64,000 bases of DNA. It comes from Laetmonice hystrix. Lineage: Eukaryota. Shown here piece by piece: positions 1-64,000 of this stretch. The notes beneath the pieces are model-generated. The model was not told the DNA's origin, made no database searches, and saw only the letters and a program-made list of their open reading frames with translations. The stretch is from the NCBI GenBank assembly GCA_965235115.1, contig OZ249448.1, positions 18,166,001 to 18,230,000 of the forward strand. Direction: 5' to 3'. The position numbers were made by a program, and so were the translations under genes. Within the stretch, counting starts at the first letter, position 1; every line of letters starts with the position of its first letter.

Positions 1-677
1 GCTTGCTTACATCAGCCACTCCAGATGTGCAACGTTCCCCTTCTCGACATGAAAGTATTGTTATTGATCGGGGGTATTCCCAAAAGCCAGCACAACCTAA
101 CCGTGATACGTTGTAAATAACACAAGGGACGAATAGAATGTGGATACATATCTGAGCTGGGAGCTGGGTGAAAATTGGGAATACGATGAGGTGATAGATG
201 TTCTCATTATACGTCTCCCACTCTAACCGAGCACTTATTGCCAATGTTTGTACCGCCTGGCTATGGCCACCTCTCTGACCCTTTCTTATGGATACATATA
301 TTAATATCTTAACAATGAATGCATCAACCACTATTCATTTACCACGATGCAACGTTATGAATGCCATTTACGCAGTGGTTGGTTTTTACTTAAGGGATCT
401 CCTTCTTATACGGAAAATAATGTACACTAATCGGATTTTCTTCTCCCGCTGCTTTTATCACAAAATTGCCTAGAATCCATATTCTGTATAATGTGATAGG
501 CATTATAGGGAATGGATATACCTTATCCAGAAAGAAGAGGTAGTGTAATTAGATCTCGATTATGCGCTGCTTCAAAATTCATGAATTCACTCAATAGAAA
601 CGCACTTCATTATGTCGTAAATGTAAAAAAAAGTTAACTAGCATTTCACGTATATGTCTATCTTTGTAAAAAGAATT

Positions 678-892
678 GGCCTAGGTCCGTTAGTCCGACA
701 GCCCAATAGTCCGACAGCCCACTTTGGCTGTCGGACCAATGGTCTATCGGACCAATGGGAAAATATAACTAACCCTAAACCTAACCTTAACTCTAACCCA
801 TAGTTTGTCGGACCAATGGGCTGTCGGACCAATGGGCTGTCGGACCAATGGGCTGTCGGACCAATGGGCTGTCGGACCAATGGGCCCACGCC
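678..892. mobile_element. 215-bp MITE, MULE/Mutator-type ends, with subterminal 16-bp tandem repeats
   Basis: Imperfect TIRs GGCCTAGGTCCGTTAGTCCGACAGCCC versus revcomp GGCGTGGGCCCATTGGTCCGACAGCCC. Flanks AAAAGAATT (669-677) and AAAGGAATT (893-901) form a 9-bp TSD with 1 mismatch. Five copies of GTCGGACCAATGGGCT at 807-886. GG..CC ends with a 9-bp TSD are the established MuDR/MULE signature. Confidence 0.75.
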
Positions 893-2283
893 AAAGGAAT
901 TCATACAGAAGCGCACGTACTACCAATAATTTAAGGATGCGAATGAAGAATGCCTTGGTACATATCTCCTGCGATAAAATCGGAAGAACAAATCGCACGG
1001 CATGGCCACGATGGTTGCAAAGCCGCACCCCAACCCAAATGTTTCAGAAACGTTAGGTATAGCACAATTGAGTGACAGGTTTTTCTGACAGTTTCTTTGT
1101 TACCTGGGGTGGGCGTGGAGACGTTTAGGTGACATGGTAAGAGCCTTTGTCGCGTGTTTCGTATAGGAGGTCATTATGTTGCCATGTGCAGCTATTTGAA
1201 CGTTAAAAGGGGACAGCAGCCAGGGTATGCAAAGGTACATGCGATGGTTGCTATACCAGCACGCGGCACAGAAAGGACAGCAGTTGGCACTGACATATGT
1301 GATATACCCCAAACCTTAACCAGATTAGGTGACAACGGGGGATCAGAGGAAGCCAACTGTTTGAAAGTCTGTGAGTTGCCTGGCAAATTCCTGCCTTGTT
1401 ATTGTGCCCTGTACCCGAGTAGCCCTTTGAGGGTTCGTAGGCCGGAGGGAGCTCTGCTTCTGGAAAGGATTGATAAGTTTTGCGCCGGCGATCTTTCATT
1501 GCTAGATGGATGGCAGAATGAGAACCCTGAGAGATATGGGATAACAATCACTGAATCCCAAATACAAAAGGCAGGGCTGGTAATCTCCTGTTTGTTTCAC
1601 GACACACACCGACGGTCGATCTGCCACAGGAGAATCTGCCCCCAAGTTTGCCACTTTATCACTGCTAGGAGACAAACGACAGCCATGGCGATTGTGTACG
1701 CAAACTTCCGACGATATGACTTCAAATGAACGATCAACCAAATAAAAGCTTGTCGTCAAAGCATTATAGGGTCCCGTAATTGAGGAATACTATCAGATAG
1801 GGCTTTCATAGTTCAACATTATTCAGATGGGAGATGGCACTGAGCAGGAATCTGTATCACCCCCCCCCCCCCCGTGTATGCTCAACCAGATAGTTGAGAG
1901 GCCTAGAGAATATTAAAAGTTGATTATCATGCAGTTATGGAGTGAGGCCTAAATAAGGTGTCTTATTGGTAAACGTGAGCTGTTTGTCTCAGAGCGAGCT
2001 ATATCAGGTAATCCTAGGGCTTAATAGTTGTATGAGACTAAAACATGTTTTATCCCCGCTCCATTTTTATATCCCCCCCCCCCGGTCTTTTGTTATAAGT
2101 ATAATTTTGTTGACATTGAATAACAGTTTCATCTAGCCTATATATTTCATGTCTGTGTCATAGAATCGATATGTTGACAGGGGCATGAACGCCCACATGC
2201 CTATATGTATACAGATCTCCTTATTAAGATGGAATGACTGCAAATATCTACTCTATACCTTGTCTAGCGCCGTTCTCCGATGT

Positions 2284-2403
2284 CAGTGGCGTGCGTCAGA
2301 GCTTACAACCATGTAGGCCGAGTTGCAAGCACAGCGCGACCAAATATAGATGTCGACTTCATTTCCCGCGCGCCAAAAAACGTCGGCTGAAATCACGCCA
2401 CTG
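2284..2403. mobile_element. Possible 120-bp hAT-like MITE remnant
   Basis: Perfect 10-bp inverted ends CAGTGGCGTG...CACGCCACTG. No 8-bp TSD is recognisable. Confidence 0.35.
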
Positions 2404-3774
2404 AAACGCTGCGAAAGAGGCGGCGTCCCTGGCGCTCGCTTGTTGTGACTCCAGCATACGAGGACTAGTGATGTCTGTCATACTAAATACATCGGCAGAT
2501 AAAGACAGCCCCCCCCCCCCCGTCACCACCCTCCTTGGCTGTCATGTCTGTAAAACCTGCCCCCAGTGGCACGGCTGTCTTACGTCTTCAGTCTTAATCA
2601 GACAGAAACCGTAGAAAATGTTTACTTTTGTCAGCGTTTAACAAAAGCGCCTTTTTTTTTGGGGGGGGGGGTTCTAATTTTTTTAATTTCAAATACCTTC
2701 ATGATGAGAGGTACTTACTGTTCTATCTCGTTCTCATTGATAATTATTTGTCTGGACACACATCACCACCACAGCTATACGCAGGACTACACATATTAAA
2801 AGCCCAGGAACACTATATTAACACACTTAATTTCGCAGTAGACTCTGAAATTGCTACGAGAGTGCATTAGTCACCCAATGTGCCCCAGGTTTAAATGCTC
2901 ATGGTTGAAATGACTAAAAGACTCGTAGTGTAGTTCGGCTACAGATGGCAGGGACGATAGGAGAAGGTATAGATGGAGTTATAGACCGGTAGAAGGCCTG
3001 TGGCTGCGGTTTGGCCGGGGTTCTACTGGTCCTATATACTGACGTATGTGGACGGTATACCTCTATATATGGACGTGGTGTTAGCTGTCGGCGCCAGGCA
3101 GCGCAGGGCCTGGTGATGGATGAACATCGGAATCCTGACTGGGCAAGCTTTCTGCCAGCGTTACCGGTGGTAAAATAGTGATAGAGACAGGGTCAGCCCA
3201 GCTGGGGCAGCCTGTGGCACAAGTCGGGCCCCCACGGTGGGTGCCAACGCCCGTTGAGAGACGGCCACTAATTGGTTCGCTGGCCTCAGAGCCGTCTCGT
3301 GAGAGCCACGTAGGTACTCGACACAACACCGCTATTGTCTGAACGCCATGCAAAGTGGGCGGCATTGTTTTTGAAAAACATTTGGCGCACCAGGCCAACA
3401 ACGGCCTCACATTAGCTTAATGGTGTCTCAAAGCGAGAGAGTCCCATCGACGATAGAGCAGGTTAATTGAACAGGGAATGGATGTCGCCCAACTAGAAGA
3501 CAATATAAATTGATTATCTGGCACGAGTCGGACCACCTTGGGCCGGGTATATGATATAATGTATCCTCCCATTCCCTGGGGCTCAGTATCTAGAGGCATA
3601 CACTATTACGTATACTCCAGGCGTCTGGCTCGTGAACCACTAGCCCGTGGGAACCTAGACGGGCTGTTGCGATTGGCTGAGAACGGGTCCAGGAAATAAA
3701 CGATCATGTACAGGGAAAGACATTCGTCGAGCCAGTGACAGGGATTAGTACGGTAACAATCAGCTACTTTGATA

Positions 3775-4505
3775 GGTCACCTGCTACAATTACATTTTTT
3801 AATATACTACTTACGGTGACAACCTGCGCGGAAGGGTTGCTACTATAGCGGACTGACATGGCTGGTCGCCTGCTCCTGTTAATTTTTTTAATATACTACT
3901 TACGGTGACAACCTGCGAGCTAGGGTTGCTATATGGCTGGTCACCTGCTACAATTACATTTTTTAATATACTACTTACGGTGACAACCTGCGAGCTAGGG
4001 TTGCTATATGGCTGGTCGCCTGCTACAAATACATTTGTTAATATACTACTTACGGTGACAACCTGCGAGCTAGGGTTGCTATATGGCTGGTCACCTGCTA
4101 CAATTACATTTTTTAATATACTACTTACGGTGACAACCTGCGCGGAAGGGTTGCTACTATAGCGGACTGACATGGCTGGTCGCCTGCTCCTGTTAATTTT
4201 TTTAATATACTACTTACGGTGACAACCTGCGAGGTAGGGTTGCTGTATGACTGGTCGCCTGCTCCAATTACATTTTTTAATATACTACTTACGGTGACAA
4301 CCTGCGAGGTAGAGCTCCTATATGGCTGGTCGCCTGCTACAATTACATTTTTTAAATATACTACTTACGGTGACAACCTGCGAGCTAGGGTTGCTACTAT
4401 AGCGGACTGATATGGTTGGTCGCATGCTTCAATGAATTTTAATTTACTACTTATGATGACATCCTCCGAGATAGGTTTGCTACTATAGCCGACCGACATG
4501 ACTGC
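3775..4505. repeat. Minisatellite array of two unit types (75 bp and ~89 bp), about 9 units
   Basis: The anchor CTTACGGTGACAACCTGCG recurs at 3810, 3899, 3974, 4049, 4124, 4213, 4288 and 4364, with a diverged copy at 4450. Confidence 0.95.
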
Positions 4506-4758
4506 TAAACAACCATTCGCTTCTAATCTTGTCCACATACATTGTATGGTAGAGTGGTAGGACATATCACACTTCACAGCAAGCTATCCTTGGTGAAATA
4601 AATGCCTTGAATGTTTAAAATACGGCAGGGCCAGATCCACTAGGACAGACACCACAGTGAACTCATAAATAGTTCCCATTGGAAACTGATGTTTTTATAA
4701 CATGATGAATGTCGCAGTTACTCTTGGATCGGAGCTCTCATTTTTTTGCCGTTGTAAT

Positions 4759-4917
4759 TTATTACTTGGCTAATGGAGATACCGCTATAGACCTTTGTAA
4801 CTTATTACTTATAGCTAATGGAAATAACGCTATAAACCTTTGTAACTAATCACTTATAGCTAATGGAAATAACGCTATAAACCTTTGTGACTTATTACTT
4901 ATGGCTAATGGAGATAT
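4759..4917. repeat. 45-bp tandem repeat, about 3.5 copies
   Basis: GCTAATGG recurs at 4769, 4814, 4859 and 4904. Confidence 0.9.
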
Positions 4918-5427
4918 AAAGCCATGAAAGGCGTTCACACGTGCTTATGAGTTATGGAATTCCTTATCTCTTATAAGATAAGTGTTCCTTCTGTAAGTAT
5001 AATTCATAAGTATCAAAGTAACTATTCAGTAGTGACTATCCATCACTTAATTTCGAAGTAATGAGAAAATACAAGTGTGTTTGAGACTGTAGAGATATTG
5101 ACATCCTAGCATACTCACTGACATTGAAAAAGTAAATTCAACATATTTCATAATATACAATGCTAATCCAGTGTGGTGGCCAAATTGGTACATAGAATAG
5201 AAGCCACATATATCGTGCCCTTCAGGCGTCCTTTCTACCGAACGATGGAGTTCTCATCTAGTTGTTGGATGCCAATCAGTCTTTAACTACGATTAAATGC
5301 TCGCCGCAAGGGCGACACTTGGACCATAATCCTCACTGAAAGCTTTTACTTGTAACCTTTCTACCGGAAAGGGAGACCAATTGTCTGTGCTTATATTCTA
5401 CACTCGCAGTTCCAACCCGTTCCTGGA

Positions 5428-5461
5428 GCCACCACCCCCACCTCCACCCCCACCACCCCCA
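5428..5461. repeat. (CCA)n-type trinucleotide repeat
   Basis: CCACCACCCCCACCTCCACCCCCACCACCCCCA. It produces the poly-Pro run of ORF 5381-5590. Confidence 0.8.
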
Positions 5462-5847
5462 CGAGCTTGTCCTGATCGGCTGAAGAACAAAGCATGTGTA
5501 GTCAAACAGAGGATTCTAGATAAATGGTACTTTTCCAGGTTGAAAAAAACAGATCTATTCTGTGAACGCATTACAGGTTTTTATGGGTAAAAAGGGCATT
5601 TGAAATGGCCTAATAGCCATTGTCGAGGTCCGCGAGTCATGGCTTGTTTACAGCGGTCTAAAACTGTGTTGACGACTATTACGATGATTAATTCTGCAAG
5701 TATGGAAAACAAGGCGCGAAACTCATGGCTGGCCATTTATTAACTATTCGTGTGTGACGCTCCCAAAATAAAACACAGGGCATCACGATCATGGAATGGC
5801 GCCTCTTTGATCCATAAGGAAATTGAAGAATGTGATCTGAATAAATG

Positions 5848-7280
5848 GTGAAAACAGTGGAGCATCACTCGGGTGTAGGTGTAGGTTAACCCCTGTGGTC
5901 TGGTCGAGTTGCCGTCAGTAATTGTGAAAACAGTGGAGCATCACTCGGGTGTAGGTGTAGGTTAACCCCTGTGGTCTGGTCGAGTTGCCGTCAGTAATCG
6001 TGAAAACAGTGGAGCATCACTCGGGTGTAGGTGTAGGTTAACCTCTGTGGTCTGGTCGAGTTGCCGTCAGTAATCGTGAAAACAGTGGAGCATCACTCGG
6101 GTGTAGGTGTAGGTTAACCTCTGTGGTCTGGTCGAGTTGCCGTCAGTAATCGTGAAAACAGTGGAGCATCACTCGGGTGTAGGTGTAGGTTAACCGCTGT
6201 GGTCTGGTCGAGTTGCCGTCAGTAATCGTGAAAACAGTGGAGCATCACTCGGGTGTAGGTGTAGGTTAACCCCTGTGGTCTGGTCGAGTTGCCGTCAGTA
6301 ATCGTGAAAACAGTGGAGCATCACTCGGGTGTAGGTGTAGGTTAACCGCTGTGGTCTGGTCGAGTTGCCGTCAGTAATCGTGAAAACAGTGGAGCATCAC
6401 TCGGGTGTAGGTGTAGGTTAACCCCTGTGGTCTGGTCGAGTTGCCGTCAGTAATCGTGAAAACAGTGGAGCATCACTCGGGTGTAGGTGTAGGTTAACCT
6501 CTGTGGTCTGGTCGAGTTGCCGTCAGTAATCGTGAAAACAGTGGAGCATCACTCGGGGGTAGGTGTAGGTTAACTCCTGTGGTCTGGTCGAGTTGCCGTC
6601 AGTAACAGTGGAGCATCACTCGGGTGTAGGTGTAGGTTAACTCTTGTGGTCTGGTCGAGTTGCCGTCAGTAATCGTGAAAACAGTGGAGCATCACTCGGG
6701 TGTAGGTGTAGGTTAACCTCTGTGGTCTGGTCGAGTTGCCGTCAGTAATCGTGAAAACAGTGGAGCATCACTCGGGTGTAGGTGTAGGTTAACCTCTGTG
6801 GTCTGGTCGAGTTGCCGTCAGTAATCGTGAAAACAGTGGAGCATCACTCGGGTGTAGGTGTAGGTTAACCTCTGTGGTCTGGTCGAGTTGCCGTCAGTAA
6901 TTGTAAAAACAGTGGAGCATCACTCGGGTGTAGGTGTAGGTTAACCCCTGTGGTCTGGTCGAGTTGCCGTCAGTAATTGTGAAAACAGTGGAGCATCACT
7001 CGGGTGTAGGTGTAGGTTAACCTCTGTGGTCTGGTCGAGTTGCCGTCAGTAATCGTGAAAACAGTGGAGCATCACTCGGGTGTAGGTGTAGGTTAACCTC
7101 TGTGGTCTGGTCGAGTTGCCGTCAGTAATCGTGAAAACAGTGGAGCATCACTCGGGTGTAGGTGTAGGTTAACCTCTGTGGTCTGGTCGAGTTGCCGTCA
7201 GTAATCGTGAAAACAGTGGAGCATCACTCGGGTGTAGGTGTAGGTTAACCCCTGTGGTCTGGTCGAGTTGCCGTCAGTAA
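5848..7280. repeat. 76-bp minisatellite, 19 copies
   Basis: The unit GTGAAAACAGTGGAGCATCACTCGGGTGTAGGTGTAGGTTAACCYCTGTGGTCTGGTCGAGTTGCCGTCAGTAATC repeats near-identically. One junction near 6605 has a 9-bp deletion. Confidence 0.98.
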
Positions 7281-7729
7281 GATCTACACCTAGTGTTGGG
7301 GCCGCCCTCCAACCATATCGATCTGCAGATATCCGTCCTAAGTGACTCAACATAAACATAAATAGCAGCACAATGAATCAGACTGTCAGACTGCGACCTA
7401 AGGAGAATCACTGATGTGGAGTACTGTGGATGGGAACACTTTGCGGGCCAGTAAAGCAGCACAACACGTGATTTGTGCGTCATTTCCGGTCTTTTGGCCG
7501 ACCATCAAGCCGTCTTTATAATCATGATGGATGTTCTCTCCCGTATCGATAACCATTGAAATAGTCCTCAGGAAATAAAGAGTGGTTTATGATTGAAGGT
7601 GGTATTATTGGAGGATGTTAAATTTCTCTCTCTAACACATGCAGCTAACTAATTGGTTTATTGATTTATTATTTATATGTATTTATTAATTTTATTGATT
7701 TGTTATTTGCTCGTGCTTCATTCTTCTGC

Positions 7730-7770
7730 TTTTGTTTGTTTGTTTGTTTGTTTGTTTGTTTGCTTGTTTT
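7730..7770. repeat. (TTTG)n microsatellite
   Basis: Directly visible. Confidence 0.9.
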
Positions 7771-8625
7771 CTGGTACGCCTATAGAACTGTTCAGGAGGA
7801 ATCCTTGTGCCATTTTATCTATCACGCACACATAGATTAGCCTTCTGTGAGTGGTATATTACACCATGGCAACCAACCACAATAAACATGAGTGTGTTAT
7901 GTAACAGTTAACAATTTCATCAGCATTGTTCTACGATAACAGGCAATGGGATCTGTAAGGAATTATAATCACGCAACCGGAGCTACCCGAGACAGCGAAC
8001 TGCTGCTGTATTTGGTAATCGGTGGTTTACTGGGTCACTCCCACGGGTGGAAGTTATGACCTTGCGGTCAGCACGCTGTCATTGACGTCACAATCAATCA
8101 ACATGTACGATGTAATCAAGTTACATGGTATAACATTCGACAACTACCTATGTACCGTAGTGTGAGTGTCCACCGCCGGGGGGCGCCCTCATACATACGG
8201 AGGGCCAAATGATATAAGTCGGCCGGTGTCTAACGGGGGGTAGGCACGAAACTCAATATTGGAAACTTGATGGTGCGGCTTGGACGCCAGCCAGGCGTCG
8301 GTCGGGGCAGGTCGTTACACCTCAAGGAACGCTCAGGAGGGAACCTAGTCTCGGAAAGTCTCCAGGGATAAAGGGCCTGTGGCCGTTTGCTTGATTGCAT
8401 GTCTGGAGTGGTAATGGGTCATTACTGGGATGTGGATGCCGGTCTGCCTGTATGGGCGAGCCCTGAGCGGCGGTTGATTTTTTCTCGTCTTTTTTATCAT
8501 TCGGACATGACAGCCCTCATTGCTAAGAGACGCCCTGCCTCCTAGCTTACCTTTGTATGCCGGTAAAAGTTGGATCGACACATCTTGGCACCAGTATATG
8601 GTAGCATAACGTGCACGCACCCATT

Positions 8626-8644
8626 TCTCTCTCTCTCTCTCTCT
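8626..8644. repeat. (CT)n microsatellite
   Basis: Directly visible. Confidence 0.85.
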
Positions 8645-10283
8645 GTGAGTGAGAGTACATTGCCTGATATCACGTTCATTGTTTGAATGAACAATGCCAA
8701 TCAATTAATTCAGACATTAAGGCAAAAGCTCAGAACATTATGTTGATGATCGTGTTTTTGATTTGGGAGTTGGCCATATGCACTATTCTGTACCCAAGGT
8801 TTGCACGAATTATACACCAGCCACTGGACACTATACGACACAAAATATAACTGATCTAGAGTACATGTATTTAGTGTTTGTGCACATGCTAGATGTATCC
8901 TAAACATGGACAAGGTCACCTTCATCTTGTGGTCAGTATTCTCCCTGGAGTATTTCTTTTAAGTGACATAAAACCAGAGTAGTATTTTTGAGACTACATG
9001 TATAACATATTATATAGAAGATGGCGTGATTGGCTGAATTCTAACAGAATCGAAATCCACCCATCAGGACAGGCCCTGTCAGATATCCTCCAGGGGGAGG
9101 AACTTGAAACTGACTCACGTTTTTCAAATTAAGTTTTTACGCCGTTGTCATTATTGACAATACTCTCCTAATGGAATCTCACATCGATATTTTTCGATAT
9201 TCTTCCCAAGATATGTAAGAGCTGTCAGTGTTATTTCTTGCCCATACAACGTTCGGTAACTTCACTGAGCCGTACCACAGGTGGATGTGGGCGGTAGCAC
9301 TCATATACTACAATTATCTCCAAGGCTCGTGGCTACAAGTAGCAATCGTCTGGCCGTGCTATGAAGCCTAAGATGGAATTACGAATGCTGATCGAATGTA
9401 GTGAGCGCCGAAACTACCGACAGGCAAGCTGAATCCCCCCCCCCCCCCCACTCCCCCGCCCTCCAACCCACTCCCCGCCGGTGTTTATGTCCAGACTGAA
9501 GTCGAATCAATTGCTGCAAATGACGCCAACGGACTCCGTCAGGCCCGACGCTGCCTGCATGCTAAAAACAACCCACTGGAATTCGAAATCTGTGCTTTCC
9601 ATAAGCTACCCTATCCGCAACCAAAGGGTGGTTGAGCGTTTGACGTGGAAATGCTATTTAACCAAACAAGATGGCCGTCTAGGCCTCGCTTTCGGCTTCA
9701 CATGCATCTCTATGACGCCATGATAAAATGTGGGCGTCCTAAATCCGCTTTCAGCTGGATATAATTAAAAGTTGCTTACATAATTGTTTTGACATTTTGA
9801 AACGTGACGCGGTAACATGTCAGGTTATATTTTACTCAGGCAGTTGTTACGAAGGCGACCGAATACTCCATGATTCACGCAACTTAAAATACACACCTCC
9901 CTGCCACTACAGAGTCGAAATGCCACGCAGGCATGTCAATTTCCCACTGGTTCTGCACACATGCGCACCATGCCTTTTACCAAAGCGACAAAAACTCTGC
10001 GCTCACAGATAAAAACAATTTTAATTGATGATGATAATAATAGGTTCATTTCATGTCTCTTTTTGCCTCTTCCGCGGAAAGGATACTAATTTGCCATGGT
10101 TTAGATAAGCCTTGGAGAGTAGCACTTTCCTAGTCATCCTGCCTGACAGTGTACAATCGGTTGAATATGCTGCGTTGGCTTTGAAGCCTAATCTCCCCCC
10201 GCCCCCCAAATTATTGCAACACACCTATAGATCGTGGCCTTGTTCGCGCTTCCCGAATTGCCAGATCCAGCAAATGCCAGCAA

Positions 10284-10411
10284 TCCAGCAAAGACGTTTT
10301 TGCAACGCTGGTGAATGTGTTTTCACCGGTATAAACGTTGCAACGTTGGTGAATGTGTTTTCACCGGTAAACGTTGCAGCAACGTTAGAGGAACGTCATG
10401 TGTTTGCTGGG
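10284..10411. mobile_element. 128-bp MITE, CMC/EnSpm-like
   Basis: Ends TCCAGCAAAGAC...GTGTTTGCTGGG (revcomp CCCAGCAAACAC) are flanked by AA on both sides, consistent with a 2-bp TSD. The interior has two 36-38-bp units, each with GGTGAA/TTCACC and AACGTT palindromes. Confidence 0.65.
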
Positions 10412-13400
10412 AAGTGGCAGGGTAGCGCAGGGGCCGGCGTTACTTGCGGTCTTGGAAGACTGCCCAGTTGCATACGTTCTGTCAATCTACCTGTACGACG
10501 GACGCTGCATGGAATGGCGCGCGGGAGCAGACGACAGGTAATGAACGCTGAGTGCAGCACGCGCCACAGTCGAAAGGCTCCAGCGTCTGTCTACTGAAAC
10601 CCGCCTTATATAGAACTGGCCATCTAATCAGGCAGAGGGAAAGACCGAGCACCCCCCTCCCGCGCAATTCTTTTTTGTTGTTTTTATCTTCTAATTTCTC
10701 TCCCCTTCTCTATAGTTTGCATTTTAGTGCACTGAACCTTCCCTACAAATAATTAGTATCTCGTTTTGAAGCGTCATCTTCATTTAAACATTGTCGCGCA
10801 TGATATGAACAAAAAGGACCGTGCATTATACTTATTTTTATATTGACGCTAACGTCATAAGTCTCACTTTACCGTTTTAGGTTGCTGTATAGTAATTAAA
10901 GTCTTTTTAGGGGCACTTTAGTGTGTTCTCATATTCACAAGACAGCGCTGCGAATAGTTGGTTGTGCTTCCTACTAAGTGAAACATGTATATTTGGGTTC
11001 CTGTTGGTGCACGCCAATCTCTCAAATGAGATGCGCCTTGCCCGACAAGGGAATTGGTGCTGCTTCCGATGTAAAGGATGCCACTCGTCTAACACGCCAA
11101 CCCGGACCGGCTTTACATAATCGATCTTTACAGTCGTCTCCACTGCACCCTCTCTATACCTACCTATTAGTCGGTCTAGAAATTTTATACCCAGCATTCG
11201 ATTAGGAAAGATTCGCTCATGATTATTTCTGAAATGCCTCTGATGTTTCAGTATCATATTGATACAGCATCAGAAAGGTAGAAAGTGGGTCTCTGATATA
11301 CATGACATAATCAGGTCATATTCCGATCATGTCCGGAGTAAACCCGTCCAGTTTTTTATATCGTCGGCAATTATAGAAGCTACTTTCCCATACGTTTTAT
11401 CCCGACATTGATCGGAATTAAAGAGCAAATGGATGTTTAGATTTGATCTTCCTATGTGTGCTGTAGTGATTACTCTTTAAACGAGTATCCCCTAGACGCA
11501 CTTTAATGTATGATTTAGTAAAGTCCTCAGAGCTCTCTGAGCTAGTTTTATTATACTCAACGGGTAGTGAAGAAACATATGTCACTCTCATACTAGCTAC
11601 ACATACAACTCGTAATTCCTTAGTAAAAGGGAATTTAACGTCTCGTTTACGGTATAAGGCCTATGTCTGCTATATACTGCTGTAATGATTTTGCCCCCGC
11701 TCCCAGTCCCTGACGGTCCTCGAGTAATCACGATAATACAGTTACTCGCAGACTAGACTGTATTTTCTGCTATTCTTAGAACGCAGACTGCCACAGTTGG
11801 TCTCCGTAATTTCCCTGAGGGTCTGCTGGGTATTAGGTACTGTTTTTGGTAAAAACACGGAAAATTAAAATACTTTCCGAAAACCACCTAATTCCAGTCG
11901 GTGAACCAGCAAAAATAAGTTTGTTACCCTAAAGGAGTTTTTGCTTGTGCCAGGATGCAAACCATTTACTATGAATGTAATAAACATAATTAAAAGCTCC
12001 AAAGATACATCGGCGAGGTAACGATAAGTGCATTTAAAGTATTACGTCGTGGAAGAAACGCCGTAAAACGTAAACCGTTTATGACAACCATATCCAACGA
12101 TAGGAATATATATGTCCACCTGCAGAGTTCCGGCCATCATAATTCAACATGCGCTATTACTATGTAACATGAGTGCATCCATAATTGTGAAGAGAATACT
12201 GCGCCCTCCTACAGATGATCCCTTTGGACAATAACTTAGGTTTCGATGTGAAATATTTGATGTCTGACCCACAGTTGTGTTGAGATTTGTCTGATAACCT
12301 TGCCGTAAGTTCGATATGACACCCGGCACTTACAATGATTGTGCCGATCACCAGCAATGACCAGCTCGTCCCTGACGTGTCACCTTTAACTCACCAACCT
12401 GCCAACCACCTCCCAGGAAACCACTGCCGAGGTGGTCGGCGCAGGTGGCCAACCTCCTCCCTGGTGACCCAACTAAACCTGATTGGTCAGGCGGGTCGCA
12501 TTCAGTCACTGGTCCCGAGAAAACGTAAATTATCGCTGACGTGTGTCATTATCAGCACATGGGTGTGTAAGGAGAAATTCTGGCCTGATATCGGCGATAT
12601 TGTATTGGTAAGGACAGAATGTCCCCTCTGGAATAAGGGCATCCTAATCTGAGATTTATGTAGAGTAGATGCCTGGTTTTAACATAGCATCAATTTGTTT
12701 TTGCACCCGTATTATCTACGTTCTTGGAAGGTCGACAGCCTCACCGCTAATCATTTAATATAAACAACCGGAAGAGATATTACCACACTATTTATCGCTA
12801 TTTCCGAGAATACAACGAGATCATATGTTTGATGTTTGTCTGAGTCATGTAAATAACTAATGTCGGCCTATATGTGGAAGATTACCAGTCAGCTGGCTTT
12901 TTATTAAGCTGATCGTTCATTCTTTGTATTTTAGAGTACGTTGCAAGGATGATATATAAATGAGTAGCTGAGTATCCAATGTAAGATCCTACTTCTCCTT
13001 TTAATGTTACATTTTTAAACCCAATGCCATAATGGTAGTGGTCAAGAGAATGACGCCGTTTTAATTAATTCGGTAATTAAAACCTCGGCTTACTCCTGGT
13101 ATAGACGATTAAGGGGAGTGGATCTGAAAATAAACAACATGGGCACGGTAGTTTACGGTAGCGAGACTTCGGTATTGTTGATTATACTCTACTGGAATAA
13201 TGTCAAATACAAGAAAATTCAAAATTTGGTGTTTTCGTTTCCGGATTTTATCTCGTCTCACGGCTCATAGTAACGAGGAAAACAGGCACAACAGAACAAT
13301 GGAAACGTTGATTGTTACTACCTGTATACCGTCCAGTGGAAGGGCGCATTGCGTGCAATGCATGGCCCATTATTATTGAGTCTTTGTGGGGTTTCAAGCC

Positions 13401-14423
13401 CCAAGAATATTGGAAATTTATGAAAAAGTTTTAAATGACAAGGTATATATACTCTTTAGAGTGAAACACACTGAAGCGTTTTTACCGGCCGAAGTCCGAG
13501 CGATTTATAATTTAAAGGTAGAAATTCGCTGTACATTATGTCCTCGAGACTCTTCTGTGATACTGGAAATAAGTTCCGTCCTTTAAGATCAGGATAGCAC
13601 GGACTTCACACTAATAATCGTTTCAGTGTGTTGCTCCTTAAAAACTCTGGTCGATTTGAGTCGACTTTTGACGGGCACGTCGTCGATCTGACAATATGAC
13701 CCAAAGGTTGCACATAGAAAAGCCAAACTTCTCTCGATATTAATAATAATCTTGAAGGATGTTGTATTTGGGCTTAAATATTTACACTTGGTTCCCCATT
13801 GACGCCTTCGCTCAACATTGTGAACGTACTGAAGAAACGCACAGTATGATGGACTCTTTCAAAGTCGTATTCCCAAGGCATATACACAATATACACGTAC
13901 GTGTTTCACTAGAGTTGAAGGCATTTTTATTCCTAATTGTGAATGCCTGATCTGAAGTTGGCTACCAAAGGAGCCCACTTGGCACTGTCACATGCACTCA
14001 TTTATGTTTTGATTATATTATATTAATGCATATATACATATACATCAATCATACATATAACAACCATATATAAAACAGACGCCCACATGGTCTTCCGTAA
14101 CGTATGGTCAACTTCGATACTGTATTTAATGAGATTCATACTGTTCAATATATGCTGGCTTATAAAGCATTCAGCCAATACCAATGTTTAATTAAAACAT
14201 TTTGTATACAACATTTCAAATATACATTGATGAACCATGCACGAGAATGCTCATATTTACTGATTGTCCCCACTCTGTTGCCTCTTATAACAAAACTATA
14301 ACATTGATTATTTCCTGCACTTAGTACATTTCGCTCAACTTCTATATCACCAAACATATCAATAAGCCTAGCCGCTGGTGGTATTGAGCCATGGAGGTTA
14401 CTGGAAATGTCCACACCCATAGA

Positions 14424-14716
14424 CTTCATTCGGTAACCATTCTTGAAACGATACATTTGATTTGTTGACCTTAGTAATAATTGTACATCAGTAACATGAA
14501 TTTAAATTCGACTCAAGCTGCTACTGGTAATAGGTACTGGTGCAGTAAATCGCATAGATCTGATAGGATAGGGTTACTTCGAAAGAAGTGAAAATCGATT
14601 GGTCGTGGCGGTAACTCGGCTTGGTAGTTATAACATAATATTAAACTATAACCTTGACTGAGAACCAACTCTAGGGCAGTTTTGTCCGGACCATTTCCCC
14701 TCAAAATTATTTCCTT
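14424..14716 (-). pseudogene. Possible highly decayed mariner/Tc1-type transposase C-terminus
   Basis: One frame with stops reads IILRGNGPDKTA...GYSL...YQAELPPRPIDFHFFRS...KCIVSRMVTE. This is collinear with the mariner motifs ILLHDNARPHTA, YSPDLAPSDYHLFRS and WQKCI..G.Y.E. Identity is low and could be chance. Confidence 0.3.
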
Positions 14717-14750
14717 TTCGTCGGCGCAGTTTGAGAACTGTTCAACACGA

Positions 14751-14858
14751 GATTTGGGGTCCGGTAAATCTGACTACGTATGTCACGATTTGTGGGGTTC
14801 CGGTAAATCTGACGAGGAATGTCACGATTTGTGGGGTTCCGGTAAATCGTAACGTCAC
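14751..14858. repeat. Three 33-39-bp tandem copies
   Basis: GATTTG(TG)GGGT(T)CCGGTAAATC...GTCAC at 14751, 14787 and 14826. Confidence 0.85.
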
Positions 14859-16516
14859 AGTTGTAAAGAGGTCATCATCTTGACCACAATCATATCCTAA
14901 TAAATGAAAATATTTTAACATTTTACAACCGACGTTTCAATACGTCGGTAATCAGAAAGGGATGCCACTTTCTGGAGAGACCAATCGTTTTGGGACGAAG
15001 GAGGTCATTACTTCCGGTTCACTTACTTGCCGGTAGATGACCTTGGGAAGCGCTATAGCTAGAACCTAGAATTATAGAAGACAAGAAGATGGGCCATTGA
15101 AGTTTTATACATGACGTTACATCTGCTTCTTCATGCACTCTCAGTGGCCGTTCCCTACATGGGTGCATTCCCAGTATGACTGTGGGGAGGCCCGAGCCCC
15201 TGGATTTGGAAGTGTCAAGGTGATATGGCGAGTTACTGATGATCTTCCTGTGGCAGTCTTGCGGGCAGAGAATGGAGGGGGTTGGGTTGGGGTTATGAAG
15301 TAACAAAGCACACTTATGTATCACTTTGTGATGAGACTCTCTCTACAAAATTTCACACCTATAAGGGATAACACGACCCAGAAAAATGTCTCATCCAGGA
15401 TACATGTTATCCACGATCACGGACTTTGAAACAGCTTGGTTACGTGTGAGAAAACGCTATATACGGAAAGGTTCAAACAGTCGGCATGACCGAATCGAAT
15501 ACGAGAAAAAATGTAAATTTATTACCTCTTTTAAAAATGGACAAAAGAGTGTTGTTTGCATTCAATATATTAATTTGTACGTCTTAATATGGTATGATTA
15601 TAATAACGAACAAAGGCCATTCATACTAGCGATCGAGTCATGAATGAGAAACTGTTAGCGGGTGATAACATTAACGTTGCCGTAATGTACGCCGATAAGC
15701 TCGAACTGATAAGAACGCGTGTCTACAATGCGAATCAATAGAAAATTACATTTTTACCCCCAAAGGCAATGAAACTGGGCACACCCCCCTGGACACGAGC
15801 CGTGAGGGGCACCATCTGTCCAAGGATCTTTCTCTCTAATGTTTGGCTGGGGGCCCTTGATAACCGACACATGTTTCTTGCAGTATATAATATATATCTG
15901 TAAGGGAGATACCAGCACTTCAGTAATAGGAAGACGCTGTTGATGCTGATGTTTAACCATGACTCACGAGAACGCGTAGTGACGTAACAAGTTGAACGAG
16001 CACCACAACTTGCGTATTGATCTCATTTATACTGATACACGGGGCGTGCAGCTATCCAACATTGGCACAAACCGTCAAACAGGCTGGTGAATGGGAACGG
16101 ATGAGTAAGCGCACTCGTCTATCATCACCATCATCATTATCATCATCTTCTTCTCCATTATCATTCCTAGCAATCCTTGGAGGAATAAGTTCTATGTATA
16201 ACGTCCCTTTATGCAGTGAAGAAATCACATTTTGGGCATTTGAGCAGTGACCGCCATCTGTGGAGCATGGCCGTCTCTCGGGTTCGATGCGGTATTATGA
16301 CGTAATAATAGTAATCTACATAACAACACAGCTTCACCAGTCTCCGTGCATATATGAGAAATGCCTTACAGCATCTTCTTCGGAGTCGTTAAGGCAATGG
16401 TGGAATTTCTTTGCCGGTCAATACTTAAGTATCTATATACGTATATAGACAAACACTCCAGTGTGCAGCATGTTTGCATGCCTGTGAAGGGATACGAGAA
16501 GCTGGTTCACCGTCGG

Positions 16517-17764
16517 CTATACAACTTCCATGGTCCCTCCTGCGCCTTGGCCGCGGCCGCTTGTAACCACGTTACGGCGCGATCTGGCCGGATGTTCCGA
16601 GATCAGTCTCCTCTCTGGGCCGTAGTTTTCAAACAAGCCACACAGCGTTTCGGCCGCCACCATCTCTCCAATGTTCATCGAGAGCATACGGATAAGGAAT
16701 ATACCGTCCCGCCTGAGATAGTATTGGGCAAATTTGCCTATTGTTGCCTTGGTGCGATGTGACACGTCAAATGCTCTGAGCTTCCTCTTAACATACTGTA
16801 TCTGCCCAGGCCAGTATATAGAGCGTGCCACCCATTGGAATAAATTCATGAAGGTTGATAGAGCTACAAAAACATACCAAAACCATAAAAGTATAAAAAT
16901 CTTTTCGTTAAAAAGATTGATGGTCAATGCGCACTGCACCACGTAATCATGAAGCCGAGCTTGATGACGAATCTGAAAGTTGCATAAAGTAACCCTCGGG
17001 AAGCGTTCCGATGCCGCCCAGTCTTCTCCATTGAAGAGACGCGCCATGACATAGATACCGTAAAGATGGAACTCGATACCGAGGAACATGTCAAGGAGGA
17101 AGAGCTGCCCGAGGGCGTTGACAGCGTAGAGCAGCTTGATGAAGATATAGGCGACCGTTAGGAAGTTCCCATGCCGCTTACCACCCACAAGGAAGCAGTA
17201 ACGGGCCACGACTTGTTTGAGGCGAATGCAGCAGTTCTGTCGGTAGTCACGTTGGCTCATTAGGTAGCGGTCAATCTGGTTCACAAGGTAGCGGACAGTG
17301 CGGTCTTTGATCTCCGAATACGCCGCCTTGTGGCAGACCGACGCAGCGTCCAGGAGCGAACTGACATCCATGCCAGAACGGACATTCAGCCATCGCCATA
17401 TAAGGCAGGGGACAAAGGACATGAGGGCTTGGCATAGTAAGATTAAAGGCACCCATTGGTAGTAGCTGACCAGTGGTTGGTGCGCCTTCAGATCGTGGTC
17501 ATCTGGTATGCGCCGATCAAACGGTACATAGTATGTGTTGGACACCCAGCATATCGTGTTGGTGTACTGCCGATGAGACTCAGTAAAATGAGCCGGGCAC
17601 CAGCATGAGATAGGGTCGCCCACAAACTGGCGGGTGCTCACAAGGAATGCCAGAATGGTCAGCAGACCGGTCGTGTACTGCCTCGACAACCGGTCAATGA
17701 AATCGTCATCGTGCCTGAATTTGACCTCACGCAAGGAAAGCACAGTACGCAGGAGCCTATCCAT
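16517..17764 (-). CDS. inx: Innexin (invertebrate gap-junction/hemichannel protein), 415 aa, single coding exon
   Basis: All innexin hallmarks occur in order: N-terminal DDDFIDRLSRQYT, TM1, extracellular loop 1 GDPISCWCP...YTNTICW, the YYQWVP signature at TM2, TM3, extracellular loop 2 FPRVTLCNF...QCALTINLFNEKIF and TM4 ILLWFWYVFV. The ATG has a good context (AAGCATGG) and an in-frame TAA 15 nt upstream fixes the start. The specific paralogue cannot be assigned by eye. Confidence 0.98.
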   Translation of the reverse strand: MDRLLRTVLSLREVKFRHDDDFIDRLSRQYTTGLLTILAFLVSTRQFVGDPISCWCPAHFTESHRQYTNTICWVSNTYYVPFDRRIPDDHDLKAHQPLVSYYQWVPLILLCQALMSFVPCLIWRWLNVRSGMDVSSLLDAASVCHKAAYSEIKDRTVRYLVNQIDRYLMSQRDYRQNCCIRLKQVVARYCFLVGGKRHGNFLTVAYIFIKLLYAVNALGQLFLLDMFLGIEFHLYGIYVMARLFNGEDWAASERFPRVTLCNFQIRHQARLHDYVVQCALTINLFNEKIFILLWFWYVFVALSTFMNLFQWVARSIYWPGQIQYVKRKLRAFDVSHRTKATIGKFAQYYLRRDGIFLIRMLSMNIGEMVAAETLCGLFENYGPERRLISEHPARSRRNVVTSGRGQGAGGTMEVV

Positions 17765-17816
17765 GCTTTTTTGACTTTAGTGGTACCTTTGCTTTGTGAG
17801 AAATGGCTTGTCTTAG

Positions 17817-17900
17817 CTGTAAATGGGATCTGCTCTTTTTGAAGATGATCCGCCAATCAGATTTTGATATGACTTAAAATAAGTCACCAATAAGGCTTAC
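17817..17900 (-). other. Predicted 84-nt intron in the innexin 5' UTR
   Basis: The minus strand reads GGA|GTAAGC...CCCATTTACAG|CTAAG, leaving 52 nt of UTR before the ATG. This is a motif-only prediction. Confidence 0.4.
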
Positions 17901-19108
17901 TCCGGATATTGAGAGGAGACTCAGAGGGCGACTGCTGCCTAGTAGATTTTGGCTGGTTTTGTTTGTGTGTGTATGTAAACAGTTGGCCTAGATGACGGTA
18001 GGCCTATGGCACGAGGGAAGAGGGGGTATTGTTGTGTGGGATGCCCCAATGCCTTTTTAAGAAGTGGACCCTTTGCGGCTTAGTTGGATCTTCCTTGCGA
18101 CGTTCACCTACAAATCTCCACCAAATGCAAGCTGTCGTACCGACTTACACGTTCTCATATTGTCGGTCACGCCTTGGTGGAGTTGGCCTCAGCGCCATTT
18201 GTGAAATAAGCTTCAGTTTGAGGGGTTGATGACGTCAGTGATTGTGACGTCGATAGGATATCTTCCGGTGACTGTACACTCAGTGGGATTCCCTGTAAAC
18301 CCACCAGCTCTGCTGAGTCATTTGCGGTGAGCAGCTAATCCTATCGACCTGATGCCTGGGTCTGGCCTGTTTGATGGATGCGATCAAATTTGTCCTGTGT
18401 CAGTATTGATCAAAGTTGGCAAATATAATGTTGGGGACAATGACCGTTCAATACTGTTTGGTCGTGCTCGGTCTAGATCTGTTGTGGTTGACACTGGCCT
18501 ACTATAGTACTGTTCCAATAAACCCTATACCTCTATGTAAACCAAGTCTGTGATTTCGATTAGAGGTGATACGATCCTGTTTTCTTTTTTTCAATCTGAG
18601 TGTTTTGGCCGATATTGAAGATGTCACACACTTGTGCTAGTTGCAGTGTGATCGAATGGAGATACCGTATTGACCGTATCTACCGGTACCCTCACGATCG
18701 CCTGGTCACACCTTATTTGGTATTGTTCCACGCGGTCTGCTCCTCACCAGAGTACGCCTACTCCACGGGATGTACTCCAACTTGGCAACAATAGGTGGCA
18801 CTGGGAGGACTAGAACAATTCAAACGGCAATACTATAAAATACGCTGATGGAAACCAGGAAACGCTGAACTCTGCAGTAATAATACGTCCGACACGTAGT
18901 GGACGATACTCGTATCAATATCAACCAGTTTCTATTCCAATCTACTCTATATTTCTCATAAAGGCAGTGAGAATCTTTCCGTCATTTCCCAGATAAATCG
19001 CTCAAAATCTAAGTGGCCAGCGTATATCCTTATAACTGACTTATCCTTTGGTGTGTGACCTGAAGATACGGACAGGTGACGATACCCTGTCGCTATCTGC
19101 CTCCAGTC

Positions 19109-19342
19109 TCAGCAGCAGATGCAACACATACACATAAGACAATCCTCGGCGCCTCCATCGCCCTCCTTCTCTCGGCGCTCCTGTTCGATAAACTCCAGCG
19201 TCGTGTCGGGTAGTTTGGTGACGGGCGCTCGTCCTCTTATCATTCCAGTTTCATCATCGAAGTTGTCGGCGTCACTGAGAACCCGCATCCAGTAGTCGTC
19301 GTCAAGCTTGTGGGGAGGGACGTCTGGATTCTCAGTCAACAT
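19109..19342 (-). CDS. Putative 77-aa acidic microprotein with C-terminal cysteine cluster (unknown family; loosely CYSTM-like tail)
   Basis: ATG-to-TGA ORF with coding-like codon pattern, 19 of 77 residues D/E and 6 Cys in the last 10 residues. Its ATG is the first one after a good minus-strand splice acceptor (TTTTTCTCTGCCAG, AG at 19464-19463). No homologue recognised. Confidence 0.55.
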   Translation of the reverse strand: MLTENPDVPPHKLDDDYWMRVLSDADNFDDETGMIRGRAPVTKLPDTTLEFIEQERREKEGDGGAEDCLMCMCCICC

Positions 19343-21651
19343 TCGTGTAGATGTGGGGCTCGGCCCGCGGTTTGGCTGGCCGAGGATATTATGATTGAAG
19401 ACGGCAGTTCACTCCTGCCTCGTACCGTGGAAATCTCGCCGCCCTCCTGTCGTTTCGCTGGGCTGGCAGAGAAAAACCCGACTTTATTCCCGCGTTATAT
19501 CAAAGGTCGATCTCACTAGCAGTGGGGGATGTTAGTGTTCCGTTGTAGATTGTTGTTGTGGTGGGCTTTCCCGCCAGAGGAACGCGGGTGGAGAGTCAGA
19601 CGACCTCGGAACGCGACGTAACCAGCGTTCGACGGCAACAGCAGCCGCCAACGCGCAGCACACCCACACAGCGAGAAATGGCGATTCCGATGCACTAGCG
19701 ACACCACGCGATCGATTTGAACACTAGATCAATGAGCTGACACCAGCAGCTCTCAATTTAGCGACTTAAAACGTCCTTAAGACAAACAGCCGGCTTTAAT
19801 AAACGCTCAATCGTCGACATGTATCTGGGCAGTGAAGAAATCCATCGACCATTATCTGATGTACAATCCTCCACACATCAATTAGATCGATCTCTCTGGC
19901 AGATCAGACACCATCAGTTACTGGGTAAACACTACCTGCTTAGGCTTGTCCTCCCACTATTGTACTATGTCATACAACTCCATGAATATTGACGACAACA
20001 TGTAGGCTAGCGTCCGTCACTGTATATAAGGAGGTGATGATAGACGGCTGTCTGAGATCGTACACAATGATGCGGCAGTCTGAGAGAGTAACGGACAAGT
20101 GTCGCCTTGTTTCGCCTTCTCGTTAGAACACCGGTATCTGGCGTCAATATCAGATTGTACTGCTAATGATATTTCAAGAAACCATACCGTGGGTATTGCC
20201 GATATCAGCGATGCCAGCCACGTAGACAAATCCAGACCATGAGCTGAAGTCGCCAAGCGCATCAATATAAAGACCACAGAGCCGTCGATGGCCCGGTCGG
20301 CTGTGTACGCGCGGGGCCTGTATTGCAAGGTCACCGAGCACTAGCAGGCTGCCACCACCGCTCTCCACTCCGTCGTCGCCGCCGCTGATGTCGCTGCCAT
20401 TGCAGTTGCTGACGCTGCTGACTCTGCCGGCGCCCGAGCTGAGATGGCCTGAAGCTGGTGCCGACGCCGCTGGCTACACTGGTTGCAGGTTTCCTCCTTG
20501 GCTTCCGATCCGCCCCCGTTAAACTCGCCGCTCTGGTATCAACTCCACAAATATGGCATACGATCCTTGTCCAACAATAGCCGAGCCAATCTGCCTCACT
20601 CGACGTGCATTGGTAGCTGTTCCCTGGCAGAGCTATCCCTCAGTCGATCACAACGTCCGTCTAAAACACAAACTCTCGATTATCCAAGCCAGCGTACACA
20701 CTCTATCATGCAATCTCCTTGTACAGATAAAACCAGAGGTTGAGAGCCAGAGACAGAACGCGAGCGTAGCACCACCAATGGAATGACCTGTATCTTTCAA
20801 TAGTCCTTCACCGTAATCATACCACGGCAGTCTCCATTAACGTATCCCCACTACGAGGCTGCCTCCCTCCGTTATATAAGTCGGACACCTGGCGCTTATA
20901 GCGCTTTAAACTGACGCTTAAATGTATCCGTGAGAGTGACTAAGGTCCAGGGAGTTACCAAACGGACACTAAGCTAGTGGCGATGACCAGTGGACGTCCA
21001 GGAACAGTCCATACTGCAGCACAACCAGTCAGCATCCAACCACGCTCTTCGACAACCTCTACGTCCACCACCAACAATGGCGATGAGGAACCTGTCGACA
21101 GCAAGTCTCCTTTACCTTGTATGTACATCCACCCCGATGTAGGCGCTCTTACTCCAGTCGTGATGGGATCACAGATAGTATCCCCGCTTAGGTTAAGTCT
21201 GACAGGCTTCCAGGTGTGAAGCCCTACAAGTGGATTGCTGGACAAGGTCAATTAAATTCCCTTCGGGGTTTTCCCTTTCGACGTTACGATCGTGATGTTA
21301 ACAGCAAAGCCTCCAAATCCCCAACGTTTGCACGTAGCTAAGGTTTCGCAGTGACGCGCGCTACTCTTCCACAATGATTGGGGCCGTCTCTTACTAGTGT
21401 CCCTTCAGTCGTACCTGCCCTCGTGTCGCAGATGTCGCGGTCAGTTTCTCCTTCACCTCGACTCCCTGCCCCGTACTAGCCACCACCAGAAATGATGAGA
21501 ACCTTGGCGTATAGTCAGTGGAAGGTCCTACTCGGCCTCCGTGCTGGCGGCGCTGAGCCCGCTAACGTGCCCGACACTGAACCAAGTCTCGAGTCTCTCC
21601 ACCGCCTGGCTGCCTGCCTTCAGTGCACAACAGCGTCAGCCTCCGGCAAAC

Positions 21652-21653
<2 letters not shown>

Positions 21654-21683
<30 letters not shown>
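21654..21683. repeat. (CTG)10
   Basis: Directly visible. Confidence 0.97.
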
Positions 21684-21685
<2 letters not shown>

Positions 21686-21777
21686 GCGCACGCCACCCTT
21701 TACCAGTCGCTTCAGCAGCATCAGCATCAGCATCAGCGATGCTGCCAGCAACATTAGACTGCAACGCCTCTACTACT

Positions 21778-21778
<1 letters not shown>

Positions 21779-21832
<54 letters not shown>
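21779..21832. repeat. (CAG)18
   Basis: Directly visible. It is preceded by (TAC)3. Confidence 0.97.
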
Positions 21833-21833
<1 letters not shown>

Positions 21834-24800
21834 GCGGTGACAGCATGCTGGACGGAGCACATGGAGGCTCCAGTAACGGGAAGAAACGCCTGCTGCAGCA
21901 GCAGAGACACCATTACTGGCGTGGACGGAGGAGGAGGGCGAGGAACAACACAGTCACTGTGTCAGTCCCCCACCCCCACCATGGCCACAGACACAGGCAT
22001 ACAACATCAACGCCTTAAACCACATCTCTCAGCAACCATTCCAAGTCCCGGCCTAGGAGAACTGATCCCTTACCTGTCTCCTTTATAACATTGATAAGAG
22101 TAAGACACCTAATCTGCCTTTACAGGTACGAGCTATATATAGAGCAGCAATCAATCCGTCAAATTAATTCGTATATTGTCACGTAGGCGTCACTAAAACC
22201 GCATCTGTAGGGAAATTAAATTGGTTAGTGATCACTGTTGTGTAATTTTGTTGATAAGTATAGATATGTTATATTGAGATATGTGAAGTATAAATTTTCC
22301 ATTCTGGAATAATCTGGTGAGTAAAAGTACAAAGATTCATTATATTTTTAAAACAGTGAAACTAATGATTGCTATAAGAATTAATTGATTAACGAATAAG
22401 ACACCATTTCAATTAATATTCGTTGCACGTTTCATTCGCCATAGATTATTAGGAGAAAAACTCCTAGGATGGAACGATGAATGAACCAAGAAATATAGAA
22501 CTGAACTCCTAGTTGCAGCTTCTTCATCGGTTCTTCACATCTGTAAGCTCTCTACATATTCCGTCACTCATTGGTGAAGTCGGCGTCGGAATCAATGTTG
22601 TGCACCCCGTTTTATATCAGGGCCACTATTGCAGCGATAGTATCATGCGCGAGGAAATTCGTTTCAGCGTATAATGAAAACGCTTGGCGAGTTGATAAAT
22701 GACCGAAAAGGCGGCCACGACTGGGCGGCTGGAGCGTGAGTAGTTTATGGAAAGACGGCTCGGTAGCAGGCACAGTACTGAGTAGTATACCGAAATGGGA
22801 ATTTGGGTCTGGTTTCGTCTCTCGGCAAGCTGAGCACACTTGACCAGTGCTGCACGTGTTTCATAACAGAACGGCAATTTCGGTTTGTCCATGGATGATG
22901 GTCTGTGTGAGGAATACAGCGGCGACTGATGGCGGACGTTTGTCGAATGAAGGGATAAACGGTTGAATGAGAACACGTGGGAGATCGGACTGAGGAGAGG
23001 AATGTCAACACGGCGGCAAATATATAGATATAGAATTTAAAGTTGATCATTGGCAGGTCTGTTATCGAGAGGAGTGGGGTGCAGGGAGGGGGTGATGAGG
23101 GAGTGGCGGGAGCTAGGGGGGTGGAAGGGGAGGGCGGGGTTACAATGATGGATAGGGTTGATAGTGGAGCTGAAATCAAGGGGCTGACACACAAGGAGCC
23201 AGTGGCTCCCGGAGCCAAACGTCGGCGGTAGGATATAGACCACAGGCTGCAGGTACGGCCTAATTATAACCGTTCTATCAATCATTGATGTCTAACTAAC
23301 GACTCGTAACCCCGGACAACGTAGGTATGCGGGTCTGTAGTTATGTAACCCGTCACACTGGCGCTGCACGGACGTGTAGCCACGCGACCCCCCCCCCCTA
23401 TCCTCCACACCCCCCGCGGCTCGTGGTGAAGGCACTGCCCGCCAGGTGTCCGCCCTACGTGACCACAGCGGCCCCAGGAACGTCTCAAATGAATTCCCTG
23501 CTCACTGATGCCCTTTCACCTAATGACAAAGGCCACGTTCGCGCCCACGGGCCGCGTGATTGTTTACCAGGCCTTACTCGTTGCTTCCAGCCCCGTACAC
23601 CGAACCAACCGAGCCGACTCGACTTAAGGCCATGTGTAAACGGGAAAACGCACCACTACACTTCACTCCTGCAGGGTGTGGCACTGACCTAATTCTGGGG
23701 TAATATCGACTGCTAAAGCAATCCCGTAATTGTGTCCACCCATGTCCCTGTACCCGACGGTTGGACTGAATGGAGCGACAACGTTTGGACCGCCTCTATT
23801 ATGTGAAGGGAATAATGTTGATTCAGCTGCCAGCTTAGACTGCCATTAGCCGTCAATACAGTAGCACGTAATGCATCAGTTTGTTCTTCGTGAGCGTGGG
23901 GTAAAATATAATAATTCTGTCCGTGATAATTATGTCTGTAAATAGGACCGTAATGATAATGATGTTCGTCTATACGTCTATCAGTACAAATAATAGGTCT
24001 GCTGTTAGCAATACTGCTGGTGCTGCTACCTGTGACAGGGCGAGCAAAGCAAATATGGTATTGATCACAATATTGTTGAACCATAAGCGTTTTATCATAC
24101 GTAATATCATTACTTTATGACAGCAGTTTCTGTGGAAAAGTTATTTCCAATCGGGCAATATTGTAATAGAATATGAGCACACAGAAATATTCCTGCTGAG
24201 ACGTCAAGCACCGTTAACACATCAACAACTATGATAAGATGAGAGTACGTTTATAACAGCTGATATCACGAGGATCCTGTCGACATCATGCCAATCATCC
24301 CCCTCGTCATATTCTGGGTCACCTCAGTAAGAATGATGCCAAGTTAGAGGTTTGTGATGGTGGACAGGCCCGCTGGACGCCGTACTGGGAGAAGTCGGGA
24401 GGCCAGGGCCGCTACGGCCACGGCCGCCCGCCCGCCCTGCACCGGCTCGCTGCTCCCAGAGACCCGCCAACCGCCATCGATCTTCCTAAAGGCGCCCCTA
24501 CCAAATGGAAGTGATTTTCTTTTGCACATTGTCCTGGGTCACCCGTCGCCTCCGATAGGGAAGGTCGGTGAGCATGTGACTAGGACACTGTCATTTAGAA
24601 TCATTCTGCTGCTGATAATACCCCTAAGGCATCCCCTGCCTCACCCCTATACCCCCACCAAAACCCTTCCCGGCCAGGCCGAGATCAAAGCACACATATG
24701 GTATGGTTTATTTAGCTGCGGTATGTAGGTCAGTGGTGTTAGAAAATGGGCAGGTCGAGTGAGGGAAGAAGATAGTGAAACGAGCAAGATAGAAAGGGTT

Positions 24801-25164
24801 GAAAGGTTGACCCAAGGATTGCTGCAGATGAAAGGATGTGGGGAGCGTGAGCAGGCAGATATTAATAGACTGGCCGCTGATACGGGTGGTGAATATAAGG
24901 AGTATGGTTGAAACAATGGACAGGCACGGGAAGATAGCGCAGGGAATGGACGGGAGAGGAGATAGGGACGTATAGGGGGAACCGACAAGGAAAATAAACG
25001 ATGTTTCGTGCAGGGAAACAGGGCTGGGCCACTCGACTGCCCATTAATTCCCACAGCTCATTGGGTGGTTAGGGCGGGGGAGGGAGGGGGAAATTTAAGG
25101 GGGTGGGGGTAAGTATTATCGCGGTTGCTCTCATTTCGCAATCCTCCTCCCTGCCATACCTAGC

Positions 25165-25560
25165 GTGCGGCCCTCCAGCCTACTCCCCCCCAACGACTCC
25201 CACCCACCAGTATACTCATCCCCTACTCCCCGGGCCCCTCAGGTTCTGACTGTACAGTTCATGATTGTTGTCCCAGTTGACCTGAACGAATCCATTTACC
25301 ATCTACCCTGGAGTGAATCTGATCTGGTACCCGTGGGACGGACCGGGGCTATCGGATCCCCGGCTCGTGACGGACCCGGCGACAAGGGAGCCCTGGCTGC
25401 ACCATCACGCACCCTCCCGGGCTATACAAACCACTAATCTTATACCACCAACATCCCACTAATGGAAGCCCCACGCTCACGGCTGCCATGGCCGGGTTTG
25501 GTGTTTGTTTGATATACCACCTCCATATAAACCATGGCATAATATGCCAGTTTCACTTTT
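25165..25560 (+). mobile_element. Possible decayed DIRS/Ngaro-like tyrosine recombinase fragment
   Basis: Across frameshifts the sequence reads SESDLVPVGRTG, then YTNH, then TLTAAMAGFGVCLIYHL. These resemble the YR motifs SKTD..V.VG.TG, YTGHSF and AATTAA.AG...LI..L. Spacing is imperfect. Confidence 0.22.
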
Positions 25561-26030
25561 CTTAAATTCAGTTTTCTAATATTGTCATTGACCATCATAA
25601 ACGGGCATTGACACAAATGCGTGCAGGTGGAAAGGGTGCAGTTAATAATCCTTCGAAACCAGTCCGCTTTACCAGAACCTTTGTGGGCAGAGTTGTGTCC
25701 TTGAGGGACCCCATTAAAGGCTTAGCAACATCACACATTTAGTTGGCATCAGTTAACAAGCTTGTCGAAAACTGATCCGTAGTAATAACCAGGATGGCGT
25801 ACTGCCATGATGGTCATGATAGCCCGGGGTTTACATTAATAACACGGCTTGCATGATCAGCCTGGGTGGATGGTTTCTGGACAGAGATAGACGAGCATGC
25901 ATTTCTTACCTCTCCATGTTAGCAAATCCATTCCGGTTTGTCCAGATGCAAGGTATTCTTTACATTTAGCATATTCCTTACCAAATGTGTACAATTTACA
26001 CTGGAGCGCAAGGTTACATTAATAATACCT

Positions 26031-27075
26031 TAATACCTTACCCTCACAATGAAATGGGTGCCTCCTCCACTCTCTCATACCGTCCGACTTGTAGTCGTTA
26101 TCTCAGATCGTTTCTCTTGGTAGTCTTTAATACCTTACCCTCACAATGAAATGGGTGCCTCCTCCACTCTCTCCTACCGTCCGACTTGTAGATCTCAGAT
26201 CGTTTCTCTAGGTAGTCTTTAATACCTTACCCTCACAATGAAATGGGTGCCTCCTCCACTCTCTCCTACCGTCCGACTTGTAGATCTCAGATCGTTTCTC
26301 TAGGTAGTCTTTAATACCTTACCCTCACAATGAAATGGGTGTCTACTCCACTCTCTCATACCGTCCGACTTGTAGTCGTTATCTCAGATCGTTTCTCTAG
26401 GTAGTCTTTAATACCTTACCCTCACAATGAAATGGGTGCCTCCTCCACTCTCTCATACCGTCCGACTTGTAGTCGTTATCTCAGATCGTTTCTCTAGGTA
26501 GTCTTTAATACCTTACCCTCACAATGAAATGGGTGCATCCTCCACTCTCTCCTACCGTCTGACTTGTAGTCGTTATCTCAGATCGTTTCTCTAGGTAGTC
26601 TTTAATACCTTACCCTCACAATGAAATGGGTGCCTCCTCCACTCTCTCCTACCGTCCGACTTGTAGTCGTTATCTCAGATCGTTTCTCTAGGTAGTCTTT
26701 AATACCTTACCCTCACAATGAAATGGGTGCCTCCTTCACTCCTACCGTCCGACTTGTAGTCGTTATCTCAGATCGTTTCTCTAGGTAGTCTTTAATACCT
26801 TACCCTCACAATGAAATGGGTGCCTCCTCCACTCTCTCCTACCGCCCGACTTGTAGTCGTTATCTCAGATCGTTTCTCTAGGTAGTCTTTAATACCTTAC
26901 CCTCACAATGAAATGGGTGCCTCCTTCACTCCTACCGTCCGACTTGTAGTCGTTATCTCAGATCGTTTCTCTAGGTAGTCTTTAATACCTTACCCTCACA
27001 ATGAAATGGGTGCCTCCTTCACTCTCTTATACCGTCCGACTTGTAGTCGTTATCTCAGATCGTTTCTCTAGGTAG
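26031..27075. repeat. 97-bp minisatellite, 11 copies with 92- and 93-bp deletion variants
   Basis: CCCTCACAAT recurs at 26041, 26138, 26230, 26322, 26419 and onward. Units 2-3 lack TCGTT, and two later units have a shortened CT tract. Confidence 0.97.
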
Positions 27076-30000
27076 GCCAGTGTACCGATCGCTTTGTTCA
27101 TGACTGCCCGGGTATCATGATGAACTTATCAATGACAGCAACTCATCTAGTATGTCGGAAACGGCAGGGTGAGATATTAGGTTTCCTATGAGCAACCAAG
27201 GCACTTAAATAAAAGAAAATTACGTTTCTTGGAGAATCTCACAATACAATGTGTTTGGATACTTGTATCCGTGTATAGGCTACCTCATGAATGCGTAAAA
27301 AGTAAATTCATTCATATATTATTAGTGATCCCATGTCTGATAAGGTAATACGGAAATATAGGCCGACCTACCTTTATGTCCCGTATCCCGTGAGAAATGT
27401 GTTACATGTTTATTTACATCACATGAACTCTGCACGCTGATTATTACGTCATAGTGGTCGGGGCCTCAAAATGAGGCTGCCAGGTGATACGTCAAACATG
27501 TACAGGAAATATCCGCGCTGAGACTTTCAAGCCTGGATCAACCCCATAGAGCTTTTTATTTTATGGCTGCCGCACTTTCCTTGTCCTGATTGGTCAGTTC
27601 CCTGTCACGTGCTTCGCGTCGTGCAATATCAGTTGCCATCGTGCCATAAATTTTCATATTGCACTCAACCAAGTGCCATATTTGTATAATATTGAGAAAG
27701 AATGGACCAATCACGTTCCAGTATTCCGTTTAACCAAAATAATAAATAACAGACTTTGATCCATGTCAGAACCGCTATACTCAGATTGTCGTATTAAAGT
27801 CTGTAACTCTGACGTGAGTATATAACCCACCAGCGCAGCCTGCATGGTCCTGAAATATTAGTGAGCGAGGTAGAGAAATACTAAAGACATCTACCAGACG
27901 CTATCATTTATTCATGGTGTGTTATATCGAATGAACGGGTACGAATAGAAGCCAATCACGAGTATGCCGCCATTCTCGGCACCGACGTATTCAAGTAACC
28001 ACAAGAGACACTATATACCAATCCTTACCGTCTCAATTTATACCATCTCTCGTATATCAGCAACGGTATACACCAGCTGTACACAGCACTTCCAGCAGGA
28101 CATATATTTCTATCCCAATGGCCCTCTTACGACGTATACTGTCGGCGCAGAGCGAGGCAGCTGTTTTGTCACTGAACATTTTATGGATGGATCTCGGATG
28201 CTAACAGGATGGAACCCATATTGGGTCCAGCGAACAGGAGGGTCGGGTTTCCCTGTAGTAACCTTATCAATCGGCTGAGTCTGCGTGACCTATTCACGTG
28301 CATTCCGGTGTTTGTCAGCAGTACAGCCACCCACACACCTGAGTTTGGGGCTTGGTGGCCGGAGGCGAAAGGCGTACGGTGAGGGTCATCCAGAAAACTG
28401 CTTCATTGTACATGTTGGCGGGAAATAGGCGTTGTTAGCCAGAGGTGTATATCATCAAGGGCGTATATAGCATACAGAGGTCATTTTACAACTGGATGTG
28501 TTGTCCGGTCTGCAGTCATTAATACATTTATTACACAAATTTAGAATTTAGATGCATATCTAATTAATCGATGATCAGTTAAATTGCCCGTAAATAGAAG
28601 TCCTGTCTTAAGGAGTAATCAATAGTGACGATATTGTCAGAGTGCTGAAGCTTGGTGCTAGGGATAGTTCGTCTGTTTCTTGATTTTGTATCGCAAAAAC
28701 ATTATCTTTATGATTGCTGTAAGTTTGTTTGATTTTAACCTTGAAAAGATATATATGTGGAAGTGGATGGTGTGATAGAGGGGATTCGCCTGAACGGGCC
28801 TTCAAACGAGCAGTAGATCTCAACTACATCATTCATGCCCTTTTAAGGTGACGTTATAACATCTGGGATTCACTGTCTACGTGGTCATCACATCATGAAA
28901 CATGGCATAGGCCTACATAGGCGATGTTTAAAACATTATAATTTAACCTTGGTCACCAGGCTATAAGGGTACCCTTTCTCTCTACCGTCTGTTACGATAG
29001 GAAAGTGGCATTCTCCAGTGATGAGATCAGTAAGTGTAGAATCACACACGCCTGCATTGTGCTCTACGCACGCACGCATGCGCTGTCAGAGCTGATCATA
29101 TTAGGATAAAGTCTCGCTATTCCTGGTGCACGAATCCCTCCTCGTGGCGGTATTCTGCTTGGGTCAGCAAAAACAAAATGTTGACAGCGTTCAGCTTTTA
29201 TGGTCTGCACTGCTCGCGCTCACCCGTCAGGAGTGCGCCTGCGTGTGTGCGTGTGTAGGGGTGTGCGGGAGACGGGGAGGGAAGAGGTAGGGGAAGGGGA
29301 AGGAAGACATACACACAATCGTTGTAGTCACTAAGATATAAGGAGAGGGAATGAGTCGGAGAGAGTATAGGAGAGAGCCTCGCTGGTTTCTGGCAGGCCG
29401 CCACAGCCGTCGTCTGCTCAGTTTTAGTGAACCCATCAGTGAAGCCATCTCCTTGACGCGACGACAGTCGTCATGGCTACGCCGTTAACTACCGTTACGT
29501 ACCGACTGGTGCGCTTCGGAAGACGAATATTCCTCCCTGACTCGGCTATCTTCGGATCTGGTCGTACGTGTCGTCATGGACACGTCGTCTCATCCAGCCT
29601 CGCTCTGGCAGTCGCTGACGACTTGCAGTCGGTTCCGATTTGGATGGGATTGCGTCAGTGAGGACCTGCCTTGGCGCACCATCAAGTCACCACAGCGCTG
29701 TGTACCATATGGGTATAGATTTCACTTATAGGTCATGTCTTCCCTTGACTCAATACGGCTGCCAAACAGAATCACCCTAACCTCACTCTACGAACCCAAG
29801 CACCCAACGGCCTCGTGTATTCACAGACTGTGGCTCTCTGTGGCGAGCCATTCAGCACACCCAGCCTCTTCTTACTCCCATAAATAGACACTTAAACTCA
29901 ACGAAGAAGAGAACATGCGATGAAGTTGAGGACCATGGCACTTTTTGTATATTGGTGATGCAGTAGTCCTAATTGTAATAATGACACTGCGTCACATAAA

Positions 30001-30669
30001 AACGGGAATGGAAAGAACGGTAGTATAATAGTAGAAAGATTTGATGAATTTGAGGACGAATAAGGAGAAGTAGAAATAGTGCAAGAAAATGAAGAAATGA
30101 AAGGACAATCGCCGATTAAGAAAGGGGGAGTTGATAAGGATATATGTAGCACTTAAGCTTTAACAAACGATGGTAACATGCCTTGGTGGTGGATAGCATC
30201 TAATTGGTCATCGGCGCTCGTTACCTAGGCGGTTTTTTATTGATAGAGGGGGGCCATAATGTATGTCGGCTTACATTTATAGCCTCGTTGTCGAAGGCTA
30301 TGGCGCTTGGTTTGTAGAATCATATCGCATTCCTGCGATACAATTAGTTCCTGGTAATTAAGACCATAAGCCACGCTCGCAAGCTAATTGCTACCGCGGC
30401 TGGGGCGATCGGCATTGCCTTACGTCGACATCCATCACATCTCGTAATTAGCCGAACGCCGTTCCGTTTTCCGCCGTAGCTGATTCGCTCGTTGAGACTG
30501 GCCGTCCTTACAGGCTTTGGCATGCATATATTTTACCCCTTTCAGTCTGGCAAAACAAGCTTGCGAAATAAAACGACACTGCCATGCAGTAAGCAAAATA
30601 CTCTGGCTGATCGTAAGTAATAAGGCTCTCTATTGGATTGTAAACAAGAACTCCAAGCGGGCTGACAGA

Positions 30670-30758
30670 TGCCAATACCCACAGGAAGGTTGTCGTTTAG
30701 AGTTCCGGTCTCAGTTAAAAGGGGGTTGAAGGAGCATGAAGAGAAGGAATTAGAACAT
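30670..30758 (+). pseudogene. Frameshifted C2H2-like zinc-finger remnant (probably TE-derived)
   Basis: Joining ORFs 30517-30729 and 30669-30950 across the A4G5 run gives CQYPQEGCRLEFRSQLK/GLKEHEEKELEH, i.e. C-x6-C-x3-F-x~6-L-x2-H-x6-H. Confidence 0.3.
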
Positions 30759-32023
30759 CCGGAAATGGAAAGGCAAGCGGACGTTGGATATCGTGATATG
30801 TCACGTTTTCCCCGTCCAGGTCGAATATTCCATGGCGTAACGTCAGACGGCATTTGTTTGAGAAATGACGGCACTTTCTCTCACGTGCTAAGGCACAGGA
30901 AAATCGTTTGTCGATTGAATTGGTATTTGGTTCCAGGTCACAAGTCATGAAGAATATAGACGGAAATGAATATAAAAGATTCTGAAACACAAGAAGGATG
31001 GTAGGTATATAGGAACAGTATCTACTGCACTCTACGTCTGTCTACCGGTCGTTTTACCATGCTTGGCGGAAAGACTTTTATTATCGTGATAAAGGAATCA
31101 AATGCACCATTACTCCAGGCTTTCCGAACAATTAAAGACGCTCTGACGTTATAATTGGCTGTGTAGTGAGAATTGCGTTATAATTATCTCCACTTATCAC
31201 ACGTATATCACTGTGCATGTCGTGTCACTCGGGAATAACCGGGCCAGAGCGCCACCTACCTTCATCAGATCGAACTACCGAGAGACGTGGCCTCTCGTCA
31301 GCGCTGACCTTAAAAGGCAATTTGACTTTGCCTTTTGTGGCGTCGGTGAAATCAGGAAGCCAACTGTAAGAATCGTCCGTTAATTCCCGCCCGAGAAAGG
31401 TCTATCTGTTACAAAGGAGAACTGGGGAAATCTAAGCAGAATACGTCTGACCAGATAACGGTGTCCATAGGTTGAGACCTGTTTCGAAGCAATGGTAAAA
31501 TCGTTGATACTGGAGGGCAGGTCTTTCCATCGATTGTATCATGAAAACCGATTTGTCCGTGTTGTTAAGAGATTTGTGAGGCTCGTCTTAAGTGATGGTG
31601 CTAGTGATAACATTCAGTGGCGCTAGAGGGACTCGAGCTGTACTATGGTCGTCTTGTAAAATAATCGGTCGAAAATGGCTGATAGCGGAGTAACGATCAA
31701 CAATTTGTATCGGATGGCCTTGTACGATGGATGGCATCAGATTGGGGCACCCGAGTGGCTTCAGGCATAATGATACAATCACCAGATCCATTACTACTGA
31801 TCTTTAATAATTGTCATGGATTTATGATACTGCGGACATTCACTGGTCTTAGGGCAACCCCGACTCTTACTTCTCATTCCAGTCTTACACCTACTACCAT
31901 TTCTGATTCCATCACTAGAACTATAATATCACTGTATAATATTGATGTGTTACTACTTCTACTGTTTCTATCACTAATACTACCCGCTGTTTCTGCCCCT
32001 ATTATTAATTATAATACTACGTT

Positions 32024-32024
<1 letters not shown>

Positions 32025-32060
<36 letters not shown>
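32025..32060. repeat. (ACT)12 microsatellite
   Basis: Directly visible. Confidence 0.95.
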
Positions 32061-32062
<2 letters not shown>

Positions 32063-32650
32063 GTGATATTCAGAGTATCGGTAGCTGTCTTTCCTACGTT
32101 ACCGACGCCCTTCATGTGAGGGTTTATCTAACTGTGTTCATACGTTCGGTGTGTTAGTAACAGACATCTGCTACTGCGGCTGCAAGTACTTAGAGTAGGC
32201 CTAGTGGTGCTGACACACCAGGCGCCGACAGTCGGTCCTTCTCCTCCCTTATGTCAGACTCCCCACCGTGGTCATCGAACGAGTAATGACGGTCAATAAT
32301 TCTAATAGATATGGATTGGTCACACGCTGGGCCAGGGATTGCCTACTCTATCAACCTGACCGCGTCTTGTCGTGTTAGAGATAGCATCCTGTCACGTCAA
32401 TACATTAAAATATCCCAGCCTCACGCTTATCGAAACATGTGCCAGAGTTCTACAGCTCTGATCCAACCTGAATCATTGTGGTTAACAAATGGAGTAGGGT
32501 CAATTATATCTGTGTGTCTCTCTACCCGTGTCCAATTAGGAAACCTATGCCTATCGCAGAGATAGCCACATCACTAGTATTGAATTAAAATTTGATATAA
32601 TCTAAGAGCAGTTGACTGTTTCTCACTCGCACAGTGAGGTACATAGACTA

Positions 32651-33194
32651 CATATTATATAAATACCCCTCCATGATAACTGTATATAATGAGATACATA
32701 CATATTATATAAATACCCCTCCATGGTAACTGTATATAATGAGATACATACATATTATATAAATACCCCTCCATGGTAACTGTATATAATGAGATACATA
32801 CATATTATATAAATACCCCTCCATGATAACTGTATATAAGGAAATACATACATATTATATAAATACCCCTCCATGATAACTGTATATAATGAGATACATA
32901 CATATTATATAAATACCCCTCTATGATAACTGTATATAATGAGATACATACATATTATATAAATACCCCTCCATGATAACTGTATATAATGAGATACATA
33001 CATATTATATAAATACCCCTCTATGATAACTGTATATAATGAGATACATACATATTATATAAATACCCCTCCATGATAACTGTATATAATGAGATACATA
33101 CATATTATATAAATACCCCTCCATGATAACTGTATATAATGAGATACATACATATTATATAAATGTCCCTCCATGATAACTGTATATAATGAGA
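32651..33194. repeat. 50-bp AT-rich minisatellite, 11 copies
   Basis: The unit CATATTATATAAATACCCCTCCATGATAACTGTATATAATGAGATACATA repeats every 50 bp from 32651. Confidence 0.98.
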
Positions 33195-36100
33195 CGCTGA
33201 TGACACGTGCCTGAGAGATGAAAGGTTACGTGACAACCGTGGCGATGTGAACCATGGCTCACATAAAGAAAAATACATTTTAAAAAGATCCATAAAAATG
33301 CTTACCCGAATTAGATGGGCATGTCCTTGGCAACCGGGGTGATAGCTCTGTTTCTGTTCATGCTGCACCTGTATAAACGTAGTTTTTTTTCGGCTCATGA
33401 TAAATATTTCTGGTTTCGTTATTTGTGATGCGTGATATTTGGACGTTGTCATTGGGTTGGACAATCTGTAGACTGGTGGCTTTCATCGCTATAAGGAATA
33501 CCACTAAAAAAATTAATGTGTCATCGGTTAAGGTAGAACCATCTTAGGGCATATCAAATTTTAGATCTGGAATACCTGGATATTGGTTAGCATTAAGGCG
33601 GCTAGTAGAGAAGTACAGCTGGGGAAAACGCTGAGTGACACAGAAACGAGGAGCCGCCATCATTTGTGCAGGTTTTTATGTGGAAGCCTCTGCATCAAAC
33701 GGGGGCAGTGTATGGTTCAACCCGCTTACAGATCTACTAATATGTATTGTGTATGGATTAAGGTGGATTGCATATAGTAGGGCTCGAGCTTGTTTTTGCT
33801 GATTGAGACTTAGTCCTAGAACATAAAGCGTTGAATCTGTGTCAGTCCCAGCATATAACTCTGCTGAGTTCCAACGGTGCTATGAATCTGTGACGTCAAA
33901 CTCGCGAGGAGAGGGATGACAATCAGTCAGTATGGAGGAGAGATCGCATCAGGTGTTTGCGAGGTAGCCAAGAATGGAACGCATCAAAATCAGCGGTCTG
34001 TGCGTCTCATTGGCGCGCGTGACGCCCACAGGTGAATCCAGTGTCGTCTGCTACTGCTCATCAAATACAACCGCGCGTTTATTGATCGTATCACCCTCGC
34101 CTACCCGTCATGAAGCGTTCGCCTCCCCTCCCTCCTGGTCCAGTAACCTCACATTTCATCATATTCCTACCCCGACAGTATTTTCATCATCAACAATGAA
34201 GGTTGGGAAAATAAATGTGATTTCTGTCCTGGCGAGGATATTCTGAGTCGAGTGTAAGCACTTGGTACGACCCACGACGTGTGTGTGGCCGACCTAATTA
34301 TTCGGATGCATAAGCCATCGATTTCTTCAGCATTTATCCTCCTGACAAGAAGGACGACAGATGACATTATGGAGGAACCTAAAGACTAATACTCCCCCTA
34401 CCTCGATATATATATCTCCACCGTTGACGTACGGCTATACGTAGATCTATAGATGATGCAAATATAAAACTATAATTTGGTGAGAAGATGGTAGACATGT
34501 GTGTGGTGCAGAGGTAATGCGTAGACTCTCTACTCGTGACGATTGCACAGAAACACAAGATAAAGACGGGTCACCTCGCACACATGACAGGGTGAAAAAT
34601 ACCAACTGATTCACACCGGTTTGTCCGACCAGCTTACTTCACTTGTCGATATTTCAGTTCTCCATGCGTATTTTAGGAGACTGTCTTTCGTTGGTCATTC
34701 CTGGGTGGGGTGGGTCGGTGGGTGGGGGTCTTGTCGCTTACGTCAGAGAGTCTGCCTGTGTTGATTATAATAGCCGCGGCATATAGTGTAATACCGGGTG
34801 AGCTGTCTCAAGGCAGGTGATAAAGGTCGTTGTTCACACTGTAATGTTCTCAATGCCTGATGCTTGTTGTCACACAATGAACGTACAATCGGTGGTAAGG
34901 ACAATTTGTCTATTACTGAGAAAGTATCTCGAAATATATGATCAAGAATAAAATGGCGATGATGATCGCCATCTTTCTGGCACAAGTAAAACTTCTAAAT
35001 TGTAAAAAAAATATTCATTATAAATGTTATAAACGTCTCGCACGTGTGTATAATTCTAGTGTGGATAATCCTTTGCTTGAAGTCAAATCGTTTTACGTAT
35101 AGAGCCAGAATGAAAAATCAAATGCAAAATTAAATTTAAGATCTATTGTTAAGGAGCGAACGGCTTCACGAGCTTAATGACAAAACTATAAAACAGGTAT
35201 TTTAAAATGGGCGAATTATTACATCTTTAAATCTGGTGACTGGTGGTCGTAATAACTCACAGTTCAGTTTGTAAAAAGGGGCAGAGTGGCACGGCTGAAG
35301 TGTGTTTTGAAACGCACAAAATTCCCCCGCTTTCGTTGTCTTTCATCACTCACTTTGACTGAAGACCCTTCGTGCAAGTTATCAAATTTGATTCTGTATT
35401 TATATCGATTTTATCCATGGGCGGCCATGATATTCGACATACCGGACAGACTTATTGGCACACATCGGGCGGTCTATACGATCACATTGCACTCGGAAAT
35501 CTATCGTTGGTTGGTGGGGGCAAAATACCTCCGTCATCCTGATGGACTCTTGGAGAGCTTCGGTAGGGAGGTCAGAGAACGAGCGATATTTCATGAGCCG
35601 ACTCAAGCAGGCGGTATCGGGTTTGATATATTGCTGCCCTATTTCACTTTACTGGACATTCAAGGCACCCAAATCACAGTTCAGATCATTTGTAGTAATA
35701 TCAGCGGTTTCTAGAGGATTCAATAGAAAACAACAACAACAGACGATATTAATATAGAGCTCGGTGCAACACGGAGAATAGAAACGTGAGCAATGATTGA
35801 AAATTTTATGTGAAACTATTGGAGGTTTCCACAGTTAATTAGTGTGTTAATTAAAGGTTGAGCCGAGACGGCAGTCGGACCAATCGGAACGGTATGAGAA
35901 AGGATCTATTTATATCCTTGTTTCATGTCATTATGCCGCGATAAGAGGTCAAGAGATGAAAACGAGGTCCCAAGTAACGTGTATACGGTTGAATGCGATA
36001 TTTGATTGGCAAACTGAATTATTGTATCCTTTGGCTAACCTTCACCACAATGTGTACCTTGTGGCCTGCACGCATACTCCGACTGCTTCCGTCTCTGACA

Positions 36101-39100
36101 ACACGCCATTTGGTCATTGTGCGTGAGACTACGTGTTTGTGTGAGAAAGGAGGGGGGGGGGGGTCGACCAGGAAGGGATTTCACGAATACTCGTCATTAA
36201 CGTTCGCGAACAATCTGTCGGGGAGGGGATGGACATGAGAGAATTTGTGATCTTGGAAAGGAAAGATAAAGGACGGTATTGGTATGTACAAAAAGAGAGA
36301 GGGGAAGCGAGAGATTTCCGTCCAGAAGGCGGCACGGCCCTTTGTGTAGCGTCTTGGAAGTGAGACGTTGACCAAGTCAGTTTTACTGGGGCAGACCCTT
36401 TCAACTCAATAAAGGTCAGATAACATATGTCAACTCTTTATATCTTTACCTTACTGTGTGGTCAAGGACATACCGTTAACCATAGATGACAGCATTAGTG
36501 AGAGACGGGGAAAGGGCCTGGAAGAGGAGGAGGAGGAGGCGGAGGAAATTCAAGAATGTGATGGTTGGAAAAGACTGCATCGTGTAGATAAAAAAGGTTT
36601 TACGCCTTGCGGAAGGATGTCAAATTTAAATATTTACAGTTGGAACACGTGACGTTATTAAATCATCAGGAACGCCTTGGAAATTAGTTCTGCGTCCTAG
36701 GATCGCCCTTCAGATAATCGATTAATAAAAACATCCCTCCATCTTTCAACACCTCAAACAAGATTAACCCGACTGGTGTGAAAACCAGGCTCATCACTTC
36801 CGGGTATTGTTTCCGCCAGACAATTCCCCAAACCAGAGTCTTTCCGGATATCTTTCATCTCCATTGCAGGTGCCCCAGGCACATCGTAACACCATTTTTG
36901 TTTTTGTTAACAAAAGTAGGCTAGATAATTTAAATTAAACTGATAACGTAGGCCTATAGGCCGCTCAGCACCTAGGCTAGGGTAGGCCTAACGTTAGCGG
37001 AAATGTCCCACAAACAAGGTTTGTGGGACATGTCCCTGACGTCACATTGTGCGGTTGCCACGTAGACAATGGCGTAACCTGATTGGTCAATTGCATACGT
37101 TTGATTTTCAGGTCGAACTATGCATTCCCAAAACCAGGGGAGTAATACATCGTTATAGACCTATACCTGGAGTGCCATATATAGTTAAGTATACGTTTAA
37201 TGATTAGTAGATTCATTCAAAATACTAGTAGGCCCTACGTCAGAGTTGAAAGGTTACGAGATGAAGTGACCACGGTTGATGTGAGTAACTGAGGACAGTC
37301 GGTAAACATACGTCTGTCATGCGAGGAAACCGGCCTAATCCATACCTTTATATGACACTGACTGTAAGGCACACAATGCCATTTACACGTAGAGCCCCGC
37401 AAACAGGACACACTGCGCGCTCCAGACTGCGCGCGCATACAGCTTTAAAACGAGGCTGACGCCCAAGGAGTCACGAGGTAGATTGAGGACAGCTTGTTTG
37501 CAGTGACCGTATAACGTAAGCACAAGTCGGCACATGAATCAACAGAAGGCTTTTAGACGGAAGTAGATGGCGGAGTGGAAGCATATGAATTAAAGACATC
37601 ACGCCCCTGATGCCATTACCGTCATAAATGATATTTACCGGACGGCTCTCAGACCAGAAGGATCCTCATAGCGATAGATCCACGAAATTTGATGGGAGAG
37701 TAAAGTCTATCCTACTCCTAGCCCTGAAGCTAACCTTAACCCCTACCGACGGCCCGTAGACCTCCAAAACATGTAAGCGATGACCTTGGCCCTTGTCCTG
37801 ACACCCTAAGTCCCCAATTTTGATGTGATTTTACCATGGGGGAATGCCCCCCAGGCCAGGTGGTTCCCATGGTCACGTGTCTCGACTGGAGCGAAAGTGT
37901 CACCTGGAAGCTCATCATGGCCGTTTAACGAGGGATACTTTATAGCGAGCATTTAGTTATATCAATATTGGCTGAAGATGAATGGCAATCGGGCAACCAT
38001 TCTCTAGTCAGATTGAAACCCAAAGAAACCATGCACAGACCCAATTTCATTGACCTTTTCTACACCTCAAAATTTTAACCGTCCACGAAATCTTCTATAT
38101 TACATTAAGTTTCCAGAGCTACTTTTCTATGCGATGTAAAATTCACAGAATGATACAATGAACAAACAATGTGATCCATCCAGTGTCTATTTCTTCATGA
38201 ATTCGATTGGAAAAGACGGGGTTAGGGCTAGAGGCAGTCGGCCATAGAAAGGTTCGGTTAAAATTATGTTGGATGCTTACCGACTTCTGGCCATCTGCTC
38301 TCGACGACGATTTGCTGATACTTCATATCGTGGCAGATATTTTCCAGTCGGGATCAAGCAGGAGATTATATCAGAAATCAAGAAGAAATTTTTAATTATG
38401 AGGGAATATTATACTGCTTAAATATGTAGATGTATGCTTCTATTGTTAGTGCTCTCGATGGACATTGAATTTGCCACCCCTTACATGATAAATTATATAA
38501 TTATATTACCCGTATCAACGTCTTGTTGAAAGAATGTTGCTACATAGGGGGAATTGAGATCGATGACGACAGTCACAAATGGTATAATTTTATTACACAT
38601 ATCACTGTGTTATTTACCGCATGTCGCTACATCTATTGTAGGAATTACCGACGGTGAAGTCAGCCGATGGCCCACGGCAAGCCGGGTAGGAATCGGGTGG
38701 GCGCGTCCATGAATGTACGCAACACAGAGTGTGCCTCCCTCATCTCGTAACACTGCACAGCCTGAGGTAAGCCTTTGACAGCTGAGCTGCTTTATTCGCC
38801 GCCCCAATATCCTGTCATGTATCAGCGAGGCCCGGGCTGAGTCTGTCCGATATCCTCATGTTCTTTATTATGCCCTGTATATCTGATACTTGTACGTGTA
38901 AGCTTGGCTCCGCGAACATCTGCTCTAGACCGGGCATGAATACTAGCAGGTCATTATCTGCCAGTTCGTGTACGTGGTAAATTTAGCGTATTTCTCCGAG
39001 TCTATTGTTTACATTACGTTTGAATTTGACCACGAGTGTTTTGTATTGTGACTTTCACTGAATTATGGGGAAAAATAATCGGTGAGTATCGAGAAACTTC

Positions 39101-41899
39101 GAGACGGCAGTATACGGTTCGAAAGCAAGACATTATTCGCTCATATTGCACAGCAAACTAAATAGTAGCATCTACACTAATTTAAGATTCCCGTGGGTTT
39201 AATCAGGGAGCTACAGAATTAATTATTAGCGTTCAATTAGGCCTAACACACTTTCTTTCTAGGTAGTATTTGCGGTAATTTAATAAAGTCTCATTTCTAA
39301 GCTCGACTTAATTGATTAAGGTATCGTGGAGAAGGGATATATTGTTCAGTGTCGTGCGTAGAAAGAGGCCGATAATAAACTCTCCTGTCCTTTGAGGTCG
39401 AAGTGGTTCACCCTTGACTGTCACCTCATGACACGCAAAACTTCTCTATCCCGCGTCAGCAGCGAAATTATGGGATTAATGTCGTATCTTTCCATCACGC
39501 AAAAGTCAAAAGTCATGTCGACAAGATCCGTGCCTGGTAATTAGATACTCTTTAGTTTCCGTTATATTATATCAGACCTCGACCGTTATACAGTGTACCC
39601 CCACCCACCAGATGACTGTGTCAGTTTCTCCACCTCTCACCAAGCGCCACCTGTCGGACGTTCCATGAACTACCCGGCTAGCCGGCCGGCTGGAGGGTCC
39701 CCGCACTCTCATCCGTCAGATTAGTCTGTCTGGATCGCTCCATTAACTTATTCCATATAAGGTCCATGCCTTGACGGCGGCTGTGACGATCTACAGGATT
39801 GGTCAGTGTGAGCGGATGTTGTATTGACGAGTGTATACATCGTTAACACCAACTTCTAACCCATGGCACGCCAACAAACACCTCGGCTAATATCCAAACA
39901 CGTTATGAATTGTTAGATCGTAATATAGTAATGCTGTCGTTTGAATTTTGAAAATTTCGTAAAACACAGGTAATAAATAACACGTCGATCAGTGTAAAAA
40001 TACATTACGAAAAACTCTACAACCTTTGCTACCGTGTAACGTGAATTTACATAGGTTCACTTGTTCGTACGTACACATTATAGCCTGACGAGACGGTCGA
40101 CACCAGGCACAGACTCCAAGATAATAAAACGCAACTAATTTCAAGGCAAAAGGTCATCGGAATAGTCCTATGAGTTAAAAGAAATGAACGGCAAAGAAAT
40201 AATATTTTGGGGCAAGACATTTAAGCAGCATTTTTCAGAATTTACAGTTCGGTTAGTTTTTGTCCCTCTGCTTAAAAACGGGAGTGTCACCAAAAGTGCA
40301 TGGGAGTAAAAACAAAAATATTGTCCTAAGCACTTCATCAATGTTCGGCAGTAACCTTTCTTGCTATCATGATCCCTCAGGGTTTTCTTTCTGAATCACC
40401 ATGGTGACACGTGTGATCCGAGCAGACGCCATGACGTGTGTAAAATAAGTCATTTGACGACCATCTCGCCGATAGAGGTCGCCCTAACGGGCCGTTCAAC
40501 TACTATCTCCTTGGGCACGATCTTTAAAACGTGTGTCACCAGCATGTTATTAATATACATGTATGTGTCTGGTGGTGTCGGGAAATCGGCTGGCCGATCG
40601 CTAAATAGACAGGTTGGCAAATGTTTGAGTTGAGTCGTACTCGAGGTGACATGGGTTGTTGTTACACCTGTCGGCATGCCCATCTGGTACTGGCAGAAGG
40701 GCCGAGAAAACACAGGCACATACTCTTAATGCACTGTATATTCGTGGGGTTACGCATCTAATCTAGAATAATATATTCTCGAAACGTTTTGAAAACGTCA
40801 CCATATATGTGAGTAAAACGTTACTATGACCTTTCCGTTGGTTAGGATAGAAAAGTTATGTCTGATTAAAGATACAGATACATTGTACATTGATTGAAGA
40901 TACATTATATAAATATTATGTGTTTCCGGTAATACTAATGCATCCATACTACAACAATACGAAAGGTCAGTCGGTTACTGGAACTATAACAAATTCATCG
41001 TTAAAATTTGACGAAAAGCAGGCGTAAAATAGTACGCTGCAGCTGCCTGATTTAACGGATTTTGTTGGGTACATATTACCTTTATATGGTCTGTGTTTAG
41101 AAGGCAAATACAGATCTGCAGATGGGCATAATGTTTTTTCGTATTAGTATTGCGGAGACTTGATAATCCTAAAAATAGCGTTGACCTTGTCGGGTCCTTG
41201 CTGATTATTGGTTGGCGTCTGTGTGGTAGGAACCATTTGGCTTCATCCCGTGGCAGCTGTGAACAATGAGTCGTTCACACCGTATGTGTAATCAGAATTA
41301 GTAAATAGGACGGTCTGGGAAGCTGTCCGCCGCTGCAAACTAATGGTCTCTGCTTATTAAAAGGTGTGCTTCATTTGGTCTCATTCATCTGACGTTGAGT
41401 TGTTTGGAGTTGATTTTGTGGGTGCGTGTTGGGGGGGGGGGGCACAGGAAACAGCGCTGTAGCGTAGCGTACAGTACATAATTATAATTTCTTGTTTCTA
41501 TTTCTTAACTTTTACTATGGTGGAAATTACAGTCGGACATGTTTGGTAATTTACTACAGCATGCATGAATCATTTCAGTGTGAAGCCATACATCATAGCT
41601 TTAGACAGCCAGCACTAAATAACTAATACTTGCCATGAGCAAGTGCCTAGGCGTGCGTTCCTAACAGTTTGGGTTGGTTGCGTTATGAGCAGATGGTAAA
41701 TAATATGAGCAGATGGTAAATAATATAGATCTGCATTCCGTTAGTTAATCTTATCACTGAACTCGCTCCGTGGAATTTGAGAGTTAAACTTTGAGCAGAC
41801 TCTTGATATCGCCGTCAGTCTGACTAGAACAAGCGCCGCCTGGTGGAGTACGTGGTTTCCACAGTTGTACACGTCACATCTGTCTCCCGCAGCGTCTCC

Positions 41900-42085
41900 C
41901 GATCGGTTTCCGGTCAATGGACCGACCCATGTCAATGACGCTGCGCATCGGAGCGTTGACCGGAAGTTCTTGATATATGACATATCAACGGACGCCGACA
42001 ACAAAGCGTGGGAGAACGCTGGTAACTGACGTCGGCCTTGGTCCGGGATATCAACCGGAAGTGACTGTCAGTGGCGCCACCTTCG
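41900..42085. promoter_or_regulatory. Putative promoter/enhancer-like GC-rich patch (ETS and CRE motifs)
   Basis: CCGGAAGT at 41960 and 42055 and TGACGTC at 42027 lie in a CpG-rich context. No downstream gene was identified. Confidence 0.25.
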
Positions 42086-45000
42086 CTACTTGATTAGTTC
42101 CACCCCAAATCCTTTGATTCCAGAGCTTTCGGCAAATGGCAAGATGTCATATTTGATAAGCTGGGCATGTAGATCGGAGTATCAGGCAGGCAGCCATGAG
42201 ATAATCATCAGGCATGAGTTAATATTACCAAATTTATGACTTGACCTTGACCTCAAAGTTGTTCTGTATGATGAAATCGCCAAGGAATTTCGTGAATATT
42301 TACGCAAACATGCTGGCATTTGGTTCAAATGGCATTCGCCGTCTCGGAAATCTCAGGTTATAACTGCATATTATCCGAAATAGAATTTGCTGATACAGTC
42401 TGCAGACCGTCGCCATCCCCGTCTGGCGACATGATACGCACATCACATATATGTCCATGCCACTAGCTAGATTTATTTATGCCCTTACATTCCCATGAAA
42501 GCGCTCACTTCGCGCCAGTCTGACCCAAGCCTGCACTCTCTGAACCTACCGCACAAAGTGGGCTGGGGTCAACCCCTCGACGCCCGCGCCCCCTGGTGGC
42601 AAGCCCAATCACAGGTCCCATTGACTCCCACCAGTGTGCACGGAGTCATACCATGAGCTCCTGTTCTCCCAAGATAAAACCCTTGCCATTCTAAAACAGA
42701 CCTAAAGACTCTCCATTTGTTCAACTCCTGGCTCCTCCGTCAATCCTAATGGTAGCAATATGTAGATGAGGATTGGTGGGGCCAAGTCTGTGTTGCCTTG
42801 ACTACCATTCATCACGTGATAATCGCAAGGCGTAATCGTTGTTAGTACTGGTAATGTTGGAATGGCTTGGGAGCGTGTCGTAAAACGTCACTGTCAGGAG
42901 ACAGCATCGCCTTTAAGGCATCTGGCCAATCCAGGAACACGATTCTTTTGATTAGAATCGGTTGCCATGGTGAAGTAGAATCTGATGGGTTTGGGCAACA
43001 AGGGGCAGCGTTTTACCTCTCTTAACTATTGCTCATTGCTATTTTCAGACACATTATTTATATAAGCGTGTTTTTTGAAAAAATAATATAATGGGTAATT
43101 CATCAGAGGATAAATATTCATTTTGGGCACTGTCGTGTTTCTTTATCAATCAAACATTGCCAGAATCATGCATAAATCATTTAAACATGTATACTTTACA
43201 AAGGATTTACATGTAAACTTTCACACATTCACACTCTTTATTTATTTAAGAAGCTTATTGAGGGGTTAATAAAGGCAACCCGGCCACACTTACTTTCTTC
43301 CTTTCACATGTATACAACCTTCACATTACAGTGATTAGGTCTCCTATTGTTGCTGTTCTGCGACTGCCACTACTACCAACCGAGAAACCAATATCCGGTT
43401 TTTAGTTTTGTATACTCCCTGCTTGTATCTTAATGAATTACCTCTCTCCTAAATGACCAACGCTGTCAATTCATTTCCTTTGTTAATGCTGCTATAGGTG
43501 AAAAGTTGCACCTGACCCATGGACGTAGACTTTTGACCGCACGGTGCATGGTCCTCTATGTAATTCAGCCTGCCATTCATTATAAATGGAAACCTCCTGT
43601 CTGGCCATTGTCCAATACCGGCCTGTGAGATCATCGGGAGCTGTTCAATTTACTAGGTTATTCGTGCCCCCTGCCTCCAGTAAACGAACTCTGTGAGCGG
43701 AGTACGAACGCAAGTCGGGATAAATACTCCTAATACCTGGCAATATCAAACCGGTCGAGGATGACCGACACAGATACTAACTCCAACTGTTCGCATTAAT
43801 ACTCGCCTTATTGGTACGCTGGGTCATGGAGAGTGCCTCCAGATTACAGGCATTAATATGCTACCCGTCGCCATGGCCGCAGGCACTGTCAACACACTGG
43901 CCACCGGGCCTGGTGAGTGAGGGGCGGCACGACCCGTCATAGGAAGTCCATAGGAAGTCCGGGCATACCAGGCTTACAGAATAGAGACAAATGTCATCGA
44001 CATACCCCACACCCCCACCCGGTATATCAGGCCCTTGGGTGGTGAGGGCAATTTACTACAACAGTCTGTGGTCATCGAGACCAGAATTCGCTATCATCTA
44101 TCTTTTTCTAACACAACTGATAGTCCGTTGCCGGAGGCCCAGACAGAATGGAAATTATGATATTCTATCAAATCTCTGGCTCTCACGTGCTCTAACACAA
44201 ACAAACCACGTATACAGTGCACAAACTCGGAGCATACTTTTGGAATATAAGTTGCTGCGATAGCTGTTCAAGATCCCAGAACTAGTGGCGACATTCTCCG
44301 CATGCCCAGACGTTTGCCCTTGCAGGAGACTCTGCCGTGGTACATGTTGCGCCCACCGTGACGTCCTTGCCGTAGTTTGGGGACCGCCCGCGGGGTTTCT
44401 AATTACTTCTTATATCCCCACGGTTCCCACCCACGTGACCCGCATTTACAAAGGCCACCGAGGACAATACGGACTCCCACGATCTTACGGCGGTCCAGGT
44501 TGAGTCCGGAGGTCCTGTACCTGTATCTGTCCAGGAGAGAATCACCTTTTCTTACCAGATGGCGCTACCAGCCAGGACAGGCCTGACCGTACATTCTCAG
44601 GGACCCATTGAACAGCAGATGGATACAGTGTCCCCAACAATATGATATCCTGATGATACATAAGTTATAACCATTAGGTGCCTAATACGGTGCAGTACGA
44701 GCACATACACCCTGTTTACTATTGATTCCACCAAGGCAGTGATAGTGATTCTGTGGGGTAATGTTTAATGAGTCGTTCGTTATGGCACGCGGACAAAGAC
44801 CTTGGCCTGGTCAACTCTACAAAAGAAGAATTGCATGCGTACATCCCATGGCCATTTGCGCCCTTACAGATAAATAAACAATCGCGCCTGACCCCACAGG
44901 ACGGTAATATGGCGTGGTCGTCATAGTAATGGCCAGCCCGGAAGGCTGAGACTATCGGCGCATGCGTACTAATGACCAGCGACATGCAGTCTGGTCTATA

Positions 45001-46057
45001 CTCAGTATAACCATAATAAAGTTCACGGCCCTTGTCATCAGGGGCAGAACAACCTACGCGACGTTCATTACGCCCATAGCAACCCTTTGTCTAAATCGAC
45101 GGCAGCCAAGTCGAGGGCATTGACCACATGCATCCTTAATTCAGTCCGATGTTGAGTTGTTTCTTTCCAAATTACATGACGGCTTGAAGAGAAGTGTAGG
45201 CGAAATAATCCATGAATTGCCATGATGACGCAAATGGTAATGGTATGAATGGTATGAATATAAATGTCAGCTGTGCAATAGATCACACCCCCCCCCCCCC
45301 CCGGCGTCGTTACCATGCATGTGACCGTTGTTTGTACGGTGCCTATTTAAACCACACAGATTTATGCCCCGGGCAGCTTCTAACGCCATCTCCCCCTGCT
45401 GGCCTGCTCGGCCAGGCGAGAAGTAGTAATGGAAAAAGGGCGTTTGCATGAGGATATTTTTGGCCGCCCGTGAGGCCTGAGCTCGGGTCGGCGGGTAGAG
45501 TGAGCGGTGGAGAAGCGGGGCAGTCGGTCAGAGTTGAAGGTGGGGACTTGACTTGATGACGGCTGTGGACCAGGATTACGGGGATGTGCCTAAGGAGGCG
45601 ACCGATGTGAAAATCGATGAAGATGTCGGTGTGAAGTTCCTGGACAGGTTCCACCGAGGATATTACCCCATTGCGTTGGGATAGAGGCTTGACACCTGCT
45701 CCACGCACCCGCTGGCTGGGGGAGGGGGACCCAATCTGAATTATTTATGTACCGTGGTCGTCATCACAGCGCCAAGCTTGTTCGGGCAGGTGTAGAAAAA
45801 GGACAATGATTACCTTGTGAATGTCTTTGCTCCAACTACCCCTTCTCTTTCTCGGCCATTGGTCCAAAGGGAACCATTATTTTCTTGGGAATTGGCAATC
45901 TCTCCACTTGATAAATACTATTAACTAAGGAATTGGTATCAACAAAATTATGTGACGAACGTATTTTAGAACCCTCGGAGTCATGTAGATATGCGTGTAT
46001 ATTAATTTTGAAAACGTAGATAGCAATATAATAAACATGTTATACTTCCTGACACTG

Positions 46058-46194
46058 GGGCTCGTTTCACTAAGACTGTACGAGCTCGTATATGGCCTTA
46101 TAGCTCGTAAACAAGAAAAAACTCGTACATTTTGCTATTATAATCTATAGAAATTACGAGCACGTAAAATACGAGTGTTTAGTGAAACGGTCCC
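46058..46194. mobile_element. ~137-bp MITE, PIF/Harbinger-like
   Basis: TIRs GGGCTCGTTTCACTAA versus revcomp GGGACCGTTTCACTAA match 14/16, in a CTG...CAG context. The interior has repeated TACGAG/CTCGTA motifs. Confidence 0.6.
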
Positions 46195-46612
46195 AGGCCT
46201 CATGGTTAACTGACCAATCAAGAATACGAATAATGATCATATTTCTGAAGATAGCATAATGTTTGAAAGGGTAGATTTCGGGTGGCTTCATGACATTGTC
46301 TTCCATACATCATTGCCAGCCACCGGGAGCCCTGTCACGGCCCAAGACGGTGGTATACTAGTGCCACACCAGTCCATACCTTAAGTGAGATTGATTCTTG
46401 ACGTTCGTACGTAGAACAGAATGATCGACGCTCTCTCAACGAGCAAAGAGAACGCGGCTTTCAATGACGTCACAATGAAAGGCCATTGTTGCTCGGCCCA
46501 GTGTCTGATTACCTCGTGTTTGACATGTGTACTACTATTAAATCACTGAAATGGAGCGAGAATACAATACGTTCACCTCAGGTAATTTTATCATACAGTG
46601 GCTTTAACAAAT

Positions 46613-46795
46613 NNNNNNNNNNNNNNNNNNNNNNNNNNNNNNNNNNNNNNNNNNNNNNNNNNNNNNNNNNNNNNNNNNNNNNNNNNNNNNNNNNNNNNNN
46701 NNNNNNNNNNNNNNNNNNNNNNNNNNNNNNNNNNNNNNNNNNNNNNNNNNNNNNNNNNNNNNNNNNNNNNNNNNNNNNNNNNNNNNNNNNNNNNN
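46613..46795. other. Assembly gap (183 N)
   Basis: Run of N. Confidence 1.
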
Positions 46796-47379
46796 GGGGA
46801 GACCGGGACAAATGTAACACAGGTCAATTGTAACAATGTAAATATTTCCAAAACGAATTCGTACAACAGTTTTATCATGAGAAAAACTTTTTCGACCGCA
46901 TGAATAATTTTTCGGCATTTTTGATTCTTTCCTCTAATTACCTAACATTTAGAGATACTGTATAGTAGATTTTACCGGTGAATTAAGTACACGTTCCGCT
47001 ATAAATTGCTACCATTCAATGTACTTTTGGCTTAGGCCAAATCATGGGGGCATGAACATATCAGACTGGTGCATCTGGGGACGATTGTAACACACGTTAC
47101 AATTGAATACAATTAACACCCAGGCACCTGATCGTTCCTAATCATTCCAATCAATGTACATGCATGTGTTAGGCGGCATTTATTTTTCATGTAATTGTAA
47201 TATTCTTTTTCTGAAATAAGAGTAGTCTTTTGTATTTGTTCGAATCGTATTGAGAATAAATGATATTTTCTAATGGACATTTTACCCCTTTTTCGTCCCG
47301 TTACAATTGACCATCTAGTTCGGCTTTCCGTAATCACCAATAGTGTGAAAAATGTTATAATTGTCCCCGGTCTCCCCTA
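46796..47379. mobile_element. ~584-bp MITE, Tc1/mariner superfamily (pogo/Fot1-like ends)
   Basis: The left end GGGGAGACCGGG-ACAAATGTAACA matches the revcomp of the right end, GGGGAGACCGGGGACAATTATAACA. The right end is followed by TATA, consistent with a TA TSD. The left end abuts the gap. An internal partial TIR copy lies near 47076-47105. Confidence 0.75.
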
Positions 47380-47484
47380 TATATGACCAATATAGCGGGG
47401 AGATTTTTTCATTTCATAAATAAATTTCATCTATGAGTTGAGAATTAAATACTTCACAATATATGAAACGCTGGACTTCGATGC

Positions 47485-47545
47485 AAGACCACGCCAAGCC
47501 ACCATGCCACGCCACGCTACGCTCCCATGCTATGCCATGCCGCAT
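47485..47545. repeat. Degenerate 5-bp (CCACG/CCATG)n repeat
   Basis: CCACGCCAAGCCACCATGCCACGCCACGCTACGCTCCCATGCTATGCCATGCC. Confidence 0.7.
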
Positions 47546-48393
47546 GGTAACAAGGCCTAAACGCGCTAAACATCATTAATGAAATACTTGTATCCCATGT
47601 CATGCACGAACGACCTGTTGGCAGGATGCCAATGCGGTAATAAAAGACTAACCCCCAAAAGGTAAAGTTTTATGAAAGGCTCTTGTTTCCTTGACATCAT
47701 TTCTATTCAACCTTTCTTCCCTCGTTTTCCTCTCTATACTCTTTACATTTCCAGTAGCTTTCTGATCGGAATCGTTTTCCCAGCAGGTTATTATGTCGAG
47801 GACTGTAATAGAATTTTGGGCAAATCGTACTCTGATATAGGTATATTTATTCATGCTGAGACTTGATCGATATGGGGATAAAACATAATGTAAACGGGAA
47901 GTTTTTGAATGTGCATGCCAGTACTGTTAATGGCAGTCGTCGGTATAGTGACATTGTCAGCACTTGAAATACACACGAAATCAAGGTTACATACGGATAG
48001 GCCTCTGGATATAAACAGATATATCTTCTGGTGGGAGATCACTGAATAAAAATGAAGTGAAACGTAGAATTTATTCATATCTGTATGATAATAACAACGT
48101 CAGTCATTGTGGGTCTATATGGACATAACAATGTATTTGAATATGCGTCCTTAAAATCAAATGTATTCGATATGGAGCTAGACAATAAATTCTCTTATAA
48201 CCGATTAGTCTACGTGAAAATGTCAGAGAAACACCACATAGAAAATCCCATACCTGTATGAGACTTAAAAGTGACAGAAGCGGCCACTAGTTTTCTATTT
48301 AGGGATGGAATCCGATATATACTGACAGTAAGAAGACACTGACTCTGCTGCCCTGTCGGCGCCATCCGACCGGCCTGTGGCATATAGAATTGC

Positions 48394-49333
48394 GGCGCTC
48401 CTCTGACCGCATTCTGCCGCTCGGATTGCCCCACCATGGCGCATACCATTATCATGGCGCTCCTCTGACCGCATTCTGCCGCTCGGATTGCCCATCCATG
48501 GCGCATACCATTATCATGGCGCTCCTCTGACCGCATTCTGCCGCTCGGATTGCCCCACCATGGCGCATACCATTATCATGGCGCTCCCCTGACCGCATTC
48601 TGCCGCTCGGATTGCCCCACCATGGCGCATACCATTATCATGGCGCTCCTCTGACCGCATTCTGCCGCTCGGATTGCCCCACCATGGCGCATACCATTAT
48701 CATGGCGCTCCTCTGGCCGCATTCTGCCGCTCGGATTGCCCCACCATGGCGCATACCATTATCATGGCGCTCCTCTGGCCGCATTCTGCCGCTCGGATTG
48801 CCCCACCATGGCGCATACCATTATCATGGCGCTCCTCTGACCGCATTCTGCCGCTCGGATTGCCCCACCATGGCGCATACCATTATCATGGCGCTCCTCT
48901 GGCCGCATTCTGCCGCTCGGATTGCCCCACCATGGCGCATACCATTATCATGGCGCTCCTCTGACCGCATTCTGCCGCTCGGATTGCCCCACCATGGCGC
49001 ATACCATTATCATGGCGCTCCTCTGACCGCATTCTGCCGCTCGGATTGCCCCACCATGGCGCATACCATTATCATGGCGCTCCTCTGACCGCATTCTGCC
49101 GCTCGGATTGCCCCACTATGGCGCATACCATTATCATGGCGCTCCTCTGACCGCATTCTGCCGCTCGGATTGCCCCACCATGGCGCATACCATTATCACG
49201 GCGCTCCTCTGACCGCATTCTGCCGCTCGGATTGCCCCACCATGGCGCATACCATTATCACGACCATTATCACGGCGCTCCTCTGACCGCATTCTGCCGC
49301 TCGGATTGCCCCACCATGGCGCATACCATTATC
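48394..49333. repeat. 62-bp GC-rich minisatellite, 15 copies
   Basis: The unit GGCGCTCCTCTGACCGCATTCTGCCGCTCGGATTGCCCCACCATGGCGCATACCATTATCAT repeats every 62 bp. There is a 12-bp duplication at 49261. Confidence 0.98.
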
Positions 49334-51725
49334 TTGTCCTCGTCCTGTCCTTTATAACAGAGGATCACACACGGCCGACGTTTTCTGACCACATATGTGG
49401 ATATTTTATCGCACGGGGTTTATTGTTTTAGTTTCTGAATACATGATTTTGTGTGACTGCCTATGTCCAGTTTATAGGTAGATATCGCTAGATAAACATC
49501 CATACCATTGAGTTATAGTTAGATTTTACTTGAAGTAGTTATTTCATTGGATTAGGCAGTTATTGGCAGTCAATGTTCTTTTCTTTATTTTTCAATATTT
49601 TTCTTTTTTCAATAAACCATTGTACTATATACGCGCACTAATATGTCTCGACGGGGCCCATTATTGCGGGTTCGACGATTTTTCTCTTCACACAAAAATA
49701 TGTTCTGTAGGTCTACTATTCTATGCAGTATGCCATTATGGTGTTTTCAAATGATTTAGAAATCAGTTAAAGGTAGGTGGCGTACTATGTATGATATATT
49801 CCCGTTTGTACTTGAATAGTGAATAGGACTAATTCAATGGTAGGGATATGTAGGTTAGAAAGGATGTAGATATGTGTCGACAGGCATGTATGGGCAGATG
49901 GATAACGGCATTTTTTTCTCCGTACCAGCTGCACTATATCGGTTTTATGTACATGCGTTTCCTTTGGACGTATGACGCGGGACTATTTTTTTAGCGATAT
50001 ATTTGTTTTCTTATATTGCCAACTGGAAAGGGTAATGATGTTCAGTGACAAACAACAGAATAAAAAGTTGTTTTATCAAACATACTTCTCAGTGGGTCCA
50101 CATGGTAAATATTGGCTCAGGATGTTAAAATATATGCATGGCCATGCATGAGACCGACATACCGTTTTTTTATGTGGCATGCTATTTTTTAAAACCTCTC
50201 CAATGGGCGTTAACTCCCATTCTCGTGTGCCGTTGATGTATACCAGGTTACAGGTGAATGCTGTAAAATTGCCTTTACATGCTGAATATTGTTTTAGATA
50301 GCTCGTCCTCCATCCTCCATCCAAAAACAAACTCCCCCGGCTTCATAAAGCACCTCGACGAATCCCTTGTTCACGATAGAAAGGTGGAAACGTCCAGTGC
50401 TATTATCCCCAGCAGCGGTCACTGAAATCCGTAGAAAGTGACTAAATGACCTTCCAATATCCTACTCTGATCTGCACGCACACCCTGATTCGTGCAATAT
50501 CTCCAACGCCAATGGTTCTTGTTGCGCAATGTTGATGCAGTGCCTGTAGTCAGGGCGTGGCCGACCTTTGGGGAGACCTTTGGGGAGAGACAATCCTAGG
50601 CAAATGCTCCAGCACCCCCAGCGCTGGGAGCGATCCCGATGCACCGATGGTGGACTTATAGAAGACGAACTGCCAATCGTCTGAAACTGAAGACGCGGGA
50701 GCAGACGACACCGCCGTCCTAATAATAAATCGTGCCGCCAAGCGATACTCAAAGCGAGAATATTGGACTTCCGTGCGCAGCTGTTTGGCGCAGCGTTCGG
50801 GAACGTCATTACGACACGTCAGGCAGGAAGTCGGGTCGGCGAACGCAGAGACACTTTACAGCTCCTGCCAAAGTCAGCTGGTTCACTCTGACGTGTACAG
50901 AGACTTGTTTGATTAGGCAGCGCAAGTACGTAATAGGCCTACTTGTGACACATCTTTCTTGGTAATGCGTCGGACTGCTCATAATAGAGAAAAATGTTCA
51001 TGTACTCCATGGTCTATATTTTTAGTAGGATGTTTCATCCAACAGTGACAAAAAGATTGAAACTGTAATCTGAATCAAATGGGCATGTAACGAATACATA
51101 ATGTTAAATAAATAGGAAAAAATATTCCATGAATATGAAAGAGTGCTTTCAATCTAATACTATCGATGTCAAGGATAATGAGGAGAACGATTACTAGTTT
51201 AAAAAAAGGCAAATAAGGATCAATATAATAATATGAAAACATACAACTCTGAACGGCAGGTCGTATTAAAAGATAATAATGCACGAAGGAATCCCCTCAA
51301 GGGTCGTAAATGAAGGTGAAAAAGGCTTTCAGTCATATTTGATACCGAGCCGCAGACAGTCTCCACTACTTTTAATATATGACATAAATCACCAGATGGC
51401 AGACAAACACGAGCCTCGCCACGTCTCTTGGCGCCGAGACGGCAGCTGGTCTCTCGTTACCGCGAGACAATTCGAGACTTGAGACCTGATAATACAACAC
51501 ACAGCCCCTTCAGCCACAACAGAACGATTTGTTCGCAAAGAAGCTTTTCACGTGATTCCATCACGCGCTAGCGGATACCATTGTTGATGTAAGGACTTAC
51601 CATTTTAAGCAGACATGCTGCCATTGACTGTTAAGCTAGAATACTCTTTGACGCAAGGTCGGTCTTCTCTATGAAATTGCAAACGCTGACAACTGAAGCA
51701 GACGAAAATTTCATGCATCACGAGC

Positions 51726-51782
51726 CAGGTTCAAACAGGTGCAACAGGTTCAAACAAGTTCAAACAGGTGCAACAGGTTCAA
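51726..51782. repeat. 9-10-bp degenerate tandem repeat (CAGGTTCAAA/CAGGTGCAA)
   Basis: Directly visible. Confidence 0.85.
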
Positions 51783-54700
51783 GGAGTGACCCCTGTAGAA
51801 TGACGCAAATTACGTTACCCGGAATATATAAAATAATAAATAATATATAATATAAAAAAGGTATGAAATAGGCTTGAATCATGTGGTGACATGTGATGTA
51901 TTGCTGTATATCGGGATACCGGTCCTATCGACCTGCTAGGGGTGAGGGGGTGGGGGGGGGGGTGAGATAGGGTTACATTCATAGTGGCATAATATGAGAT
52001 GTAAAGAAGCTCTTGCTCCAACAAAGCGTACTACACGAGATCTTTTTTCACATACTTAAGGTGGCTGCAATTGCTAGCATTTGATAAATTTGAAAAAGAA
52101 AAGCATGCTTAGAAAGAAGAAAGTGTGCCTCATGACTTGAATTTAAAGTATATACTAAATATCAATAATAAGATTCTTTGATAGCAGGTTCATTTGACTT
52201 TATTGTATTTTCGCGTACCGTAATCAATTTCTGAAAGCCATTAAATGTAAACTGGATTATTGGATTGACCAAGGTCATACAAGATGACTTAATAAATCAC
52301 ATTTTCATAAGGAGGTAGCTGGTCATCTTTTCCCCATGTCCCTAGTTGGATAATGAAATCCCAACAGGTCATCGGAAGTTTTCACTTCAATCACGCAGTC
52401 CGAGCTCCAGAGGCTCGACAGATCCTATTGTTCTAGACTTTTTATGGCGATGCATCAGCACGTGAGGCTGTGGGCCAGAGCCCCCATCACTTCATTCCGG
52501 GGCGGTGGTGGAGATGGTGAAGGGGGGGGGTAGTAAAAAAAGGTGGTCAGGAACCTGCCGAGACGCCATCACAATCACCCCGGGGGATGGCGTCTTATCG
52601 ACAACCCCAGCCACGCATTAACCAAGGTCATCGCGACCCAAAAATTCCGGAGGGGGGGGGAGTTAGCAGGATCCGGGGTTAGCTCTTTCTCCTCTTATTC
52701 AGAAAATGGGGGGTGGGGGCGAACAATAGAAGACATCCGTCGTTATACCACTGACACGCTGACTTGGCCACCAACAGGAAGTGTGTGCAGGCAACATGAC
52801 TGGGATCTTACAGTCCCGGCGGACATCACGCGACCAAAGTGTTCCTTCCAAGTCCGTATATAGGTGACAGAGTATATACATTATTCGAATGACACTGTAG
52901 CTATATCTGAATCGTTTCTCTGAAGTAGGTGTTTACTATGATTTCCATCCTCTTCCTAATGACACTTAAAGAAATATTTCAATGACTGATGCTTACTGTG
53001 AAAGGCCATGCTCCACTGTAGACAAAAAAGACGACCTGAAATGTAAAGTTTGGCAAAATTAGAGCTAAGTACATAGGAGGTATATAGCTGTGCCTGGTCG
53101 AATTTAAAACTCAGGAAAGCCCTTAACGACTTGAAAGGAGACACTTGAAGAACCTCGCCTATCAAGGGAACTCTCAGAGGTATGCGCTCAAATAGGTTGA
53201 CCTTTGGTATCAATTAGTGCGCTGGCACGCTACCATCGTGGAGCCACGTGAGGACAACCCAAGATTGGTTGATATTATTCGGGCCTGTTTAACCGTGCAT
53301 GCCTGAGGGCGTGTGTGTGTGGGGGGGGGGGGGGGGTGACCTTCGTCGTTATCTTGGTTCAGGCATAGAAAGTATGTGATAACATACATACTCTTTATAT
53401 TGAGAACGGTGAAACTAAATACGAACCTAAGGTTCATGTCCAAACTTCTAAACTTCACACGGGTATGTATTTCAATGTAGAGTACGCCAGTGACAAATAC
53501 GGGAACTAACATATGCCTATTTAATTGAGCTGAGATTCCAACGAATTTAGTATACCAAACTTTAAAACGCATATAGTCTCGGTCTATTTGCCTGTGAGTT
53601 ATCCTTTGGGACAGTATATACGAAACGTTTTTCGCATGAATGATTGATTATTTATATCAGAATGTATTAGCAATATATTTTTCTACCTATTACTCGCCCT
53701 TTATTATGAAGAATTGAATATGTAAAAGTATTAACTACTGCTTACGGCTTTTCTCATGTGAAAGCTCTTTTGTAAACAACTCCGTGGGTATCAAATAAGG
53801 GTAATGTCGTATAATGTTATAACACGCTTACTGCTAATGGTTGGCTGTGAATACAGTGGTACCTCGACCATGCGTCGTGGCTATCGCCAACTCGGCAAAG
53901 TACTGCCTTTCATACGCAACCCAAACATTGCTGAAGTGGTCCTCCCATCACAGGGACATGCGAGCTTTGGATATCAAAGGTACGTATGTTCTTTCAAGTC
54001 GCTTATCTATGCTTAGGCGTGTTTTGTGACTATGAAAAAGGTTGCATTATTTGAAAGAGCCCTTCTTGATCAAAATAACACCAAAGACCGGTAACTTGAT
54101 AGGAAGAAAATAGCATCACATGGAAAAAAGGGAAAGACAGGTGACAACACACGTTGGGATTGATGCGTGAATGTAAAATGACGTACAACCGTATGTAGAT
54201 AGTAGAATATATAGAAACTAGGGTATCATTATCATCAATATCTGCCACTAAACCAATACAAAATCTAGGAATTAAAGCTTCCTACAACCTATCAGTTGGA
54301 AGGATGATACCCACTCTGCAGTTTGTGCTTCTCCTCTATCTCTGGCCCTGAACATAATAAGACTCATCCTTGAAGTGAAAATCGGAGGAAAACTCCGTAG
54401 GGAAAATCGCATTGGTCAGTCATGCGCTGATTGCATTCATATGCAAGAAAAATGAAACTAAAAGACGTCAGAAATCTTTTAACAGAAGGCAGCGGCGGTG
54501 TCCAAGCTGGCCGTGGACTGAGCCGACCTGAGGCGGCCTGGTACGGCGTGGTCAGGAGAGCCATCGTTCAATAACAGACCGCAGCACGTGACAGCCGCAC
54601 GCGACGACAAACAGAGGGCACGTCTCCGCACGAGGTGTACGTCGTCTGCTTCTAATCGACGTCAGTTTGTCGAACGTGCCGCACCAATTACACACACACA

Positions 54701-54950
54701 CTAACGGTCAAGCAGCAATGTCGACCTCATGACCTGCACTAAGTCGGCGATCTGACCACAGAAGAGGGTTTCCTGTCTGTCTCTGACTCGTAAGTCTATA
54801 GACATGGACAATAGCAGACCAGAGTGTACGGTACGCCGAGCGGCAGCATCTCAAGCTTACACACAAAGTTTAGTGCAGCAATCCACGTGGACGTTAACGA
54901 AGTAGGCACACATAGGGGAATGACAGAGTATTTCAGACATCACGTAATAT

Positions 54951-55264
54951 TAGGGAGCCCAGTTGGGGACATGAAGAGAAACAATTTTGTGGTGATCTCG
55001 AAATTACCACTTAGTGAGTTAATGACGTCACTAAATCGTTATTACGAGTTAATCGCGTTCGTTTCAGGGGAAAATTTTTTTTAATGACGCCACTAAGTGG
55101 TAATTTCGAGATCACCACAAATTTTTTCTCTGAAACGAACGCGATCTCATAATAACGACTTAGTGACGTCATTAAGTCGTAATAACGAGTTAATGACGTC
55201 ACTAAGTGGTAATTTCGAGATCACCACAAATTTTTTTCTCTTCATGTTCTCAACAGGCCCCGTA
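54951..55264. mobile_element. 314-bp foldback MITE, IS3EU-like
   Basis: The left end TAGGGAGCCCAGTTGGGGACATGAAGAG matches the revcomp of the right end, TACGGGGCCTGTTGAGAACATGAAGAG. A perfect 6-bp direct repeat TAATAT lies at 54945-54950 and 55265-55270. TAY..RTA ends with a 6-bp TSD are the described IS3EU signature. Confidence 0.7.
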
Positions 55265-55400
55265 TAATATAGATGCGCCATTTTTTCTTTTGATTAGATG
55301 CAGTTATTAGAACGTGTACAGGCCCTTATTTAAGTACATGTGTATTTCTAAACATACTATTTTTCATTTAGAGGTCAATAGACCAGTGAATGAGGTTTGG

Positions 55401-55661
55401 GCGTTGGGTTATCAGTATAATAACGTAAAGTTTGAGAGCGTTGGGTTATCAGTATAATAACGTAAAGTTTGAGAACGTTGGGTTATCAGTATAATAACGT
55501 AAAGTTTGAGAACGTTGGGTTATCAGTATAATAACGTAAAGTTTGGGAGCGTTGGGTTATCAGTATAATAACGTAAAGTTTGGGAGCGTTGGGTTATCAG
55601 TATAATAACGTAAAGTTTGAGAGCGTTGGGTTATCAGTATAATAAACGTATAGTTTGAGAG
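55401..55661. repeat. 37-bp minisatellite, 7 copies
   Basis: GCGTTGGGTTATCAGTATAATAACGTAAAGTTTGAGA repeats every 37 bp. Confidence 0.97.
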
Positions 55662-57387
55662 CTGTGAATATTTAACGTCAGGCCGGCACCACCAGATCAG
55701 TGATTGACAGCTTGATGTTACTGGTTGCGTGTACATCTCTCGGATGTTTGTCGAAGCTCCAGCATCGTGTAAGATTGCTTGAACAAATGATGTGCACGTT
55801 CAAGCAGTGATACTTGCAAACGATGCTAATGAATTTGCTTTATTCGTACGTGCGTGCAGACGGTAGAGTACAAGCGAGACGCCATGGGACGTAGGCTAAC
55901 AGCCATCGACGTCAGCGTGTCCCCTGCGTGAACGGATTAAAGCTTTGTTAACAAAGCCAAGCTGTTGCACAACGGGAGATTAAACCGGAGGAAAATCATT
56001 ATGGTTGTTAATTTTTCCCATCGACGTTTAACAAGCCGTAAATCAGTGGATACATGCAGCTTTCACTGGTCTACTTATCGACAAGTTCTACCGCTCAGAT
56101 TCGTCTATAGAGTCTATAACTTGTGTGTGGCATTGGATAAAAAGAGAGTAATATTTCTAGAATGAGTGTCAAAAGGTGCCCAGTTCCATAGAGTTTGTAT
56201 AGACGCCCGCATTGATCCAAGACATCCGGTCACGTGATCATCGGTGTTTCCTCTCGCTATTAACCAGAACATTTTGTACATTTGTATTTCCATTATAAAC
56301 AATGGTGTAGGCCTACCCGCGAGGCTTTCTGTAAAGATTTAAAGTCATTCATAACCACACAGAGGTGTGTAATATGTATATCTGCCAATCAACATCAGTC
56401 ACTAAATCAGCTTCAACCCAGCCTCCATGCTGATAAAGATAAGGATCGTACATGACGTAAAACGGAATGACCCCAGTCGTGCAGTCTCCTGCCCCTATTA
56501 GACGCTTCATGCCAGGGAGTTATCACTAAATGACGAATTCTAATTGCCAGGGTATCTAAGGACATGCGTGTTATCCATATTAGGCCGAGTCAGCCAGGAT
56601 TTCCCGCTGCAAGATGCCGTGTTTCGCTTTAAGTCCCTTCCGAGAAATATAATTATCAATTTCCGATGAATATGGTGACACACTTGTTTTGGTACTTCTA
56701 TTTTAGTTTCAATTCTTTATTACCATCAGGCCATTGTCAAATATTTGAAGCTCAAATTCCAGCTAGTGGGATGACACAACTAATGAGTCGGGCTGAATAT
56801 AGTCACGGAGGGTGAATCTACAGCTCGACAGCATACTGTGTGGTAGAACAGAGAGATAGAAGAAGACGGATAACGTGTTGTTCTGATGCATTGTAATGTA
56901 TCACATGCTACCAGAGAGCAATGTAATTAAACATGGCGGTCTGCGTGGGACATGACTGGAGGCGTTGATGAAACAGATGAGCAGACGACAATTACGGCCC
57001 AATATCCCGTCTTGGTGCGTCTCAATCACTCTCCACTTCCCATGACCCTCTGCGGCGTGCTGCCTCACCGGCAGACAATACCTCGTATGTCAAAATGTTT
57101 CATAAACAATGCATCTTCACCCACTGAGGCTCAATTAGCGAGGGGATAAAGGGCATGTTCAACTATCATATGTCGTAATTAGAAAAACACATTTTCACAC
57201 ATAATTAGAAACAGTGATCAGTAATGAGAAACAACGGAAGGGATCGACTTCTAATTGACCAAACATGAAATCCATGACCTGTTGTAACTGATTCCAACTC
57301 CATTTGTTTCCAGGAGTAGAATCTACCGTCTTCTGCTCTTTATAAGTAGGTCTTCCTTACACATAAATCTAAGCAAGAGGAAGGGAT

Positions 57388-57787
57388 TCGTTGAAGCCAC
57401 ACCTTCATGATTCATAAAGACTATGTATCGTTGAAGCCACACCTTCATGATTCATAAAGACTATGTGTCGTTGAAGCCACACCTTCATGATTCATAAAGA
57501 CTATGTGTCGTTGAAGCCACACCTTCATGATTCATAAAGACTATGTGTCGTTGAAGCTACACCTTCATGATTCATAAAGACTATGTGTCGTTGAAGCCAC
57601 ACCTTCATGATTCATAAAGACTATGTGTCGTTGAAGCCACACCTTCATGATTCATAAAGACTATGTATCGTTGAAGCCACACCTTCATGATTCATAAAGA
57701 CTATGTATCGTTGAAGCCACACCTTCATGATTCATAAAGACTATGTATCGTTGAAGCCACACCTTCATGATTCATAAAGACTATGTG
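57388..57787. repeat. 40-bp minisatellite, 10 copies
   Basis: TCGTTGAAGCCACACCTTCATGATTCATAAAGACTATGTR repeats every 40 bp. Confidence 0.98.
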
Positions 57788-60700
57788 TCATTGTTTACGG
57801 AAGTATCAGATCATAACAAAGCCATGAACTAAAGTCAACCAATACTCTTTCTGTCAGCCACACGTGTATAGGTCCACCTCAAAACTGAAATGTTATTCAA
57901 ATTCTAGCACGAATTGTTGTTGCAATTATACAAGGGCCAGGCTATAATCATATACATTTTGGGAGAGGGAGTGTCTTGGTTCAAGAGTAGCTGGTGACTG
58001 TAGTTGCTCATTAGATACTGGAGGGATGAATGGGCGGAAATCGATCCAGCAAGATCAGGGAAGCGTCCCCGAGTGGCCACAGGTTAGTAGACTTTGTCTA
58101 AGGGTGGACGCGATGATTTATCGATTACCCACTCCATCCATCGGCTGAGCACGCCCGCCCTGCGGCCATCTATCAAAGATTGGCCCCGTGGTATCCATCA
58201 ACTTAACTCAATGCGCTCCGCCAACACCCATATAACCACGCTCTCTTGCCCAACTTCGGCCAACTCCGCCAACGTTTACGTTATTTTGCAAGGCGGAGGA
58301 ATATTACCTAGAAAACTAGGCCGAGTGACCATTTCCTTGATAGACAGGGACATGAGGGCGTGACATGGTCTCTGAGCACCGACGAGGATATGGCAATGGT
58401 ATTTTAGGGAATGTTAAAGGAGTGATTTGGTACTGACCACTTGACTGACCACCTGATTAGATTTAATCTCTACAAGCTGTACACCTCGTCCGTGGGCCCT
58501 TCCTGCCAGGACCTATTCAATGGAGTTTCCGGCGAACAACTGCACTCCTCTTCACGTCACGTTAAAGAAAACAGATTTATCAGTGAAGGCAGGCGAGCGA
58601 CATGAGTCGGCTGAAGAACAGACATGCAAGCACATGGCTCCCCCTGCCGGCCAAACTAACATACACGGTAGCTTATACAATACAGCGACAACTTTAATCA
58701 TGGCCGATTTGTTGTACCCTTTCAGGTTTTAATCGGATTCGCATGAAGTTCGTCAGATTTTAATTTGTTCAGTGTTTTGAATTGCGTTTGCTATTTTTTC
58801 TTTTGGTAAATTACTCATGCGATTTCTTCATTAATGTATCTTATACAAAAAATCGATTAATTCAATAAAAACTACAACAAAATGTAAGAGTGGATGTTTC
58901 CTCTATTGAATTCAGATATCCTCTATGAAATTAGATCGTTTTCAATACATGTTCCCACCTATAATTTACGATTACTAAGTATCTTGCAAGTCCTCAGCTC
59001 TGCCCCCCGGAAATATTTACCAATAATGACGGCGTTTCTTGTCTCACCTAACCAGTGGAGTCTAGCCACCGAGATCAGTGGGCTGACAATGATTATACAA
59101 CTGGAGATGTGAGCAGGGGTCGACTCATCCACCTTCTCGTTACTGGAGGCAGCAGTCAGTCTCCAGGGTAACAAAAGAATGCCCTGCTATCTGATAGGTT
59201 TACACAAACCTGAGAGGCCGAAAGTATGATTACCCTTGACCGTGAGACTGCGAGTAGGGTCGGGGAGGGGAGGGTAGTTACAGCGATAACCCAAACATCT
59301 TCTCCCAAATCGCCCGATCAGGTAAAGGCACCGAATCCCGCCAGTCTGTCGTGTATCACCCATTAAAGATCATCCTGAAATCTCTCTACAAGTGTAATTA
59401 CTCGGACTTGGTTTTCTATGATATAGAAAGGCACCCCACAGACTGCACTGGGAGGATCAGTCGGTCCGTGTTTTGGGTCAGGCTGACCAGAATGTCCGCC
59501 TTGAAACGTGACTGACTGATTGGTTAGTGTGGTGACCTCCACGGGCTGGCTCAAGGTCACGACACTCTCATTGCCTCTAACGTTGCCCGGTCGGTTATCG
59601 ATCGCCTATAGATATCGTCTTGGTGCGGGCTTAGATTGTGTCGGTGTCCTGTAGCCATGCTCCGTAGGAGTCAGGGTGTGGTTGCCTGCAAATTTACCGC
59701 TACCTAAATCCTAGTGAGTGTGCCCAACACAGAACAACATGTCCCAATACGACACTAGCAAATCTTTATGACGGCAGCATCTTGGCGACAAAAAGTCGCG
59801 TTTTTCATTCCTCGCAAGGGAAACATAAGATCTGCTTCATACGTCTGGCAGCCGGTGGAAGCTAAACCACACCTTGCAGTGTGCCGAAACACTCTGAGGT
59901 TGTCTGGTATGACGTATTTTCGAAATTGATCAAAGCCAAGATCATATAATACGAGGGAGATGCTTATCAAAGTACATTATTAGCAAGTTATTTTTCGAGG
60001 GGGGAAATATAATAGCGTTCATATTATAGATATTATTATACACCGACACTGTGATTGATGTAAGAATTCGATACATGTCATATATCTACCCGCTATGTAT
60101 ATTTTTATAGGGCCACTCGCCGCCAAACGTCTACTGAAGACTCAAACATTTGTTATGAGTCGAGTTGATTCCTTGGTGAAAATGTATGAATGGATAACAA
60201 CGGCTGAAATTCGGATGATGTTGGAGAGAAAGAAAACGGGGCTTTCCCCATGGTTACCCCCCCCCCCCCCCTCCCACTTAAAAGAAATTCCTGAATCCAC
60301 CCTTGTGGCCATCAAGTGTTTGAGAAGTGCCGCTGGCGAAACAACAGCATGGAGGCAATCTGCAATAACGTGACCACCGTCCCGTCAGGCATACTTAGAG
60401 ACATTGGGCTGAAGGATCACAGGTCCCGACTAACTCGTAAACCAGTTACTGGAATTTGTATGAGACATAAAGGCTGAAAGTATTTACTTCCTCCCGTCCG
60501 CCATGCTAGCGGATGGTGCTGGCCTTATCCTGGTCGCTATCTCCACATGGTTCGGCAAAAGGCGATGCGATTTGATTTCGCATCTGGGCATGATGGTTCC
60601 CAGGAGAACAGTTTTATATACACTATAATATCCAGTCAGTCTTGAATTCTTTCCTATTATATAAAGTTACTCATCACCAGAATCATTTGCTTTATATGAT

Positions 60701-61739
60701 ATAGTGTATATTATGATAGTGTAGGCCTCGGTGCAGCTGTACGTTAAGTGTTAATTCCTCCTTGTTGAAGTAATATGTTTCTGACTGCAATTGCCGTGTG
60801 ATTCGGCACTCTGGCTTTGGGGGGGGGGAGCAATGAGACGTTTATGCGAAACTAACGGAATAGACAGTTTAGCAAGAGGCGGAAGCAAATTAAGCAGATT
60901 TTATCAGAAATGCTTTCCCATGATCACTAGAACTTTTTAAATTACTATAAATCGTTCTTTATACAACTGTGACATAACATTCTCCATTTTTTTCACGTTG
61001 GCCTCAAGTTGCAAGTTTGCCTCTCTACAACTACAATTGGGACATGGCGAGTATTGGAAAAACTTGACAGTACCGCGCCCAACTTCTTGACCTTTTCGAC
61101 ATCTGGCATCAAAGATGCGACTTTAAGTCCCGATACACGCGACCAGCAAGAAATCGCAGAGGGAAACCTGTCAAAATTCGCTGGAATCTAAGTATTCCTC
61201 CGAGAACGTACGCAGCAGGCCCTTATACTTTATAGAAACCTACAACAGTCAGGTTGACAGGTCATGCGCCCCAAGAAGCCCGTGTTTAGACAGGTACCGA
61301 CATGGAGCATGCAAACGGATGGACAAACGACATCGGAAGGGAAATCTTCCGTCGTGTTCCACACAACCGATGGGGCAACATTGTTGGCCCCTGAGAGGCC
61401 TGCCTTTCCCCTTTGTGTCACTTTTGTTGGTCCTGTTGTCGTTATCTAGGCACGCCATTGGCTGCAATGACGGTCCGCTGGTAGCCCAGCTACAGGAGAC
61501 CATCGAAGAGCTGTTCACAAGGCCGAAACTGCTGTCGATATACTCGTTGTACTTGATAACTACATGTCGACCGTGGTCTGCGTCAATATACCAGCCGGCC
61601 AAACACGTCAGAACGTCAACTGTCTACCAGTTCTGCCTGATTTACCGTTTGCCAGAGCCCACATGCCATAGAAAGTCTATGGAAGGCGCGTTCGTGAGCA
61701 GAACCCGGATGTGGGATGGTCGTCTGCTGCTAAGTGGAA

Positions 61740-62392
61740 CTGGCGCGCAAACCGTTCGGGGCTTAAATTATATCGACGTTGGCATTCCGGCCCTATTCAA
61801 ATCCACATCTACCAACGAAGACCGATCGGGTCGACTTGTTCTTTAGGAAGAACGTCAATAAAATAACACATCATAGTCGACTGAGGTCGGCAGGAACTAG
61901 AGAGCTTTCAAGGAAAAGAGTTACACAAACTATAGTTGCCTCTAGAGTGTTATTCACAAAGGAAGGTTCTTGCGATCTATACTCTCAAAATAGTCACGGT
62001 TCACTGGACAAAGTCTTCGGACAACGGGGAATATGTATTGTATAGCGTGAAATATCCCCATAAGGTAGAGGGTTCAGAAGTTGGAGCTGAGTTAATCTAC
62101 GGACCTTTTGTTTGCTTAACTGTCGTTCAGAAGTGGCTCGGTCGTGCTCTCTGCTCACAGACCAAACCAGTCCATTCGCTGTCACGAACGATTGGGACGC
62201 TATTCGATCAAGGAAAGCCGAGCAAATATGGTCCCGAATGGCAGCAATACTGCTCCGAGAACTGCACCACACAAGTGTGGTCTGTGTACTCTCATGTTGT
62301 CTTCTGGAACAGCTTAGTAGACGAAGAACTACGGTCATGCAATCTATGTAAAGCTAGTCTCGTGTTGGTCATCATGTGAATGAATGATTAGC
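61740..62392 (+). mobile_element. Possible decayed 3' end of a CR1/L2-type LINE
   Basis: ORF 61936-62379 ends NCTTQVWSVYSHVVFWNSLVDEELRSCNLCKASL, resembling the CR1/L2 terminal motif FFS.RVV..WNSLP..VV.A.SL..FK..L. It is followed by GTGAATGAATGA, a short (TGAA)n-like tail. Upstream frames only loosely resemble LVRP.LEY/W.P motifs. Confidence 0.3.
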
Positions 62393-62839
62393 ATTCACAT
62401 TGAAATTTTATGGGTCCAATATATTATACTAAATAACAATAAGTGGCTGGCAACGAATGTGTTGTCAAAACGGTTTATATGTCGAGTATCGGGAGTCGTG
62501 AAATAGCGTAAAAACCAATTCACTATTACAATTACGACTTTTTGTAAGGAAGCCCATGAGGGACTCCTCTGTTTAGGATTAAACACAACAGACTGATACA
62601 AAATTTATTAGAATAGGCCGAAACCTAGCAGCTCTGCCCTGCAGGAAATTCAAATAGACTATGAAACTGCCGCAGCATGCCGTGGGAAACCTTTGGGTTC
62701 AAGCAGAAGCATGGTTGACCGGTGGGACACTCATCACGGCAAACTGAATCATCACGTGACCATTGGAATGCTCCTTTGTAGATCATGCTCTCCGATACAC
62801 GGATTGGTTAAGGGACGGTTTCCAAAGTTTAGGTACTTC

Positions 62840-63006
62840 AAGGACCGTAGCTAGCCCACAAAATCAGAGGAGGCATTTTAGGTGCCAATTCGGAGGGTGG
62901 GAGCAGGGTCATGCCCCCGGAATATTTTTAAGGAGGTGACGGTCATAATTGGCCCAGAATCAGAGGAGGAGACTGCCTCCTCAGCCTCACCCTGGCTACG
63001 GCCCTG
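62840..63006. mobile_element. ~167-bp hAT-like MITE
   Basis: The left end AAGGACCGTAGCTAG matches the revcomp of the right end, CAGGGCCGTAGCCAG, at 12/15 positions. ACTTCA is on both flanks (partial TSD). An internal direct repeat is AATCAGAGGAGG x2. Confidence 0.5.
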
Positions 63007-64000
63007 ACTTCAGAGATAACCAGAGGCCTACCCCGTTAGGAAATTAAAAAAGGTACTTTTTACTCTCCTTTCTTACAAAATAATCCTTAATATAGTTATT
63101 TTTCAAGGGGGATCCGGGATATTTGGAAACCCCTCCTGGAGACGCCACTGCTAGGTACATTGAGCTAGCTCAGCTTGCGTTCCTTAGGCCCAGTTCATGG
63201 TTCGATGTCGACAAACTGGAAGCATAGAAGACAAGAATCCACCGTGTACAAATTGCTCCAGTGAGGCTTGAAATGAACTCTCTTGTATCAAGAAAGCTCC
63301 TGTCATCTGAACTTTCTGAAGCCACCTTGGCAACGTTTCAATTCGTGAAAGGGGCAGTGTGGGTTGCGACCTGGGGGAACTATCCCTGTAGAAATGCACA
63401 CATCTGTTGCCATGGAGAAGTGCAGCGGCCTTGTAGATTTGGTTAATATACGGCTCCCTTAAAAAGAATACCTGCAGTGAACGACCGCCTTCTCGTCCCG
63501 GCAGACGGCAGCTCGAATAACGTTGTAAAGGTGACGTCACACGTTTGCAGGCGCAGACAAGAGGGGGAAATGGAGGCGAGAAAGGCCATGTACGTCAGAG
63601 TTCATAGGCCAGAGGGTCTTGTATTGGAGTTAACCGTCCTGGAAAATCTGAAAACGCACAAAATTGATGAAATGGGTAGATTGCTCAGGCCTGTATCAAC
63701 ATGTTGTAGACACATGATTGAATGTTTTCGACGGCTGGGGAAACTGTCCAAGTCGGCCATCACGATCGACCGAAGGGTTTGATAACCACCTAGCCTAGAC
63801 TCACAAGGATGAACCTGTCTGGCACGTAGACAACATCAACAAATCATCATGTGCACTGACGCTTTTGTTGTTGTCCTTGATAATGATTATCGTCACATTC
63901 AAACACGCTGAGAACGTGTGGTTTGTGGATCGACTCTGGCGGCCTCTGGCGGAAACGATTCGACTAAATGCGAGCATCACGTGGTCCAGATGGTGACCGG

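Follow-up and report, generated by a model that had tools for sequence, protein, structure and literature searches.

A conserved microprotein ORF with a six-cysteine C-terminus lies in a strand-specific ATG desert that ends at an innexin start codon

Results and discussion

The stretch of Laetmonice hystrix DNA that was analyzed (64,000 nt; hereafter the window) carries, upstream of an innexin gene and in the same orientation, a short ORF that, judged from the comparison of orthologous sequences, is a real, lineage-restricted microprotein of 77-85 aa under purifying selection. A strand-specific ATG desert joins this ORF in cis to the innexin ATG in three species, a link that is newly reported here. 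The overall best explanation, to which we assign a probability of roughly 60%, is that of a conserved microprotein with an acylated tail, encoded within a scanned innexin leader of the bicistronic type. Microproteins are hard to separate from chance ORFs, and in the present case comparative proof of coding selection is at hand. The result is a new orphan family with an unusual and invariant six-Cys C-terminus, in an equally unusual setting, i.e. a kilobase-scale strand-specific ATG desert that ties a microprotein to the start codon of an innexin. The coordinates of the features are collected in Table 1.

Table 1. Features of the microprotein-innexin locus in the window, and the orthologous ORFs
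Feature	Position	Strand	Description	Basis
Microprotein CDS	19109..19342	(-)	ATG start, 77 codons plus TGA stop at 19109-19111	ORF listing
C-terminal tail codons (CLMCMCCICC)	19112..19141	(-)	CLxCMCCICC invariant in three species; putative S-acylation or metal-binding cluster	
Core motif DNFD(D/E)ETG(M/L)I	19238..19267	(-)	residues 26-35	three-species alignment
5' flank	19343..19820	(-)	478 nt, 0 gene-strand ATG	ATG map
Spacer, microprotein stop to innexin ATG	17765..19108	(-)	1344 nt; gene-strand ATG desert, 5 vs 21 expected	
Innexin CDS	16517..17764	(-)	415 aa, intronless	Pfam PF00876, E 1.7e-96
Orthologue P0121	L005:8001-8249		82 aa	phmmer
Third orthologue	L010:4699-4956		85 aa	

Identification and conservation of the microprotein

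The original prediction described a 77-aa ORF that is around 25% acidic and has 6 Cys in its last 10 residues, and a recount gave the same figures: Asp and Glu account for 19 of the 77 residues (24.7%), Lys and Arg for 8, and all 6 Cys fall within the final 10. Since ORFs of 60-105 aa are common in the direct neighborhood according to the ORF listing, the length of the ORF by itself is within chance. The Cys tail is rare: of all window ORFs of at least 30 aa, only the microprotein and a CAG repeat read as poly-Cys have four or more Cys among their 12 C-terminal residues. It is by its conservation that the ORF stands out from chance. An exhaustive phmmer search of 1.84 billion proteins returned a single match, P0121 (E 1.3e-16), which has a similar length and the same C-terminus, and a third orthologue was recovered as well. 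A word-indexed protein search yielded no match with the single peptide, and with a two-sequence profile it retrieved P0121 only.

The orthologues of the three species share 51-55% peptide identity, and the identity by codon position (1/2/3) was ~0.71/0.71-0.72/0.32-0.41 in all pairs (Fisher p 1e-5 to 4e-8). The maximum likelihood dN between them was 0.32-0.37, with dS being saturated. The DNA flanking the ORF is unalignable between species, and the sole frame that is open in all three is that of the microprotein, in which both the Met and the C-terminal CLxCMCCICC-stop are kept. In the third species two haplotigs could be compared; their three differences within the ORF are all synonymous. The proposal that the ORF represents a genuine but unannotated protein is thus upheld by homologues in two other species with an intact frame, a divergence that is non-neutral, the coding signature and the synteny described below. 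The known carriers are three annelid-like species only, which form one tight clade. Peptide and profile searches recovered no paralogue, making the gene single copy in its own genome. The microprotein is also absent near five innexins of 63-71% identity (L002, L003, L004, L008 and L009), as determined by tblastn, a three-sequence HMM run on six-frame translations and a scan for the Cys tail. Rfam gave no match in the window, L005 or L010.

The innexins found beside the two orthologous microprotein ORFs are 97% identical to that of the window, and the microprotein ORF is co-oriented with the innexin in all three species, at 1344, 2086 and 3044 nt upstream. Comparison of 30 kb of the window with 16 kb of L005 recovered the innexin and the microprotein ORF as the only conserved coding blocks, and within 6-8 kb upstream of the microprotein ORF no further block was detected. 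That the ORF would extend the innexin N-terminally is ruled out, as had been recognized earlier, by the TAA located 15 nt ahead of the innexin ATG (17764).

The ATG desert

The region between the two ORFs is strongly depleted in ATG on the gene strand. The observed over expected numbers in the three spacers were 5/21.2, 13/38.0 and 8/54.1, adding up to 26 versus 113; for each spacer 0 of 500 dinucleotide shuffles reached counts so low. ATG ranks first among the 64 trinucleotides by depletion in each of the three spacers. The depletion is strand-specific in that antisense CAT is normal (21 vs 30 in the window spacer), and the DNA of the deserts is not repetitive. In fact, the window spacer is the most ATG-depleted non-repetitive 1300-nt interval on either strand of the window. 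In L012 the first 1125 nt past the microprotein stop are free of ATG; the window has 3 per kb there. The desert continues for 0.5-4.5 kb 5' of the microprotein ORF and has its 3' end exactly at the innexin start codon, beyond which, downstream of the innexin, the ATG density is normal. Its total extent is ~2 kb in the window, 5 kb in L005 and 8 kb in L012, with a sharp 5' edge in the latter two; in the window it is weaker 5' of the microprotein ORF (24 vs 37 expected over 19765-21764). No long ATG desert was found at the five innexin loci that lack the microprotein ORF.

A strand-specific desert of this kind indicates a scanned leader and favors a shared transcription unit of the bicistronic type. 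We therefore lean, by a modest degree, towards the view that the ATG-poor region is a ribosome-scanned mRNA leader and the microprotein the 5' cistron of a bicistronic-type innexin unit. Innexin translation would then depend on re-initiation once ribosomes have passed the microprotein stop, or on shorter transcripts with their 5' end in the spacer. The start context of the microprotein ATG is weak in all three species (C at -3, T at +4) and that of the innexin ATG is strong (A at -3, G at +4); together with the restriction of the desert to ORF-bearing loci these contexts count in favor of a shared unit. Re-initiation is disfavored by the 3-7 ATGs that are internal to the microprotein ORF and by its 77-85 codons, which is long for efficient re-initiation. 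Against the shared unit itself count the poly(A) hexamers, which are not avoided, and a promoter-like element in two of the spacers, both of which are considered below. When splice sites were scored by consensus, no donor/acceptor pair suited to link the microprotein ORF with the innexin was conserved.

Protein architecture and the Cys tail

The acidic part of the microprotein carries two conserved motifs, P-x-x-P..L-DDY and the core motif of Table 1 followed by K/R-G. AlphaFold2, run on alignments of two and three sequences, predicted a helix over residues 15-26 and then a short hairpin, with low confidence (pLDDT ~58), and Foldseek returned no match for the predicted model in the PDB. The Cys tail measures 10 residues and directly follows G-G-A-E-D; with Gly and acidic residues in front, it lacks the length to form a membrane helix. 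The peptides of all three species end in C-I-C-C, a non-canonical CaaX box in which the second 'a' is Cys. We consider it an even chance that the tail is multiply S-acylated and anchors the acidic part at the cytoplasmic side of a membrane. On the other side of this lipid-tail proposal stands the observation that six Cys within ten residues could bind metal instead.

The tail had initially been likened to those of CYSTM proteins, Rabs and cysteine-string protein. Membership in these families was rejected. An hmmscan of all three orthologues against Pfam-A recovered 0 families at E up to 10. A Rab with a CC/CXC tail would possess a Ras-superfamily GTPase domain before it, which Pfam did not detect in this protein of only 77 aa. 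The cysteine-string protein DNAJC5 consists of a J domain and a central string of 12 or more Cys; the microprotein gave no DnaJ match, and its 6 Cys are all at the extreme C-terminus. In the case of CYSTM (PF12734) there was no profile match either, and the hydrophobic Cys segment measures 10 residues against the ~20 of a membrane span. Protein-language-model look-ups in a protein atlas stayed below 0.85, the recovered clusters being one of giant-virus hypothetical proteins and one named CYSTM (0.76-0.78), and these serve as leads only. A literature search on the tail motif retrieved unrelated PETase names only.

The original prediction further envisaged the microprotein as a regulatory partner of the innexin channel, and the idea that it binds to or regulates the channel finds no support. 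Prediction of the complex (score 0.08, mark 0.34) counts neither for nor against it. A full-text literature search found no paper that links innexin with bicistronic, uORF or microprotein terms. It is a highly speculative scenario that a single mRNA with an AUG-free spacer, together with re-initiation at the innexin ATG, would yield both proteins in a fixed ratio and in the same place, with a multiply palmitoylated microprotein acting on newly made channels as a dedicated small innexin subunit in trafficking, plaque assembly or gating. Were this true, gap junctions would have a new class of accessory factor whose coding sequence lies in the leader of the channel itself.

Alternative explanations

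The desert and its surroundings may also be read in terms of two independent genes, a possible but rather unlikely arrangement in which a short monocistronic mRNA serves the microprotein alone and the innexin is driven by a promoter within the spacer. The spacer would then represent a long innexin leader or dispersed innexin starts, and the depleted region further upstream the leader of the microprotein. Several sequence signals fit this arrangement. A 54-nt element conserved between the spacers of L005 and L010 combines tandem GGAA with CRE/AP-1-like (ETS/CRE-like) sites; it is followed by TATAAATA in L005, has a strong donor-like GTGAGT at its 3' end in L010, and resembles a promoter or first exon belonging to the innexin itself. 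TATA-like strings occur 150-230 nt before each microprotein ATG, CCAAT-like and TATA-like strings ~100 nt before the innexin ATG of the window, and variant or canonical poly(A) hexamers 136-185 nt past each microprotein stop. The deserts show no shortage of such hexamers (12 vs 7.6 expected), and the lack of AATAAA and ATTAAA in the window spacer is not significant as only ~1.1 was expected. On the other hand, the 54-nt element is absent from the window, and the ATG depletion starts directly at the microprotein stop and is strongest right there, while we know of no selection against ATG in a 3'UTR. Moreover, the dispersed-promoter deserts covered in PMC5580651 go with start-site regions of 50-100 nt rather than 1.3-3 kb. 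A cis-acting role within the leader, by which the ORF would be a conserved-peptide uORF whose nascent chain stalls the ribosome at or close to termination and sets the innexin output without any function as free protein, could account for the invariant 10 C-terminal residues that adjoin the conserved stop, for the weak start context and for the location within an AUG-poor stretch reaching up to the innexin ATG. We regard it as very unlikely nevertheless. The ribosome exit tunnel holds ~30-40 residues, and the constraint acts on the whole peptide, including the motif of residues 26-35 at 42 or more residues from the C-terminus, which would be beyond the tunnel; a functional protein is suggested by the length of 77-85 codons and by a dN/dS that is, overall, far below 1, and the innexin ATG is 1.3-3 kb away.

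With respect to the product itself, the Cys cluster might serve to bind metal, making the microprotein a small soluble acidic metal or redox protein, perhaps with a degenerate domain that resembles an EF-hand pair. The density of the Cys is in line with this unlikely possibility, as metallothionein-like clusters display a similarly tight spacing, and a profile search of the PDB produced a colinear match with the C-lobe of centrin in which FDDETG-x-I aligns to FDDDETGKI. The match is non-significant (E ~0.8), equals that with the unrelated LSm5 in the same search, and the two are mutually inconsistent. An actual EF-hand pair was rejected on these grounds and because Pfam contains no EF-hand family that matches at E up to 10, Foldseek found nothing, and the loop as aligned is short by one residue, with Ala or Pro at its end and no acidic residue at position 12, whereas canonical 12-residue loops carry Asp at position 1 and Glu at position 12. 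In addition, the Leu, Met and Ile are interleaved with Cys at the extreme C-terminus, an arrangement that is typical of acylated tails. Finally, it is extremely improbable that the ORF encodes no independent protein at all and either occurs by chance or forms the terminal coding exon of a larger gene upstream. This reading could draw on the abundance of chance ORFs of similar length nearby, on a gene caller that skipped the ORF in an assembly of 99% identity, and on an acceptor-like site that ends at 19463. The latter, a polypyrimidine-AG, is among the best 0.1% of the acceptor-like sites that a generic consensus matrix scores over 14 kb. As claimed earlier, the microprotein ATG of the window is the first after this putative acceptor, with no ATG between 19462 and 19342; neither orthologous locus has an equally strong site at the corresponding position. 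The notion of a chance ORF or terminal exon is contradicted by the coding conservation in three species despite unalignable flanks, by in-frame stops 4-22 codons 5' of the aligned Met in every species (the TGA at 19411-19409 in the window) with no similarity before that Met, and by the lack of any other conserved coding block within 6-8 kb upstream.

Relation to known systems

The preferred reading, a 5' cistron in a scanned innexin leader, has counterparts in the bicistronic mRNAs of green algae, which show a weak ORF1 context, few AUGs before ORF2 and a median ORF1 length of ~291 nt (PMC11892635), and in human polycistronic transcripts with conserved small proteins (PMC13303939). Shared features are the short ORF1 (231-255 nt here) with its weak start, the strong start of ORF2 with few AUGs before it, and the joint conservation of both ORFs, seen here in genomic sequence. 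The differences concern the distance between the ORFs (1.3-3 kb versus tens to hundreds of nt), the 3-7 ATGs inside ORF1, and the AUG-poor region, which here extends kilobases 5' of ORF1. Should the two ORFs indeed be carried on one mRNA, the locus would represent a bicistronic gene of an animal in which the AUG-free stretch between the cistrons is exceptionally long.

The ATG deserts of dispersed core promoters (Lee et al. 2005, as summarized in PMC5580651) are put down to selection against upstream AUGs in alternative leaders. Compared with the deserts as they appear in that summary, the present one similarly involves a significant local depletion of ATG before the main start codon, but measures ~2-8 kb, is strictly strand-specific and encloses a conserved coding ORF. 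ATG depletion by strand also provides a simple sequence-only test for similar leader-embedded cistrons in genomes that come without RNA data.

Peripheral proteins with an S-acylated tail include the yeast casein kinases Yck2 and Yck3, and palmitoylated CC-containing tails are found in Ras and Rho proteins. Like these, the microprotein combines a hydrophilic body with terminal Cys and hydrophobic residues, and has neither a signal peptide nor a membrane helix. Unlike these, it has no kinase or GTPase domain and shows no homology to them, and its acylation is putative. With CYSTM proteins it shares the small size and the Cys-rich C-terminus, whereas toward the N-terminus it is acidic and helical and not rich in Pro, Gly and Tyr, and its 10-residue Cys stretch is no membrane-spanning module.

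Some minor observations relate to the surrounding DNA. The 5' flank contains TATA-like or AATAAA-like strings in the 19485-19510 region, and the interval 19400-19850 has a GC content of 0.54-0.58 and a CpG o/e of 1.2-1.3; the latter was discarded as a marker, being ~1 nearly everywhere. Exact-sequence look-ups of the three orthologous peptides returned genomic contigs or no match, and no transcript contig. The three runs that contain window DNA are likewise genomic contigs, derived from one sample; they carry 0 variants inside the microprotein ORF, and the only variants near it are at 19384, 19412 and 18746.

A conserved microprotein gene upstream of the innexin

The ORF upstream of the innexin had originally been predicted to encode an unannotated microprotein, and its coordinates, peptide sequence, acidic content (19 acidic versus 8 basic residues) and six Cys among the final ten residues were all confirmed. 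The same holds for the initiator Met, which is the first ATG after a polypyrimidine-AG, acceptor-like site, and for the TAA 15 nt 5' of the innexin ATG. An in-frame TGA is located 22 codons 5' of the microprotein Met and the innexin is the next same-strand ORF downstream. By itself, the length of the ORF is unremarkable in the window.

Coordinates of the genes and sequence elements discussed in the text
Feature	Locus	Position	Strand	Remarks
Microprotein ORF, ATG-initiated	window	19109..19342	-	77 aa
Innexin ORF, intronless	window	16517..17764	-	415 aa; Pfam PF00876, E 1.7e-96
Acceptor-like site, end	window	19463
Microprotein orthologue P0121	L005	8001-8249		82 aa
Microprotein orthologue	L010	4699-4956		85 aa
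76-nt satellite	window	5844-7280		19 copies, 96% matches
(GCT)n/(CAG)n trinucleotide repeats	window	21653-21684, 21779-21832
CAG-rich low-complexity DNA	L005	~5040-5110
CAG-rich low-complexity DNA	L012	~1475-1560
54-nt noncoding element	L005	9857-9908		85% identical to L010
54-nt noncoding element	L010	7047-7099
~470 nt right after innexin stop	L005	11584-12056
~470 nt right after innexin stop	L010	9246-9724
197-nt element	L005	14496-14691		88% identical to L010
197-nt element	L010	12615-12808

The microprotein is single-copy in the genome (627 Mb, 35 contigs searched). A word-indexed protein search and Pfam gave no match, and the exhaustive phmmer search of 1.84 billion cluster representatives returned only P0121 (E 1.3e-16), a protein of a second species that ends in ...EDCLACMCCICC. 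The contig involved (L005) carries a co-oriented innexin of 415 aa, 97% identical to that of the window, 2086 nt downstream. One further member of the innexin cluster at 90% identity led to two haplotigs of a third species (L010 and L011), in which an orthologue ending in ...ADECLTCMCCICC is found 3044 nt 5' of the innexin.

Neutral divergence among the three species is large (innexin third-position identity 0.49-0.55, ML dS 2-4). In blastn, alignment between the window and the other two species was confined to the two coding regions, and when 30 kb of the window was compared in six frames with 16 kb of L005, no conserved blocks other than the innexin and the microprotein ORF were recovered. 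The microproteins share 51-55% pairwise identity, with codon-position identities of around 0.71, 0.72 and 0.32-0.41 (Fisher p 1e-5 to 4e-8) and an ML dN of 0.32-0.37, dS being saturated. All indels comprise whole codons, the aligned Met and stop are kept, and the five other frames all contain stops. L010 and L011 are 97.3% identical overall and their three differences within the ORF are all synonymous. Directly 5' of the Met interspecies similarity is absent and stops close the frame. Judged from these comparisons, the ORF is very probably (around 0.9) translated and under selection as coding sequence, with its start at the annotated Met. The prediction of an unannotated microprotein is thus supported by two further orthologues, a coding signature and synteny with the innexin.

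The Cys-rich tail

Conserved parts of the microprotein include an N-terminal P-x-x-P...L-DDY, a core DNFD(D/E)ETG(M/L)I-K/R-G and an invariant C-terminal CLxCMCCICC. AlphaFold models were of low confidence (pLDDT ~58), placing helices near residues 15-26 and 46-60 and leaving the tail unstructured. Foldseek found no match for the model, and a PDB profile search returned only the centrin C-lobe and LSm5 (both E ~0.8, non-significant). The N-terminus does not resemble a signal peptide. When tested for membership of the CYSTM, Rab, cysteine-string and EF-hand families, the microprotein was found to belong to none of these. With 10 residues the hydrophobic tail is below the length of a membrane helix, and the final C-I-C-C is non-canonical as a CaaX motif. 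A terminal Cys cluster interspersed with Leu, Met and Ile is most simply read as a multiply S-acylated anchor, and a palmitoylated membrane anchor is plausible; the main alternative is that the same cysteines form a putative metal-binding cluster.

ATG depletion and a possible shared leader

The original prediction also held that the microprotein could be a regulatory partner of the innexin channel. This found no support, and a physical interaction between the two is rather improbable, because adjacency that is conserved within one narrow clade only constitutes weak evidence. It is more likely that the two genes are linked in cis, via a common AUG-poor leader. The start context of the microprotein is weak in all three species (C at -3, T at +4); at the innexin start, position -3 is A and position +4 is G. 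A count of start codons made while checking for leaky scanning revealed a spacer nearly devoid of ATG on the gene strand, from the microprotein stop to the innexin ATG. Compared with dinucleotide shuffles (500 per spacer), 5 ATGs were observed versus 21.2 expected in the window, 13 versus 38.0 in L005 and 8 versus 54.1 in L010, and for each spacer none of the 500 shuffles was as low. In all three spacers a first-order Markov model singles out ATG, of the 64 trinucleotides, as showing the strongest depletion; the frequency of its reverse complement CAT is as expected.

The depletion carries on 5' of the microprotein ORF, for ~4.5 kb in L012 (from the third species) and ~2.9 kb in L005. In L012, ATG counts per 1-kb bin are 0-7 versus 13-20 expected for the eight bins leading up to the innexin ATG, and 27 versus 24 for the ninth. 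The 478 nt directly 5' of the ORF in the window lack ATG altogether, with weaker depletion farther upstream. The desert ends at the innexin start codon; beyond the innexin, and likewise far upstream, ATGs occur at normal density. The desert is not repetitive, and a long desert is absent at all five innexin loci that lack the microprotein. Of all non-repetitive 1300-nt intervals in the 64 kb, on either strand, none is as ATG-depleted as the window spacer; the only interval more depleted is due to a 76-nt satellite. A GC-rich island (GC 0.60-0.62) with trinucleotide repeats lies ~2.4 kb 5' of the microprotein ATG, and may represent a promoter region of a long leader. Similar CAG-rich DNA occurs at the 5' edge of the desert in L005 and L012.

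To our knowledge, only one mechanism, namely selection against upstream AUGs in scanned mRNA leaders, removes ATG in a strand- and trinucleotide-specific manner up to a start codon. Since the ORF lies within the desert and ATG scarcity sets in right after its stop, we slightly favour the microprotein as the putative 5' cistron of a single transcription unit shared with the innexin. The arrangement is like that of known bicistronic loci with an upstream cistron, although the scale differs. Selection against upstream AUGs has been invoked for the ATG deserts of dispersed promoters (PMC5580651) and for the scarcity of AUGs 5' of ORF2 in algal bicistronic mRNAs, the first ORF of which also has a weak start context (PMC11892635), like observed here.

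Several points oppose such a shared transcript. No RNA run contained this DNA, and none of the three microprotein ORFs turned up in a transcript contig. Poly(A) hexamers are not depleted in the deserts (12 observed versus 7.6 expected), and the absence of AATAAA and ATTAAA from the window spacer (~1.1 expected) is not significant. In addition, L005 and L010 share a 54-nt element in spacers that are otherwise unalignable, which was not found in the window. It carries tandem GGAA (ETS-like) and CRE/AP-1-like sites (TGACGTCA in L005, TGAGTCA in L010), followed by TATAAATA in L005 and terminating in a strong donor-like GTGAGT in L010, and looks like an innexin promoter or first exon. Leaky scanning would have to pass 3-7 ATGs inside the microprotein ORF, and the length of the ORF is unfavourable for re-initiation. 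A mixed picture, with long bicistronic transcripts alongside shorter innexin-only ones, is plausible.

Two other elements are conserved between L005 and L010: ~470 nt right after the innexin stop, presumably the 3'UTR, and a 197-nt element ~3 kb 3' of the innexin. Neither matched Rfam or could be aligned to the window.

Distribution and innexin phylogeny

The innexin has its best named relatives in annelids (Lamellibrachia, Helobdella, Hirudo, Capitella). In the ML tree the three microprotein-adjacent innexins constitute a tight clade (100/100), nested in an orthogroup (98/99) to which the closest paralogue within the genome (62% identical, contig 7) does not belong. At the five other orthogroup loci (innexins 63-71% identical, 1.3-8 kb of upstream DNA scanned), the microprotein was not found by tblastn, by an HMM built from the three sequences and run on six-frame translations, or by a search for ORFs with Cys-rich ends. 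Given this absence, the new microprotein family is regarded as an orphan, known from one narrow clade only. Because this ORF escaped a gene caller in a 99%-identical assembly, protein libraries do not fix the extent of the family.

Innexin-like matches in the genome, for instance on contigs C8 (16.40-16.84 Mb), C30 (2.57-2.59 Mb), C2 and C11, number at least 32; some form tandem clusters, several are split between two exons and a few contain an internal stop. The ENA sample ERZ26222911, the gene calls of which omit the microprotein ORF, holds one 99%-identical and one 67%-identical innexin copy (P0001 and P0005). Considering that the closest paralogue in the present genome is less similar than the latter, the sample may comprise more than one related animal.
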